From: Eledone cirrhosa
Lineage: Eukaryota
NCBI GenBank assembly: GCA_964016885.1
Contig: OZ024758.1
Coordinates: 4,402,001 to 4,466,000 of the forward strand
Length of the DNA stretch: 64,000 nt
Reading direction: 5' to 3'
Shown: in pieces, positions 1 to 64,000 of the stretch
Layout of the letters: the number at the start of each line of letters is the position of its first letter
Position numbering within the stretch: the first letter of the stretch is position 1
Program-made: the position numbers and the translations under genes
Notes under the pieces: model-generated
Databases searched by the model: none
What the model was told of the DNA's origin: nothing
The model's input: only the letters and a program-made list of their open reading frames with translations

Positions 1-95
1 CTGGTACTTTATTTTATGGACCCCGTAAGGATCAAAGGCAAAGTTAACCTTGGCGGGATTTGAACTCAGATTATACAGAGCCGTAACTCATGGTA
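1..95 (-). mobile_element. tRNA-derived SINE family 1, partial copy at window edge
   Basis: CTGGTACTTTATTTTAT.GACCCCGTAAGGAT.AAAGGCAAAGTTAACC..GGCGGGATTTGAACTCAG matches the ~25 other copies in the window; B-box GAGTTCAAATCC on the minus strand. Confidence 0.85.
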
Positions 96-2347
96 CAAAA
101 GTTTGATTTAATAATTAGGCTGTATAAGTTACAATGATAATATCATTAAAACAATACATGACCCGTAGCCGAAAAACGGGGATTGCTTTCCGGAAAGGAC
201 TAGTGGTAGATTTGTGCAGGATTATTGTTTTCAAGCTGATTGTTATCATAATTTTTTATTGTTATTGTAAGTGGATGTCTCCTTGCCTTTTCAGGATGGA
301 TACCATATTTGTGTTCTATTTGTTCCTCCCATTATGTAATCTCCTTTCCTTAAATAGCAATTACTAACAAGATATATATTGTGTGCCATACAGTTTAAGA
401 AACTCCCAGGGCAATACATGAATTCATGAGCTTGCACATAGAAACATCTGTTTCATTAGCATCAGAAAATCTTTCTCACAGGAGTCAAATTGCACAATGC
501 AGTTTATCTGGTAGTACCTACAGTGTTTTCCTAGCGGCAAAATTTATTTTCTAACTTTCCTATGTTGCCTGCAATAGACTAAACATATGCTTCAAAGGTA
601 TTTATGTCGATAAATGGCAAAGACATATGTTTCATATGTTTTAGTATGATAGTATTATATGCTTTTTGTCTTGTAAGATCCAAGAGTATGGATGTCATGA
701 ATAGGACAATCAGAAATAAGACACTTAATGAAACATTGTTCTAAATATATAATAACATAAGCAATCAAATCAGCAGCAACAGCTGTGATAATCATAACAC
801 GAGCCGTAGAAGACGTCTGGGGTCCTTGCCCCTAGGGCTACCTCCCTATTCAGTTCCATCAGCACAGAGTTGGTTACCCACATGTATGAGCCTCACGGGC
901 TGCAATGGTTTGTCCAGCACTTTTACCTCACCACCCTCCGGGGAAACGCCTGCTATATTCTGTCCACATGGGCTGCGTGGGCCCCCATTTGCATATAATA
1001 GTGATAGATGGGGATAGAGTTAGATACGGAGGTAGTTATAGTGGGAGTTTGGTTCATTTCTGTTTGGACCTGGTGTATATGAGAGATGGGGAGAGCAGGA
1101 GAGACGGTGGCAGTGACACTGGGAGTGTGGTTCCTTTGTGTTCGGCCTGGTATATTTGCATATATTTCATAGCCTTTCCCATTAAGGACTTTTCTCTCAA
1201 ATAGACTAAATATATATTTCAAGTAAATTTACGTCAAAAAATGGCAAACGCATGTTATTTGTTGTAGTATTATATTTTATATATGTTTGTGCTGTAAGAT
1301 CCAAGTGTACTTGATAAGGAATTGTAAGAATATATAAGATGACAAGTGCTAAGACTAGTTATTGATTTAGTAACATATATTGAGAATATGCTAGCGAAAC
1401 ACTTGATGTACTTTTAGGTTGTAGTATTGTTGCCAAAATATCTAAAAAAAATTCTGATTTAAAGATTTCAGATTTCAAAATAAAATTATTAGTACATTAT
1501 TCATCGAATTCTCGGGAAAACTTTCAAATTCTAACAATTGTAAGTGAAGCCTTAGATAACTTTCTTTTTCTCTAGATGATTTATGTAACTTTTCTTGCTT
1601 TGTTAATATTATGCTTCAACTAATAAACAAGGACAAAAGAGATCTCATATTGTTTCATTTTTCAAAAATATTTTCAAGAAAACAAATCACAATGAAACCA
1701 ATATTTAGAATTCTGACAATGCTTGCAGATAAAAACTGAGAACAGGTGAAAACTTCGATTAGTATGGCAAGTTTGATTTCCAACTTTATTTTTACTTTTA
1801 TCAAGAGTCTAATTCATACTTTTCTGATACTAAATATTTGACAATATCGTTGAAATTCCAAATAATATAGTTAATCATGTTACGATTTTATTTCCTTCAA
1901 GGAGGTCACGATTTTTTTACTAATTTTATACAAACCATTCTTACGACCATTGATTCAATATACTTCAGGATTCTAACACATTTTAATCATTTTTTGCTTA
2001 TTTCCTCGTTTCCCTTTATTTCCTATTTCTCTGAGTGTATTTGGTATTGGGCTTATTTATAAATTCTTCAATTAGATTTTCGCTGTTATAATCTTCATTT
2101 CACTTCCTTTATATGCTGGTCTTTATAGCGTTTGTGTGAATATCTTTTTATTTTATTCTTTTTTTTTATGTGTACAACGAACACTCTAGAATTGACAAGT
2201 TTCAAAGAGATTTTATGTAGAATAGATGTAATGGAAGAGGAAAACGTCATTCAAATAAATTATTTACCATAATAGGAAATGGTTTTCAACGGAATCTCAA
2301 GTATAATTTATGCAACTTGACGGACAGAATTTCCTACTTGTCAGAGT

Positions 2348-2625
2348 GGAAGCAGTTGGTCTGGTGGTAAGAGTATTGGACTTACGATCATAATGTCAAG
2401 GCTTTGATTCCTGGACTGAGTTGTGTGTTGTGGTCTTGAGCAAAACACTTCATTTCACGTGCCTCAATAAACTCAGCTAAACATGGGTACCAACTATAGC
2501 TGGGGGTTTAATCTGCAATGGACTGGCGTCTTATCTATGGGGGTATTGTATACTCTCAGTCAATTCACGCCACGAAACCTGGATAAGCACCTGTCTGACA
2601 AGCCTGCGGGCTTGATATAGACTTA
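2348..2625 (+). mobile_element. tRNA-derived CORE-type SINE (family 2, tail A)
   Basis: tRNA-like head, CORE-like TTGAGCAAAACACTTCATTTCACG...ACTCAGCT, then GCAATGGACTGGCGTC and GCCACGAAACC tail; homologous to 19155-19391 (-). Confidence 0.75.
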
Positions 2626-2826
2626 GACTAGACCAGATATAGTACAGTCCATATGTAACAGATGTGAGACTATATGTAACAGATGTGAGACTAAAATCTA
2701 TCATGTTACAGTAGTTGTAGTATACCTTCAAGTGTGGCTGTGTACTGGCAATTTTACAATGGGAATTATAGGCAGATTTTTTAACATATAGTACATTATA
2801 GATGTAATAATATTGTATTATTAAAA

Positions 2827-3437
2827 GGGGGATTGGCAGATTCGGTATAGGGTCTGAGGCCAGGCTTTCCAGCACAGAGTTTAACTTTGCCTTTCATCCT
2901 TACGGGGTCGATAAATTAAAGTACCAGTAATGTACTGAGTAATTGCTGGCCTTGTGCCAAAAGTAGGAAGAATTATATTATTAAAAGAGGGTGGTGGATT
3001 AGCAGAATCGTTAAAGCGTCGGACACCACGATTTGTGGCATAGAGTTACATCCCTTTACATTCTGAGTTCAAATACCAGCGAATTTAATTTTGCTTTTCA
3101 TCTTTACGGTGTCAATAAAATAAAGTACCAGTCACATACTGGGCTCGATTTCATCGGCTTTCCCTTCCCCAAAAATTGATAGCCTTCTGCCTATATAAGA
3201 AACCATTATTAAAAGAGGTTGGTGGATTGGCAGAATTGGTAGACAGTCGGATACCATAATTCCTGGCATAGAGTTATGGTCCTTTACATTCTGAGTTCAA
3301 ATCCAATCGAGTTAACGTTGCATTTCATCATTACAGAGTCGATAAAATAAAGTACCAATAAAGTACTAGGGTCGATTTAAAGGACTATCCTCTTCCCAGA
3401 AATTGCTGGCCTTGTGTCTATATCTGAAACCCTAATT
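2827..3437 (+). mobile_element. Three head-to-tail copies of SINE family 1 (~2827-2980, 2986-3210, 3214-3437)
   Basis: Each has a GGATTGGCAG-type A-box head, CTTTGCCTTTCATCCTTACGGGGTCGATAAA-type core and AGAAAC-ATTATT-type tail. Confidence 0.9.
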
Positions 3438-3489
3438 AAAACTGCTAGATAGAAGTTCAATCTTCTGAATGAGAACAGAGGTTATTTCA

Positions 3490-4113
3490 TGTCCAGCTAT
3501 ATCCTGTCCAGCTATACCATGTCCAGCTATACCATGTCCAGCTATACCATGTCCAGCTATACCATGTCCAACTATACCATCTCCAGCTATCTCACGTCCA
3601 GCTATATCATCTCCAGCTATCTCACGTCCAGCTATATCATCTCCAGCTATCTCACGTCCAGCTATATCATCTCCAGCTATCTCACGTCCAGCTATATCAT
3701 CTCCAGCTATATCATCTCCAGCTATCTCACGTCCAACTATACCATCTCCAGCTATCTCACGTCCAGCTATATCATCTCCAGCTATATCATCTCCAGCTAT
3801 CTCACGTCCAGCTATATCATCTCCAGCTATCTCACGTCCAGCTATACCATCTCCAGCTATCTCACGTCCAGCTATATCATCTCCAGCTATATCATCTCCA
3901 GCTATATCATCTCCAGCTATCTCACGTCCAGCTATACAATGTCCAGCTATACCATGTCCAGCTATCTCATGTCCAGCTATACCATGTCCAACTAAATCAT
4001 GTCCAGCTATCTCACGTCCAACTATCTCACGTCCAGCTATACCATGTCCAGCTATACCACGTCCAGCTATACCACGTCCAGCTATACCATGTCCAGCTAT
4101 ACCATGTCCAACT
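3490..4113. repeat. 15-bp minisatellite, ~41 units (CCAGCTATACCATGT / CCAGCTATCTCACGT / CCAGCTATATCATCT)
   Basis: Direct 15-nt periodicity; explains the PAISS/PAIPC and SSYII ORFs. Confidence 0.97.
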
Positions 4114-4283
4114 ACATCCTCAAGGGTTGGGTGTCTGTTAGAGATCTGAACTTATTTAATGCCATTGTTGGAAGCGAAACACCACATTTAGCGATACTTG
4201 TTTATTCTTTGTCAATTTCTAGAAACACATTTATATGAATTCCTAATTCCTTCAATCTTTACATAGATATGTATAGGTACTTC

Positions 4284-4323
<40 letters not shown>

Positions 4324-4351
4324 TGTGTTTTGTAGTTTAATTGCTATAAAT

Positions 4352-4482
4352 TAATGATTTCTGATTTAGGCTTGAGGCCAACAATTTTCGGGGAAGGTAA
4401 AGTCAATTATATCGACCCCAGTGCGTTACTGGTACTTTATTTCCTCAACCCCGTAATAATGAAAGGCAACGTTAACCTCGGC
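4352..4482 (-). mobile_element. SINE family 1, 5'-truncated long form
   Basis: Tail plus GTCAATTATATCGACCCCAGT segment plus core. Confidence 0.8.
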
Positions 4483-4839
4483 GGACAGCGTTTGGATAGT
4501 GTCAGATGCTGTGACCCCGTTGGTAGGGGTCTAAATTACCAAAGCCCAGCTGAACGGCCGATAACCATGGAGTTGTGTTCGTTTGTATTTTTTAAAATAA
4601 TTTTTTTAAGGTTTCCCCTTAAAAAAAATATTTTTCGTTGTCTTGTCCTCTTTGTTAAGTTTAGAGAATGAGAGAGTGAGAGAGAGAGTTGGAGAGTGAG
4701 AGTGAGAGAGTGAGATAGTGAGATAGTGAGAGAGTGAGCGAGTGAGAGAGTGAAAGGTGCGCGAGAGATATATAAAAAAGGGTAACCTTTAACCTAATAA
4801 TGATGTCAAGGAGTTATGAAGAATGAATTATTTATTAGG

Positions 4840-5120
4840 TGACAGGGAATGGAGACTTTTCAACTTATACAGTTTGAAATGCCGTTAGAATCAAAACCTC
4901 ATCTTCAATATTTTATGCCGACCTTTTTTTTTTCTTTTACTCAAACATTTTTTCTTTTCTGGCATTGCTCACTCTAATCTATCTTTATATTTCTCATTCT
5001 ACTTTCTGAAGAAGGACTACCATCAGAAATGTCAAGACACTTTTCATACTATATCAAGCGTAAAAGTAATATATTTCATGATTTTGCTGTGTCATTTGCT
5101 TTATTATTTCTGCGTAAATA
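4840..5120 (+). mobile_element. Penelope-like 3' end with degenerate minimal HHR (5003-5037), HHR family B
   Basis: TT-CTGAAGA-AGGAC-TACC-ATCA-GAAA-TGTC-AAGA; downstream sequence aligns with 33335-33460 (-) and 45655-45800 (-); upstream frameshifted REWRL/FQL/SL words weakly recall a PLE endonuclease tail. Confidence 0.55.
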
Positions 5121-5379
5121 CATACATGGACACAGAGACAGAGAGAGAAAGGGAGGGAGAGTGAGAAAAGAGAGGGAAAGAGAAAGATAGAGAAAAAAGA
5201 GAGAAAGAGAGGTGGGGAGCTACACATGTAGGTAGTTACAGACAAGCAGATCCGTTCTGGAACATGTATTGCACGCGGTAGTGAGAAAGGGATTATATAT
5301 GTAGTCATGCCATCTTTTCCTCACGAATATATCTAATGATCTAGATGATATTTTTGTAAAGTCTTCGTTTATATTGACT

Positions 5380-6000
5380 GAATATATATAGGCCAATACC
5401 CTCTATTTACATTTATCGATTCGATGTTTATTGGTAAACTATTGGTGTGAGTTATGATTTACTTAAGCAGGACCAAAACTAATTTATGACGAGAATGTCG
5501 AACTATATCAATTCAAATGTCACTAAATATGATTTTAGTTTTTCTGTTTTATTGAAAGTAAAATTTAAGTATTGCAAGATCATATATACCAATTGTGTTA
5601 TCCTTGAGCATTTGTGAATATTATCACTGACTCAAATGACATTAGAGATATATATTAAACATGGAGTTGAAATGGACACTAAGAATGAAATTCATAAACT
5701 ATTTATGTATTGCACATAGACATATGAATGTTATAGCGTTAAGAATGAACTTGTGCTCTATAATCCAACGCAGATTTCCTTTAATAGCCCATTAGCGAAA
5801 GGGATTCTATGGAGAAAGGTTAAAGTGTAACAAACGTATCGCAATTTATTTCCCAAATAATTAAATTTAGAATGCTGCAACTGGGAAATGGCACGGTCTA
5901 TGACACAAGACTCTTAGTTTACGTTGTAATCGACGATACTGAACATGATAAATGAAACTTCAGCAAGAGATAACCAGTGGATGGCTTGTGTCAAAAACTG
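5380..6000 (+). pseudogene. Heavily decayed Toll-like receptor C-terminal region (TM/TIR-like)
   Basis: Across frameshifts: YIPIVLSLSIC (TM-like), then MNLC..ADF..PISE..KCNKRIAIYFPN..ECCNWEMARSM..LVYVVIDD, in the order of TIR consensus LCxHxRDF..PIxENI..SxKTIxVxSxN..SxWCxxE..LIVIxLxD. Confidence 0.4.
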
Positions 6001-6677
6001 TGCTGTCTTAAATAGCAAATCTATTTCAATACATAATTGTTGCAAGAAGTTGCAAGATCATATAGCTTACATATATTTCATTAGTTCAGAGTTTCTGCTA
6101 ATTGGAATGCAGCTACGCAGATAATTCAAGAGATAGCCCGAAACTGAATAAACATCAGGCATTCCAATATAATTAAATACTGCAACAAATTAGCATTGGT
6201 TTTCAATGCTGTGTTCTATCTCTTTCAAATTACTAAATATTTTTTGTATATTTGATGTTGATGAAATTTTGACAAACTCGGACGCTAACTTGTAGACGTA
6301 TGGTTATAAACATTCTACTAATGGGCATCCGATAACGTACTAAAGCATAGGTATTCCAGAATTATGTCATACTATATTTTCCCCCATTTTACAGCACAGT
6401 ATGGTGTGTGATTCTAAAGAAAATTAGCTGCTATTACTTGCAAGCCAATCATCTTTGTAAGTCGCACATTGATGGCTCAAAAAGGAATTCATGATTGTTC
6501 AACTTTAATCAATTGGGAGACAACGTCTGAAAAGATCCCTTTATTGCCGGCAAAGGATTCAATGTCCCGTTTAGTTTTATGAGAGTGATAGTTATACAGA
6601 AATATGGAATCCTCATTCATAGAAAACCTTGAATAAACGGTTAGATTTCTTCTGTATATCTAACGCACAATTCTACG

Positions 6678-6718
<41 letters not shown>

Positions 6719-6726
<8 letters not shown>

Positions 6727-6994
6727 AATACCGACGAGTTGTTACTCCTTCATTACATTTATTGGTTGGAGACGCGTGTTTCGCCACCGATCAGCTCAAG
6801 GTTCGATCTGTATCAATCTATCCCGACTATTGTAATCCACGACTCGTCAGACACCTTTTAGTGGGTCTGACGAGCCGTGGATTAGATATCGGGCTAGTTT
6901 GATACAGATCGAACCTTGAGCTGATCGGTGGCGAAACGCGCGTCCCCAAGCAATAAACGTAATGAAGCAGTAACCACTCGTTCTTGTCTTATTT
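6719..6994. mobile_element. ~275-bp foldback of Penelope-like termini, each arm with an HHR-like core
   Basis: Two ~130-bp inverted arms around a loop at ~6853-6863; right arm CTGACGA-GCC...GGC-GAAA-CGCGCG-TC then AATAAA; abuts (TA)n 6682-6718. Confidence 0.75.
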
Positions 6995-8394
6995 TAATAT
7001 ACTACACTGTCAAGCTCTACACCTCAACGCAGAAGTGATACCTAAACATACAGTAACTCCACGTTACACTCCCTGTATGTATGTATGTATGTATGTATGT
7101 ATGTATGTACGTACGTATGTACGTGTGTGTGTGTACTGTCTGTGGCATTGTAGGTGTAAACAACTACAAAGCAAATATAGATTTGTATATGTGGCGAAAT
7201 CTTTCCACACCTTATTTTTATCACTGTTAATATGCCACTATCTTAACTTTTCAATATTTCGTGAAATGCAATGAAAGATGACAACTTTCAGTTTTATCTC
7301 CGTTTGAAAATATTTTTATTCTATGTTTCCAATGTTTTTGGCGCCAAGTTCATTTGAAAATGTCTTCAAACCAATATCGTTATGTGGATATCAAGGAAAC
7401 GTTGCTCACTCCATACTTAGCAACGTATTTCTCTTTGAAGAAAAGGAAGAATTACGGATGCATCAGCAAAATCTATGGTATTAAAGAAATATGATTGTAC
7501 AACAATAAAACATAAAGTTAAGAAAATATGGATTGAAATCCAACGTAGAATTATCGACCAGATTTCTGAAGATCTATTCAATAAAATTTCCGAGCGAAAG
7601 CAAAGGATTGAAGTAATTTTAATTAGAAGTTACTGCAGAATTGACGATGTTATTATCAGAAAGATTGCTCTTTATATCGAACGACATAGATAAATGTGAC
7701 ATATAAAATAAATTTGAAGCGTAAGGAATAAATGAATAAATAAATATACAAATATATGAAACAAGAAAATAATCTAATTTACTCAAAACTCAAAAGGATT
7801 TTGGTTATTAATTTGCTCGATAAATAATACTTTTTAACAGATAATGCAGCGAAATCTACAGTAACTGAATCAGCAATGGGAATAAAAAGGAATTATATAT
7901 TTCTTTGCATTTTTCTTTATCATTTTTATATTTATTTAATGAACCATAGAAATATTAAATATAGAAAAATATAGAAAAATATAGAAATTAAATAAACATA
8001 ATTATTTGCATCAAAATACTAGTGTGATAGCATATATTGGCTAGGAATTGCCATTTCAATTGCTTGAGGCCTGTAAAGAAATTGGAATAATTCAAAGACG
8101 AGTCCAGATTAATCCTATTTTGCTGCACCATGCGTAAGACATTCTTGATGTGTAATATGCAAGAAAAATTACAAAAATATATCTAAGAATAAATGTGTGT
8201 GCAACTATTTCACCTAATGCTAAATTTTGCAATATATCAACAAACAATATTCCGTTGAGAAATCTCTGACAAGCTTACGAAATAACAACTTTCACATATT
8301 CAATCAAAAGTAGATTTCCTCTGTTGAAATATTTATTTCGACTATAATATGAAACTTCAAACAGCGATCTTGCATTCGCGCGTGCGTGCATGCG

Positions 8395-8426
<32 letters not shown>

Positions 8427-8455
8427 AGAACAGAGGATTTATTTCGAAGTCACTA

Positions 8456-8550
8456 GACGTATCTGAAGAAATTGTGAATCCAGAGTCAGGATCGATCCAC
8501 AAATAGATCGCACCTCGAGCTGTTCGTCGGACAAACAATTGTAATACGCC
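8456..8550 (+). ncRNA. Degenerate hammerhead motif with long stem II insert
   Basis: CGTAT-CTGAAGA-(~62 nt)-CAAA-CAATTG-TA-ATACG: perfect stem I CGTAT/ATACG, palindromic stem III ACAATTGT, GAAA mutated; lies between (TA)n tracts. Confidence 0.45.
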
Positions 8551-8744
8551 GATAAATAACGTTGCGATGCATCACTGATTCTTTCATAGAGTGCTCAACT
8601 GGCATACCGCCTATGGATACATCAAACAACCTTACTACACTCCCACTCTCACCAAGCGTGAAGCTAATAACACCATGTAACATTTACTGCGTTTGTTTGT
8701 TTATTTGTCATTTTGAACTAATATATATATATATATATATATAT

Positions 8745-8970
8745 AGTAGTAATAATAAATTTGAAGATCCCGTTAAGGGTGAAAGCAGCGATTCTTTGCT
8801 TAAACTTTAATCTGTTATTTTAATAAATATATATATATATAAATATAGTAATAATAATAAATGTGAAGACTAAAATCCGAAGAGGGCCCCATAAGAACCC
8901 GTTATGAGTGAAAGCAGCGATTCTTTGCTTAAACTTTAATCTGTTATTTCAATAAATATATATATATATT
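8745..8970 (+). repeat. Direct duplication of a ~60-90-bp terminus-like unit ending in AATAAA(TA)n
   Basis: CCCGTTA.G.GTGAAAGCAGCGATTCTTTGCTTAAACTTTAATCTGTTATTT occurs twice, each followed by (TA)n. Confidence 0.8.
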
Positions 8971-8971
8971 T

Positions 8972-9063
8972 GTCGATCAACTTTCGTCAACTTGGACCGA
9001 GGAAGCAACGTGATATAAAGTGCGCCTGGTCCAAGAATCGAACTGACAACCTCACGATTGCTA
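8972..9063 (-). mobile_element. CORE-type SINE (tail B), internally deleted
   Basis: Shares GGACCGAGGAA, GCAACGTGA.ATAAAG and GAATCGAACT.ACAACCTCA.GAT with 33695-33910. Confidence 0.6.
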
Positions 9064-9145
9064 ATGTGGACCGAAACGCACCAGAGTACTCAATACTTAG
9101 GGTAGTAGAGTGGGTAATAAGAAAATAGTCACGACTCGTTTCCTA
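9064..9145 (-). mobile_element. Fragment of GAGTACTCAATACTTAGGG terminus family (putative Penelope pLTR)
   Basis: CGCACCAGAGTACTCAATACTTAGGGTAGTAGA.TGGGTAATA is nearly identical to 58110-58152. Confidence 0.65.
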
Positions 9146-9155
9146 TATATATATT

Positions 9156-9772
9156 GTTATACTTTGGGAGGGTCATGTTGCCAATAAGAAACACACGCAC
9201 CAGACGCTTTCACTTCAATTTATTATAAATTTTATAAATATAAATTTTATAAATTTCCGGTTGGTTGGTTGGTTGGTTCCACAACCGGATGGTTGTTCAT
9301 ATATTGTCAAAGTTCTCTCGTCACACATTCTGTCACCTCTTCAGTGACTGGGGATTCTTTTCTTTGTTTTGTGCCTCTCATTTGTTCTGTCCTAGGCCAT
9401 CTTGTTTTTTTGTGTGTTGTATGCTTAGTTTGCGCATGTGTTTCATCCGGGTGTGTGTGTGCGTGTGTTTATTTGTTTATTTATTTGTTTATGTTACTAG
9501 TTAATTGTGTGTTCTCTGTGTGTGTGTTTTCATTTTGTCCTTAATTATAAGTTGTGGTGTTGCTATTCCATTCATGTTTTCTATTTAATTTTGGTTGGAG
9601 TTCATTTATGTTTATTGCCTCTGCGATTTGTTTAAGCATTGCGTCTTTTCTGTGTGTAGATTCTATTTTGATCTCTATAACGATTAAATGAACACTGGCG
9701 AGAACTCCAAGATACTCATCAATACCCCACCAACATGCTAAAATAGAACATAAGGGAAAATTAGAAAATATA
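9156..9772 (-). mobile_element. 5'-truncated Penelope-like retroelement: GIY-YIG endonuclease C-terminus, 3' UTR with HHR (9306-9348), 5' inversion
   Basis: Minus 9672-9541 = IKIESTHRKDAMLKQIAEAININELQPKLNRKHEWNS..*; plus 9681-9772 = RLNEHWRELQD/SSIPHQHAKIEHKG (the preceding endonuclease segment, inverted); HHR GTCA-CTGAAGA-G-stemII-GAGA-GAAC-TT-TGAC; ends ATGACCCTCCCAAAGTATAACA next to (TA)n. Confidence 0.8.
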
Positions 9773-9862
9773 TATATATATGTTTAAGTGTTCTTATATA
9801 TTTGCTATATATTTATCCTTATCGAACCCTCTTTGGATGTTAGTCTTCAAATTTATTATTAT

Positions 9863-9865
<3 letters not shown>

Positions 9866-9906
<41 letters not shown>

Positions 9907-10682
9907 ATACACATTTATCTATACATATACATACACATATATATATACATATACATATATACATATACATATACATGTACGTACATATACATATATACAT
10001 ATACATATACATATATGTACATATACATATATGTACATATACATATATGTACATATACATATATGTACATATACATATACATATATGTACATATACATAT
10101 ATGTACATATACATATACATATATACATATACATATATGTACATATACATATACATATATACATATATGTACATATACATATACATATATACATATATGT
10201 ACATATACATATACATATATACATATATGTACATATACATATATGTACATATACATATACGTACATATACATATACATACATATACATATATACATATAT
10301 ATACATATATACATATATATACATATACATACATATATACATATACATACATATATACATATACATACATATATACATATACATATAAACATATATATAT
10401 ATACATACATACATATATATACATACATACATACATATATATACATACATACATACATATATATACATATATATATACATATACATATATATATACATAT
10501 ACATACATATACATACATATATACATATACATACATATATACATATACATACATATATATACATACACATATATACATATACATATATACATATATACAC
10601 ATATACATATATACATACATATATATATATACATATACATATATATATATATATATATACATACATATATATATACATATAT
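9866..10682. repeat. Compound (TA)n/(TACA)n/(TACATA)n microsatellite
   Basis: Direct inspection; source of the Y/I/H/T ORFs. Confidence 0.97.
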
Positions 10683-10744
10683 ATCTTTCTGTATTATTTT
10701 AAATCGTCACAACTTTATGAAGTGTTTACGTGAATCATTGTCTC

Positions 10745-11135
10745 ATTTCACTGTTCAATGAGATATATACAAAAGAACAGCCATACTTGATTTTAGGATC
10801 TTTAAAATGTCGCCATCGAAACTTGAAATGAACTTCACTCTATTCAAATACACATGTCTAAACCTCAATACGGTTCTCCTGCTATCAACCTATTTGAAAC
10901 GGCGTAAAATAATTCATGGAACTAATCGAGTTTATTGAAGCACACACCTTCCTCATCATTGTGAATAAAGAGAACGTTGAAATATAACAGTGAATGACTT
11001 GCCAATGATATTTCAATAGATTTCAAGATAAAAGGATTTGCTCCGAAAGGAATTCCAAACTAGTTGAAGAATATCCGTGGAATTTCAATAGCATTGTCTA
11101 TAAGTTGCAATATGACAACTGAATCATATGGTACG
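10745..11135 (-). pseudogene. Decayed LRR (TLR-ectodomain-like) coding remnant
   Basis: Minus strand: VPYDSVVILQLIDNAIEIPRIFFN*..LEFL/GANPFILKSIEISLAS..FNKLD*FHELFYAVSNRL..SSFDGDILKILKSS; repeated LxxLxLxxNxI spacing broken by stops and frameshifts. Confidence 0.5.
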
Positions 11136-11914
11136 TAACGTTATAGGGGGTCAACAAATTCCTTTGTTATTGCTGACTTCATAAAACTACACTTTCAGAC
11201 AACAATTTACGTTATAAAGATTTGCAAGTTGTTTGCAGTCTTCCCCTGTTCGCTTTCGCTGCTGTCGTAGAATCTTCACAAATTTACCCGACTACATTAT
11301 CATTATTACTATTACTATTATTAGTATTACTATTATTAGTATTACTATTATTATTATTGTTATTATTATTATTTGTATTATTGTTGTTATTTTTATTTTT
11401 ATTTTATTTTCTAATGATGCCATTTTTTCCGGGGTTTTTTTTTCCAATCGAAATCATTTTCTTTTTTCATCTATCCGTTCTTTCATTCTATCCTCCTATT
11501 TTTGTTTCTCTACGCTGCCGCATCATTATTTGTTCAATATTTACGTCTCCCTTCTCACATCTCCCTTCACTTTCTTCCCACTCTTTTTTCTTCTCTGTTT
11601 CTGCCCCAGCTTCTCTCTATCTCCTACATATATCTCAATCTACTTTCTACATATTTCATATTTTCTCTTCCCCAACAATCACTTCTATACAGCTTGCATT
11701 TATATTTCCTGTCTTAGCTTCCTATATTTTCATTACTTCTCTTTCCCCCAGCTTCAGCTTACACGGCTGTATTCAGCAACATCCAATAATGTGTTATCTC
11801 CCCTTCTATTCTTTCGAGAATAGATTTCAAGTAGAAAAGAAAAAATATTATATATATATATAATATAACATAAAATTGTATATTAAAAAGAGTTTGGGGA
11901 TAAATTATTCTTCA

Positions 11915-12360
11915 TCAAATTGATATATTCCGAAGTTTCCGAATCTGAATTGTAATCTGAAGGAATCTGTTCAAGAAACAATCTGGGAAATTGGCATATC
12001 TCCAAATATTACAATAGGACTGACCCTTTTTTACAATCTTATTATATTTGTTTGGCAGTCTGCCAGCATCTGTAAATTTGAAGGAAATTTTCGCGGTGTA
12101 TTGAAAAGATTCTTGGACAGGAAGTGTTTGGATGTAGTTATTTTCGTATGAGGTATCACATGCCACAGAGAACAGCCTTCAGATATCTATCATGATCAAT
12201 TCTTTTACAGTAAAGGGAGAAAAAATAATACAAATAATTGTTTTGAATAGATAGCTATCTGAAAATTTGAATATATTTATGTTGGAATACTTTAAAACCT
12301 GTAATATTACTTCATTAAATATCTCGATTCTATTTTCATCTAAATTAAGTGTAGAAAAAA
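11915..12360 (-). pseudogene. Decayed LRR (TLR-ectodomain-like) coding remnant
   Basis: ORF track 12179-12424 and 11915-12166: TLNLDENRIEIFNEVILQVLKYSNI..IFSPFTVKELIMIDI*..YENNYIQTLP..KYNKI; LRR spacing. Confidence 0.55.
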
Positions 12361-12657
12361 AAAATCTACAATCTAGTTTCATTTCAATTAATCGAAGTTT
12401 AATATATAAAAATATTCCATACAACTTCTATATTAGTCTATACATATATGTACGTACAGTTAAGTGGAAAAATAAAATTTCTTCGTATTCAGCTACAACT
12501 TACTATTTTCCACTTGATATATTCTGCGAGGTTAATTTTATTTTTCATCACTCCAACCAACGTTTATATCATAAAATAATGGATATCATTAAAAGTACTA
12601 CTAATGGTTACAAGATAGATATAATAGTTCATATATTGTTTATTCAAATATATATAT

Positions 12658-12690
12658 ATATTGGGTCGTCAAGTATGAAATTTGTAGAGA
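12658..12690 (+). mobile_element. Single mariner-type TIR, same family as 23318-23389
   Basis: TATTGGGTCGTCAAGTATGAAATTTGT. Confidence 0.6.
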
Positions 12691-12699
12691 TATAATTAG

Positions 12700-12754
12700 T
12701 TTTGCGAGGTTTTTGATATGAAATTATTACACAAATATGACCCTCCCCAAGTAT

Positions 12755-12758
<4 letters not shown>
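12700..12758 (+). mobile_element. 3' terminus of the Penelope-like family seen at 9156-9772
   Basis: ATATGACCCTCCCCAAGTATAACA directly followed by (TA)n. Confidence 0.7.
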
Positions 12759-12806
<48 letters not shown>

Positions 12807-13448
12807 AATATATATATGAATTGAAAGTTTGTTTCTTGCCCTCGCACAGCTGATACATAAATGTAGTTGTGCATACGTACACACATATATACATATATAT
12901 GTATGGGTTATATCGAATATTGATAATATTCGATTCGTTTGTAAACAAACGGCCCGATTAAAGCCGTGCCGATGACAAGTCGTCATCTGTTTGTTCAACA
13001 CTGGCATTGAGGAACAAAGATTTCTCTTTCTGCCAGGAGTTGCGACCGGTAGATAATATCAGTAATGGAGAGACCAATGGAAACATCGTTTCCTTTGTTC
13101 GATTTTACGAGCGAATGAGATCTGGGATCCAGTCGATCGATCAGAAAGAAAACCAATGATCAAAGAAATAAAACTAATCTTTGTTTGTATATTTCTTCAA
13201 TTTTAATTTCATTAGATTGACACCATTTTATAATTAACGTACAATTCTGAAATCACCACGCAACACCTGGATGTTCATCAACTGAAATCTATTAACAGAC
13301 AAATGTTGTTTATGTTTCATTCAATTGAGAAGAGGCAGGGGTCAGAGATGGGAGGGAGTAATCTATGATCAGCTAAACCACAGTAGAACTACGTCAATGA
13401 TGAAAGCAAAAGAACATAGCAAAATAAATCGTGTGCTGAAACAAATTT

Positions 13449-14054
13449 TGTTATATTTAGGGATGGTCATATTGTTATAATATTTCCAGAAATAATAATA
13501 GAACACAGTCACTGTAAATAAATAAATAAATAAAAGTGGCGTAGCCATTACAATACAACGAGGGGAAACAATAGTACTACTGATGAGGTCACAGATGTGT
13601 AACGAACGAACTTTGATAGACTATATGTGTGTGTATATATATATATATATGTGTGTGTGTATATATATTTTTAACCGTTGGTCAATCAATGATAAACATT
13701 CATTGCCAGATAAATTGACTATGGAAATATAAAAGATACTGGGAAAACCAACCCAAACAAAACAGTAAGTGTGTTCTATTATTTCTGGCATTAAGGGTGG
13801 TTGATTCGCACTATCGGTAGAGGGTCGGACGGCATGCTTTGCCGCATAGAGTTACGGCCCTTTATGATCCGAGTTCAAATACCGCCGAGGTTAACTTTGC
13901 CTTTCATCCTTACGGGGTCGATAAAATAATGCACCAGTCACGCACTAGGGTTAATTTAATTGAGTTTCCCCTCTCCCCCCAAAATTGTGCCTATATAAGA
14001 AACTATTATTATTTCTGGCAATATTATAACAATATGACACTCCCCAAGTATAAC
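13449..14054. mobile_element. Penelope-like element with inverted termini (~65 bp) and internal HHR (13576-13617); right terminus interrupted by a SINE
   Basis: Left TGTTATATTTAGGGATGGTCATATTGTTATAATATTTCCAGAAATAATA is the approximate reverse complement of right TATTATTTCTGGCAATATTATAACAATATGACACTCCCCAAGTATAAC; CTGATGAGGTCACAGATGTGTAACGAACGAACTTTGA is homologous to the 9306-9348 HHR. Confidence 0.7.
13791..14006 (+). mobile_element. SINE family 1 (long form) with 14-bp TSD
   Basis: TATTATTTCTGGCA at 13777-13790 and 14007-14020. Confidence 0.92.
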
Positions 14055-15264
14055 TGTATAACTATATATATATATATAAATCACTACCTCCTTATGGACA
14101 ACTGATGCTGCACTCCAGGTCCAAACACAGAAGAGCTGAAACTCCCAGTTATTGCAACCCCCTCTCTCTCTCTCTCGACACAAATGTTTTCTATCTATTT
14201 ATTCCTCATTAATTATCTTCATTCTTCAACTCTAATCTATACTTTTCTACTTCATATGTTTAATTTCAGCTGGAATTCATGGTTAGCCATTTATCTTCTC
14301 TCTATCATATTATTCTTTCTACTTTCAATTATATCTGCTAGCATTTCTATTTATTTTAAATAACTATTTGACCATCTGCGTACTTTTTCCATTTCTCAAT
14401 CTCATTTTTTCTCCATCACTTTGCCTGTCACCACCTCTCGAAATAATAACTATGTTGACTGCTTTAGAATTGCAGCTCATATATTATCGTAAGTTTCTTT
14501 TTCTTTTTCTTTTTTCCTGGGAATATATAAATGCTAGTTTCTCTATCTTTCTTTTCTACATGTTCCTTCCTATATTGCCACCACTCTCTCTCTCCCTCCC
14601 TCTCTATCTCTAATATACCTCGTTTTCTGTTCATATTATTATACATTAATCTACCTCCCAACTATACCTTAAGAACAATGAGCTCTTTACCTTTGTTGTT
14701 TTCCTTTCTAAATATTTTTGTTATAAAAGTTAATTTTCTAATTTAGCAAAAATATATATATAATTGCAATTTTGTTTTCAAATTTCCTACTCCTAACTCG
14801 CCATTTCTATTATCCTTTCGTAACGAGGCATCAATATTATATTTCTTCTTATATATTCCGTTCATCTTTACTAAAATATCTTCAATAATGTCTTATTTTC
14901 TACCGTTCTCTACAACACTCACGTGATTGATTCATTCAAAACTGAATAGTTGTAATTTATTTTAAATTGTTGTGTGTTTTTAATTATTTGTCTGAAAAGA
15001 TCGTTCGTATTCCCATATCTCCAATATGAGAGTATGAAGCAGAGATCCAACTTTGTGTTAACGTTGTAAGATGGTTAACCAGTGTATACTGCTATTCAAA
15101 ATAAAAATAATTAATTATATTATCAGTCGTTTTCTCTTGTTCGGGTACCTCAGCTAATTATACTGTAAAATCAAAACCGAATCACCAAAATAATATATTA
15201 GACAAAGTCATGATCACCAGATATGTTTCACCGATCCTCTCTATTCTTTCCTACTGGTACAAAG

Positions 15265-15445
15265 AAATAACTTTCTAATTTAGGCACAAGGCCAGAAATT
15301 TAAAGGGGATGAGAAAGTCGATTAAACGACCTCAGTGCATTACTGGTACTTTATTTTATCGACCCCGTAAGGATGAAAGGCAAAGCTAGCCTCCCGAGAT
15401 ATGAACTCAGAAAGTAAAAGGTCAAACCTCTATGCTGCAAAGCAG
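15265..15445 (-). mobile_element. SINE family 1 (long form)
   Basis: Tail, core and B-box present. Confidence 0.85.
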
Positions 15446-15854
15446 TAACAATAATAACAACAACAACAGTAGCAGCAACAAGAAGAACAGCAACATCAGC
15501 TACAGCAACAACGGCAACGACAGCAACAACAGAAGCAGTAATACACTGATGTCAATTTAATCAACTTGCCCTCCCCAGAAATTGTAGCCCTGTTCCTAAA
15601 TCAGAAACTAATCCTTTGCTACGTGCGGGCCCATTTTACGTTTCAACAAGGAATTATATTTTATTCTTTCATCTGTAAATGTCGAGGAAAAATGTACCAT
15701 TCAACGACTCGTCTGATTTTACTTAACCATTACCCACTCCTAAACCTGTGGCCTCTTCCTATGTTAATATTATTATATAAATAGGAGAAACTGGGTGAAA
15801 CTTTTCAGGGAGTCATATCAATCGTCTTGGATTGATAAAATATATATTAGTCAA

Positions 15855-16037
15855 ATAATAGTTTCTACTTTTAGCACAAGGCCAGAAATTACCCAGTACA
15901 TTACTGGTACTTTATTTTATCGACGCCGTAAGGATGAAAGGTAAAGTTATCATCGGCGAGATTTCAACTGTCCGTAAAGAGACATAACTGCTGGAAAGCA
16001 TGGCGTCCGACCATCTACCGATACTGCCAATCCACCC
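15855..16037 (-). mobile_element. SINE family 1 (short form), full length
   Basis: From tail TTTCTACTTTTAGCACAAGGCC to head GATACTGCCAATCCACCC. Confidence 0.9.
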
Positions 16038-16289
16038 AAATAATGGAGTCTATTTTGTCAACTATAAATATACACCAACTACCAGGGCTTGTGTGTATGT
16101 TAGAAACAATTGTTAATAGCAGCAATAGTCGAGGGGAAGCGGTGGTATAGTACAAGGTCTTGTGTTTATGTTGGTATGGTATGGTCCCGTAACTCCTGAT
16201 AGAATCGTAGCGGCACCGTATATCAGTACGGCATTTCTTGGACATTTAAAGCCTGTCGTAGCCCATCCCTCTCCAGTCCTGAACACTGC

Positions 16290-16477
16290 AGGTTTCTTCC
16301 AGTGATATAGAAGAAGAATCGACCCCAATAATACACTATTACTTTTTTATCAACCTCGAATGGATGAAAAGCAAAGTTGACCTCAGTGTGATTTGAACAC
16401 AGAGAGCAGAGACATACGCAATAAACACCATAAAGCATTCTATCCGACGTTCCAACGAATCTGCCAATTCACTGCCT
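16290..16477 (-). mobile_element. Older diverged SINE family 1 relative
   Basis: GGATGAAAAGCAAAGTTGACCTC..ATTTGAAC..TCTGCCAATTCACTGCCT; similar to 30858-31030 (+). Confidence 0.75.
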
Positions 16478-16749
16478 TTGTGTTTATGTTAGAAACAATT
16501 ATTAATACTAGCAATTGTCCAAGGAAAGCGGCGGTATTAGTATGTGTAGGAGGTTAGTAATTATTTAAAGCTATTCAAGATAATCACAACATTACAGGGT
16601 GAGACTGGCATGCATGTTTTATTGCCCAAGTGAACCGATAATTCTTCGTTTGTGTTATCATTGTATTAACTCTTGGGGATTGTGTTGTGTGAGAGAACTA
16701 CGTAGAAATAGGGAGATAAAACGATAATGGTTGTCAGTCCTGCAATGAG

Positions 16750-17225
16750 ACGGAGACAGCTGAAAACAGAGAGGAGGAAAGCGGGAGAGACAGAGAGATG
16801 GAGAGTGAGAGAGAGGGTGACAGATGGAAAGGGGGAGAGAAGGAGAGAGAGATCAAAATAGAGAGAAGAGGAGGGGTAAGAGAGGGAGAGACATGTGGAA
16901 ACAGAAAGAGGTGAGCGAGTGAGTAAGTGAGAGATAGAGAGAGAAACAGGGAGACAGCTGAAAACAGAGAGGAGAGAGGGAGAGAGAGAGACAGATAGAG
17001 AGGGAGAGGGAAAGAAGGGGAGAGAGGGAGAAAGAGATCAAAACAGAAAGGGGAAGAGGGGTAAGAGAGGGAGAGTCATGTGGAAACAGAGAAGGGTGAG
17101 TGGTTGAGTGAGAGATGCAGAGAGAGTGAAAAGGGGAGACAGCTGAAAACAGAGAGAGAGATAATAGTGAAAGAGAGAACGAGAGAGAAATATATAGAAA
17201 CAGAGAAGGACAGAGAGACATGAAA

Positions 17226-17261
<36 letters not shown>

Positions 17262-17280
17262 GAGAGAGAGTGAGTGAGAA
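16750..17280. repeat. GA-rich tandem duplication, ~190-bp period
   Basis: GGAGACAGCTGAAAACAGAGAG recurs at ~16752, 16950 and 17135; followed by a SINE1 3' fragment at 17279-17357. Confidence 0.8.
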
Positions 17281-17728
17281 ATAATTGTTTCTACTTTTGG
17301 CACAAGGCCAGCAAATTACCCAGTACATTACTGGTACTTTATTTTATCGACCCCGTATTGAGAGAGAGAAAGGGAGAGATGAAAACAGAGAGAGACGGAT
17401 ATAGAGAGGAGGGAGAGAGAGAGAGTAATTATTGATTTGAGTGAATGCCGTAGGCAACTTTACAGCTTTGAGAAGCTGTAATGAAAGAGGGAAAAATTGC
17501 AAGAGTGATAAGGGGACAGAGAAAGATGGTTTGATAAAAGGTAAAATTTAGGGAACACAACATGAAAAGACATAAAAGAGACAGAAAGGTTCAGAAAGAG
17601 ATTGTGGGGTTTCGTGCATGGGGAAGTTTAGCAGAACGACTTTAGAAACAGACCTGGAGCTGCACTGATTTCTGTCCTGGTGTTTTCCGTTAGATTAGTG
17701 ATGGAGTTGCTGGATTTGTTGATATATA

Positions 17729-17912
17729 CCATATTTCTCGGCATCAAAGACGCTACTTTTTTCCTAAAATAAGTCTCAAAAATCTACAATGCGTCCTCGA
17801 GGACGAAGCTTGTTTATTAATTTCTTCTTTTTTTTTTTTTTTTCAAATTTTCTGTTGTCAAAATCAGGGTGCGTCCTCGAGGACGAAGCGTCTTGGGCGC
17901 CAGGAAATAGAG
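17729..17912. mobile_element. Tc2/pogo-type non-autonomous DNA transposon (MITE)
   Basis: TA|CCATATTTCTCGGCATCAAAGACGC ... GCGTCTTGGGCGCCAGGAAATAG imperfect TIRs; internal TGCGTCCTCGAGGACGAAGC twice. Confidence 0.7.
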
Positions 17913-18688
17913 TGCTCAAAATACTTTGATGCAGATACTCACAATGTTATCTGTGGCCCTCGCAATAAAAATGCATTTACTGCCTGGTTCAAATCAATGT
18001 TCAAATCAATGTTCAAATCAATTTCAGGCGTGGTCAGCGTGTCTTTTCGTTATAGATATATAGTATTTAGTATGTAGAAATCTTGTGGGGGATATCTCCC
18101 ATCATTCATGTATCTAGAACAATGTTATCCAACGTTTCTTTTCGGTTTCAAGATGGCAAGGGTGTGATTTCCTATATAATTCGCTGCTATTTCTAGGAGA
18201 ACAAGAACTCTTGTAGGTGTTTCTTCTTTAGCTTGCACTAAAGTTAGTATATAATATATTAATTTGATTATCAATATTGTCAGACTTGATTTCATGAATA
18301 ATCTACAACTTTCAACCGTGCACAACACATAACAGATAATACGCAGTTTCACACAAATGATAGAACGTCAAATCCAATCGTTATGTTTCTACGCATACAA
18401 TAACTAAGATTACGTTTAAAATAAATCATGGTTATTTACACAGAGGCTAACGGCATTAACAAACAATACATTTAAGTTAGAGAGCATAAAACTCTAATGA
18501 AAAATAATTATACTGGATAGAAAATATAGCATTACTCATTCATTTCAATAATTTCGACAGGTACGTGAACCAACTTCAGATATAGTTTGGTTTTATTAAA
18601 CTAACTCGATGAAGTAGTTACCGACGTGTTGATGAAAAAATATCACTAACAACTTCAATTTCCAATTTAAGGAACAAGTTGAGTTGTC

Positions 18689-18884
18689 CAGTCCTTCCAA
18701 ACTTCAAAAACCCGAACGGAGAGTACCAGTAAAAAAAAAGGGGGGCCACAAAACGGGTAGAAATGAGGCAGAATGGGGAGATTTTTACATAATGAAATCT
18801 ATACCCATTTTCACAAGATATCTCTCACGCCACCTAAAGTGGCTGGGAGATCTCCCCGTCGGGCGAGGAGAGTTGACATGTCTG
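18689..18884 (-). mobile_element. ~195-bp MITE family (CAGACCTGTCAACTCT termini)
   Basis: Homologous to 62694-62890, 48691-48789 and 26297-26393. Confidence 0.75.
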
Positions 18885-19154
18885 CTTTTCGACTTCAAAC
18901 GTATGGCATCCATATCTATCCTTCTCACTGGTTTCTAAATTCAGACCTTTATCTATCTCTCCTCCTCCAAATTTACTCCAACCGCTTTCTTCAACTTGGA
19001 CGTGCTGGCAGTTCTTATTGTGTGATGGCTTTCAGGAAAAATCACATGGCATATACATATGTGTCCGTATGTGTATGTATGATAGTTATGTATACAAAAA
19101 CATATACGATATGAATATTTGTAGTATGTCTGTATGTATATAATAAAAGTCTAA

Positions 19155-19391
19155 AGTATGTCTTAAGCTAGAAGGCTTCATGGCGTGAAGCGGTTGAGAA
19201 TACAAGACTCTCCCCTGGACAGGACGCCAGTCCATCGCAGGGTTAAACCCTGGTACTCATTTCCAGCTGAGTATACTGGAGCAACGTGAAATGAAGTATT
19301 TTCCTAAAGAACACAATACGCAACCCAGGAATCGGACCCACGACATTATGATCGTAAGTCCAACACCCTTACCACTAGGCCACGTGTCTCC
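19155..19391 (-). mobile_element. CORE-type SINE (family 2, tail A)
   Basis: Minus strand: GTGGCCTAGTGGTAAGG (A-box), GGTCCGATTCC (B-box-like), CORE TTCATTTCACGTTGCTCCAGT.ACTCAGCTG, GCGATGGACTGGCGTCC. Confidence 0.85.
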
Positions 19392-20068
19392 GCGTATGTA
19401 TGATAGGTATGTATATAAAAGCATGTAAGATATAGATATTTATAGTTCAGGTGTCTCACTAGGAATTCTATAAGTTGTGATATTGTCATAGTGATATCAG
19501 TAACAGAGACGAATAACTTACTGCTCTTGCTAGATTTGTATTTATCCATGATGTAATTCACCCCTTGTTCTATCACGAGTATCAACAAAGTCTTATAGGA
19601 AATTGTGCATACGAAACATCACCTCGTGGTGTTTATTTGCCTATAGCGCTGAGTTAACCGGCTAGAATTAATTATAGGTAGCACACTAACATTACGTAGT
19701 TAACAATAGGGGTGTATTTGAAAGCATACACGATGTATGTACGTATAAAAGAATCTACGCTATGTTGATGCTACTATAAACTATTCCTCTAAAGAGTGTT
19801 TCATAAGACGGGCGTATATAAAACATAGCCGATATGTTTTATGTATAACATACACAGGATTATCTTGATATGAATGCTTTAAGCTGTGATATTCATAGAA
19901 TAACTCATATATATATTTTACATAAACATATCAAATATGCTTTAAATAGACATATATGCATATATATATATATGTATATATATATCTATATATATATAGG
20001 GTGCGTCCCCCAAAAGATGTATGCACACGTATATTAGAATGCTGTTGATATATGTATAGATTTCTTTC

Positions 20069-20108
<40 letters not shown>

Positions 20109-20162
20109 TCTCACACAATGGCGCGTTTGCGGCAAATATATAAAATCGGTGTCATTATTGCA

Positions 20163-20195
<33 letters not shown>

Positions 20196-21464
20196 ACATG
20201 CATAAGTTCAGATATTATTTCATATATACACATCCATACATACATACATACATACATACCTGCCTACCGACCTGCGTACATGCATAAATACATACATATC
20301 TACATGCATAAATACATATATAAATATATACACTCACACATATGCATATTAGCTGTATCTATATAAGAAAAGTATATCTTCACTAATCGATACATATGCA
20401 TGTACATTCATTCGCAAATTTTTATCGATTTCTCACTGTTGCTATACACACATCTCTACTCATCACTATAGCCAACAGTTTGTGTATATATTTCGTTAAA
20501 CATTTTTTCCTGGCCCATTTCCTACAAACATATCTTCTTCGATCAATTTACAAGGGGAATATTTATTGTCAACCTTCTTTTTTTCCCCATTTTTCATTCT
20601 TTTTTGTCTGTTTATATATTTTCTTTTCTTTTCTATTTATTTTCTTCTGAACTTTTATTCATTATTCATGCTAAATTTATTTCTTTTTCTACCATCAATG
20701 TTTTTCTTTATCTCCCAAGATATTTGCTTCTACAAACTGAAATTTTATTTAAAGAAGATATCATTTTCTGGATCAGCCAACATACCTTGGTTTAATTCGC
20801 TGTTGAACACGTCATCACAAATATCGTTCCTCCCCCTTTATTCACCTCATTCATTCTTTGTTATAGGTCTTTCCATTTGTTGCTTTAATGACACTATTTA
20901 ATTCATTAATAATCACTTTCCTTCCTACGTTTTCTCTTTCTTATTGTGTTGTTGAAATTTCCAATGAACTCCTGGTATCATCTCGTTCTAAACTAACTAA
21001 TTATAAAAGCATGAAATGTTTGAATCTAGTGAAATAATCTATAAATTTCCTGAGGTGATGTAGACGGTGAGGTAATTCTGGCGCCAGGAGTCACTTTTGT
21101 GGGAGACTCATTAGGTTCACTTAAGAAGTCGGAGACAAAAACAAAGCTGATGAGAGCGTCATCCGTTGCTATCAGAGATTATATTTGCCTTCTTTAGATC
21201 AACATAACTTGTTGATTTATAACAAATAATTCCAAAATACAAGGATTTAAATAAATATATTATCCCACACGGGGGAATTTTGCTGATTATTTGTATTTTT
21301 TACTTTTTATTATGACCAATATTTCGCTGTGAAGAAGATAATCAAACAAATGTCTTTACAGACTAAACAAAAAAATAGTGAATATTTAAAATGAATATAA
21401 CAAATTTTTTAATACTATAAAAACTCGTAGGAATCGTGAACACTCATACACACTCCCACCCACA

Positions 21465-21694
21465 ATATATATATATACACATGTACATATACATACAACA
21501 CAGACACATGTAAATATACATATAACACAGACACACATATATATGTACAGACACATATATATATACACATACAACACACACATATATATATGTACAGACA
21601 CATATATATATACACATACAACACACACATTTACAGACACATATATATACACATACAACACACACACACACACATATATACACATACAACACAA

Positions 21695-21734
<40 letters not shown>

Positions 21735-21827
21735 AACAAACACACACACACATATATATATACACATACAACACACACACACACATTTATATATATATAT
21801 ACACATGAAATACAGACGTATACACAC

Positions 21828-21877
<50 letters not shown>

Positions 21878-22298
21878 CTTATACATATGTACACATCCGT
21901 AGAAATACAGAGTACACACACACGCGTGTGTGTGTGCGCGTGTGTGTTTCTATTGATGTGTACATAACTATAACACACACACTAAAGCAAATGATATGAA
22001 TCTGCGAGAGCTGATAAAACATCATTGTTAGAAAATATAATTTTCAATTAGGACAATTGCAATTTCCCCATATCTAAAACCCATACGTATATTTGTTTAG
22101 TAGTACAATATTTCAGTAATTCTGTTATGAAACCCATGCTAGCAGAGCCAATATAAAGTGTTGTTTGTTAAAGATATTGATTCCCTCAGTTCAGCATCTT
22201 TTGTTTGTTTATGAGAAGTTGTCAAAACGATCAGACAGGAAAAAATAAATTTAAATATTTTGAGAATGTATTAAGGATAAAATCATGTATGTATATAT

Positions 22299-22337
<39 letters not shown>

Positions 22338-22518
22338 TATATACACACTACACACATATATACACATATATATATATATATACATACACACATATATATA
22401 TATACATACACACATATATATATATACATACACACATATATATATATATACATACACACATATATATATATATACATACACATATATATATGTATATAAA
22501 TGTATATATATGTGTGTG

Positions 22519-22570
<52 letters not shown>

Positions 22571-22743
22571 CGCATATATATTTACATGTATATATATATA
22601 TATAGACACACACACACACACATATATATACATGTATATATATATAGACACACACACACACATATATATACATGTATATATATATATATAGACACACACA
22701 CACACACACATATATATACATGTATATATATATCTATATATAG

Positions 22744-22781
<38 letters not shown>

Positions 22782-23005
22782 TTGTATATATATATCGACA
22801 CACGCACATATATATATATATTTGTATACATACATACAAGTATATATTTACATGTGTGTGTGTGTGTCGATGTATGTATATATATATATATACTTATATA
22901 TGTGAGTGTGCATCTGCGTATGTGTACATATATATATACATACATATATATATACATGCATGTGTGTGGACGTGTGCATCTGTGTATATGAATCTATATA
23001 TATAT
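21465..23005. repeat. (TA)n/(CA)n compound microsatellite blocks (21465-21876, 22286-23005)
   Basis: Direct inspection. Confidence 0.95.
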
Positions 23006-23240
23006 AACCCTGCACATACACGCTATAGGAAATAAATATAAAATTGTTCTATAAATCGGGTGAATAGTTCGAATGGCATCTAACGACACCTTGTCGTCAT
23101 GAAACGACATTTTATGTAAATAGTTCAGAACAAGTTCTCAACATTCGTATTTTTAGATTTATTTTACGTTCCTATTTATATATTTCTTTTTTAAAGACAC
23201 TTCCCTAAGTATGTGTGTACAGCTGTATACATTTGCAATG

Positions 23241-23283
<43 letters not shown>

Positions 23284-23317
23284 TATATATATACACACAC
23301 ACACATTCATACATATA

Positions 23318-23389
23318 TATTGGTCGTCAAGTATTAAATTTGTAAAAATCTGTTTCTGTTCCACAAATTTCATACGTGACGATCCAATA
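23318..23389. mobile_element. ~70-bp mariner-derived mini-MITE
   Basis: TATTGGTCGTCAAGTATTAAATTTGT...ACAAATTTCATACGTGACGATCCAATA, ~26-bp imperfect TIRs in TA context. Confidence 0.75.
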
Positions 23390-23475
23390 TATCCATACAT
23401 ATATATATATACATCCATATATATATATATACACACATATTTGCATACATACACACAAACATAGTTATGCATATA

Positions 23476-23575
23476 CATGGTGTCCTCAAAAATTGTATAC
23501 ACACTTCAACAGCATTCTAATAAACATTGCCTTTACAGGTAATGAAAATATGTATACAATTCTAGGGACACCCTG
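23476..23575. mobile_element. Tc1/mariner-type MITE with TA TSD
   Basis: TA|CATGGTGTCCTCAAAAATTGTATACA...TGTATACAATTCTAGGGACACCCTG|TA; relatives at ~19997-20060 and 25339-25619. Confidence 0.8.
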
Positions 23576-25338
23576 TATTTGTGTATATATATATATATAT
23601 ATATAAGAAAAAGAAAGAAAAAGAAAAAATGATATGTCCCCAAGGGTGAAAGTATAAGGAAAAGAAATTGAAAATGCAACTGTTGTCTTTAAGAAAGAAT
23701 CAAAGTTATCTATCCTAAATTGGTAGATATTTCACATAAGTATGGACTGTTTTCCTTAAACTTTGAGTAATACCTGTGCATTGCAATCCTTTGAACGAAC
23801 ATTAAGTTATCTCTCCTAAATTGGTAAATAGTTTTTTGGGGCTTTGAGATTTATCTCCATTTCACCAGATTTAGCTGATATAAGATCAAATTCATTGCCT
23901 AGTCATTCCATATTTGCGTAAATTTATGACTACATAGTTAAATGCCCTTTATTATGCGTTATATGAAGGATCTAGGTTGCTATTTGAAGAAGGCCATGTG
24001 GAGAACTTTACCGACTGAATCAACCTCTAATGTGATCGATAAGCCGTTGTCGTTTCTGTTTACACAGAAATCAAACCTGACCTAGCGTATCTATGATCAA
24101 AGGTGTTTTAGATGCTACCATGTCATGGTAATTATTGTTACCTTGGACAACTTTATCTAATTTATTTTGTTTTCGTAGAAAGGTCTATCCGATCTAATGA
24201 CACTATAAAGCTCCCTTTGTTGTTTTACTTAATTTTTACACAGATACATGTCCTGAAAGGATGAAAAGAGATCCTGTATTGATGTATATGCGGATGGATG
24301 CTGAAATTAATGTTTAAATTAATGATTCAATAAGATTTTTATTCAATAAATTGGGACTGTCTGTTTCATAAATTGAGACAAGATAGTGACAAAAGAGGGA
24401 TCGATCGCTTTATATTAGGTTGTAATGTAGAAAACACTATGTTGTTTATCCCAGTATCTTAGTAAACATATAATCAAATAACATCCGGCTGTAACCAAAA
24501 CAATCTTCACTCATGTATGAGACATTCAGGACAACATTATCGACTGACTTTCTGCACACATGACCAGATCAACGTGAAATTTCAACGTGATTTGGCTGCC
24601 ATGTTTTTTCAAACCGAACGACGATTTACCTCTCTCTTTCGATACACTTAAAATCACATCTTCGACTGATATACTGTTTAGATATTCATAACGCTAACAT
24701 TGCAGTTACTATGGCAATGAATGCTTATTTTTAAGACCCTCTTGTGTATCCCTAGATAAATCAATTGCAGTATTTTGTACTATGTAATAGAATTATATTT
24801 GATGTTATATAAAGACAGATTACAGACATCCCTGTTTCTTACAACTTGTTAATTGTATACAACGCCTCACTAAATCCCAGGGGATTCATCTCATTCTTTC
24901 ATGCAAAATACGTGACTGTATGATTGTCATTTCACTTCCATTCAGGACAAATATGTATTGTTGTAATATTATATGTTTATACTTCCACCCCATTCCAGCA
25001 ATTGACGTGCTAAAGCTCAGGATAAATATTAACTGTATTAAAATTACTCAACCGGACAATTTCTACAGCGGAAAATGTATTGAAATTACTGATGTTTACC
25101 TTCGTATTAAATTTTATCATTTTTTTTTATAAACCTTTTATACTGTTGAACATTTATTTTTCTTGATACTGGGATCTCGCTGTTTACAATCTAAACCTGC
25201 TTTCTCTCACCAGAAACAGTAAACAATTCACGTACAACGTAAATATGTGGTACATGTAATTCAACTTAAACGATGCAGCCCCTAGAGTAAAGTAGAACTT
25301 TCAGTCAAAATTAAAAAAAGGAAATAAAAGCATATATA

Positions 25339-25619
25339 AACGGTATCCTAAAAAAATGTATGCACATTTCGATTACTTGTACAGGCAATTGCAGTATCGG
25401 TAGAGGGTCTAACGCCATGCTTTACAGCAAAGAGTTAAGACCCTTTATAGTCTGAGTTCAAATCCCGTCGAAGTTAACTTCTGCCTTTCATCCTTACGGG
25501 GTCGATAAAATAAAGCACCAGTAATACACTGGGATAATTGCTGACTTTGTGCCAAAAGTAGAAACAATTATTTATTAAAATGCAGTTGAAATGTGTATAC
25601 ATTTTTGGGGAACACCCTG
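25339..25619. mobile_element. Tc1/mariner-type MITE interrupted by SINE family 1 (~25396-25572, +)
   Basis: Left CGGTATCCTAAAAAAATGTATGCACATTTC and right GAAATGTGTATACATTTTTGGGGAACACCCTG|TA flank a SINE. Confidence 0.75.
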
Positions 25620-25679
25620 TATATGTGCTGGTGATTTTGTTGGATTAATAAAGCGATGAGTCACTTGTTAAATTGATGG

Positions 25680-26170
25680 TTAATGGCATCTGTTCACGGA
25701 AGATGTTATGAATTCTTAAATAGGTGGAGTAATACAGAGGATACTATGTTGATAGTTAATTGGATAGAGAAAGGCCTGGCTGATAAATATTTCAGTGCTT
25801 GAAATGTCTCATTTTTTTTTTCTGCTATTTCGTTGAGGGATATTCTTGCAAAATGTTCCCACATCCCAACGTCAGCAGCTAGGAAACCGCCGCAAGCCTG
25901 CCTAGCTAGTCAACTTGATTTAGAAGGAAATAAATAAACTCACCAGGCTGGATATCTTGTGTAATTTTATTCTTTGTCGTCCGGATTCATACTGACTATT
26001 CATATCACCAACTTTACTCCGATTGTCTTTACCATGCATCAAATGGACTCCTCCCCTCTACCAACCTCACCCTGACTCTCTTCATTGGCAACTCCAACAG
26101 GTTAGTCTAACTCAAGTGAAACCCACATAAACTCCGTGCATCATGTTTCAAATCAGTTACGCGATCCATT
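25680..26170 (-). mobile_element. Very old CR1-like LINE reverse-transcriptase remnant
   Basis: Minus ~26150-26040: MHG...TNLLE..RV..LVEG (cf. QHGF..TNLLEF..V..LDEG); plus ~25750: VNWIEKGLADK (cf. LxWIxxWLxDR). Confidence 0.3.
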
Positions 26171-26392
26171 ACTCGTTTTACCCTGCTTACTTTTGTAGAT
26201 CGAGTGATACCATTTGTACCTGATGATTGACTTTACAATCTCCTTCGTAAAAATATATTTCTAAATTAGAGCATCTTTGATCTTGTCAGGAACCACGAAA
26301 ATGGGTATAGCTTTTCTTTATGTAAAATTTTCCCATTTTACCTCATTTCTCACTTGTTTGGGGGCACTTTTTTAATGGTTCTCCCTGTTTGG

Positions 26393-26448
<56 letters not shown>

Positions 26449-26452
<4 letters not shown>

Positions 26453-26651
26453 GTAGAACACTGGAGGGTAATATCCGTAGTAGTAGAACACTCAGTCCAT
26501 GAGAAGAGTTTGGTAGAAGTAGTAAAACAACAGTTAGTTTATCATACCGACAACAATTGTTTCACTTTGCCGATATTCAGCTCGGTCCGACCTGAAGATC
26601 CGCAAGGTGAAACAATTGTTTTCGGTATATTGAATTAATTGCTGTGTTACT

Positions 26652-26656
<5 letters not shown>
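26449..26656. mobile_element. (TA)n-embedded foldback element with minimal HHR (26587-26625)
   Basis: Flanked by (TA)n on both sides; ~68-bp inverted arms 26517-26585 / 26587-26655; CCGAC-CTGAAGA-TCCGCAAGGT-GAAA-CAATTG-TT-(G/T)TCGG. Confidence 0.8.
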
Positions 26657-26710
<54 letters not shown>

Positions 26711-26927
26711 TATTTACGTATCGAGAGAGAGAAAAAAAGGGGAGGATAGGTGATACATATAGTTATTTGCCAAGTAGCGTATGCCAAAGGTGCTCGATAC
26801 TAGTGCCGGCATTATTAAATATTCGAAGTGTTAATATTTAGTGGGCTAGAGAGTTAGCAGAGCGTAAGCACGTGGGAAAGTGAAAAATCGGAGAATAGAC
26901 CGTTAAAACATGTTTATTTAAAATATC

Positions 26928-26965
26928 ACCTACGTACGTTTCGCCCAGCTGGGCTTCTCAAGGGC
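26928..26965 (-). ncRNA. Variant-core minimal hammerhead motif in a Penelope-like terminus (~26710-26970)
   Basis: Minus strand: GCC-CTTGAGAA-GCCC-AGCT-GGGC-GAAA-CGTACG-TA-GGT, then AATAAA and a run to (TA)n. Confidence 0.6.
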
Positions 26966-27448
26966 ATAAATAATCAAAAGTGTTCCTTACATTGCTCGGA
27001 AAGAGATTTTGGGGTTAAATCCACGTCAAGGTTCATTGCTCGCAAAAATAGCTTGTTTTGATTTTGCAGCAGGTCAAGGCTATATATACATATACACAGA
27101 CACAGGACAGCACATGTGTATTTAGATGTAGTTGTATACCTCTTATTTATGACATATCAGCATATCCCGTATCCCGTGATAATATCAGCATATCCCGTAT
27201 CCCGTGATGGTTACACATGCTGTGTATTCGTACTATCCGATAATCGCCTGCACACACAGCTATCATATTAGATTATATATTTAGACATATATATTAAGTT
27301 GATCAAAATTGTTCATGTCATATGCATCAATGTAATTACACAACTATCTCTTCATATATATGAGATTCCTTAAAAATAATTCTTATCATTAACATCTATG
27401 TTATCACAATTACATTACAACATTACACACTCAGTTCCTTCTCACAAA

Positions 27449-27798
27449 GCTGTATCATACGTTGCTGTATCATACGTTGCTGTATCATACGTTGCTGTAT
27501 CATACGTTGCTGTATCATACGTTGTTGTATCATACGTTGCTGTATCATACGTTGTTGTATCATACGTTGCTGTATCATACGTTGCTGTATCATACGTTGT
27601 TGTATCATACGTTGCTGTATCATACGTTTCTGTATCATACGTTGCTGTATCATACGTTTTTGTATCATACGTTGCTGTATCATACGTTGCTGTATCATAC
27701 GTTGCTGTATCATACGTTGTTGTATCATACGTTGTTGTATCATACGTTGTTGTATCATACGTTGCTGTATCATACGTTGCTGTATCATACGTTGCTGT
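27449..27798. repeat. 15-bp minisatellite (GCTGTATCATACGTT), ~23 units
   Basis: Direct periodicity; explains the AVSYV/QQRMI/LLYHT ORFs. Confidence 0.97.
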
Positions 27799-27876
27799 GT
27801 GATCTGATAATGTCTATACATTAACATACAAACATCACCAAACTATTAGGTTAGACTACTTACATGTGTGTATGTA

Positions 27877-27916
<40 letters not shown>

Positions 27917-28315
27917 AACAAGTATGACCCCGACGGCAGAGCTCAAGCTGGACACTACGGCTTAATACGGGATGTTTGTTTACAAGCACACCGAGCATTA
28001 TAATAAATATTCGGTGAATCCATACGTACATATATATAGGTGTGCATGTATGTATATATATACATACTATTGTATGTCTGTATACATATATGTATGTACG
28101 CGTCCATACTTATATATATATATATAATATATATATATATAATATATATAATATATCTATATATATATAATATATCTATATATAATATATATAATATATC
28201 TATATATATAATATATCTATATATATCTATATCTATATATATATATATATAATATATATATATATAATATATATATATATATAATATATATATATATAAT
28301 ATATATATATATAAT

Positions 28316-28349
<34 letters not shown>

Positions 28350-28390
28350 ATATATCTATATATATATATATAATATATATATATAATATA

Positions 28391-28426
<36 letters not shown>

Positions 28427-28489
28427 TGTTTGTAGCGTGGGACGTATTATCCGATGGATATCCCTTGTGATTTTAATTAATAATATGAT

Positions 28490-28675
28490 TGTTTCTACTT
28501 TAGGCACAAGGCCAGCAATTACCCAGTGCATTACTGGTACTTTATTTTATCGACTCCGTAAGGATGAAAGGCAAAGTCAACCTCGGCGGGATTTGAACTC
28601 AGATCGTAAAGGGACGTAACTATGCTGGAAAGCATGGCGTCCGACCCTCTACCGATACTGCCAATCCACCGCCTC
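28490..28675 (-). mobile_element. Young full-length SINE family 1 (short form) with 16-bp TSD
   Basis: TAATTAATAATATGAT at 28474-28489 and 28676-28691; A-box TGGCAGTATCGG and B-box GAGTTCAAATCC intact. Confidence 0.95.
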
Positions 28676-29276
28676 TAATTAATAATATGATGTTTTCTTT
28701 TAAGTGGTTCTTGTGCTGATGATCATTGAGTAATCCTATGATCAAAGATCAAAGTTTCTTGCATATATGAAACTTCATGAAACAATTCTTCTATTTTGTT
28801 TTAGACGTCATGTTAATATTTGTGGTCGATGTCGCTGCAATATCGTGTTAGTGGAGGGAAGGATTAAAGCTCTTCATCTCATGTATTCCATTTATATTAT
28901 TTATGTGTGCACTGTGACATGTAAAAGGTCGGTTAGTTCGTGAGTTCATGATCTTAAGGATATATGCTTTCATCTTAAGTGTTGTCGCATGGATCAAACC
29001 ATAAATATGTTTCGTGTAAGAACTACACATTATGTTAAATAACTGATATGATGTATTTGTACGATGTTATAGGAGGATAATGAGATTTGGGTTTCATGTG
29101 AAAGAAATGTGATATGATGCACGCTTTTTTGTGTCTGTTTATGTTGTGATATATGTATATATATAAAGGTTGTGAATCGTATCATATATATTGGATATTT
29201 TATATGATGGATCCAAATATTGATATTGTGTCCCCTGAGATATCTAGTATATTATGCACGTATGATATGACACATT

Positions 29277-29448
29277 ATCATCATCATCGTCATCGTTTAA
29301 CTTCCATCTTTCAACGTAGCATGGGTTGGACGGTTTGTCCCACTTGAGGCAAGATTGGTCGGGAGATCGTGTCTCGCTTGCACAGAACTGATTCTGGCAG
29401 GTTTTCTACGGCTGGATGCCCTTCCTAACACCAACCACATTTACAGTG
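29277..29448 (-). mobile_element. SINE family 3 3' part with (GAT)n tail
   Basis: Minus strand: GGTTGGTGTTAGGAAGGGCATCCAGCCGTAGAAA ... GTTAAACGATGACGATGATGATG. Confidence 0.7.
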
Positions 29449-29476
29449 AGAAAAACTTATATTATTGGATGTGTGC

Positions 29477-29655
29477 AGGTGGATTGGCAGTCTCAGTAGA
29501 GGGTCGGACGCCATGCTTTGCAGCAAAGAGTTACGGCCCTTTATGTTCAAATCCCGCCGAGGTTAACTTTGCCTTTCATCTTTACGGGGTCGATAAAATA
29601 AAGTACCAGTAATACACTGATCTAATTGCTGGCCTTGTGCCAAAAGTAGAAATAA
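29477..29655 (+). mobile_element. SINE family 1 (short form) with ~15-bp TSD
   Basis: TTATTG(G/C)ATGTGTGC at 29462-29476 and 29656-29670. Confidence 0.92.
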
Positions 29656-29721
29656 TTATTGCATGTGTGCTTTATAAGGCTGATGTATATATGTAGATTG
29701 TTTTATGGGTCATTGGTGACA

Positions 29722-29943
29722 AATAATGATTTCTAGTATAGGCACAAGGCCAGTAATTTCTGGGGAGGGGAAAGTCGATTGAATCGACCCCAGTACGTTA
29801 CTGCTGCTTTATTTTATCGGCCCTGTAAGGATGAAAGGCAAAGTTAATCTCCGTAGGATGTAAACTCAGACCGTAAATCACCGTAACTCTATGCTTCAAA
29901 GCATGATATCCTACTCTCTGCCGATACTCACAATCCACCGCCC
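29722..29943 (-). mobile_element. SINE family 1 (long form), full length
   Basis: Head, core, GTCGATTCAATCGAC segment and tail all present. Confidence 0.9.
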
Positions 29944-30857
29944 TACTGCTGAGTGAAATTGATATTTAAATTGATGCATGCGTGATATGATACGACGAAG
30001 GGGGGGAATTCATACGATATGTAATGTGGTGAATATTTTGCTTAAGCTGGGAAGTGGGGTGATCTGCGGTTGGTCTACAAAATGGCTCAGATAGTTTGTG
30101 TTTATCAACTCTGTCGGCCAATAACATTGAAACGTGTTCCTGTTGCGGCACGAACTCCACCGGATTGGGTTGGGTGTGAAAGCAAGAGCTCGGCGCTATA
30201 ACCGATGCAATATTTGGATTGCACTAACCTAAACTCTATATAATTTCGAATGAGCACCGCTTGTGAAACCAATCGCTTGAAGAATCTCCATTTAAATGAA
30301 CTTAAAACATTAATTCCTTCGATGGAGCCGGCTCATCCCACCCCGGGTGAAAGACGCCACGAGTACAAGTAAATGAGTTGAAATGGGGTTGTGTAATTGA
30401 TTTGTAATGTGATGGACCAGAAAATACTATCTATTTATAATGTGATGCAGTGTGATGTTATTAAGTTGTGATGTGGTGTAAATATTATAAAACACTATTG
30501 TGATGACGGGAATGATTGTGTGATGTGATAGCTGTCTAAACTCATAGAGGTTTGACATCTGGAATGAGAGATGAGCTGAAGCTGCGATGCGAATGATTAC
30601 TAAAGTAAGGAAGTTGAGATATGATAGATAAATGAACTGATAGAGATGTGAGCTCATAAGCTCTGATGTAAATAGAGGAGGATTGCAATTATGAATGCGT
30701 TGAATGATGAGTATTGATGATATGAAGGAATGAAATGATAACAGACTACGATCGATGACTGCGATAATACAGAGCTAGAACAGAGCAGATGTGTAATATG
30801 ATCGATTTGTTTTTTGCTAAGATATCTCTATAATCTGATGTATCATATATGTGATGA

Positions 30858-31030
30858 AGGCGGTGAATTAGCAGAGTCATTAGTACGTTGAATAGAATGC
30901 TTTATGGTATTCGCGCCGGCTCTTCAAATCCTGCCGAGCTCAACTTTGCCTTTTATCGTTTCGAGGTCAATAAAATAAGTACGAGTCTAGTACTGGGCTG
31001 GATTCTCTCTCTCTCTAGTACTGGGGTCGA
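30858..31030 (+). mobile_element. Older SINE family 1 relative
   Basis: AGGCGGTGAATTAGCAGA head, TTCAAATCC B-box, CTTTGCCTTTTATC core. Confidence 0.75.
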
Positions 31031-32286
31031 TTCTTCCTCTATATCTCTTTCTCATTTCCTCTCTCTCACTTTCTATCCTTCTTTGGAAGAAATTTGCTAT
31101 ATTCTGACCGGGGAGATGGATGGTAAGAGCTCTGTTGTCGCAGAAGAGAGTGGATCTGTGAAGGGGGAATATTGGGCTTTGGGTCTAAGGCAAGGGGAAA
31201 GAACTATTGCGCCCCGAGGACAGGACCGCAAAAGCATTCCCGCGGTCTATTTATTATTATTCATTTTCTCCTTTCTTTCCTTCCTTCATTCTTTCTTTTT
31301 TCCTTTATTTTATTCATGCCTCGTTTTATTTTCTATATTTTCATAACTAGCATGTGTAGTGTACATATTAATATTATACGCAAGTATATATACATGTGGA
31401 TATGATACATCGAATAAAATTGTAATTGTCAATATACAAAGAAATTGAAGAGAGACTGTATTACACCGTCTTCTGTAATCAGTAACGTAATCCATGATAC
31501 ATTTAAAAAAGACGGAAATATAAACCTTATATAACGATGCAAGTAAATGAACGTTTATATAAGCGATGTGATATAGCGTCCATTATATCATAAGCAGAAG
31601 AAGTGACATTTGAAAATTTAAAAAAATGAATCTTGAAATAAGCAATAAAATTATTTATATTTGATCAACAGCTACGAAATTTAGTACATAAATTATGTAA
31701 TATTCATTCATTATTTATTCAAAGTAATCCAACTTATTTTACTAACAGGATAAACAAAATATATTCAGGACACAGTCTTAAACTTCTCCCTTTATTATAT
31801 TATAATTCTATATTCCCATCTCATCTCTTTCTTCCAACTAATATTTCCAGTTTTATTCTTTCGCTTTACCTCTGTTTTTTCTTTCTTATTTTCTTTTATT
31901 TTGTGTCTTTTCTTCCCTACATTATTCTGCTCTCTTTCTTTTCCTTCCTTTCTTATTTTCGTTCACTTTTTCTATAATTCCTCGTTGCTAACTTTCTTCA
32001 TTTTATAGTTTCTTTTTTTCATACCAACTGCATTTCTCTTCATCTTATCGAAAATATTTTGTTTTCCTGTTTTCCTATCATAGAGTTTTCTTATTTTATT
32101 TTATTTCTTTCCTTTTACTTATATATATTTGTTTTCTTTCTTCTTTGCTTTCATTCCTACCATTCTATATTCCAGTCTTCTCTTTCAACAAAGTTGTCTT
32201 GTTTTATTTTACTAACCCTAACCCTTTCCACGATCTCTCCATGTCTCCCTCATTCTAATTCTCTCTCATTGACGATCTCCTTCTCC

Positions 32287-32325
<39 letters not shown>

Positions 32326-32823
32326 CCAAACAAACATATGTATGGGTGTATAAATAATTATAAATATATATATATATATACTTACATGCATACAAACAAA
32401 AACACACACACATACACACATACACAAACATACACACTCACATATATATGCATATATATATATATATACACACATACTTCAATCAGTCAATCACCTCGAC
32501 ATTCCAGATATTACTAAGTTCTATGTAGTTACAACGTACATAATCTAATGAAATCAACTTGGGATTTACGCTTAAGATCTAAGACTATTTGATCTAAGTG
32601 TAATAGTAAAATTAATAGGAAAAGAAAAGACCTTATTGGGCGGGAATTGAAAAGAAAATGACACTCAGTTAAAATCGCCTGCAGCAACAGACACCCATAA
32701 TAATTTACATGCAATGTGGTGTAAGGAAGTTAGCTATCACTAAGACCTTATCCAAGCTCCCTTTCCATTAGACATCTCTCTATTAAATACGACACGAACT
32801 ATGTGTTTTCGCTCGTTATTCTG

Positions 32824-32860
<37 letters not shown>

Positions 32861-33215
32861 GATATTCTTTTCCTTTAACATTTATTCTTTTCCTTTAACA
32901 TATTGTTTGGCATTTTTTTTCTGTAGAAATATTTTGGGGCTTTTTTACTTGTATTGTTTAGTTTTATTTTCTAGGGCAGCAACAAAGACGGCAGAGATGT
33001 AGTGTTAGTCAGAAAATATGGGACATTTCTCGAGGTTTTCTCTAATGAAAAATGCCTGCAAGTTATTTTATTTCTTAAACTTAATATTATCATGTTGTAT
33101 TGTCAACTACATTAATGTCTCTAGCACTCGTTAATAGAAACATTGACTCAAACATACACGCGGGCACAAAAATATTTACACTTGTGCACGTATATACATC
33201 CATAAAAAGCTCCCA

Positions 33216-33283
<68 letters not shown>

Positions 33284-33297
33284 CGCGCAGACACACA

Positions 33298-33333
<36 letters not shown>

Positions 33334-33334
33334 T

Positions 33335-33690
33335 TAAAAGGTAAACAGAAATAACAACACAATCGGTACAGTATATGGAAGGGATATATTAGACTAATTC
33401 TTGATATCGCAGGAAGAAGATCTTAACGTTACGGACGCTAGTCCTTCATCAGAAGAAAGAATGAAAAATAAGATAGATTGATGGGACGGAATTGGAAAAA
33501 ACTGTCTTCGCTTCAGAGCTGGCGGAGAAAAGATTTGAGACTGGGCGTATTGAAGGTACTAGGGTGGGAGTGAAACATAGGCGGGTGAGAAGAAGAAGGT
33601 GGTGTCAGAAGATTGTAGTAGAGGAAATGTGGTAGGGAGACGTGGAATATTTAAATGCATAAACAAAGAAAATTTCAATGATACGAAAGA
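33335..33690 (-). mobile_element. Penelope-like 3' end with minimal HHR (33421-33456), HHR family B
   Basis: Minus strand: TCTT-CTGATGA-A-GGAC-TAGC-GTCC-GTAA-CG-TT-AAGA (stems I and II perfect, GAAA changed to GTAA); ends beside (TA)n. Confidence 0.7.
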
Positions 33691-33694
33691 TTTA

Positions 33695-33910
33695 GTCGAT
33701 TGACTTTTGTTAATTCGGACCGAGGAAACAATTTTTCCATTGTTCTTTCCAATTGCTAATACTCTCTATCGGTCGCAACTCCAGATAGAAGGAGCAACGT
33801 GAAATAAAGACTCTTGCCCAAGGACATAACGTATCACCCGACCCCGGAATCGAACTCACAACCTCATGATGGCGAATCCAATTCTCTAACCACTCAGCAA
33901 TGTGCCTTCA
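33695..33910 (-). mobile_element. CORE-type SINE with alternative tail B
   Basis: tRNA head (GTGGTTAGA..GAGTTCGATTCC), CORE TCCTTGGGCAAGAG.CTTTATTTCACGTTGCTCC, then GGAGTTGCGACCGATAG tail also seen at ~13025-13100 (+). Confidence 0.75.
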
Positions 33911-33929
33911 TATATATATATATATGTAT

Positions 33930-34078
33930 CTCGGGTTCAATCGGAGGTAACCACAGTAAGTAAGGTACTCAATACATAGCAGAGTATAAATATTTAATAT
34001 AGAAATGGCTTCTATGACTAGGACTGTTTCATTCGAAGGAAATCATCAGGAAAGCCAGGCTTTCCTGATGATTTCCCT
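33930..34078 (-). mobile_element. Penelope-like terminus with HHR-like core and short terminal foldback
   Basis: Minus strand CTGATGA-TTTCCTTCGAAT-GAAA-CAGTC; perfect 19-bp arms 34038-34056 / 34058-34076; GTACTCAATAC motif; beside (TA)n. Confidence 0.55.
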
Positions 34079-35079
34079 CCCAGTGGCCTTCAATATTTGA
34101 TATTTTATTTTTATCCTTTTATATGTAACCTTTTTCTTTTAGTTTTTAGTTTTCTCTTCTTTTATTGTCTCACTAACTCTTTTTGATTACCAACTGTAAG
34201 GAGTACTCGATACTTCAACTAGTCGGTCATGTCTTACTAGCTCTATACGGACGTTTAAATTGAATTAATAAATAATAATACATACACACATGTGTTACGT
34301 GAGTATATCAGCTGTGTGTGTTTATATTATGTCTCTTGATTGATTGATGTTGCCTTTTATATCTGTGGTAACACGCATATATGCACATACCAACAACCAC
34401 ACGCACACAGACACACACAGACAGAGTCGCACACACATGTATACCCATACACATACACTGTTAAAAGACCTAACTAGAACGGTCAAAAACAAATATTTAA
34501 AGTCCAGCAATAATAAAAGATTCAGACACCATAATAATATATACATGATTCTCCCCTCCAATAAAACTTCAATAAAAAACGTCGCTAAAATAATTTCATG
34601 GAAAATATAAGACTCGCAACGTCTTCAAATATCGATAAAATTTGGAAATTTATTGATACAAATGAATCATAAAAAAACTAACAAGGGAATATTTGACAAA
34701 TCCATAGAAAATTAAAGTAAAATTGTAGCATAGTATGATTTAAAAGGAAAGCAATTCACCATATGCACAATTGTATACACTATGTAAGTATAGGTGACAC
34801 GCAGATGAAAAAATACAGACTCACATTCAAGTTATCTATCTATTGATCTATTTATGTCTGTCTGTACATCCGTCTGTCTATATATATAAGGAAATTCTCG
34901 GCGCACAAAATAATTAAAAAATGGTTGTAACGAAAAATTCTTTATAACGAGCTCGACTGAAACACATCGAGCGTTTCTGTGTTATTACCACGGGGATTGA
35001 AAAAAATTCGTTATACAGAAAAATTCGTTAAAATGATATTGGTTAACAAAATTTATAACACATGCAACCAGTATATAAG

Positions 35080-35339
35080 CAGCTAATTTGTTAGGTCCGA
35101 TGCCAATTCTATAGCCCCTGTTGTCTGAAGGTGGTCGGGATAACTATGACTAATAACATTCTTCGATAAACAAAATTCCACTCCCTCTCAGCGATTATTC
35201 TCAAGTTAGCCGGATAGGCTCGGATGCGCATGTCCACGCACACTACTCTTGAAACACTGCTTCATCCCATTTATAGAGTATTCCTGATTTTGTTGTCGCC
35301 CAGTCTCAAAACTACAAACTATCTCTCTCACGCTATCTC

Positions 35340-35377
<38 letters not shown>

Positions 35378-36275
35378 CTTATTAATATTTATTATTAGGA
35401 CAGATTAAATGGGTAAGCAAACAATTTCTGCTTTCACCCTAAAGATCTTTTCTGCTGAAATTTGGTGAATGTCTTCACTTACTACGACTACTGAGAGAGA
35501 GAGAGAGTAATATTTGTCTCTACATTCAATTCCATTTTGCATTAATAGTATGTTTTCTTTTTATTTTCCTACATGCTATTTTCAAGCCTGAGCAAATCCC
35601 TAATGTCTAGATCCGATATATAATACAGTTCTCTCAGCTGCCATATTGGGGTATCAGCTAGTTTGTTTCTGTTGTAGGACACTTTAATCTGAAGGTTAAC
35701 GTCTGGAAAAACTACGGAATACAGTTTCAAACATATAATGAACAACTTTCCAGTAAATACTGCTGGAAGCTTCCTCGTATTTGATCATTGCTGTTATCTT
35801 TACAAAGCAACGCAAGACATTTTTTCATTGATCGCCTCAATTACTTCTCCATTAGATGTGTTTATAATACCCTCAGGTTAAAAACTTGTTTAAGGCAATT
35901 TCGAGACGGCGTATCAGATATATCAGATGTAAAATCACAGATTATTACAACTTATGAAGACCACCGTGAAGAAAATAAAAATAAAATAGTTAGAGACGAG
36001 AAGAGAAGAAAGTAAGAAGAGGAGGGTTGCGGGAGAAAGACACGGGCTTTGAGAGGGGTATGAGACAAAATAAACGAAAGTGAGTGACATGAGGGGGCAG
36101 AAAAGTTTTAAATAAATGGAATATAAGGTGTAGTGCTATCTTCGCCTCACTGATTCTAAAGGAAAGATAGAATAACAAGATGATATGGCATGAACCGGTC
36201 ATGAAAACATTGACATCACAACTGAAATAACGTAGCAAGCGTAAACGATAAGTGGAACGATAATATAACATATTT
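35080..36275 (-). pseudogene. Decayed multi-LRR gene
   Basis: Minus strand in order: IIVPLIVYACYVISVVMSMFS*PVHAISSCYS (signal/LRRNT-like); CLKQVFNLRVL*; ~70 open codons SNTRKLPAVFTG..VFPDVNLQIKVSYNRNKLADTPIWQLRELYYISDLDIRDL; VVLRLGDNKIRN; CLSKNVISHSYPD. Confidence 0.6.
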
Positions 36276-36989
36276 GTTTAGTGATAATGTAAATAGTCTA
36301 ACCTGTTATTTTCATCGGAGACAGGGAATTTTCTAAACTGTTCACACTCAATATTCTCCTGTGAAATGCATGTAAATTTCTAATGGATACGAACTTGTAT
36401 ATAATAGATACTCAGCGAAATTATACGGATGAGGTACAAGGTGTTATTTAGGTAATGTTAGTGAATTAATTTTATTTTGGAATCTAAACCACTTCGCACA
36501 TAGTTAATCCGGACAATTACATCTATATTACATTATCCAACGCTATCAGTTAGATGTTGTAATGAACGGGACAACAGAATTCCCTAAGTAGTGTATGTAG
36601 TATTAAATCACTCTCAATCATTCCTAAAAGAAACTAAAAGAAATTCGCTGAATATTCTACTAATTTAACAATTTTTCCTGTTTTCTGGTTCTTGAAAGGA
36701 AAATAAATCTTTAATAAAATCACTTCAGTTCCGTTACTATTGCTCTTATTGGTTTGATGTCGTGTTTTACTCTCAGGCCTATGATCAAAAGAATTCTATT
36801 GCTGAAAAAGCTATCTTTCATTTTTCAGCCATTCTATAAATGAACTACCTAATTCAGCAATACATCGGCGTTGTAAAAATGTAGGATGAATGTGATTTGA
36901 GGAAGAGCTAACTAGTATCAGTATGCCATGTATTTCTGACGTAAAACGGTCGTTATGGAGCCAGTGGGTGATTCACTGCCTTCCCCATG

Positions 36990-37200
36990 TTGAGATAGAT
37001 GAGAGCTGTTTGTGCACTCGACGTTGAAAGCTTGAAACTATCTATTGTGACAGTCTGGGAGTGTGTTCCGAATTGTTATAGTCATATGCAGGAAGTTGCA
37101 TATGAATTTGTAAATGTTGATGGGCCGTAAACATGTGAAAGGTCAGGTTTTACACTGCAGTTACATTGTTCTCATAAGCTCTGACTTGTGTATCTTTTGC
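36990..37200 (-). mobile_element. Old CR1-like LINE 3' remnant
   Basis: Minus strand TITIRNTLPD / IDSFK resembles the CR1 C-terminal TIxxWNxLP...SFK. Confidence 0.3.
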
Positions 37201-37589
37201 AGAGATATGTTATGTTGAAACAAGGCGATAACAAGTTTCTTTGCAGTTTACGTTCTATAAAATTTAAGAAGCAGGATGGGATTTATATTTGACTATCTCT
37301 GATAGTCAAATATGCATATGGAATTTTAGCATTATTTGTTTTCTGTTTGAGCTAGGTGTAGGATGGAAATAAGGAACCAGTTACCCTCTAATATAGTGAA
37401 CCTTAAATAAATATAATTGTCATTGAATACTTGTACCACATAAACTGAATTTTTAAAACTGTATATTTTTCTTTAAAAATATGTTTGATTTTCATGCACA
37501 TCTTATTAACAGTCATTTCTGTCATAGAAAATTGCGTAGGGTACGAGTTCTTATATTAGTATACATATTCTCTAATTTACTTTTATACA

Positions 37590-37667
37590 CAGTATGGCCC
37601 AAAAGTCACAAGATCATTTTAGAAATATTATAAATTGAAATGGTCTAGGGACTTTGGGGCCACGCTG
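37590..37667. mobile_element. Small Tc1/mariner-type MITE
   Basis: CAGTATGGCCCAAAAGTCAC.AGATCATTT / AAATGGTCTAGGGACTTTGGGGCCACGCTG|TA imperfect TIRs. Confidence 0.65.
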
Positions 37668-40049
37668 TATTATTGAAGTGAATTCCTTTCAAAGCGACAG
37701 TTAATGTTTGAAAGAAAAATAGAAACCCACACTGGACCCCCACTATAGAGTGTTTATAAAACCTGTGTATTCTGTAAAGATATTGTTATATTTCTCACTT
37801 TTAAAAAATATTATTCCGTATTATATTAGATTCCAACTTTGAATATTTGCTAATGATTCCTCTTTGAATTCGTAAATCTTACAAGATTCATTTAGCAAAT
37901 GATAGTGATTGTGGCTCTGGAGATTATAATTATTTTGAAAATTTTGTAACTAATTCATTAATGATTATATATCTCAAAATTAATTAAGAGTGATTTTCAA
38001 TATTACGCGGAAATAATTTCCGCATTATTGTATTTATTTCCGTATTATTTCGCCTAATGGCTCTTGGACATTTATTGAAAATGTTGAATAAATTAAGAGA
38101 TGGGCCATTTAAGCTGCACTGTATGAGTATGACGTCAATCTGTTGTGATGACTATCTCAGATATTGAAGTGTTCTACAGACATTAGCGAGGACTAAATAT
38201 GTGACAAGTGCTTTATTTCCAACTCTGAACATAAAAAAAATGACAGACTGCAGGCCTACGATTGTCGTAAATCTTTGGGAATTGAAAGGGAGTTATCCCA
38301 TACATTCCTTTGATGGAGCCAACCAGGAGTACAAGAATAGGTAAGGTTTATGTGTGTTAGGAATTAACCGCTTTTTGTGTGGAATAAGTTCTCTACATCA
38401 AAGTTCACATAACACGTTCGGAACGTAATTGTCTTTTTAACTTCATCTATCTCCTTAATATCCAAAATTTTTGAAGATGTAGTTTATAAATTTGATGTCT
38501 AATATATGTTTTGTAGTATCATTTCTAACTTTCTCCTTCATTTCTCTGTTTGAATCCTATTAGTTTCAACAATACTACAGATATATCATAACTCTCCACT
38601 TTCAGTGGGTTGTTTTAATGGGATTTTGAAAACGAATGAATTTGCGTCATTTTCGAGTAGGTCTGTTTTTCCCGTTTCACCTTTTCTACACCCCAATGTG
38701 AACAAAAGATAATATAAAATGAATTAATGGTTTGGAAATTATAAGTTCATAATATTTGTAAACAATATGCTGAATAATGTAGAAAGTCTAAAATGCTACA
38801 GAAATAAAAAATGTATTAATATTTAAGAGAAATATGTTAATGGATTAATATCTAGTCTATAATTGATACAATCATATCTCAATTGTGATATTAACTTTTT
38901 GTTAATTTATAGAAATTTATTTTTAATTTCAAATTGCTATTTAATTCGAAATGGGCACACATTTACAATTTAATAATATGCAGATCTATTCATAATTTAT
39001 TACTTTATATAGAATTTTGTTATGTTAAACAATAAAAATAATATACACTTAATTATGGATTCCATGAAATCAGAATTACTTTAATAGGCATTTGTTAGCA
39101 ATATATTAATTTGTATCATGAATATAAAGAGAAAATATACAGAAAAGAAATAACTCAATTCAGAGGAGTACCTTCTTCTTCTTGCTCCATGAAACTGGGA
39201 TAGTCTTAGGTCAGTGATCCCTGGGTTGTCGTGATACGTCGGGATGTCGGTTTCGTATCAGGTTGATGGTGCTTCTGGGTATGGTATGGTATGGGCCCTG
39301 CACAGAATTGTCACGCGATGGAGGCAACCATCCTGGTAAGCAGCCAACGTGCCTCGGGTCACCGTTGGTCTGGAACCTCCCCAGGAGACCGGTCGCCTAG
39401 AGTGGCCCTACAAGAAGCAAAACTCCAGACGGTAAGGCTCTCTCTGGTTTACGGAACTCACAAGCCTCCTCGGCATGACAAGCCTAAGCCCACAGTAACA
39501 AATCATAACGAACCTCAATTACATTTTATATAAATACCTCTAGTCAAAACGTGTTTAATTAAAACATTATGTTAATTATAATTAACATACACAAGGTAAA
39601 GAAATAACATTTTATTTATCATTCAGTATGTATATATGTTTATTTAAAATTAAAAATTATAACTTATGATATAGTTACTTAATCATAAATGAATTAAATC
39701 TGAAATATGTTTAACTATATAGAATATTAAAAATATAGAATAATTATATAATTATAAAGATCTGAAAAACAGAGAAACCTATTATTTAAATAGGACTATA
39801 AAAGAATATTTAAAAATGTCTACATAAGAGGTTTTTTCATCTAATTATATTCATCTATTAGTAACAGCATTAAAATGCTAACAATTAATTTTACGTATAA
39901 GCAAGTACATACGAAATAATATGTATTATTCATTGGTTTACTTGACAGCGGAGGGATATGGTTTAGAAAGATTTGAGCAGGTTTAATATCTTTCAAAATA
40001 GTTTTGAAATGTTTAAAAAACTTGTAATAGGTTTAAGAATACAGATTTG

Positions 40050-40270
40050 AATAATAATTGTTTCTACTTTTGACACAAGGCCAGAAATTACCCCAGTGCA
40101 TTACTGGTACATTATTTTTTCGACCTCGTAAGGATGAAAGGCAAAGTTAACCTCGGCAGGATTTGAACTGAGACCATAAAGGTCCATAACTATGCTGCAA
40201 GGCATGGCGTCTGACCCTCTACCGATACTGCCAGTCCACCGCCCTAGCATGGCGTCTGACCCTCTACCGA
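40050..40270 (-). mobile_element. SINE family 1 with tandemly duplicated 5' head
   Basis: GCATGGCGTCTGACCCTCTACCGATACTGCCAGTCCACC.CCCT occurs twice (~40202-40245, truncated at ~40247-40290). Confidence 0.85.
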
Positions 40271-40799
40271 TACTGCCAGTCCACCACCCTGATTGGAATA
40301 GATTAATAAGTGTTGCCCAAATGAGAAATAATTATGTCAGATTATATAACTTTCTAAAAAAAAAGAGCTTCGTTGGGCATATTATTTAAATTACTGCAAT
40401 TTCAATTTAGTGGACGCCTTTCTCCCGAATTTCTCTTATATTTCAGAAGAAATATTTGTATTTTCTCTGTTCTGATCAATAGTAGATTTTGTAATAAGAA
40501 AAGTATATCTAAAGTTGGCAGAGCCCTCAGTCAGTGTGACGGATTGTAATATAAAAAATTTAGAGAAATTCAAGATATATACGGATATATAGATATATAT
40601 ATATAGAGAGAGAGAGAATTGGATTCGCAATTGTGAGGTTATGATCTCAATACCCGGATCCGGTTTGAAGGATGTGGTACCTCATGGCTGGAGCAGGAAC
40701 AGAGTAAAATAATTCAAAGAGCAATAAACTACATTATTACATTTTCAATTTAACGTAGGTCTAGCAAATTCAGGGAGAGGTTAAAACTGATTACCATAA

Positions 40800-41040
40800 T
40801 GCCCTTACATGAGTGGTATTTAAATTTATTGACAGAGGAAAGATACCATGAGCTTGGCTGGTCATGCATGGGGATCCAGCTGGATCGGTCGGAGGCTGTT
40901 GCTCTGAGAGGACCCGCTGGATGGAGTGTTTTGAGGACTCTGCCTCTACAACACTCTCAGGAATAATTGGGCGATAAAGAAGAAAACTGGGGAAGGATTT
41001 GAAAGCAAGCTGTAAAGAGCCAGAACAAATTCTGCAACGG
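40800..41040 (+). mobile_element. RTE-type LINE ORF C-terminal remnant
   Basis: SLAGHAW..GRRLLL*EDP.DG resembles RTE LAGHxxR...LLLWxP.G. Confidence 0.45.
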
Positions 41041-41530
41041 TATTTTAACTGATAGTCTTCTACAACTGCGAATACACCACACTTCTCCCCATTGATGTTT
41101 ACAATAGATATATAAAAATAATATATAAAACTGAATGAATAAATATATAACAATGATTGAATTTAAAATGAGCTACCAAAATAAACTGTCGAAAACAAAT
41201 CTCAGTAAAATATATTGTAAGCTTAACAATAAAATAGTATAAAAAATAACTTATTATTTAACCTATTTATAAATGTCAACGATAATGGTTAACTTTATTT
41301 TATCAGTTAAAATCTATATATGCAGCTATACATACAAACGCACATCCATACACCCACGCTCACTCACACATTTATATATATATATATTCATATTAACACA
41401 GTTATAAAGATGCATACACAAAGGTAAATATATTCACAGACACATATATACATATATGTATATATGTATATATATGCATATGTACACAGATATGTGTGTC
41501 TATTTGTACATGACCATATGGGCATATGTA

Positions 41531-41588
<58 letters not shown>

Positions 41589-42113
41589 TATATGTATATA
41601 TATATACATACAGATACATACATAAATAAATAAATCTATACATATATGTGTGTATTTATACATACACACTTGTATTTTATGTACATATATACATATATAT
41701 ATAGATACTTGTTTATTTTCTTTCTTGCATCGCAAGTGGCTATAAAATTGCTTCCATTGTAACGTATATAAATATATAAATATATATATTGTAAAAGCAA
41801 TATTTATGTAATCTAAATATTTTCATTGTATTTGTTCTAATAGCAAGAGAAAAATATAAATAAGCTCTTCCAAAAACTTTGTTCATGTAACTGGCATCGG
41901 TTTGCTCGTTAAATCGTTAAACTTTCTCTATTGAGCATTATCAAGCTACAGTAAAGTAGCAGCGTAATCTTGGAATTGACATTAAAATGAAAGGAAGTGT
42001 GTGTATATGTACATGGTTATAGCAGACAGTATGGCTAGCTGTGTGTGTATATATGTGTCTTTATATGTATATATGTATGCTTGTGAATGAGTGTGTAAAT
42101 AATACACACGCCG

Positions 42114-42115
<2 letters not shown>

Positions 42116-42160
<45 letters not shown>

Positions 42161-42343
42161 TATTATATATATGGATATATATGTATATATGTATATATAT
42201 ATATTATATATATATATATTATATATATTATATATATGTATATATATATATATTATATATATGTATATTTATATATATGTATATATATATATATTATATA
42301 TATATATATTATATATATTATATATATATATATTATATATATG

Positions 42344-42374
<31 letters not shown>

Positions 42375-42766
42375 TATATATATATATATTATATATATGT
42401 ATATATATATATATATTATATATATATATATTATATATATGTATATATATATATATTATATATATGTATATATATATATATTATATATATGTATGTATAT
42501 ATATATTATATATATGTATATATATATATATTATATATATGTATATATATATATATTATATATATGTATATATATATATATTATATATATGTATATATAT
42601 ATATATTATATATATGTATATATATATATATTATATATATGTATATATATATATATTATATATATGTATATATATATATATTATATATATGTATATATAT
42701 ATATATTATATATATGTATATATATATATATTATATATATGTATATATATATATATTATATATATG

Positions 42767-42801
<35 letters not shown>

Positions 42802-43428
42802 TATATATATATATATATTATATATATGTATATATATATATTATATATATTATATATATGTATATATATATATTATATATATGTATATATATATATTATA
42901 TATATGTATATATATATATTATATATATGTATATATATATATTATATATATGTATATATATATATTATATATATGTATATATATATATTATATATATGTA
43001 TATATATATATTATATATATGTATATATATATATTATATATATGTATATATATGTATATATATATATATTATATATATGTATATATATATATATTATATA
43101 TATGTATATATATATTATATATATGTATATATATATTATATATATGTATATATATGTATATATATATTATATATATGTATATATATGTATATATATATGT
43201 ATATATATGTATATATATATTATATATATGTATATATATGTATATATATATTATATATATGTATATATATATTATATATATGTATATATATATTATATAT
43301 ATGTATATATATATTATATATATGTATATATATATTATATATATGTATATATATATTATATATATGTATATATATATTATATATATATATGTTTATATAT
43401 ATATGTATATATATATTATATATATATG

Positions 43429-43483
<55 letters not shown>

Positions 43484-43842
43484 TATATATATATGTATAT
43501 ATATATTATATATATGTATATATATATTATATATATGTATATATATATTATATATATGTATATATATATTATATATATATGTATATATATATTATATATA
43601 TGTATATATATATACATATGTATATATATATTATATATATGTATATATATATACATATGTATATATATATTATATATATGTATATATATATTATATATAT
43701 ATGTATATATATATTATATATATGTATATATATATACATATGTATATATATATATATATATATTATATATATGTATATATATTATATATATTATATATAT
43801 TATATATATGTATATATATATTATATATATTATATATATATG

Positions 43843-43875
<33 letters not shown>

Positions 43876-43926
43876 TATATATCTTATATATATGTATATA
43901 TATATATATATTATATATATTATATA

Positions 43927-43966
<40 letters not shown>

Positions 43967-44401
43967 CTTATATATATGTATATATATATATGTATATATA
44001 TATATTATATATATTATATATATGTATATGTATTATATATATGTATATATATTATATATATGTATATATATATTATATATAATATATATATATGTATATA
44101 TATATTATATATATGTATATATATTATATATATGTGTATATATATATTATATATATGTATATATATTATATATATGTATATATATATATTATATATATGT
44201 ATATATATTATATATATGTATGTATATTATATATATATATGCATATTATATATATGTATATATATTATATATATTATATATATATATATATGTATATATA
44301 TTATATATATATATATTTATATATATGTATATTTTATATATATGTATATATATGTAATATATATATATATAATATATATATATATATATAAATATATTAC
44401 A

Positions 44402-44441
<40 letters not shown>

Positions 44442-44448
44442 TATTACA

Positions 44449-44494
<46 letters not shown>

Positions 44495-44507
44495 TATTAC
44501 ATATATG

Positions 44508-44549
<42 letters not shown>

Positions 44550-44660
44550 TATTACATATGTATGTATATATATATATATATGTAATATATATAATATATA
44601 TTATAAATATATTACATATATGTATGTATATATATATATATGTATGTATGTATATGTATA
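42116..44660. repeat. ~2.5-kb nearly pure A/T satellite, ~18-22-bp unit (TA)nTT(AT)nG
   Basis: Direct inspection; source of the 816/733/633-aa Y/I ORFs. Confidence 0.97.
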
Positions 44661-45051
44661 CGCATTTATTTTGTGAGCAATGTAAGAAAAAAATCTAATG
44701 GACATTATATATCTCTATCGAAGTTAGATACATAGCTAGACAAATGAAAGTGTATATAGTCATATACATACATATACGGATATACATATACACAGATATA
44801 CGTACATACATACACATATATCATATATACATACATACACATATATACATACATACTTATATAATATACACATATATATACGTACATACGCATATAGATA
44901 CATGTATCATATATATATACATACATGTATCATATATATATATACAGGTAAATGTATGTATATATATATATATATGCATGTATGTATATACATATATATA
45001 TATATATATATACACATACATATATATATATATATATACATACATTTACCT

Positions 45052-45092
<41 letters not shown>

Positions 45093-45546
45093 TCTACTCT
45101 TGTACAACACACCAATAACAATAAATCGATTCTCAATATTTGTTATGGATTGCTATTGATTATTATATATCTCAAATATTCCTGCATATCCGACATTTTG
45201 TGATTTTAGGTAAATATTTCCACACTAGTCTTTAACTCATGTGACCTTGAACAGTTGCTATAGTAAAGTAACTGGTTGACTTGTATATAATGAATGTTGT
45301 TTTGAAAGAAATGAAATGGTCCTAGCTTTTTAATGAAATATCAATTGGACGGTTTCATTAAAATAAACCTCAATGGAACTCCCTCTCTAAACAAATTATG
45401 ATTATTAAAATTAAATTCAAAATATTTATACTAATATAGAAAGAATTTAAGAAACTGGGAGGAGTCTTTATAACTGTATACAAATGATATTAGAACATTA
45501 TACAGCACATTTTAGAATATTGTTAAAAGCCAATCTCTTGTGTGTG

Positions 45547-45581
<35 letters not shown>

Positions 45582-45654
45582 ATGTGTGTGTGTGTGTGCG
45601 TGTGTGTGTATGTGTGTGTGTGTGTGCGTGTGTGTGTGCGTGTGTGTGTGTAGA

Positions 45655-45830
45655 AGGTAAACTGAAATTACAACACAATCGGTTCAGTATATGGAAGGGA
45701 TATTTTAGGTTAATGCTTGATATAGCAGGAATAGGGTCTTAACATTATCGGATGCTAGTCCTTCAAAGGAAGAATGAATCAGAAATAAGATAGATTGAAG
45801 GGACGAGGGATGGGGTGGAATTGGAAAACA
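45655..45830 (-). mobile_element. Penelope-like 3' end, HHR family B, core decayed
   Basis: Aligns with 33340-33500 (ACAACACAATCGGT.CAGTATATGGAAGGGATAT...GCTAGTCCTTCA); abuts (TG)n. Confidence 0.7.
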
Positions 45831-45971
45831 TGTATTTAGATAAAAATAACAGGTCTATTCATGTTGACATATCTCAGTAGAAATTTATCAATTCCTCACA
45901 ATAATTCGATTGTTCATCTGATGTAGTGCGGCTGCAACTTCGGTTATACTCATATATACACACATATATAA

Positions 45972-46004
<33 letters not shown>

Positions 46005-46660
46005 GGTGTGTGTTTGTATGTGTGGTTTTAAAACATGTGGGATACATAGCTCCACTAAAATAATTGATTTATATAGAGTGAGAACTTAATTAATGTTTAT
46101 TACAGTCCATGATAATATAATTTCTCTATCATGTGTATATTTACCCACCAATATCGGAATTGTCAGAATTGATACGGAATTCCATTATTCAATTTCATTA
46201 AATGCCTTTCATTACATATTTTGTGTTTTTGCGTAATAACAGCTGATTAAAATTGATATATACATTGATGTCAAATATTTCCATAAATGTGATATTAAAA
46301 GACAGTGGATTGTAAATGAAACAGCTCGGGTACACGTCCATTGAAATTCATTTAAAAATTTCAGTTCAAATATACACCTATACTTTTCCGACAATAGGCT
46401 GCCCCATTTTATATTTCTTCTCGTGGAATCTAATGTATTTCCAGCGCATCCCCCTTACTATCCTCCGGGGAAACGTCTCCTCCATTCTGTCTGCCGGGGC
46501 TGTGGGGAGGCCATCAATATGATTACTTATCCCTTTCATTGCCATATTGTTTAGACACAATCAGATGCACACACATATTTACAGAATATTTCCTTTGCCC
46601 CCAAAATTTGTGAAATTGTGTATGTGTTCTAGTATCTGATGCAAATTATATACATGATTT

Positions 46661-46890
46661 AGGGCGGTGGATTGGCAGTATCTGTAGAGGGTTGGACGCC
46701 ATGCTTCGCAGAAAAGGACTACTGGGCGCAGGGTTAACTCGATTATATTGACGATAATGTATTACTGGTACTTTATTTTATCGACGCCAAAATAGGGAAA
46801 GGAATATTTTAACTTCAGCGGGGTTTGAACTCAGATGGTAAAGGGATGTAACTGTATACCACCAAACTACTGCTACTGCCAATCCGCCGT
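46661..46890. mobile_element. Two opposed SINE family 1 pieces (head +, 46661-46720; body -, ~46720-46890)
   Basis: GGGCGGTGGATTGGCAGTA at left and TACTGCCAATCCGCCG at right. Confidence 0.8.
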
Positions 46891-46959
46891 CCTTTACGTT
46901 AACCTCATAATAAAATAGTTTAAATATTTTGGTGCAATAAATATCAAATCAAGCCTTAA

Positions 46960-47186
46960 CCCTTTATTATTTAAACCGGCCATGTCCGGCCAGAATTCTC
47001 GCACTTCATTCTGTTGAGAATTCTGTTGGCTGTAACTGGCTGCTCATACTTATGTTAAGGTATTATTCTCAAAATAAATAATATCAAAGTCTGGTAGATT
47101 CAACATTATGTGAGATAGTTATGTGGGGTAAAGTGTTTACCGTGAAAATACAATAGTAAATATAGATTAATGTAAATGCTAAAGGG
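46960..47186. mobile_element. piggyBac-type MITE with TTAA TSD
   Basis: TTAA|CCCTTTATTATTTA ... TAAATGCTAAAGGG|TTAA. Confidence 0.8.
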
Positions 47187-47514
47187 TTAAAATAGAGGAA
47201 AATACGAAAAATTCTCCTTTGTTTTTTATTCACCAAAATCATACAGAAAAAATAATTTCAGTGCAAATACTATTGAGGCGAAAGAAAATTCCATTCATTT
47301 TCAGATTAATTTGTATCAAAATGAATATGACAATTTCACGAGGTTTGTTAATAAGTTTACTACCAAACTGGCATGGTTTTATTACATTTCTGACATGTCA
47401 TCAAGTACCGGTGAATAGGGCTTATAAATAGATCGAAATATATATTGGACATTTCTTGGCACTATTTATAAATTTCTAAATATATCGGTTATAGAATTAT
47501 TGTATATGGGCTCT

Positions 47515-47692
47515 TGATTGGCAGTATCGGTAGAGGGTCTGTCGCCATGCGTTGCAGCAAAGAGTTACGGCCCTTTATGGTCTGAGTTCAAATACGGCCG
47601 AGGTTAACTTTGCCTTACGGCGTCGATAAAATAAAGCGCCAGTAATGCACTGGGATAATTGCTGGCCTTGTGCCAAATTTAGAAACAGTTAT
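47515..47692 (+). mobile_element. SINE family 1 (short form)
   Basis: A/B boxes, core and tail; TTATT.TATAT flanks. Confidence 0.9.
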
Positions 47693-47887
47693 TTTATATT
47701 CAAGCTAATGTGTAGGTAACTGAGCTTTATATATATCCAAATAACGTCTACGCATAGAAACTTTACTAACATATACGAATGTTGTAATTTTGGCGATCTT
47801 TCGAACTGTTAGAGACTGACAGAGGATGCAAATGAATATAAACTGGATAAAAGAATCCTATATAATACAATATATAATATATGATAT

Positions 47888-48076
47888 AATTGGTTCTACT
47901 TTAGGCACAAGGCCAGCAAATACCCAGTATATTACTGGTACTTTATTTTATCGACCCTGTAAAGATGAAAGGCAAAGTTAACCTCGGCGGGATTCGAACT
48001 CAGACCATAAAGGGACGTAACTATGCTGGAAAGTATAGCATCCGGCTCTCCACCGATACTGCCAATCCCCCGCCCT
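47888..48076 (-). mobile_element. SINE family 1 (short form) with TSD
   Basis: ATATAATACAATATA repeated at ~47860 and ~48079. Confidence 0.9.
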
Positions 48077-48690
48077 TCATATAATACAATATAATGAGGA
48101 GACTCCGTAAAACCATCACAGGTAAAGTCGACAAAAGTATAAATGTGTTTATATTTATTAATGTAATAATGGAATTACAGAAGTAAAATAATGGATGATG
48201 ACAACAGGAGATTAAGACGAAAAATAACAAGATAGAAATAGTTAGTCAGACGAAAGAGATACCAAACAAATGAAAGAATTCCATTTGGAAAGATAGGCGA
48301 AAATATATACATATGTGTGTAAATATATATATATAAGTTTACCCAACTTATACAGCTTCATATGCAAACGAAATTAATCACCTCATTTACACAAACGAGA
48401 AAACCATATATTTTCGCCTGTTTACAAAGCCCAGCAATTCCAAGAGTGGGAGGCGCCGTGCAGATGGGAACCAGTTCAGTTCAAAATGTGCATCTATGAT
48501 TGTCCCCCTTGCTTCTGCTAGACACCGCCAGACGGTGGTAGACGCTGGTCTTTTAGCATAGATACGGCACTCCAAATATTTATCTCAAACATACCGCATT
48601 TCTTCTGAAATACGAAACTGCAATACATATGCGTGTACAACTAGGCCTGAAGCTAAATTGTAATTCTATTATATTCAATGTATATATATA

Positions 48691-48789
48691 CAGACCTGTC
48701 AACTCTCCTCGATGTACAATCTCCCCATTTTGGGGTACATTTTTTTTAATAGTATTCCCCGCTAGGGTTTTTAGAGGTTGGCAAGCCTG
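48691..48789 (+). mobile_element. Internally deleted copy of the ~195-bp MITE family
   Basis: CAGACCTGTCAACTCT...TTTTAGAGGTTGGCAAGCCTG. Confidence 0.75.
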
Positions 48790-48821
48790 AACTAAGCTCA
48801 AATTATCTTACAAAGTTCTTA

Positions 48822-48985
48822 AATAATAATTGTTTCTACTTTAGGCACAAGGCCAGAAATTACCCAGTGCATTACTGGTACTTTATTTTATCGACCCCGT
48901 AAGGATGAAAGGCAAAGTCAACCTCGGCGGGATTTGAACTCAGATCGTAAAGGGACGTAACTATGCTGGAAAGCATGGCGTCCGA
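48822..48985 (-). mobile_element. Young SINE family 1 (short form), 5'-clipped
   Basis: Nearly identical to 28490-28645 and 60461-60622. Confidence 0.92.
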
Positions 48986-49586
48986 ATAATGATACTCCCT
49001 GAGTAATAAAGGTTTGACTACAGATTGATGTGAAAAAGAGGGCCTACTTATGTTCAATATGCTAAAGATAATGGTGAATGTCGTTTAAAGATTCATCACT
49101 CTCAAACATATTATAAATAAAGCCCACCCCATGTTAATACTCAAACATATCGCCAAGTCACTTCTACCCAAAATATTCTTTATCATAAATCCCCTTCCTG
49201 TATATTTATTCCGGCAGTTCTGGTTTGCAACAGTTAAAATGGTGTCCATCTATACAACAGTTTCACAGAGCTAGCAAAAACGTGAACAAAACTCCTCCAA
49301 AACAAAAATAATATATAAATAATAGTAGAATACAAAAGCCAAATTCTCTGATTATATTCAAAGGCTGTGTGCTATGGCTACAAGAACGAAACTATGGCGA
49401 CTCTAAACAAATATACACACGCAAGAAAATCAGCAATTTAACCTATACGTACATATACTAATATAAAATAACTGAAACTGAATTAATGTCACTTTGTTTG
49501 TCTCCTTCCATCTTTCTGTTTGTCTATCAAATACATATATACCAATACGCACGCATGTATCTCTCTCTCCCTATCTCTCTCATATA

Positions 49587-49640
<54 letters not shown>

Positions 49641-49679
49641 CGGATATACACATATAAATATGTATATTAGTGAGTGCGT

Positions 49680-49719
<40 letters not shown>

Positions 49720-49759
49720 GCACACAAACATATATATATATCTATGTATATTAGTGTGG

Positions 49760-49801
<42 letters not shown>

Positions 49802-49835
49802 GCACATATATATATATCTATGTATATTAGTGTGG

Positions 49836-49877
<42 letters not shown>

Positions 49878-49995
49878 GCACACACATTTATATATATATG
49901 TATATTGGTGTGTATATATATATATATATACACACACATATACACGCAGACACACATTCATATATATATATATGTATATTAGTGTGGGTATATAT

Positions 49996-50032
<37 letters not shown>

Positions 50033-50461
50033 GTATTTTCTTCTGTTTTTGTTTCTTCCTAGTATGTTTCCTTTTCAATATAACTTTCCATGTAGGCATC
50101 TATAACATAATATCTAGTTAGCCACAAACTTAACTAGCTCTAAATCTTACAAAAATCAGGCTTGTACAATTGAAAATGTGTATTATGTAGTTATAAAGCA
50201 GTTCATATACAAATGTATGTATACAACTGTGTGTATGTAAAATTGCGTGCAGTAGTAACACCATATGTAGGTACAAATAAAACATAACTTAATAACTATG
50301 TATGAGATTATATAATCTTGGTTGGAATAAAAGTAGAAGCAATGTACTCACTCTTAGTAAGGTAATGAATCTGTATTATGGATATACGTCCTACGTTAGA
50401 AAGAACACTACCAGTAATCAGATATACGTACGTACATACCAACATATGCACTCATGCACAT

Positions 50462-50462
50462 T

Positions 50463-50506
<44 letters not shown>

Positions 50507-50512
50507 TATATG

Positions 50513-50564
<52 letters not shown>

Positions 50565-50681
50565 TATATGCATACATATATATATATATATATACATACA
50601 TACATATATGTACATATATGCATACATATATATATATATATACATACATATATGTACATATATGCATACATATATATATAT

Positions 50682-50714
<33 letters not shown>

Positions 50715-51375
50715 CATACATACATACATATATTACATATATGCATACATATATATATATACATACATACATACATATATTACATATATGCATACATATA
50801 TATATATACATACATACATACATACATATATATACATACATACATACATATATATACATACATACATACATATATTACATATATGCATACATATATATAT
50901 ATACATACATAGATACATATATTACATATATGCATACATATATATATATATACATACATATATATATATATACATACATATATTACATATATGCATACAT
51001 ATATATATACATACATATATTACATGTATGCATACATATATATATACATATATTACATGTATGCATACATATATTACATGTATGCATACATATATATATA
51101 TATATATACATACATGTACATATATGCTTACATATATACATACATGGTGGTAGCTGCCAACTCGTTTTCGAGTACGGCCACTACCTTATATCCATGTAGG
51201 AGAACCCCTACCGATGCGCTGAACGAGTGAATTTGTAGTCCAGCCAGCGACTTGAAAACTCTGGTACAAACACTACACTTGTGACAATTATTGACACATA
51301 TATATATATATACATGCATACATACATGCATATATATATATACATGTATACATACATGCATATATATATACATAC

Positions 51376-51456
<81 letters not shown>

Positions 51457-51541
51457 CATATATATACATATATATATATATATACATATATATACATATA
51501 TATATATATATATACATATATATACATATATATATATATAT

Positions 51542-51580
<39 letters not shown>

Positions 51581-51597
51581 CATATATATATATATAT

Positions 51598-51628
<31 letters not shown>

Positions 51629-51699
51629 CATACATATATATATATATATATACATACATACATATATATATATATACATACATATATATATATATATAT

Positions 51700-51732
<33 letters not shown>

Positions 51733-51739
51733 TATATAC

Positions 51740-51770
<31 letters not shown>

Positions 51771-52169
51771 CATACATACATACATATATATACATATATA
51801 TATATACATACATACATACATATATATACATACATACATACATATATATATATATATACATACATACATATATATATACACATATATATATATACATACA
51901 TATATATATATATATACATACATATATATATACATACATATATATATATATATACATACATACATATATATATATATACATACATATATATATATATACA
52001 TACATACATATATACACATATATATATATATACATATATATATATACATACATACATATATATATATATACATACATACATATATATACATACATACATA
52101 TATATATATATACATACATATATATATATACATACATATATATATATATACATACATATATATATATAC

Positions 52170-52203
<34 letters not shown>

Positions 52204-52910
52204 ACATACATACATACATATATATACATACATACATATATATATACACATATATATATATATACATACATACATATATATATACACATATATATATATA
52301 TACATACATACATATATATATACACATATATATATATATACATACATACATATATATATATACATACATATATATATATACATACATATATATATATATA
52401 CATACATATATATATATATACATACACATACATATATATATATATACATATATATACATATATATACATACATATATATATACATACATATATATATATA
52501 GATACATGTATATATATATACATACATACATGTATATATACATACATACATGTATATATACATACATACATGTATATATACATACATACATGTATATATA
52601 TATATACATGTATATATATAAATACATACATGTATATATATATATACATACATACATGCATATATATAGATACATACATACATGCATATATATATATACA
52701 TACATACATGCATATATATATATACATACATACATACATGTATATATATACATACATACATGTATACATATAAATACATACATGCATATATATATATACA
52801 TACATATATATATATACATACATACATACATACATACATACATAGATACACATACATACATACATATATATATATACATACATACATATATATATATACA
52901 CATACATACA
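50462..52910. repeat. (TA)n/(TACA)n satellite blocks 50462-51145 and 51296-52910
   Basis: Direct inspection. Confidence 0.97.
51146..51295 (-). mobile_element. RTE-like LINE extreme 3' end (single zinc-finger-like motif) stranded in microsatellite
   Basis: Minus strand [19 protein letters not shown] resembles the CxxC..SxxGLxxH motif ending RTE ORFs; CTCGAAAACGAG hairpin in the short 3' tail. Confidence 0.5.
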
Positions 52911-53289
52911 AATACCAGACATTGTGGTGTATATATCTGTATAAGATGTTCATGTATTACATATCAGTTTGTAATGTGATAGAGTTTGACATGAACATCA
53001 CGTTGTGTTATGAAATAAACTAGTGTTACAGTGCAGTGCAGCTTCTTTATATGTGAATGAGATGCACTGCAATAACCTCAGTTAACCGAACAATTGATAT
53101 GCAAAGCATGCGATATTATGTTGAAAATCCCTACTGTTATATTATGCATTTCCAATAATCTGTCATAACAAGACTCGATCAAATGTGCGCAATGATTATT
53201 TTAGAAATACGTATAGATTATAAATCTACTTGAATCGCAGTTTGAAAAGATGTGTATATGAAGGCTTATTTCTACATTTGCTCACACGT

Positions 53290-53470
53290 ATATATATACT
53301 CACTCACACGCACACAAAGATATACATGTATACACTTACATGCATTCATATATATATATATATATATACATATATGTGTACACCTACGTGTATACATATT
53401 GCCATGTCTATCATATATATACTCACTCACACGCACACAAAGATATACATGTATACACTTACATGCATTC

Positions 53471-53504
<34 letters not shown>

Positions 53505-53712
53505 GTACACCTACATGTATATATATTTCCATGTCTATCATATAGATACTCACTGACACGCACACAAAGATATACATGTATACACTTACATGCATTCATA
53601 TATATATATATATATATGTGTACACCTACGTGTATACATATTGCCATGTCTATCATATATATACTCACTCACACGCACACAAAGATATACATGTATACAC
53701 TTACATGCATTC

Positions 53713-53744
<32 letters not shown>

Positions 53745-53831
53745 CTACGTGTATACATATTGCCATGTCTATCATATATATACTCACTCACACGCACACA
53801 AAGATATACATGTATACACTTACATGCATTC

Positions 53832-53865
<34 letters not shown>

Positions 53866-53955
53866 GTACACCTACATGTATATATATTTCCATGTCTATC
53901 ATATAGATACTCACTGACACGCACACAAAGATATACATGTATACACTTACATGCA

Positions 53956-53990
<35 letters not shown>

Positions 53991-54078
53991 ACACCTACGT
54001 GTATACATATTGCCATGTCTATCATATATATACTCACTCACACGCACACAAAGATATACATGTATACACTTACATGCA

Positions 54079-54118
<40 letters not shown>
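53290..54118. repeat. ~120-bp tandem repeat, 7 units, each with a variable (TA)n
   Basis: ACTCACT(C/G)ACACGCACACAAAGATATACATGTATACACTTACATGCATTC recurs at ~53298, 53421, 53548, 53663, 53782, 53909, 54032. Confidence 0.95.
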
Positions 54119-54120
<2 letters not shown>

Positions 54121-55129
54121 GGAGGTGAGTTTTGTTGTAGTACAATAAAGCAATGCAGATATCGGATAAGAAGCACTCTACAGTTTGTAGGACTGGAGTA
54201 TACATAATATAAGATCAATATATGTTGATTTAAAACAATATATGTTGATTTAAAACTGCACTATCCACAAGTGTTTTTTAGCCTTCATATCATGTTCTCC
54301 TGTTTTATCTGATGAAAACACAAATATTATTGCATGATGATGTTTGTTTTTGAAATGCGCATAATAAAATACATGGAACTCCTTTAACCATCTTTTGATC
54401 TTATATTATATATATATATATATATGTACACCTACATGCATACATATTTACATGTCTATGTGTATGTATATCTGCATGTGTATATGTATGTATGTTCAAC
54501 ACCATCTATATTAGATAACTTCAAATAAATGCAATATAAGCACAACAAAAGCAGGTAATGGCACACCTGTGACCTCAAAGCCACCTGTTACCTTCTATGG
54601 CGTTCTGTACAGACTTTTGAAAGAATCAAAAAATTCCAACAATTTTTTTTAATTTTTAATGATATGATTTTGTCTATCTCTGATTATTTTAATTTAAACA
54701 ATAAGATGAATGTATTTTAAATAGCAAAGAAAAACGCTATATTATTTTCAGAATTATTCTTCTTCAAAAGGAAATTTGGAATGAATATGTCCCCAGCTAG
54801 CAAAAGCTATTGAAGTACAAAAGAATTTATGTAATTCATTTGAAGAATACACAGCTGTTATAGATCTATTAATTAGAGGATACAATAAAGGCTGCTCTGG
54901 TTTTGAGAAGCATGACACCACAGCTTAGAATATCAACTTCACCTAATTTATATCTACAAGACTCACAAAGAGGAATTGATAAAGATCTCAGAATATGATA
55001 TTATCAAATACTTATTTGACGCAATGAACGATCCGATGTATAAACGCATAAACGCAAAAGAGTATCCATACATTTGGTAATATGCACCCGAAAATACCCT
55101 CTCGCATTTCAACTGCTTATTGCTACGAA

Positions 55130-55300
55130 TTCCTGAGAGGGTCGTGGTGGAAGAGTGATTCCTCTAAATGAGTCCTGTCGAAACGCCCGGAGCTCAGCCG
55201 TTGGTGTCTTGACACTTTTCATAGGTCCCACTCTACTACCCTAAGTATTGAGTACTCTTATGATCCACCTAGTATCTTACCACACACTCTTTGTTGTTAT
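55130..55300 (+). mobile_element. GAGTACTCAATACTTAGGG terminus family, with degenerate HHR-like segment
   Basis: CCTGAGAGG...GTCGAAACG..GAGCTC.GCCGT...CCCACTCTACTACCCTAAGTATTGAGTACTCT...CTTACCAC..(TA)n; reverse-complement homolog of 58072-58195. Confidence 0.6.
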
Positions 55301-55589
55301 ATATATAACAACAAGTTGAAATTAATGCATGAAAGATTTCACAGGCTAGCATCATTCGTGCATAGGGTTACCAAACGAGGTTTATTTTTTAACATAGTCC
55401 AGGAAAGGAACAATGCAGTTATTCATGAGTAGAGTTGAAATTAATTCATGACAGATTTCGGAGCTCTAGCATCACTCCTTCATGAACGTTTCAGTATACA
55501 TCATATCAGGTGATTCATATTTTCATCATAGATTACGGGTAAAAAGTGCCATGTCAGAGTAACAACAAATAAAGACAAACACAAAAGCT

Positions 55590-55703
55590 ATAATTGTATC
55601 TACTTTTGGCACAAGGCCAGCATTTACCCAGTGCATTACTGGTACTTTATTTTATCGACCCCGTAAGGATGAAAGGCAAAGTTAACCTCGGCGGGATTTG
55701 AAC
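55590..55703 (-). mobile_element. SINE family 1, 5'-truncated
   Basis: Tail and core to B-box; AAGCTATAAT flanks both sides (TSD-like). Confidence 0.88.
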
Positions 55704-56092
55704 ACATAAGCTATAATGGAGACTAAAAAGAATACTTATAGTCGAAGTGGTAAGAAACTCTAAGGAGAGGGGAAGAGCAGAATGTTTTCAGAGAAGGAAC
55801 TCCCCTTAAGCAACTGTTTTATACTTACATATTCTATAATACAATTCTATTACGGCTTTACCCTGGTGGAACTGAACAGTGGAAAACATGGACGGACATA
55901 GAATTCTCAAATAGACGGATATATAATTGGTTAACACAGTCTCTCTCTCTCTCTCTCTCTCATATATATGGAGTATGGTACCAGGCAAACTAGTAATAAG
56001 CAGGAAGAACATATACGTATAGCGTGTGTGCGTGTGTGTATGTATATATCTATTCTTAATAACATACATACAGACACACACACATATATATA

Positions 56093-56123
<31 letters not shown>

Positions 56124-56652
56124 ATGGGTGTGTGTGTGTATATATATATATATAAATATATAGAAAGAGAGAGACAGAGAGAGAGATGTATTGAGAGAGA
56201 GAGAGTGGGGGGATAAACATGAGGGTCATAATTATATTTACATACATTTATAGTATAGACAAGTGATTATTATTATACTTATTACAAGCATCCTTCCCAA
56301 ACAATAAAACCGGCGTACGCCCATCTGGTTTAGCTTCAGTCATTGTTTGTTAAATTGGTTTGATATCCGCTAATACATCCAATATGTCTCTAGTTATTAT
56401 AGCAAAGCATTGCTATACATTACCTGGTCATTTCATTTGATTTTCATATTCTTCAAAACATATTTGCTATTTCTGGTAGTCTAATATATATATTATATAT
56501 ATATATATATATATGCATACACACATATATATATATATGCATACATATATTCATACACACATACATATATATATATATATATATGTGTGTGGTGTTGTAT
56601 ACATCTTCGCTGATATGTATGTCTGACAGGATATCCAAACGCGGGGACACAC

Positions 56653-56710
<58 letters not shown>

Positions 56711-56819
56711 TGTGTGTGTGTGTGTGCGTGTGCGTGTGTGTGTGTGTGTGAAGTACACTGTACATTTGTCGGCATTATACTTTTCTAAAACCAAATTTTC
56801 TTTATGCACATTGTAGATG

Positions 56820-57693
56820 TTATATATATAATATATTTTATATATATAATATATATATAATATATTATATATATAATATATATTATATATATAATATATT
56901 ATATATAATATATATATATATATGTATTATATATTATATGTATAATATATATTATATGTATTATATATTATATGTATAATATATATTATATGTATAGTAT
57001 ATATTATATGTATAGTATATATATGTATAGTATATATTATATATATAATATATATTATATATATAATATATATAATATATATAATATATATAATATATAT
57101 ATATATTATATGTATTATATGTATAATATATATTATATATATAATATATATTATATATATATTATATATATAATATATATAATATATATATATATTATAT
57201 GTATTATATGTATTATATGTATTATATATATATATATATATATTATGTATATTATATGTATTATATATATATATATATTATGTATATTATATGTATTATA
57301 TATATATATATATTATATGTATTATATATATATATATATTATATGTATTATATATATTATATAGATATATATATTATATGTATTATATATATTATATAGA
57401 TATATATATTGTATGTATTATATATATTATATATATATATATATTGTATGTATTATATATATTATATAGATATATATATTGTATGTATTATATATATTAT
57501 ATATATATATATAGATATATATATATTATATGTATTATATATATTATATATATATAGATATATATATTATATGTATTATATATATTATATATATAGAGAT
57601 ATATATATTATATGTATTATATATATTATATATTATAGATATAGATATATATATAATATGTATTATATATATTATATACATACATATATATAT
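56820..57693. repeat. A/T satellite of (TATTATATG)n-like 9-bp units
   Basis: Direct inspection. Confidence 0.95.
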
Positions 57694-58071
57694 TATTGTT
57701 ATTTTCTCTCCGTATTCCACAATCTAACTTCCGATAGATTAATATTTACTATAACACCTATAATGCCTCATTTGAACCAAGCCCTACCCCTTGATATGAC
57801 AAAGTTATAAGTGTTGTAAACCTGGAGTTTCACCTCTGAACTCACAGGATCATCACGCAAGACAAAGGAGAATTTTGAGCGGGAATGAGAAACGTGAATG
57901 ATTTTATCAAAGTAATAGTTTTTCCATATACGCTTGTACCCGCTTTCTACTTTTGCAATAGGTCACTTGATATAAAGATTTCTGTGAGGCATTCTGATGC
58001 TTTAACAATATTGTGTACGCATTTTTATGTCCCTCGATATCACACGTATATATATATTTTTATATATATAT

Positions 58072-58260
58072 AACGAAGGAGTTGTGGTAAGGAACCCGAT
58101 GGACCATAACGCACCAGAGTACTCAATACTTAGGGTAGTAGAATGGGTAATAGGAGAAAGTATGACCCCGACGGCAGAGCTCAAGCCGTTTCGACGGCTA
58201 TTTCTGGACTGAAATAGCCGTCGAAACGGCTTGATCTCTGCCGTCGGGGTCATACTTTCT

Positions 58261-58265
<5 letters not shown>
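58072..58265. mobile_element. (TA)n-embedded terminus with 55-bp foldback
   Basis: Arms 58150-58204 / 58211-58265 (1 mismatch), loop TGGACT; contains GTCGAAACG; (TA)n on both sides; fragment also at ~27913-27947. Confidence 0.8.
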
Positions 58266-58304
<39 letters not shown>

Positions 58305-60460
58305 TACATATATTTATATATGTTGCTACTATATATCGCCATCAGTTTATGTACACATTTAGACATACTAATATACATACACATGTATATGTAGGAAGTT
58401 ATGTGTGTATTTGTGACTGTTTGTGAGTACTCATGTTAAGAATTCGTGTATGTACTTGCGTATGTTTGAATGGTGAAATATATACGTGCACTTGCCTGCA
58501 TATCAGTGTCCAGTTCAATATGTGTAAATGTTTATATATATATATGGTTGTGTATGTCTGCATGTGTCTGTTTGTACGACTGAGAGAGAGCGAGATTCTG
58601 TGTAGATATATATATATATTTCTTTGGTTAATTTTGGTTTGCTTTGTTTGATATCTATATTGTTTATTTTATGTTTTATCAGAGTGTCTCGAGCTTTAAG
58701 ACAGCCTTTGATACACGTCCAGATTATAATTCATCTATCAGTTTCCATATTATCTCGTCTCGTTATCTATGTTCACTGATATGACGAAAGCAATAAAAAC
58801 CAGATTTTCGCGTTTGATCGAAAATTTTGTATTTCATTTACAGTGATTATATTCTTGAAAATTATTGTTCGACAAACTGGTCCGTTTCTATCGAAATGTC
58901 CTATAAAAATTTTCTGATTGTTGCTTTCACACACCATGTCTTTTATTGTCATAGTGACAACAGAAGATGAATATTGTGTTGTTAAAACAAGACATACTCT
59001 TAAAATCTGTTTTCATATAATGTCCGTCCTTGCGTTGGTGTGTTTGATTTTCACTGTAGACAGAACAGAACAGATACTGACTGAGCACCCTTAAGAGTAA
59101 TAAAATACTTAGCAGGTAATATCAATAATATAGTTATAAATCTAATATATTTTTGTATTCTTAGATATGTCAAAATCAAATCAATGATCTTCATGCCGAT
59201 ACCGTTAGTATAGAACTATATATGAAAATAAATTATATAAATATCAAATATCTGAATCACCTAGTATTGTAGACGGTTAGAACTGCAGTTTCTATGTTGA
59301 AGAATCAAAATGAATACACAATGTTACGTGAGCATGTTATTTTATGAAATGTTGGAAATGAGAATGGTGACAAATCAGATCCCATAAAATATCTAGAACA
59401 TTTACATTACGACGACTACTACTACACCTACTACTGCTGTTGCTACTACAATTATAACTAGCTAGTAGTAGTACTGGTGGTGTCAGTAGTGATGATATAA
59501 TGGTCATTGTGTAACTAGTAGTAGTGGTGGTGGTATAGAGGTCGTGATGTAGGTGGTGGTGGTATTATAATACTGGGGGTGATATATTGTTTTGACTGTT
59601 GAGGGAATAGTGTTGTTATTTGCTGAGGTAGCTTTGGTAACAAGAAGACAAGAGTGCAAGCTGATTGTATCACTGATATTGTTGTTGCTGTCGCTTTTGA
59701 TGGTGGCTTCCATTATTTATTGTAGTCGTTGTGGGTGTGATTATGTTAGTGTCATTATTATAGTAATTTCCTCTCTCATTTCAGATGTTGGTGATGGTGA
59801 TGGCGAGGACTCAGGTTGGCTTCTGGCTCTTTTTTCTTCTGCATCCGACTATGACAAGAACTGAAGAACATCCTAAATGTTCCTTCTAAACGAATAACGA
59901 GCAAATTAATATTTAAAGAACAGATTATTCCCCAAAATTCTGAAGTGCAGGTCTGCTGTCTCTGAAGGAGATATACGTGAACTCTACAGTACTTGACTGG
60001 TCACTTACGGAAACCAATGATGACAATTTTCTCTGCCTACTGTTAGAGTAAATAAACAAAAACTGGAAGAAAACACAACCCTGAAGCCATAACAATCATT
60101 GATTTTTAAGATGGCATTTCTAATTCTAATGAAAGCTTTTTGACTTAGCACAGTAAGATACATAAGAAAGATAGAAGATAGAGCAGCGGGAAGCAGCTCC
60201 ATTTCCAGTAATCCATTAGCGACAGAATAATGACTGCTGAGTTAAATAGAAATAAAATAATGATTTCTTTTGTTGGCCACAAGGGGGCTCGACTTTGGAC
60301 AGTGTTTGGAAAAAAAAAACACAAAGTGGAATTTCATCAAATTAATAGAGGATGTTGACGAAGGAGAAAATGTTGACGTAACAGAAACAACATCTACTAC
60401 AGTAAAGGCAATTAGGATTTCCTTCTTTATTATTATTATTTGAAATAATAATAATTGTTA

Positions 60461-61027
60461 TAATAATTGTTTCTACTTTAGGCACAAGGCCAGCAATTAC
60501 CCAGTGCATTACTGGTACTTTATTTTACCGACCCCGTAAGGATGAAAGGCAAAGTCAACCTCGGCGGGATTTGAACTCAGATCGCAAAGGGACGTAACTA
60601 TGCTGGAAAGCATGGCGTCCGACCCTCCACCGATACTGCCAAAATGGTTTCTTATATAGGCACAATGACAGCAATTTTGGCGGAGGGGAAATTCAATTAA
60701 ATTGAGCCCAGTGCATGACTAGTACTTTATTTTATCGACCACGTAAGGATGAAAGATAAAGTTAACCTCGGCGGGATTTCAACTCAAATCATAAAGAGCC
60801 GTAACTCTATGCTGCAAAGCATGGCATCCGACCCTCAGCCGATACTGCCAATCCACCACCCTAATAATGGTAATAATAATAATATTGATTTCCACTATAT
60901 GCACCATGGCCAGTAATTTGGGGAGAAGGGTAAATCGATGAGATTGACCTCAGTGCATTACTGGTACTTTATTCTAACGACCCCGTAAGAATGAAAGGCA
61001 AAGTTAACTTCAGCGAGATCAGAACTA
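60461..61027 (-). mobile_element. Three head-to-tail SINE family 1 copies (~60461-60642, 60645-60861, 60883-61027)
   Basis: Repeated tail-core-head organisation. Confidence 0.92.
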
Positions 61028-61312
61028 AGGATGAGGGCATTCAAAACAGTTTCTTCGTTCTATGTACATCTTAAACACCCACATCGGACAACATTACTGT
61101 GAATATAGAGTTTTGTTCGCAGCCGGACCTTCAAATACTCATAAGATTATTCCGTGATACCTGCTTAAGAAATGCGTGACCACCACCTAAGTGATTGTTG
61201 TCGATATCGATCCCTGGAACATGGTCACTCTCAAGACATAATAAGATCAAGTGTTTGTTGATGCTTTCAGATTTTTAAATGTTGGTTTAAGGACATTACT
61301 TGAGCCGGCTAA

Positions 61313-61505
61313 GGGCGGTGGATTGGAAATTATCGGTAAAGAGTCTGACACTATGCTTTACTGTTTCAGTTCGAATCCGGCTGAGGTTAACTTTGCTTTT
61401 CATCCTTAAGGGGTCGATAAAATAAAACACCAGTAACGTACTGGAGTCGATTTAATCGAATTCTCGTCCCCAAATTACTGACATTGGGCCTATACTAGAA
61501 ATCTT
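61313..61505 (+). mobile_element. SINE family 1 (long form)
   Basis: GGGCGGTGGATTGG head, GTTCGAATCC B-box, core, tail. Confidence 0.85.
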
Positions 61506-61821
61506 TATTTGAGTCGACTGATAGTAGTAGAGGTGGTGGTGATAGTGTTGGTCATAGGCCAGCATTGTTTGACCCGACTCGTGTCGTTAGTTCTGAATTT
61601 ATTTTGTCAATAAACTGGGTTCATAAAAATAATTCTATGACTCAAATCTTATGAAAAATCATTTCTGCTTGCCAATTGTCACCCCCACCACTCTCTCTCT
61701 TTCTCATTCGTTCTGTCTCTCTATATCTCTCTAACTCGCTGTGTTTCGGTACGTGTGTGCGTGAGAGAGAAAGAGACCTAGAGATTAGACATGTGTTTAA
61801 ATCTTGAACGAGGTTTTTGTG

Positions 61822-61884
<63 letters not shown>

Positions 61885-62693
61885 CATTTTGGCATATAAA
61901 AAATATCGGAAACTTAACTTCAAAGTTAAAGAAATAATGAAACTAAAAACATATATGAATAAAAAATCTGTAAAATTTAAAATGAAACCATAATGAAGGA
62001 GAACAGCTACAGAGATTAAATCATTTTTAAACACGCTCGAACACTTAACTCCTAAGAGGTAGGGAGTTATGTAGTTCAATTAGTTTGCTCTGGTTTGTAC
62101 TCAGCTTAATGGGCACTTGATAAATACTTGTTTTTTTTACACACCAGGGATTAACGATAGAAACATTTTCAAAAATGAAATAAAATAAATTTGAAAAAAT
62201 TATAAATGAAATGTAAATAAATTTAAAAGGATATAATGATTTAATATTTAATGTTGAGCTAAAACAGTAAGCCAATTAAAAATAAAACCTTGCATTATTG
62301 ATTATAAAGTTCAGTTTATGAGATAGGTTGAACTAAAACTATATATTAATGCTGGTAATTATGGCAGCAATAACACTCAAAAAAGTTAAGTCAGTAACAT
62401 CTTTGTGTATGTAGATGCAAAGATCAAATCGCATCGATTCGAAATTTCAGGTCTATTTACATGGTTTTTTAATGGAATAAGTGAAGAGCAGGAAAATATT
62501 TGATTCATTCTGGCATCCGTATCGCTAATTTACAAGATATTCGACTGAAGTGGAATCCAATATAATCGATATTATATCAGAACGTCATTCCTTCCAGAAA
62601 TTGTAACAGCATTGATAAACATATTCTACGTATCTTCTATGTCCCTCTACCTTCTTGGGTAAATGCTGATGTAGTCGACAATCTGTGACGGCT

Positions 62694-62890
62694 GAGGACC
62701 TGTCAACTCTCACCGTCCGACAGGAAGATCTCCCACCTACTTTAGGGTGGGTGAGAGATGTCCTCTCTAGTGAAAATGGGTATAGCTTTTATTATGTAAA
62801 AATCTCCCCATTTTCTCTCATTTCTCCACGTTTGGGGGCCCTTTTTTTCATGGTATTCCATGTTTGGGTTTTTAGAGGTTAGCAGGATTG
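62694..62890 (+). mobile_element. ~195-bp MITE family copy
   Basis: GACCTGTCAACTCT...GAAAATGGGTATAG...TTTTAGAGGTTAGCAGG. Confidence 0.75.
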
Positions 62891-62959
62891 ATGTTGTCCT
62901 GTATCAATACGATAGTGGCGACATTGAATGAGAAACAAATACCTTTGACTACATTCCCC

Positions 62960-63500
62960 CATCATACAGCTGTAGTTGTATAATCAATGAAATTATTGTG
63001 TACAGTACTCAGGTGCACTACACCTCATCAAAGGTGCATGTATAGTACATAGAATAATGTACAAATGTCAGGAGAGTGAACAGTGTATATGTCAGGATAT
63101 ACATGTGTGTGTGTGTGTGTGTATGGAGGGGGAATATCAGGTCTAGTGTTGGCGAATTTCAGGAAGCATGGAGGTTTGAAATGATGCAGTGTCTCGGCAG
63201 ATAACAACTAATGTAAGTAGTTTGTTCCATGCTTCAGCAACTCTGAGCATGAAAATGTTTTCCGAAAGTCACGGAAGCTGTGTTGTTTTCTAACTTTGTA
63301 AGCATGCCCACAGGTGTTAGACACAAGGAAATCAAATATGTGCCCAGGGTTTTTGTTGGAAAGATGGTTAATAAAATTGTGGGTTTTTACCAAGTCAGTT
63401 AGCAGACGACGGAACATCAATGTATCCATGCCCAGGGAAGCAGGACGTTCAGAGTATGGTAGATGCCTGATGGATGTTATGATTGTGCTCAGTTGCTAAT
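62960..63500 (-). mobile_element. CR1-type LINE 3' fragment (ORF2 C-terminus and 3' UTR)
   Basis: Minus strand YSERPASLGMDTLMFRRLLTDLVKTH..NTCGHAYKVRKQH..DFRK /fs/ RVAEAWNKL, matching CR1 YxERLxxL..L..RR..D..TRGHxxKL..RVxxxWNxL. Confidence 0.8.
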
Positions 63501-63721
63501 GAAATAATATCAAAAGAGTGAAAGCAGTCCAGATTATTCCCCATGATATTGTATGTAAGGGCAAGATATCAAGATATCTGATATTAAAGCAAAGATAGCC
63601 ATAACATACAGATATTAGATATAACATATATAAGCCTGCAATAATGGTATAATTTAACACATGAGCAAATTGTTGAAGATGCCAGAGATGAAAAGGTGGT
63701 TATATATAGTAGTTTTTATCA

Positions 63722-63761
63722 ATATATATACACACACACACACACACATATATATACACAC

Positions 63762-63792
<31 letters not shown>

Positions 63793-64000
63793 TATATATA
63801 CACACACACACATATATATATATACACACACACATATATATACATATATACACATATATATACACACATATATACACACACACACACATATATACAATGT
63901 ATACATATGTACATATATATATATATATATACACACACATATATATACATATATATATGTATGCATATATACATATATATCTATGATATATATATGTATA
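63722..64000. repeat. (TA)n/(CA)n microsatellite
   Basis: Direct inspection. Confidence 0.95.

What the first reader, a model, noticed from the sequence alone, without database searches (positions are those of the whole stretch)
6719..6994. Long foldback whose symmetry axis lies immediately 5' of the hammerhead
Seen: two ~130-bp inverted arms, each with CTGACGA...GGCGAAAC(A/G)CGCGTC and a downstream AATAAA; the loop is only a few nt upstream of the core. The same geometry occurs in unrelated elements at 26586 and 34057, and at 58205 the axis falls just upstream of GAAA. Inference: the inversions recur at the ribozyme, which suggests snap-back self-priming or template switching at the structured 5' end during retrotransposition. 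Either strand would yield a ribozyme-containing transcript and potentially long dsRNA. Stem I is imperfect in both arms here.
Basis: partly seen in the sequence, partly recalled or inferred. Interest (0 to 1): 0.75.

Follow-up and report, generated by a model that had tools for sequence, protein, structure and literature searches.

The report
Two-armed Penelope retroelement stub
This DNA hairpin is a short, two-armed insertion of a known kind of jumping gene (a Penelope-like element), and copies of four such families in this genome stop at a fixed spot beside or inside the ribozyme, likely because the enzyme copies the start of its own RNA once from each side of a DNA cut and runs off the RNA's end, which would be a testable clue to how these elements insert.

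Summary
The foldback is real (88% arm identity), but the element runs to 7075: the right arm carries an ~85-nt tail that the left lacks. It is a head-to-head pair of short end copies of a Penelope-like element (PLE) with Hydra-clade protein motifs, sitting in TA-rich microsatellite; one genomic copy links this end to an RT plus C-terminal GIY-YIG ORF. Inverted pLTRs, one-sided tails and a self-priming explanation are all in print.

Added here: in 270 copies sampled by 3' anchors, 5' ends pile up in a narrow zone in all four families. 142 of 156 inverted pairs join a tail-less arm to a tailed arm, and in 44 of the 142 the tail-less arm reaches more than 10 nt further 5', which simple snap-back cannot give. 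In two families the stop sits ~30 nt below a TATA-like box at an initiator-like A; one shows an excess untemplated G (76/100 vs 30/100 control), and in the other the stop is inside the ribozyme. The axis therefore likely marks the RNA 5' end, not the ribozyme. For this family the zone is broad and the start site is unproven. The scan reached a similar reading on other genomes.

The parts
6680..6718 (.). (TA)19 target microsatellite, left flank
   Evidence: sequence
6719..6864 (-). short (tail-less) arm: pLTR copy from 14 nt upstream of the core to the short 3' end near +135
   Evidence: 53 of 93 sampled arms end within 14 nt of +135
6771..6855 (-). minimal type I hammerhead, left arm: CTGACGA 6850-6844, GAAA 6782-6779, predicted cut between 6771 and 6770; pair 1.1-2.1 and the stem III palindrome are mutated
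6863..6864 (.). head-to-head junction, 2-nt GG overlap shared by both arms
   Evidence: compared with upstream sequence of copies
6863..6998 (+). long arm, part shared with the left arm; starts at -4, the spike position of family A 5' ends
6863..6948 (+). minimal type I hammerhead, right arm: CTGACGA 6867-6873, long stem II, GAAA 6933-6936, palindromic stem III, predicted cut between 6944 and 6945; base 1.1 mutated A>C
6952..6957 (+). AATAAA (mirror TTTATT at 6758-6763); function not tested
   Evidence: sequence
6999..7075 (+). tail, present only in the long arm (about 100 nt in intact copies, internally deleted here); runs directly into the ORF start in long copies
7076..7108 (.). (TATG)n right flank
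   Evidence: sequence
26450..26655 (.). family D stub: inverted tailed arm plus tail-less arm in (TA)n
   Evidence: 2,965 exact tail-anchor hits
33929..34077 (.). family B stub: inverted tailed arm plus a ~20-bp remnant of the second arm
   Evidence: 15,745 exact tail-anchor hits
58073..58262 (.). family C stub: both arms start inside stem II and lack the first catalytic box
   Evidence: 32,054 exact tail-anchor hits

Best explanation
The hairpin is a two-armed stub of a Penelope-like retroelement with Hydra-clade protein motifs, likely made when the element's enzyme cut a TA repeat, primed one cDNA from each DNA end at two fixed internal sites of its RNA leader, ran off at the likely 5' end of the RNA, and the two cDNAs were probably joined head to head by microhomology. 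Shown: the link of this end to an RT plus GIY-YIG ORF, two fixed 3' ends, short+long pairing, a discrete 5' stop zone, and TA targets. Known from another PLE in vitro: cutting and extension of both strands from two internal start sites that bracket the tail. Inferred: that the stop is the transcription start, that both ends prime in one event, and how the ends are joined. The ribozyme lies next to the axis because it sits at the start of the transcript; it need not act.
For: Single copy L386 joins tail > ORF > EN > 3' UTR > hammerhead end; motifs. 5' ends: 59 of 67 (A), 24 of 36 (B), 41 of 49 (C) and 22 of 36 (D) copies that reach the zone stop in it; scan LRT 102, 60, 107, 51 against null maxima of 18-21 in 200 constant-hazard simulations. 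Short+long in 142 of 156 pairs; in B-D, where the anchor arm is always tailed, the partner is tailed in 4 of 121. The tail-less arm reaches >10 nt further 5' in 44 of 142. In family A the two ends are independent (both in zone 9 vs 9.8 expected; rho -0.17). Hard edge at A(-6) of CCAGATT with TATAAAT at -36 in B, and at the A of TCAGTC/TTAGTC (+43/+45) with a TATTTA-like box at +14 in C. G precedes A(-6) in 76 of 100 listed junctions vs 30 of 100 at a control position, and is 18 vs 4 A among 99 TA-abutting copies; untemplated G is read as cap copying for L1 (PMC4859970 passages). Family A has a spike at -4/-3 (8 of 55 refined ends) about 29 nt below TATAA, where this copy's long arm starts. PMC11167929 (parts 1-2 of 4): both strands cleaved and extended, two internal starts.
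Against: No RNA 5'-end data. In family A most ends (27 of 55) lie at -37..-16, upstream of the TATA-predicted start, so one start site does not explain them. Of 30 ORF-linked family A copies, 7 pass +15 and only 2 of these stop in the zone. The extra G in B is also the complement of a stem I 3'-strand base, and in 30 inspected loci several Gs could come from the partner arm or a GA repeat. Arm ends are correlated in B and C (rho 0.52, 0.50), and some pairs are near-perfect palindromes at internal hairpins, as fold-back would give. D has no TATA box at the expected distance. TATA and initiator matches were read after seeing the stops.
Confidence: 0.65

Rival explanations
1. Snap-back self-priming: one cDNA folds back at the ribozyme's hairpins and copies itself, and the endonuclease later trims one end to leave the tail on one side only.
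For: Arms of a pair are more alike than arms of different loci in B (0.973 vs 0.924, 21 of 23) and C (0.952 vs 0.912, 33 of 35). Ends are correlated in B and C. 76 of 142 pairs have ends within 10 nt of each other, and a few are palindromes at internal hairpins.
Against: It cannot give this copy, nor the 44 of 142 pairs in which the tail-less arm reaches >10 nt further 5'. No sister-arm excess identity or end correlation in A or D. Shared variants are equally expected if both arms come from one RNA or one source gene.
Confidence: 0.12
2. Twin priming as above, but the stop is set by RNA processing or an RT block rather than the transcription start: a 5' exonuclease halted at the folded ribozyme or bound protein, or release of the enzyme on the U-rich stretch upstream of the core.
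For: In B, D and the A spike the stop coincides with the 5' edge of stem I. A has a U-rich tract at about -28..-19 where many ends fall. ORF-linked A copies often pass the zone.
Against: In C only 1 of 71 copies ends between +30 and -40 (at +10, an alignment-overlap case), none at the stem I edge; the edge is inside stem II at an initiator-like A. The extra G fits a cap better than an exonuclease end. If ORF-linked copies pass the zone freely, a fixed sequence block is also weakened.
Confidence: 0.17
3. Ribozyme self-cleavage makes the RNA 5' end that sets the junction.
For: A minor group of family A ends lies just past the predicted cut at +79: 12 of 93 between +73 and +93.
Against: The main zones lie 5' of the cut and include the whole core (A, B, D) or fall inside stem II (C), which a cleaved 3' product could not template. 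Cleavage was dispensable in vitro for another PLE (PMC11167929, part 2).
Confidence: 0.03
4. MITE or foldback DNA transposon with terminal inverted repeats, or an assembly fold-back artefact.
For: Long inverted arms, TA-rich flanks.
Against: The outer ends differ by a ~100-nt tail and the inner junction varies from copy to copy. The arms are the end of an RT-encoding element. The arms differ at 12% of positions, unlike a read fold-back.
Confidence: 0.01

Closest known systems
Hydra-clade C-terminal EN+ Penelope-like elements (Craig et al. 2021, PMC8557442; sections 6 and 11 and passages read)
   Same: C-terminal GIY-YIG, DKT, CxCX5C linker, no CCHH, CxxC and CxH around E and N, hammerhead in the pLTR, (TA)n targets, inverted 5'-truncated copy, one-sided tail.
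   Different: Tail is ~60-100 nt, not 30-40. RWR instead of RWK. Element ~3.9 kb, not <3 kb. The paper treats 5' truncation as high and variable; here it is a discrete stop. No tree was built.
Poseidon PAc of Anolis, in vitro (Frangieh et al. 2024, PMC11167929; parts 1-2 of 4 read, supplements not seen)
   Same: Two internal RT starts bracket the tail; both strands cut and extended; AT-rich targets; hammerhead upstream of the starts and dispensable for insertion.
   Different: That work saw no strand difference in start site, whereas genomic pairs here are short+long in 142 of 156. It did not address the 5' junction in the parts read.
Inverted-pLTR Penelope copies of Adineta vaga (Arkhipova et al. 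2013, PMC3846280; passages and Discussion read)
   Same: Head-to-head pLTRs, optional tail, palindromic junctions, TATA and Inr-like motifs in the pLTR, microhomology junctions.
   Different: That paper favours self-priming on an antisense template. The junction asymmetry here argues for two separate cDNAs from sense RNA.
Minimal type I hammerheads of metazoan PLEs (Cervera and de la Pena 2014, PMC4209133; parts 1-2 of 4 read)
   Same: Short helix I, long helix II, palindromic helix III, dual motifs 100-700 bp apart on opposite strands, and a U3-A8 variant (seen in family C).
   Different: Stem II here carries a ~40-nt loop; both motifs in this copy are decayed.
L1 twin priming (PMC4859970 passages) and retroviral minus-strand strong-stop DNA (recalled)
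   Same: Two DNA ends prime on RNA; an untemplated G marks a capped end; run-off at the RNA 5' end after internal priming.
   Different: L1 twin priming inverts without duplicating, while the arms here overlap. No tRNA primer or integrase is involved. This is an analogy, not membership.

Membership tests
EN+ Penelope-like elements | End sequence belongs to an element with a single RT plus GIY-YIG ORF | tested here: met
   L386 links tail, ORF, EN, UTR and hammerhead end; L385 and L387 link EN to the end. RT motifs. Pfam GIY-YIG E 0.0027, 18.4 bits, below the cut-off of 22.6; no Pfam RT hit on two ORF pieces.
EN+ Penelope-like elements | pLTR with hammerhead; the same sequence precedes the ORF and ends the element | tested here: met
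EN+ Penelope-like elements | Inverted 5'-truncated copy and one-sided tail | tested here: met
   37 of 93 family A arms have an inverted partner of 14 nt or more; tail ~100 nt rather than 30-40
Hydra clade | DKT motif, CxCX5C linker, no CCHH, CxxC and CxH flanking E and N | tested here: met
   ADKTGN, CNCKKRVEC, CRLC and CRH in L381-L387; definition from PMC8557442 section 11
Hydra clade | RWK motif | tested here: inconclusive
   IRWRA (RWR) at the matching place
Hydra clade | (TA)n insertion | tested here: met
Hydra clade | Generally short (<3 kb) | tested here: not met
   ORF ~2.5 kb, but tail to 3' end ~3.9 kb in L386; the paper words this as a tendency
Hydra clade | RT phylogeny groups with Hydra references | not tested
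   No reference set fetched; supplements of PMC8557442 not opened
Naiad clade | N-terminal EN, DKA motif | tested here: not met
   EN is C-terminal and the motif is DKT
Minimal type I hammerhead | CUGANGA, GAAA, NUH and three helices | tested here: met
   85.9% of cells paired over 30 copies vs 20-55% for slid controls; pair 1.1-2.1 broken in both window arms
Minimal type I hammerhead | Compensatory change supporting the fold | tested here: inconclusive
   Within family A: 2 double changes, 208 of 500 shuffles as high. Stem I differs in matched fashion between B subfamilies by eye only.
Minimal type I hammerhead | Self-cleavage | not testable with these tools
   needs an in vitro assay
Non-LTR retrozyme | Tandem head-to-tail hammerhead units | tested here: not met
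   Single inverted pair here; no hammerhead arrays among the 90 family A loci; definition from 10.64898/2026.07.22.740005, part 1 of 5
MITE / TIR DNA transposon | Fixed terminal inverted repeats around a constant interior | tested here: not met
   Unequal outer ends, variable inner junction, RT parent

The most novel reading that the evidence does not exclude
These PLEs begin every insertion like a retrovirus making strong-stop DNA, but twice and asymmetrically: one DNA end always primes at the short site and the other at the tail site of the capped 5' leader, both run off at the cap, and a longer insertion arises only when a cDNA jumps to the 3' pLTR. The tens of thousands of foldback stubs would be aborted first-strand transfers that also map each family's promoter, and the same jump would explain how the pseudo-LTR is regenerated.
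Probability: 0.3. Interest if true: 0.75.

Novelty: new member of a known kind. Interest (0 to 1): 0.42.

Why it matters
The structure itself is ordinary for PLEs. [quoted passage not shown] The counts here give sharp predictions: cap sites at B -6 and C +43/+45, and obligate short+long use of the two DNA ends. These can be tested with 5'-end sequencing and an existing in vitro system. Searches found no paper stating that PLE 5' junctions mark the transcription start, but the library lacks most subscription journals and supplements were not seen.

Tried and rejected
Whole-window Rfam scan: the 150 rows shown of 414 were all miRNA models on microsatellites. Whole-window inverted-repeat list: swamped by microsatellites. 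CTGANGA alone is not enriched (17 vs 16.5 expected). L012 upstream sequence looked like an ORF end but was another repeat, so loci L031-L060 were not used for family A. The first 30 copies were picked by full-length similarity and were left out of the end statistics, along with 7 of the 100 listed anchor places that fell in them. Idea that the minor +73..+93 group is a main driver: only 12 of 93. Idea of a spliced leader ending at the AG before the core: no shared upstream exon at -4/-3 junctions. Idea that long arms stall at the short start site: at most a weak excess by eye, not tested formally. ADAR footprint in this copy: one A>G per arm, shared and a subfamily trait. RNA: no RNA holder listed. 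Contigs of four coded runs cover the axis only by overlapping pieces; none bridges it with 31 letters on each side, and they may be the assembly's own sample. No PDB match, no Atlas result, no tRNA in the window. The DCAG count (T in 88 of 100) is ambiguous because the C can come from the partner arm.

Full report
Observation. The arms match at 114 of 129 shared positions and fold at z = -24. Each has the hammerhead boxes and AATAAA. Positions below count from the C of CTGA as 0. The left arm runs from -14 to about +135 and abuts (TA)19. The right arm runs from -4 through a tail to window position 7075 and abuts (TATG)n. The arms share a 2-nt overlap at 6863-6864. Each arm thus holds sequence the other lacks. 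Both ribozyme copies have lost pair 1.1-2.1 and score below Rfam's threshold.

What it is. The window lies in a 3.0-Gb animal genome; its microsatellite load suggests an octopus-type genome, which is inference only. Copies of this family (A) end at one of two sites, about +135 or about +236, followed by TA. Long copies lead upstream into a 3' UTR, a GIY-YIG region and an RT region, and the tail runs straight into the ORF start. L386 carries tail, ORF, EN, UTR and hammerhead end in one piece of about 3.9 kb. The protein has DKT, CxCX5C, no CCHH, and CxxC and CxH motifs, the features listed for the Hydra clade; no tree was built. The other three sites belong to families B, C and D with the same two-end design. 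B's tail also enters an ORF of this type; C and D were not linked to an ORF. Exact anchor counts are 247 (A), 15,745 (B), 32,054 (C) and 2,965 (D).

I sampled arms by anchors 3' of the ribozyme: 93 for A (of the first 100 listed places), 55 for B, 71 for C and 51 for D, including incidental exact hits in loci fetched for other purposes. Exact anchors favour young copies, and the targeted loci come from contigs C1-C4. Ends pile up in a zone: A -40..+15 (59 of 67 that reach it), B -13..+4 (24 of 36), C +33..+59 (41 of 49), D -13..+8 (22 of 36). Most copies that pass it run at least 120 nt further. These zones were drawn after seeing the data, so I also ran a scan test: 102, 60, 107 and 51 against null maxima of 18-21 in 200 constant-hazard simulations (the null scanned 6 window widths, the data 11). 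BLAST ends overshoot by a few bases, so junctions were refined for 20 B pairs, 22 C pairs and 55 A arms. Uniform axis positions are rejected. The neat symmetric form seen in the window is a minority in A: both arms are in the zone in 9 of 26 short+long pairs.

How the two arms arise. Of 156 inverted pairs, 142 join a tail-less to a tailed arm (A 26 of 35, B 34 of 35, C 52 of 54, D 30 of 32). Three of A's four 'short+short' pairs have a tail displaced by a later insertion. Fold-back from the tail-less arm cannot create a tail. Fold-back from the tailed arm requires that arm to reach at least as far 5'. The tail-less arm reaches more than 10 nt further in 44 of 142 pairs, the tailed arm in 22, and 76 are within 10 nt. 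This copy has the tail-less arm 10 nt further. In A the two ends are independent. Against this reading, ends are correlated in B and C, sister arms there share private variants, and a few pairs are palindromes at internal hairpins, so fold-back or annealing through ribozyme stems may make a minority. Priming from both strands at two internal starts is shown in vitro for another PLE.

Why the stop is there. In C the first catalytic box (a U3-A8 variant) lies about 45 nt upstream of the stop, so the stubs lack it and the stem I edge is not a stop. The C edge is the A of TCAGTC/TTAGTC, 29-31 nt below a TATTTA-like box. The B edge is the A of CCAGATT, 30 nt below TATAAAT. CCAAT lies about 85-90 nt above these sites in most A, B and C references. 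The base before B's A(-6), when not the templated C, is G in 76 of 100 listed places, against 30 of 100 at a control three bases downstream. Among 99 TA-abutting copies it is T 57, C 20, G 18, A 4. Untemplated G is taken as cap copying for L1. Caveats: some Gs can come from the partner arm or a GA repeat, and G also complements a stem I base. In A the same geometry predicts about -4, where 8 of 55 ends fall, as does this copy's long arm. But 27 of 55 lie at -37..-16, and 5 of 7 ORF-linked copies that pass +15 run beyond -60. A and D therefore need dispersed starts or another cause. The transcription-start reading is inferred; no RNA 5' ends were available.

Comparison with what is known. Inverted truncated copies, one-sided tails and TA targets are described in PMC8557442. 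Opposite-strand minimal hammerhead pairs are in PMC4209133. Palindromic junctions read as self-priming are in PMC3846280. A start site inside the pLTR is in PMC2377424. I found no paper tying the 5' junction to the start site or reporting near-obligate short+long pairing. Supplements of PMC11167929 and PMC8557442 were not seen and may bear on this. My reading was recorded before the look-up; earlier scan notes reached a similar one on other genomes and noted two fixed ends in this genome. These notes are not independent support.

Verdict. A real, ordinary-looking PLE stub and a new member of a known kind. The population data contradict simple snap-back and shift the cause from the ribozyme to the RNA's 5' end, with moderate confidence (0.65). 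Interest 0.42.

Noticed in passing
family C, e.g. L234, L239, L252; window 58073-58262: The ribozyme has a U3-A8 core (TTGANAA in L234 and L252), a 5-bp stem III with a palindromic loop and a long stem II that contains the TATA-like box and initiator-like motif. Transcripts starting there would lack the core.
   Followed up: partly
tails of families A-D: All four tails carry a GAGTRC(T/C) motif, palindromic in A, C and D; intact A tails also have a 12-nt palindrome. Possible protein-binding or RNA-pairing site.
   Followed up: no
L352 and similar family B pairs: The two arms are joined through the 7-nt stem I complementarity, one ending at -6 and the other just past the cut site.
   Followed up: partly
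L002:1380-1510: A family B tail fragment is fused directly to the -5 position of a family A arm: a cross-family junction.
   Followed up: no
L075, L073, L384: Internally deleted or multiply inverted copies join RT or EN pieces to the 3' UTR.
   Followed up: partly
window 28480-28664, 60460-60642, 48823-48985, 40050-40243 and about ten more places: Abundant ~190-bp dispersed repeat, some copies 97-98% identical, with tandem partial units at 2877-3441 and 60460-61511. SINE-like by recall, not tested.
   Followed up: no
window 9067-9135, 27915-27950, 55177-55311: Further family C fragments, including an older diverged copy.
   Followed up: no
window 3432-4151 and 27400-27810: 15-bp tandem arrays that read as long open frames; no sign tested that they code.
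   Followed up: no
L025, minus strand 233-931: 233-aa open frame resembling the C-terminal endonuclease region of a non-LTR retrotransposon (recalled resemblance).
   Followed up: no

What the first reader, a model, noticed from the sequence alone, without database searches (positions are those of the whole stretch)
9156..9772. Penelope GIY-YIG endonuclease fragment with 5' inversion physically linked to an HHR and a (TA)n-abutting end
Seen: minus-strand peptide ...DAMLKQIAEAININELQPKLNRKHEWN* and, flipped to the plus strand next to it, RLNEHWRELQD/SSIPHQHAKIEHKG. Established: RLxEH...H..H...(R)xIxEAxxI...PxLN is the C-terminal half of the PLE GIY-YIG domain. The ORF track misses both pieces. 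This anchors the short HHR elements to a real retroelement and records a twin-priming-like inversion.
Basis: partly seen in the sequence, partly recalled or inferred. Interest (0 to 1): 0.7.

Follow-up and report, generated by a model that had tools for sequence, protein, structure and literature searches.

The report
Flipped-end fragment of Penelope retroelement
This is a broken 620-base tail piece of a very common Penelope-type jumping gene whose first 94 bases are flipped, likely because both ends of the cut chromosome started copying the same RNA; the flip is real and rare for this family, but the element type, its ribozyme motif and its inverted ends are already known.

Summary
Window 9151-9772 is a 5'-truncated copy of a Penelope-like element (PLE) with at least 20,616 matching ends in this genome. 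[quoted passage not shown] The 94-base plus-strand piece lies directly upstream of the minus-strand piece in 36 of 39 other top copies, overlaps it by 3 bases and comes from the same subfamily. The family's minimal hammerhead motif is here, but with two damaging substitutions.

The family normally inserts as two head-to-head arms in (TA)n. In 42 of 44 such insertions one arm starts at site E1 and the other at E2, 60 bases on. Here the second arm starts internally, next to where the first ends. That is twin-priming geometry, and rare. Later DNA inversion is not excluded. The link to the window's short elements holds only for a sister family; the nearest stubs are Hydra-like. The scan had already noted the one-tail rule and similar geometry on other DNA of this genome.

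The parts
9144..9154 (.). (TA)n target run at the element's 3' end
9151..9155 (-). Fixed end E1 (reference position 3982): 5-base AT overlap with the TA target, no 60-base tail
9151..9540 (-). 3' untranslated region / pseudo-LTR
9306..9348 (-). Minimal type I hammerhead motif, mutated: helix II C>G at 9334, core A14>G at 9317
9541..9678 (-). Main arm, coding part: last 45 codons of the GIY-YIG endonuclease plus stop (reference 3441 onward); holds conserved E and N, while the nearly invariant R reads K here
9678..9679 (.). Inner inversion junction; no microhomology against the family majority
9679..9772 (+). Inverted arm: endonuclease codons RLNEH...KLEN (reference 3343-3443) with a 7-base deletion near 9714; outer end overlaps the main arm's start by 3 bases
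9768..9781 (.). (TA)n target run at the outer end of the inverted arm

Best explanation
This is a dead, 5'-truncated insertion of a Neptune-type Penelope-like element in a TA repeat, and its flipped 94-base piece was likely made during insertion, when the second cut DNA end primed reverse transcription inside the same RNA (twin priming). Shown: identity, collinearity in the parent, orientation, adjacency within 3 bases, same subfamily for both pieces, TA on both sides, and the family's habit of forming two head-to-head arms from two fixed starts. Inferred: the endonuclease nicked both strands of the TA run; one end primed at fixed site E1 and was copied for about 540 bases; the other end, which normally primes at E2, primed at an AT-containing internal site beside the point where the first copy ended and was copied for about 100 bases; repair joined the two copies bluntly. 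The 7-base deletion and the ribozyme mutations are read as later decay. No function is proposed for this copy.
For: Two-armed insertion is the family norm: 48 of 76 units in a positional sample, and 42 of the 44 with two fixed ends are E1+E2 (binomial p 6e-11; hand corrections listed in the full report). In three of them (L148, L156, L157) the second arm is only the tail or part of it; in L156 and L157 it starts at 3986, right behind E1, the end-to-end geometry expected from one RNA. Arms of one insertion differ at 56 of 931 subfamily-diagnostic cells against 41% in background (59 pairs). Both window pieces follow one subfamily: the inverted piece mismatches 23% of diagnostic sites in the 20 copies nearest to the main arm and 96% in the 20 farthest. 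A second insertion, L206, has an arm ending in TA at the same internal site, with E1 at its other end and a 32-base duplication that a plain DNA flip would not make. Among 15 internal-start arms not selected for this site, 4 start within 35 bases of the main arm's 5' end (p 1e-4 to 0.15 depending on the null span). The anole Poseidon protein cuts and extends both strands of AT-rich DNA in vitro (PMC11167929).
Against: No microhomology at the inner junction and no testable target-site duplication. The four bases at the junction can equally be read as a remnant of the TA target. 11 of 13 internal-start inversions whose outer flank I looked at have no TA run there, so most may be repair products. 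The adjacency excess is weak under a narrow null (p 0.15). TA-joined internal ends are very rare: 2, 2 and 1 exact hits at three sites, and 2 of those 5 are microsatellite expansions inside a copy. A shared subfamily does not prove one RNA molecule; arms can also be homogenised later.
Confidence: 0.55

Rival explanations
1. The second end primed normally at E2, copied about 6 bases, then jumped to free RNA just upstream of where the first copy had stopped. The copy would then still obey the E1+E2 rule.
For: The two private differences at the outer junction (reference 3437 and 3440) make the first 6 bases identical to the start of an E2 arm. The 3437 change occurs in only 2 of 103 other arms among the ten commonest patterns. 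Tiny E2 stubs occur on E1 copies (L050, 12 bases; L023, about 20 degenerate bases; 2 of 27). L009 has an E2 arm that jumps to 3072 while its main arm starts at 3069.
Against: It rests on one base beyond what a TA primer explains, in a copy about 4% diverged from its subfamily. L206 joins TA to the same site without either change. Most jumped arms do not land next to the main arm's end (about 3 of 15, counted by eye).
Confidence: 0.15
2. A plain 5'-truncated copy was joined to the TA run, and the 94 bases were flipped at DNA level, during repair of the insertion or later, using short AT homology between the TA run and the internal site.
For: 28 of 76 sampled units are plain truncations, several with TA at the 5' side. 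The junction reads naturally as a TA remnant with 1 base of overlap. A flip gives exactly adjacent breakpoints, as seen. Most other internal inversions lack a TA flank.
Against: One breakpoint must fall exactly at the element-target junction. L206 shows arm formation at the same site with a duplication. Two-armed integration is the family's default.
Confidence: 0.22
3. Two independent insertions into one TA run, or an assembly error.
For: The region is a pile of nested insertions in TA runs. No public contig listed bridges the junction, which proves nothing either way.
Against: Adjacency within 3 bases of a 4-kb element and the shared subfamily; an independent copy with nearly the same layout (L176); no repeat inside the unit that would mislead an assembler.
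Confidence: 0.05

Closest known systems
Neptune (or Nematis) clade of endonuclease-bearing Penelope-like elements (Craig et al. 2021, PMC8557442: passages and sections 3 and 11 read)
   Same: Single ORF with RT and C-terminal GIY-YIG, CCHH, CX2-5CxxC linker, pseudo-LTR with hammerhead, (TA)n targets, heavy 5' truncation, inverted truncated copy at the 5' end, tail often at one end only.
   Different: The tail is 60 bases rather than 30-40. In this copy the inverted arm is an internal, non-overlapping piece rather than a second copy of the 3' end. Clade not confirmed by a tree.
Twin priming of LINE-1 (PMC2837659 and PMC2912911: passages read; the original 2001 paper not read)
   Same: Inverted 5' piece whose outer end is adjacent in the RNA to the start of the sense piece, with short homology to the target at the outer junction.
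   Different: No poly(A) and no discernible target-site duplication. In this PLE family the second primer normally uses a fixed second site, so an internal start is the exception.
Poseidon_Ac in vitro (Frangieh et al. 2024, PMC11167929: parts 1-3 of 4 read)
   Same: Both strands of AT-rich DNA are cut and extended; reverse transcription starts at two adjacent internal sites that define the tail.
   Different: That study saw no difference in start site between strands and reported no homology between start site and target. Here each two-ended insertion uses one of each site (42 of 44), and both sites end in a 5-base AT match to the TA target.
Minimal hammerheads of metazoan PLEs (Cervera and de la Pena 2014, PMC4209133: parts 1-2 of 4 read)
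   Same: Short helix I, 6-pair helix II, unpaired base between positions 9 and 10.1, G10.1-C11.1 pair, complementary 15.2/16.2 and no stable helix III.
   Different: The window copy has lost A14 and one helix-II pair. Rfam models do not recognise even the intact family version.

Membership tests
Endonuclease-bearing PLE (C-terminal EN) | RT and GIY-YIG endonuclease in one ORF, EN last | tested here: met
   863-aa stop-free frame in L121 and L120 with DKSG, YVDD and YIGE; RVT_1 at E 7e-4, below Pfam's cut-off
Endonuclease-bearing PLE (C-terminal EN) | GIY-YIG fold and catalytic R, H, E, N | tested here: met
   Pfam GIY-YIG E 0.001-0.006 for parent copies, below cut-off; 20 of 71 aligned homologues hit it; model pLDDT 90, top 11 Foldseek ranks are I-TevI and UvrC GIY-YIG domains, best E 2e-3; conserved columns. 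The GIY and YIG motifs themselves are missing from the window copy.
Endonuclease-bearing PLE (C-terminal EN) | CCHH motif with two cysteines between GIY and YIG | tested here: met
   C79, C84, H122, H127 invariant or nearly so
Endonuclease-bearing PLE (C-terminal EN) | Pseudo-LTR / partial tandems, inverted truncated copy, one-sided tail | tested here: met
   Read-through into the next unit in L003, L013, L146, L202; E1+E2 arms
Endonuclease-bearing PLE (C-terminal EN) | Hammerhead motif in the pseudo-LTR | tested here: met
   64 of 152 extracted copies carry one identical 39-base core; compensatory helix-II changes in a sister family. Cleavage not tested.
Neptune / Nematis | CX2-5CxxC linker upstream of GIY-YIG | tested here: met
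   C52, C57, C60 (C-x4-C-x2-C) nearly invariant
Neptune / Nematis | RT phylogeny with named references | not testable with these tools
   No homologue returned carried a clade name; the supplements of PMC8557442 were not opened
Penelope/Poseidon | No zinc-finger linker | tested here: not met
   Linker present
Hydra | CCHH absent, CxCX5C linker | tested here: not met
   CCHH present
Naiad | N-terminal endonuclease, no canonical hammerhead | tested here: not met
   EN is C-terminal
Twin-primed insertion | Inverted piece adjacent in the RNA to the sense piece | tested here: met
   3-base overlap
Twin-primed insertion | Microhomology between target and internal priming site | tested here: met
   3 exact bases, 4 of 5 with one mismatch against the family majority; weak by itself
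Twin-primed insertion | Microhomology at the inner junction | tested here: not met
   0 bases; PMC2837659 notes it is usually less than at the target site and sometimes absent
Twin-primed insertion | Target-site duplication framing both pieces | not testable with these tools
   Both flanks are TA runs; no empty site available
Twin-primed insertion | Both pieces copied from one RNA molecule | tested here: inconclusive
   Same subfamily, which is necessary but not sufficient
Active minimal hammerhead (this copy) | Intact GAAA box and helix II | tested here: not met
   GAGA and a broken pair; predicted fold differs from the intact version

The most novel reading that the evidence does not exclude
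Penelope-like elements integrate by programmed twin priming: the two cut DNA ends are assigned to two fixed start sites 60 bases apart on one RNA, which produces the inverted pseudo-LTR and the one-sided tail. This copy is a misfire in which the second enzyme landed on the first free RNA upstream of the first copy's end, and so records that both enzymes worked on one molecule.
Probability: 0.3. Interest if true: 0.6.

Novelty: new member of a known kind. Interest (0 to 1): 0.3.

Why it matters
The fragment itself is one decayed copy among more than ten thousand. Its value is as a data point on an open question named in PMC8557442 and PMC11167929: how PLEs form inverted repeats and one-sided tails. 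The strict E1+E2 pairing, the tail-only second arms and rare internal starts like this one give a concrete, countable prediction (one RNA, two primers) that the existing in vitro system could test.

Tried and rejected
Rfam: the 150 listed window-wide matches (of 414) were all microRNA models below their gathering scores, and no hammerhead model hit the window region or an intact family copy. The hammerhead call therefore rests on motif, conservation and covariation. A strict hammerhead scan found nothing in the window. A looser scan gave 5 sites against 0-1 in five shuffles, this one among them. A sequence search of the PDB with the homologue profile gave I-TevI only at E 0.12. Hotspot idea: rejected; only 2 exact hits genome-wide at this internal site, and 2 and 1 at two other AT-rich sites, of which L207 and L209 are internal microsatellite expansions and L208 is a true TA-joined end. 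A closer subfamily carrying the window's junction bases: none, the 26-base pattern is unique. Public runs: no RNA holder listed; no listed contig bridges the junction; neither is evidence. A hairpin signal behind E1/E2: folds of two copies were not better than shuffles (z 0.82 and -0.68). My first reading of the flanking stubs as Naiad was dropped after one search showed a C-terminal EN with CxCX5C. The clade could not be placed by a tree. Literature: searches pairing Penelope with 'twin priming' listed 3 papers each, none on PLE mechanism by title and abstract start; subscription papers, including Arkhipova 2006, are outside the library. Supplements of PMC8557442 and PMC11167929 were not opened and may bear on clade and tail usage.

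Full report
Observation. The window sequence and six-frame translation show the two peptides as described. The minus-strand piece runs from 9678 through a stop at 9543 to an end at 9151 that abuts a TA run. The plus-strand piece runs from 9679 to about 9772 and ends in another TA run. A profile of outside homologues ranks the three peptide pieces first to third among 3,393 pieces of the window, at consecutive profile positions; only the longest is significant alone.

Parent element. A DNA search of the own genome (3.0 Gb) gave 4,779 candidates, of which 40 were scored. 36 of the 39 other copies have the flipped piece in sense orientation directly upstream of the main piece, and 3 are truncated before or within it. 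A 36-base stretch of the 3' end matches exactly 20,616 times, control 0; two-armed insertions count twice. Near-full-length copies span about 4.05 kb. L120 and L121 keep an 863-aa stop-free frame from the DKSG motif through YVDD to the endonuclease, with the two window pieces contiguous. Homologues are abundant: 2,551 at E<=0.001. The best full-length one is 70% identical and named from Octopus vulgaris, so a cephalopod host is plausible but was not tested. The alignment conserves the CX4CxxC linker, CCHH and the R, H, E and N residues. The predicted domain (pLDDT 90) finds I-TevI and UvrC GIY-YIG domains in its top 11 ranks, with weak E-values. By the motif scheme in PMC8557442 this is Neptune or Nematis, not Poseidon, Hydra or Naiad.

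Hammerhead. In 152 extracted copies the motif has a 4-pair helix I, the CUGANGA box, one unpaired base, a 6-pair helix II, GAAA and no stable helix III; 64 share one identical 39-base core. Common variants fall in loop II, the helix III spacer and position 17. A sister family shows compensatory helix-II changes. These are the features of minimal PLE hammerheads in PMC4209133. The window copy has lost A14 and a helix-II pair, and folds differently in prediction. Rfam does not detect either version.

How the family inserts. I took the first 100 end matches on one contig as a positional sample (73 regions). The script found 77 units: 40 E1+E2, 33 one-ended and 4 with an internal second arm. By hand I moved L104b and L132 to E1+E2 (each was preceded by a short sister-family hit), moved L139 (E2+E2) and L164 (read-through+E2) to 'other two-ended', and dropped one sister-family stub in L133. 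That leaves 76 units: 42 E1+E2, 2 other two-ended, 4 internal-start and 28 plain truncations. E1 and E2 lie 60 bases apart and both end in a 5-base AT match to the target. In L148, L156 and L157 the second arm is only the tail or part of it. Arms of one insertion share subfamily sites (56 of 931 mismatches against 41% background; 59 pairs from both samples). The one-sided tail and inverted copy are described in PMC8557442 and PMC3846280, and two start sites with both-strand priming in PMC11167929. I found the pairing, before seeing that earlier scan notes report the same rule on other DNA of this genome.

This copy. It has an E1 end, and its second arm starts at reference 3443 while the main arm starts at 3441. 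Both pieces track the same subfamily, and the copy differs from that subfamily's majority by about 25 substitutions and five indels in 640 bases, within the range of its neighbours (103 collinear arms from 157 loci, known duplicates removed by hand). The inner junction is blunt. The outer junction has 3 exact bases in common with the TA run, and two private changes that also match the first 6 bases of an E2 arm. Only one other exact TA-joined end exists at this site genome-wide: L206, also with E1 at the other end and a 32-base fold-back. L176 is an independent copy with nearly the same breakpoints but an E2 end and a non-TA flank. Of 15 internal-start arms not chosen for this site, 4 lie within 35 bases of the main arm's end; the significance depends on the null (p 1e-4 to 0.15; offsets read by hand). 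Arms cut by a locus edge (L055, L056, L187) and two doubtful cases (L024, an eroded fixed end; L039) were left out.

Mechanism. The most likely history is both-strand priming at insertion, with the second primer landing internally on the same RNA, as in LINE-1 twin priming (PMC2837659 and PMC2912911, passages). A brief start at E2 followed by a jump is a close variant. A DNA-level flip of a plain truncation gives the same sequence and cannot be excluded. Public contigs did not settle the junction.

Link to the short elements. The stubs at 12.7, 13.4-13.6 and 14.0 kb share the hammerhead and end with this family, and one of their 14 fetched loci has its own endonuclease remnant: a sister PLE family. 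The stubs that flank the finding belong to another family. Near 3 of 19 loci it has RT or EN frames with a CxCX5C linker and no CCHH, which fits Hydra. The anchoring claim is therefore only partly right.

Verdict. A real, correctly read, decayed fragment of a known kind of element, with an uncommon junction that is mildly informative about mechanism. Interest 0.3. Papers seen: PMC8557442 (passages, sections 3 and 11), PMC11167929 (parts 1-3 of 4), PMC4209133 (parts 1-2 of 4), PMC3846280, PMC2837659, PMC2912911 and PMC13282606 (passages), bioRxiv 10.64898/2026.07.22.740005 (part 1 of 5). No supplements were opened. Hammerhead numbering and the effect of losing A14 are from my own knowledge, not from a call.

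Noticed in passing
G000, loci L102-L174: Two-ended insertions of this family pair one short end (E1) with one tailed end (E2) in 42 of 44 cases; both sites share the same seven bases around the break point.
   Followed up: yes
window 8745-8828, 8846-8957, 9784-9866, 35360-35450: Short head-to-head stubs of a second PLE family with its own two ends about 90 bases apart; nearby frames in L223, L227 and L229 have a C-terminal endonuclease with CxCX5C and no CCHH (Hydra-like).
   Followed up: partly
window 12734-12770, 13426-13616, 14030-14068: Stubs of a sister family sharing the hammerhead and E1 end; its helix II shows compensatory changes in L231, L232, L235 and L237.
   Followed up: partly
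window 8973-9143 (minus): SINE-like repeat with a tRNA-type B-box-like stretch (recognised from memory) directly beyond the 3' TA run; partial copies at 33.7, 33.8, 55.2 and 58.1 kb.
   Followed up: no
window 33452 (minus) and 54309 (plus): Further hammerhead-like motifs from the loose scan; 33452 has the minimal layout with one core mismatch.
   Followed up: no
L002, L176, L020, L147, L068, L119, L206: Several unrelated copies have their 5' end in reference 3412-3442, L002 at exactly the same base as the window's main arm; possibly a stall region for the reverse transcriptase.
   Followed up: no
L120, L121 (C1, about 8 kb apart): Two near-full-length copies facing each other with what looks like the same 863-aa frame; a recent duplication or one very large two-armed insertion.
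   Followed up: no
L021, L022, L029, L121, reference about 600-950: The ORF's N-terminal part holds a long Asn/Thr/His-rich low-complexity insert, reminiscent of the asparagine-rich inserts described for rotifer Penelope elements (PMC3846280).
   Followed up: no
family hammerhead: A subfamily varies the helix III spacer and position 17 together; both spacer versions keep the complementary ends needed for a dimer.
   Followed up: no
window 3483-4118 and 27449-27798: Two 15-base minisatellite arrays (42 and 23 copies).
   Followed up: no
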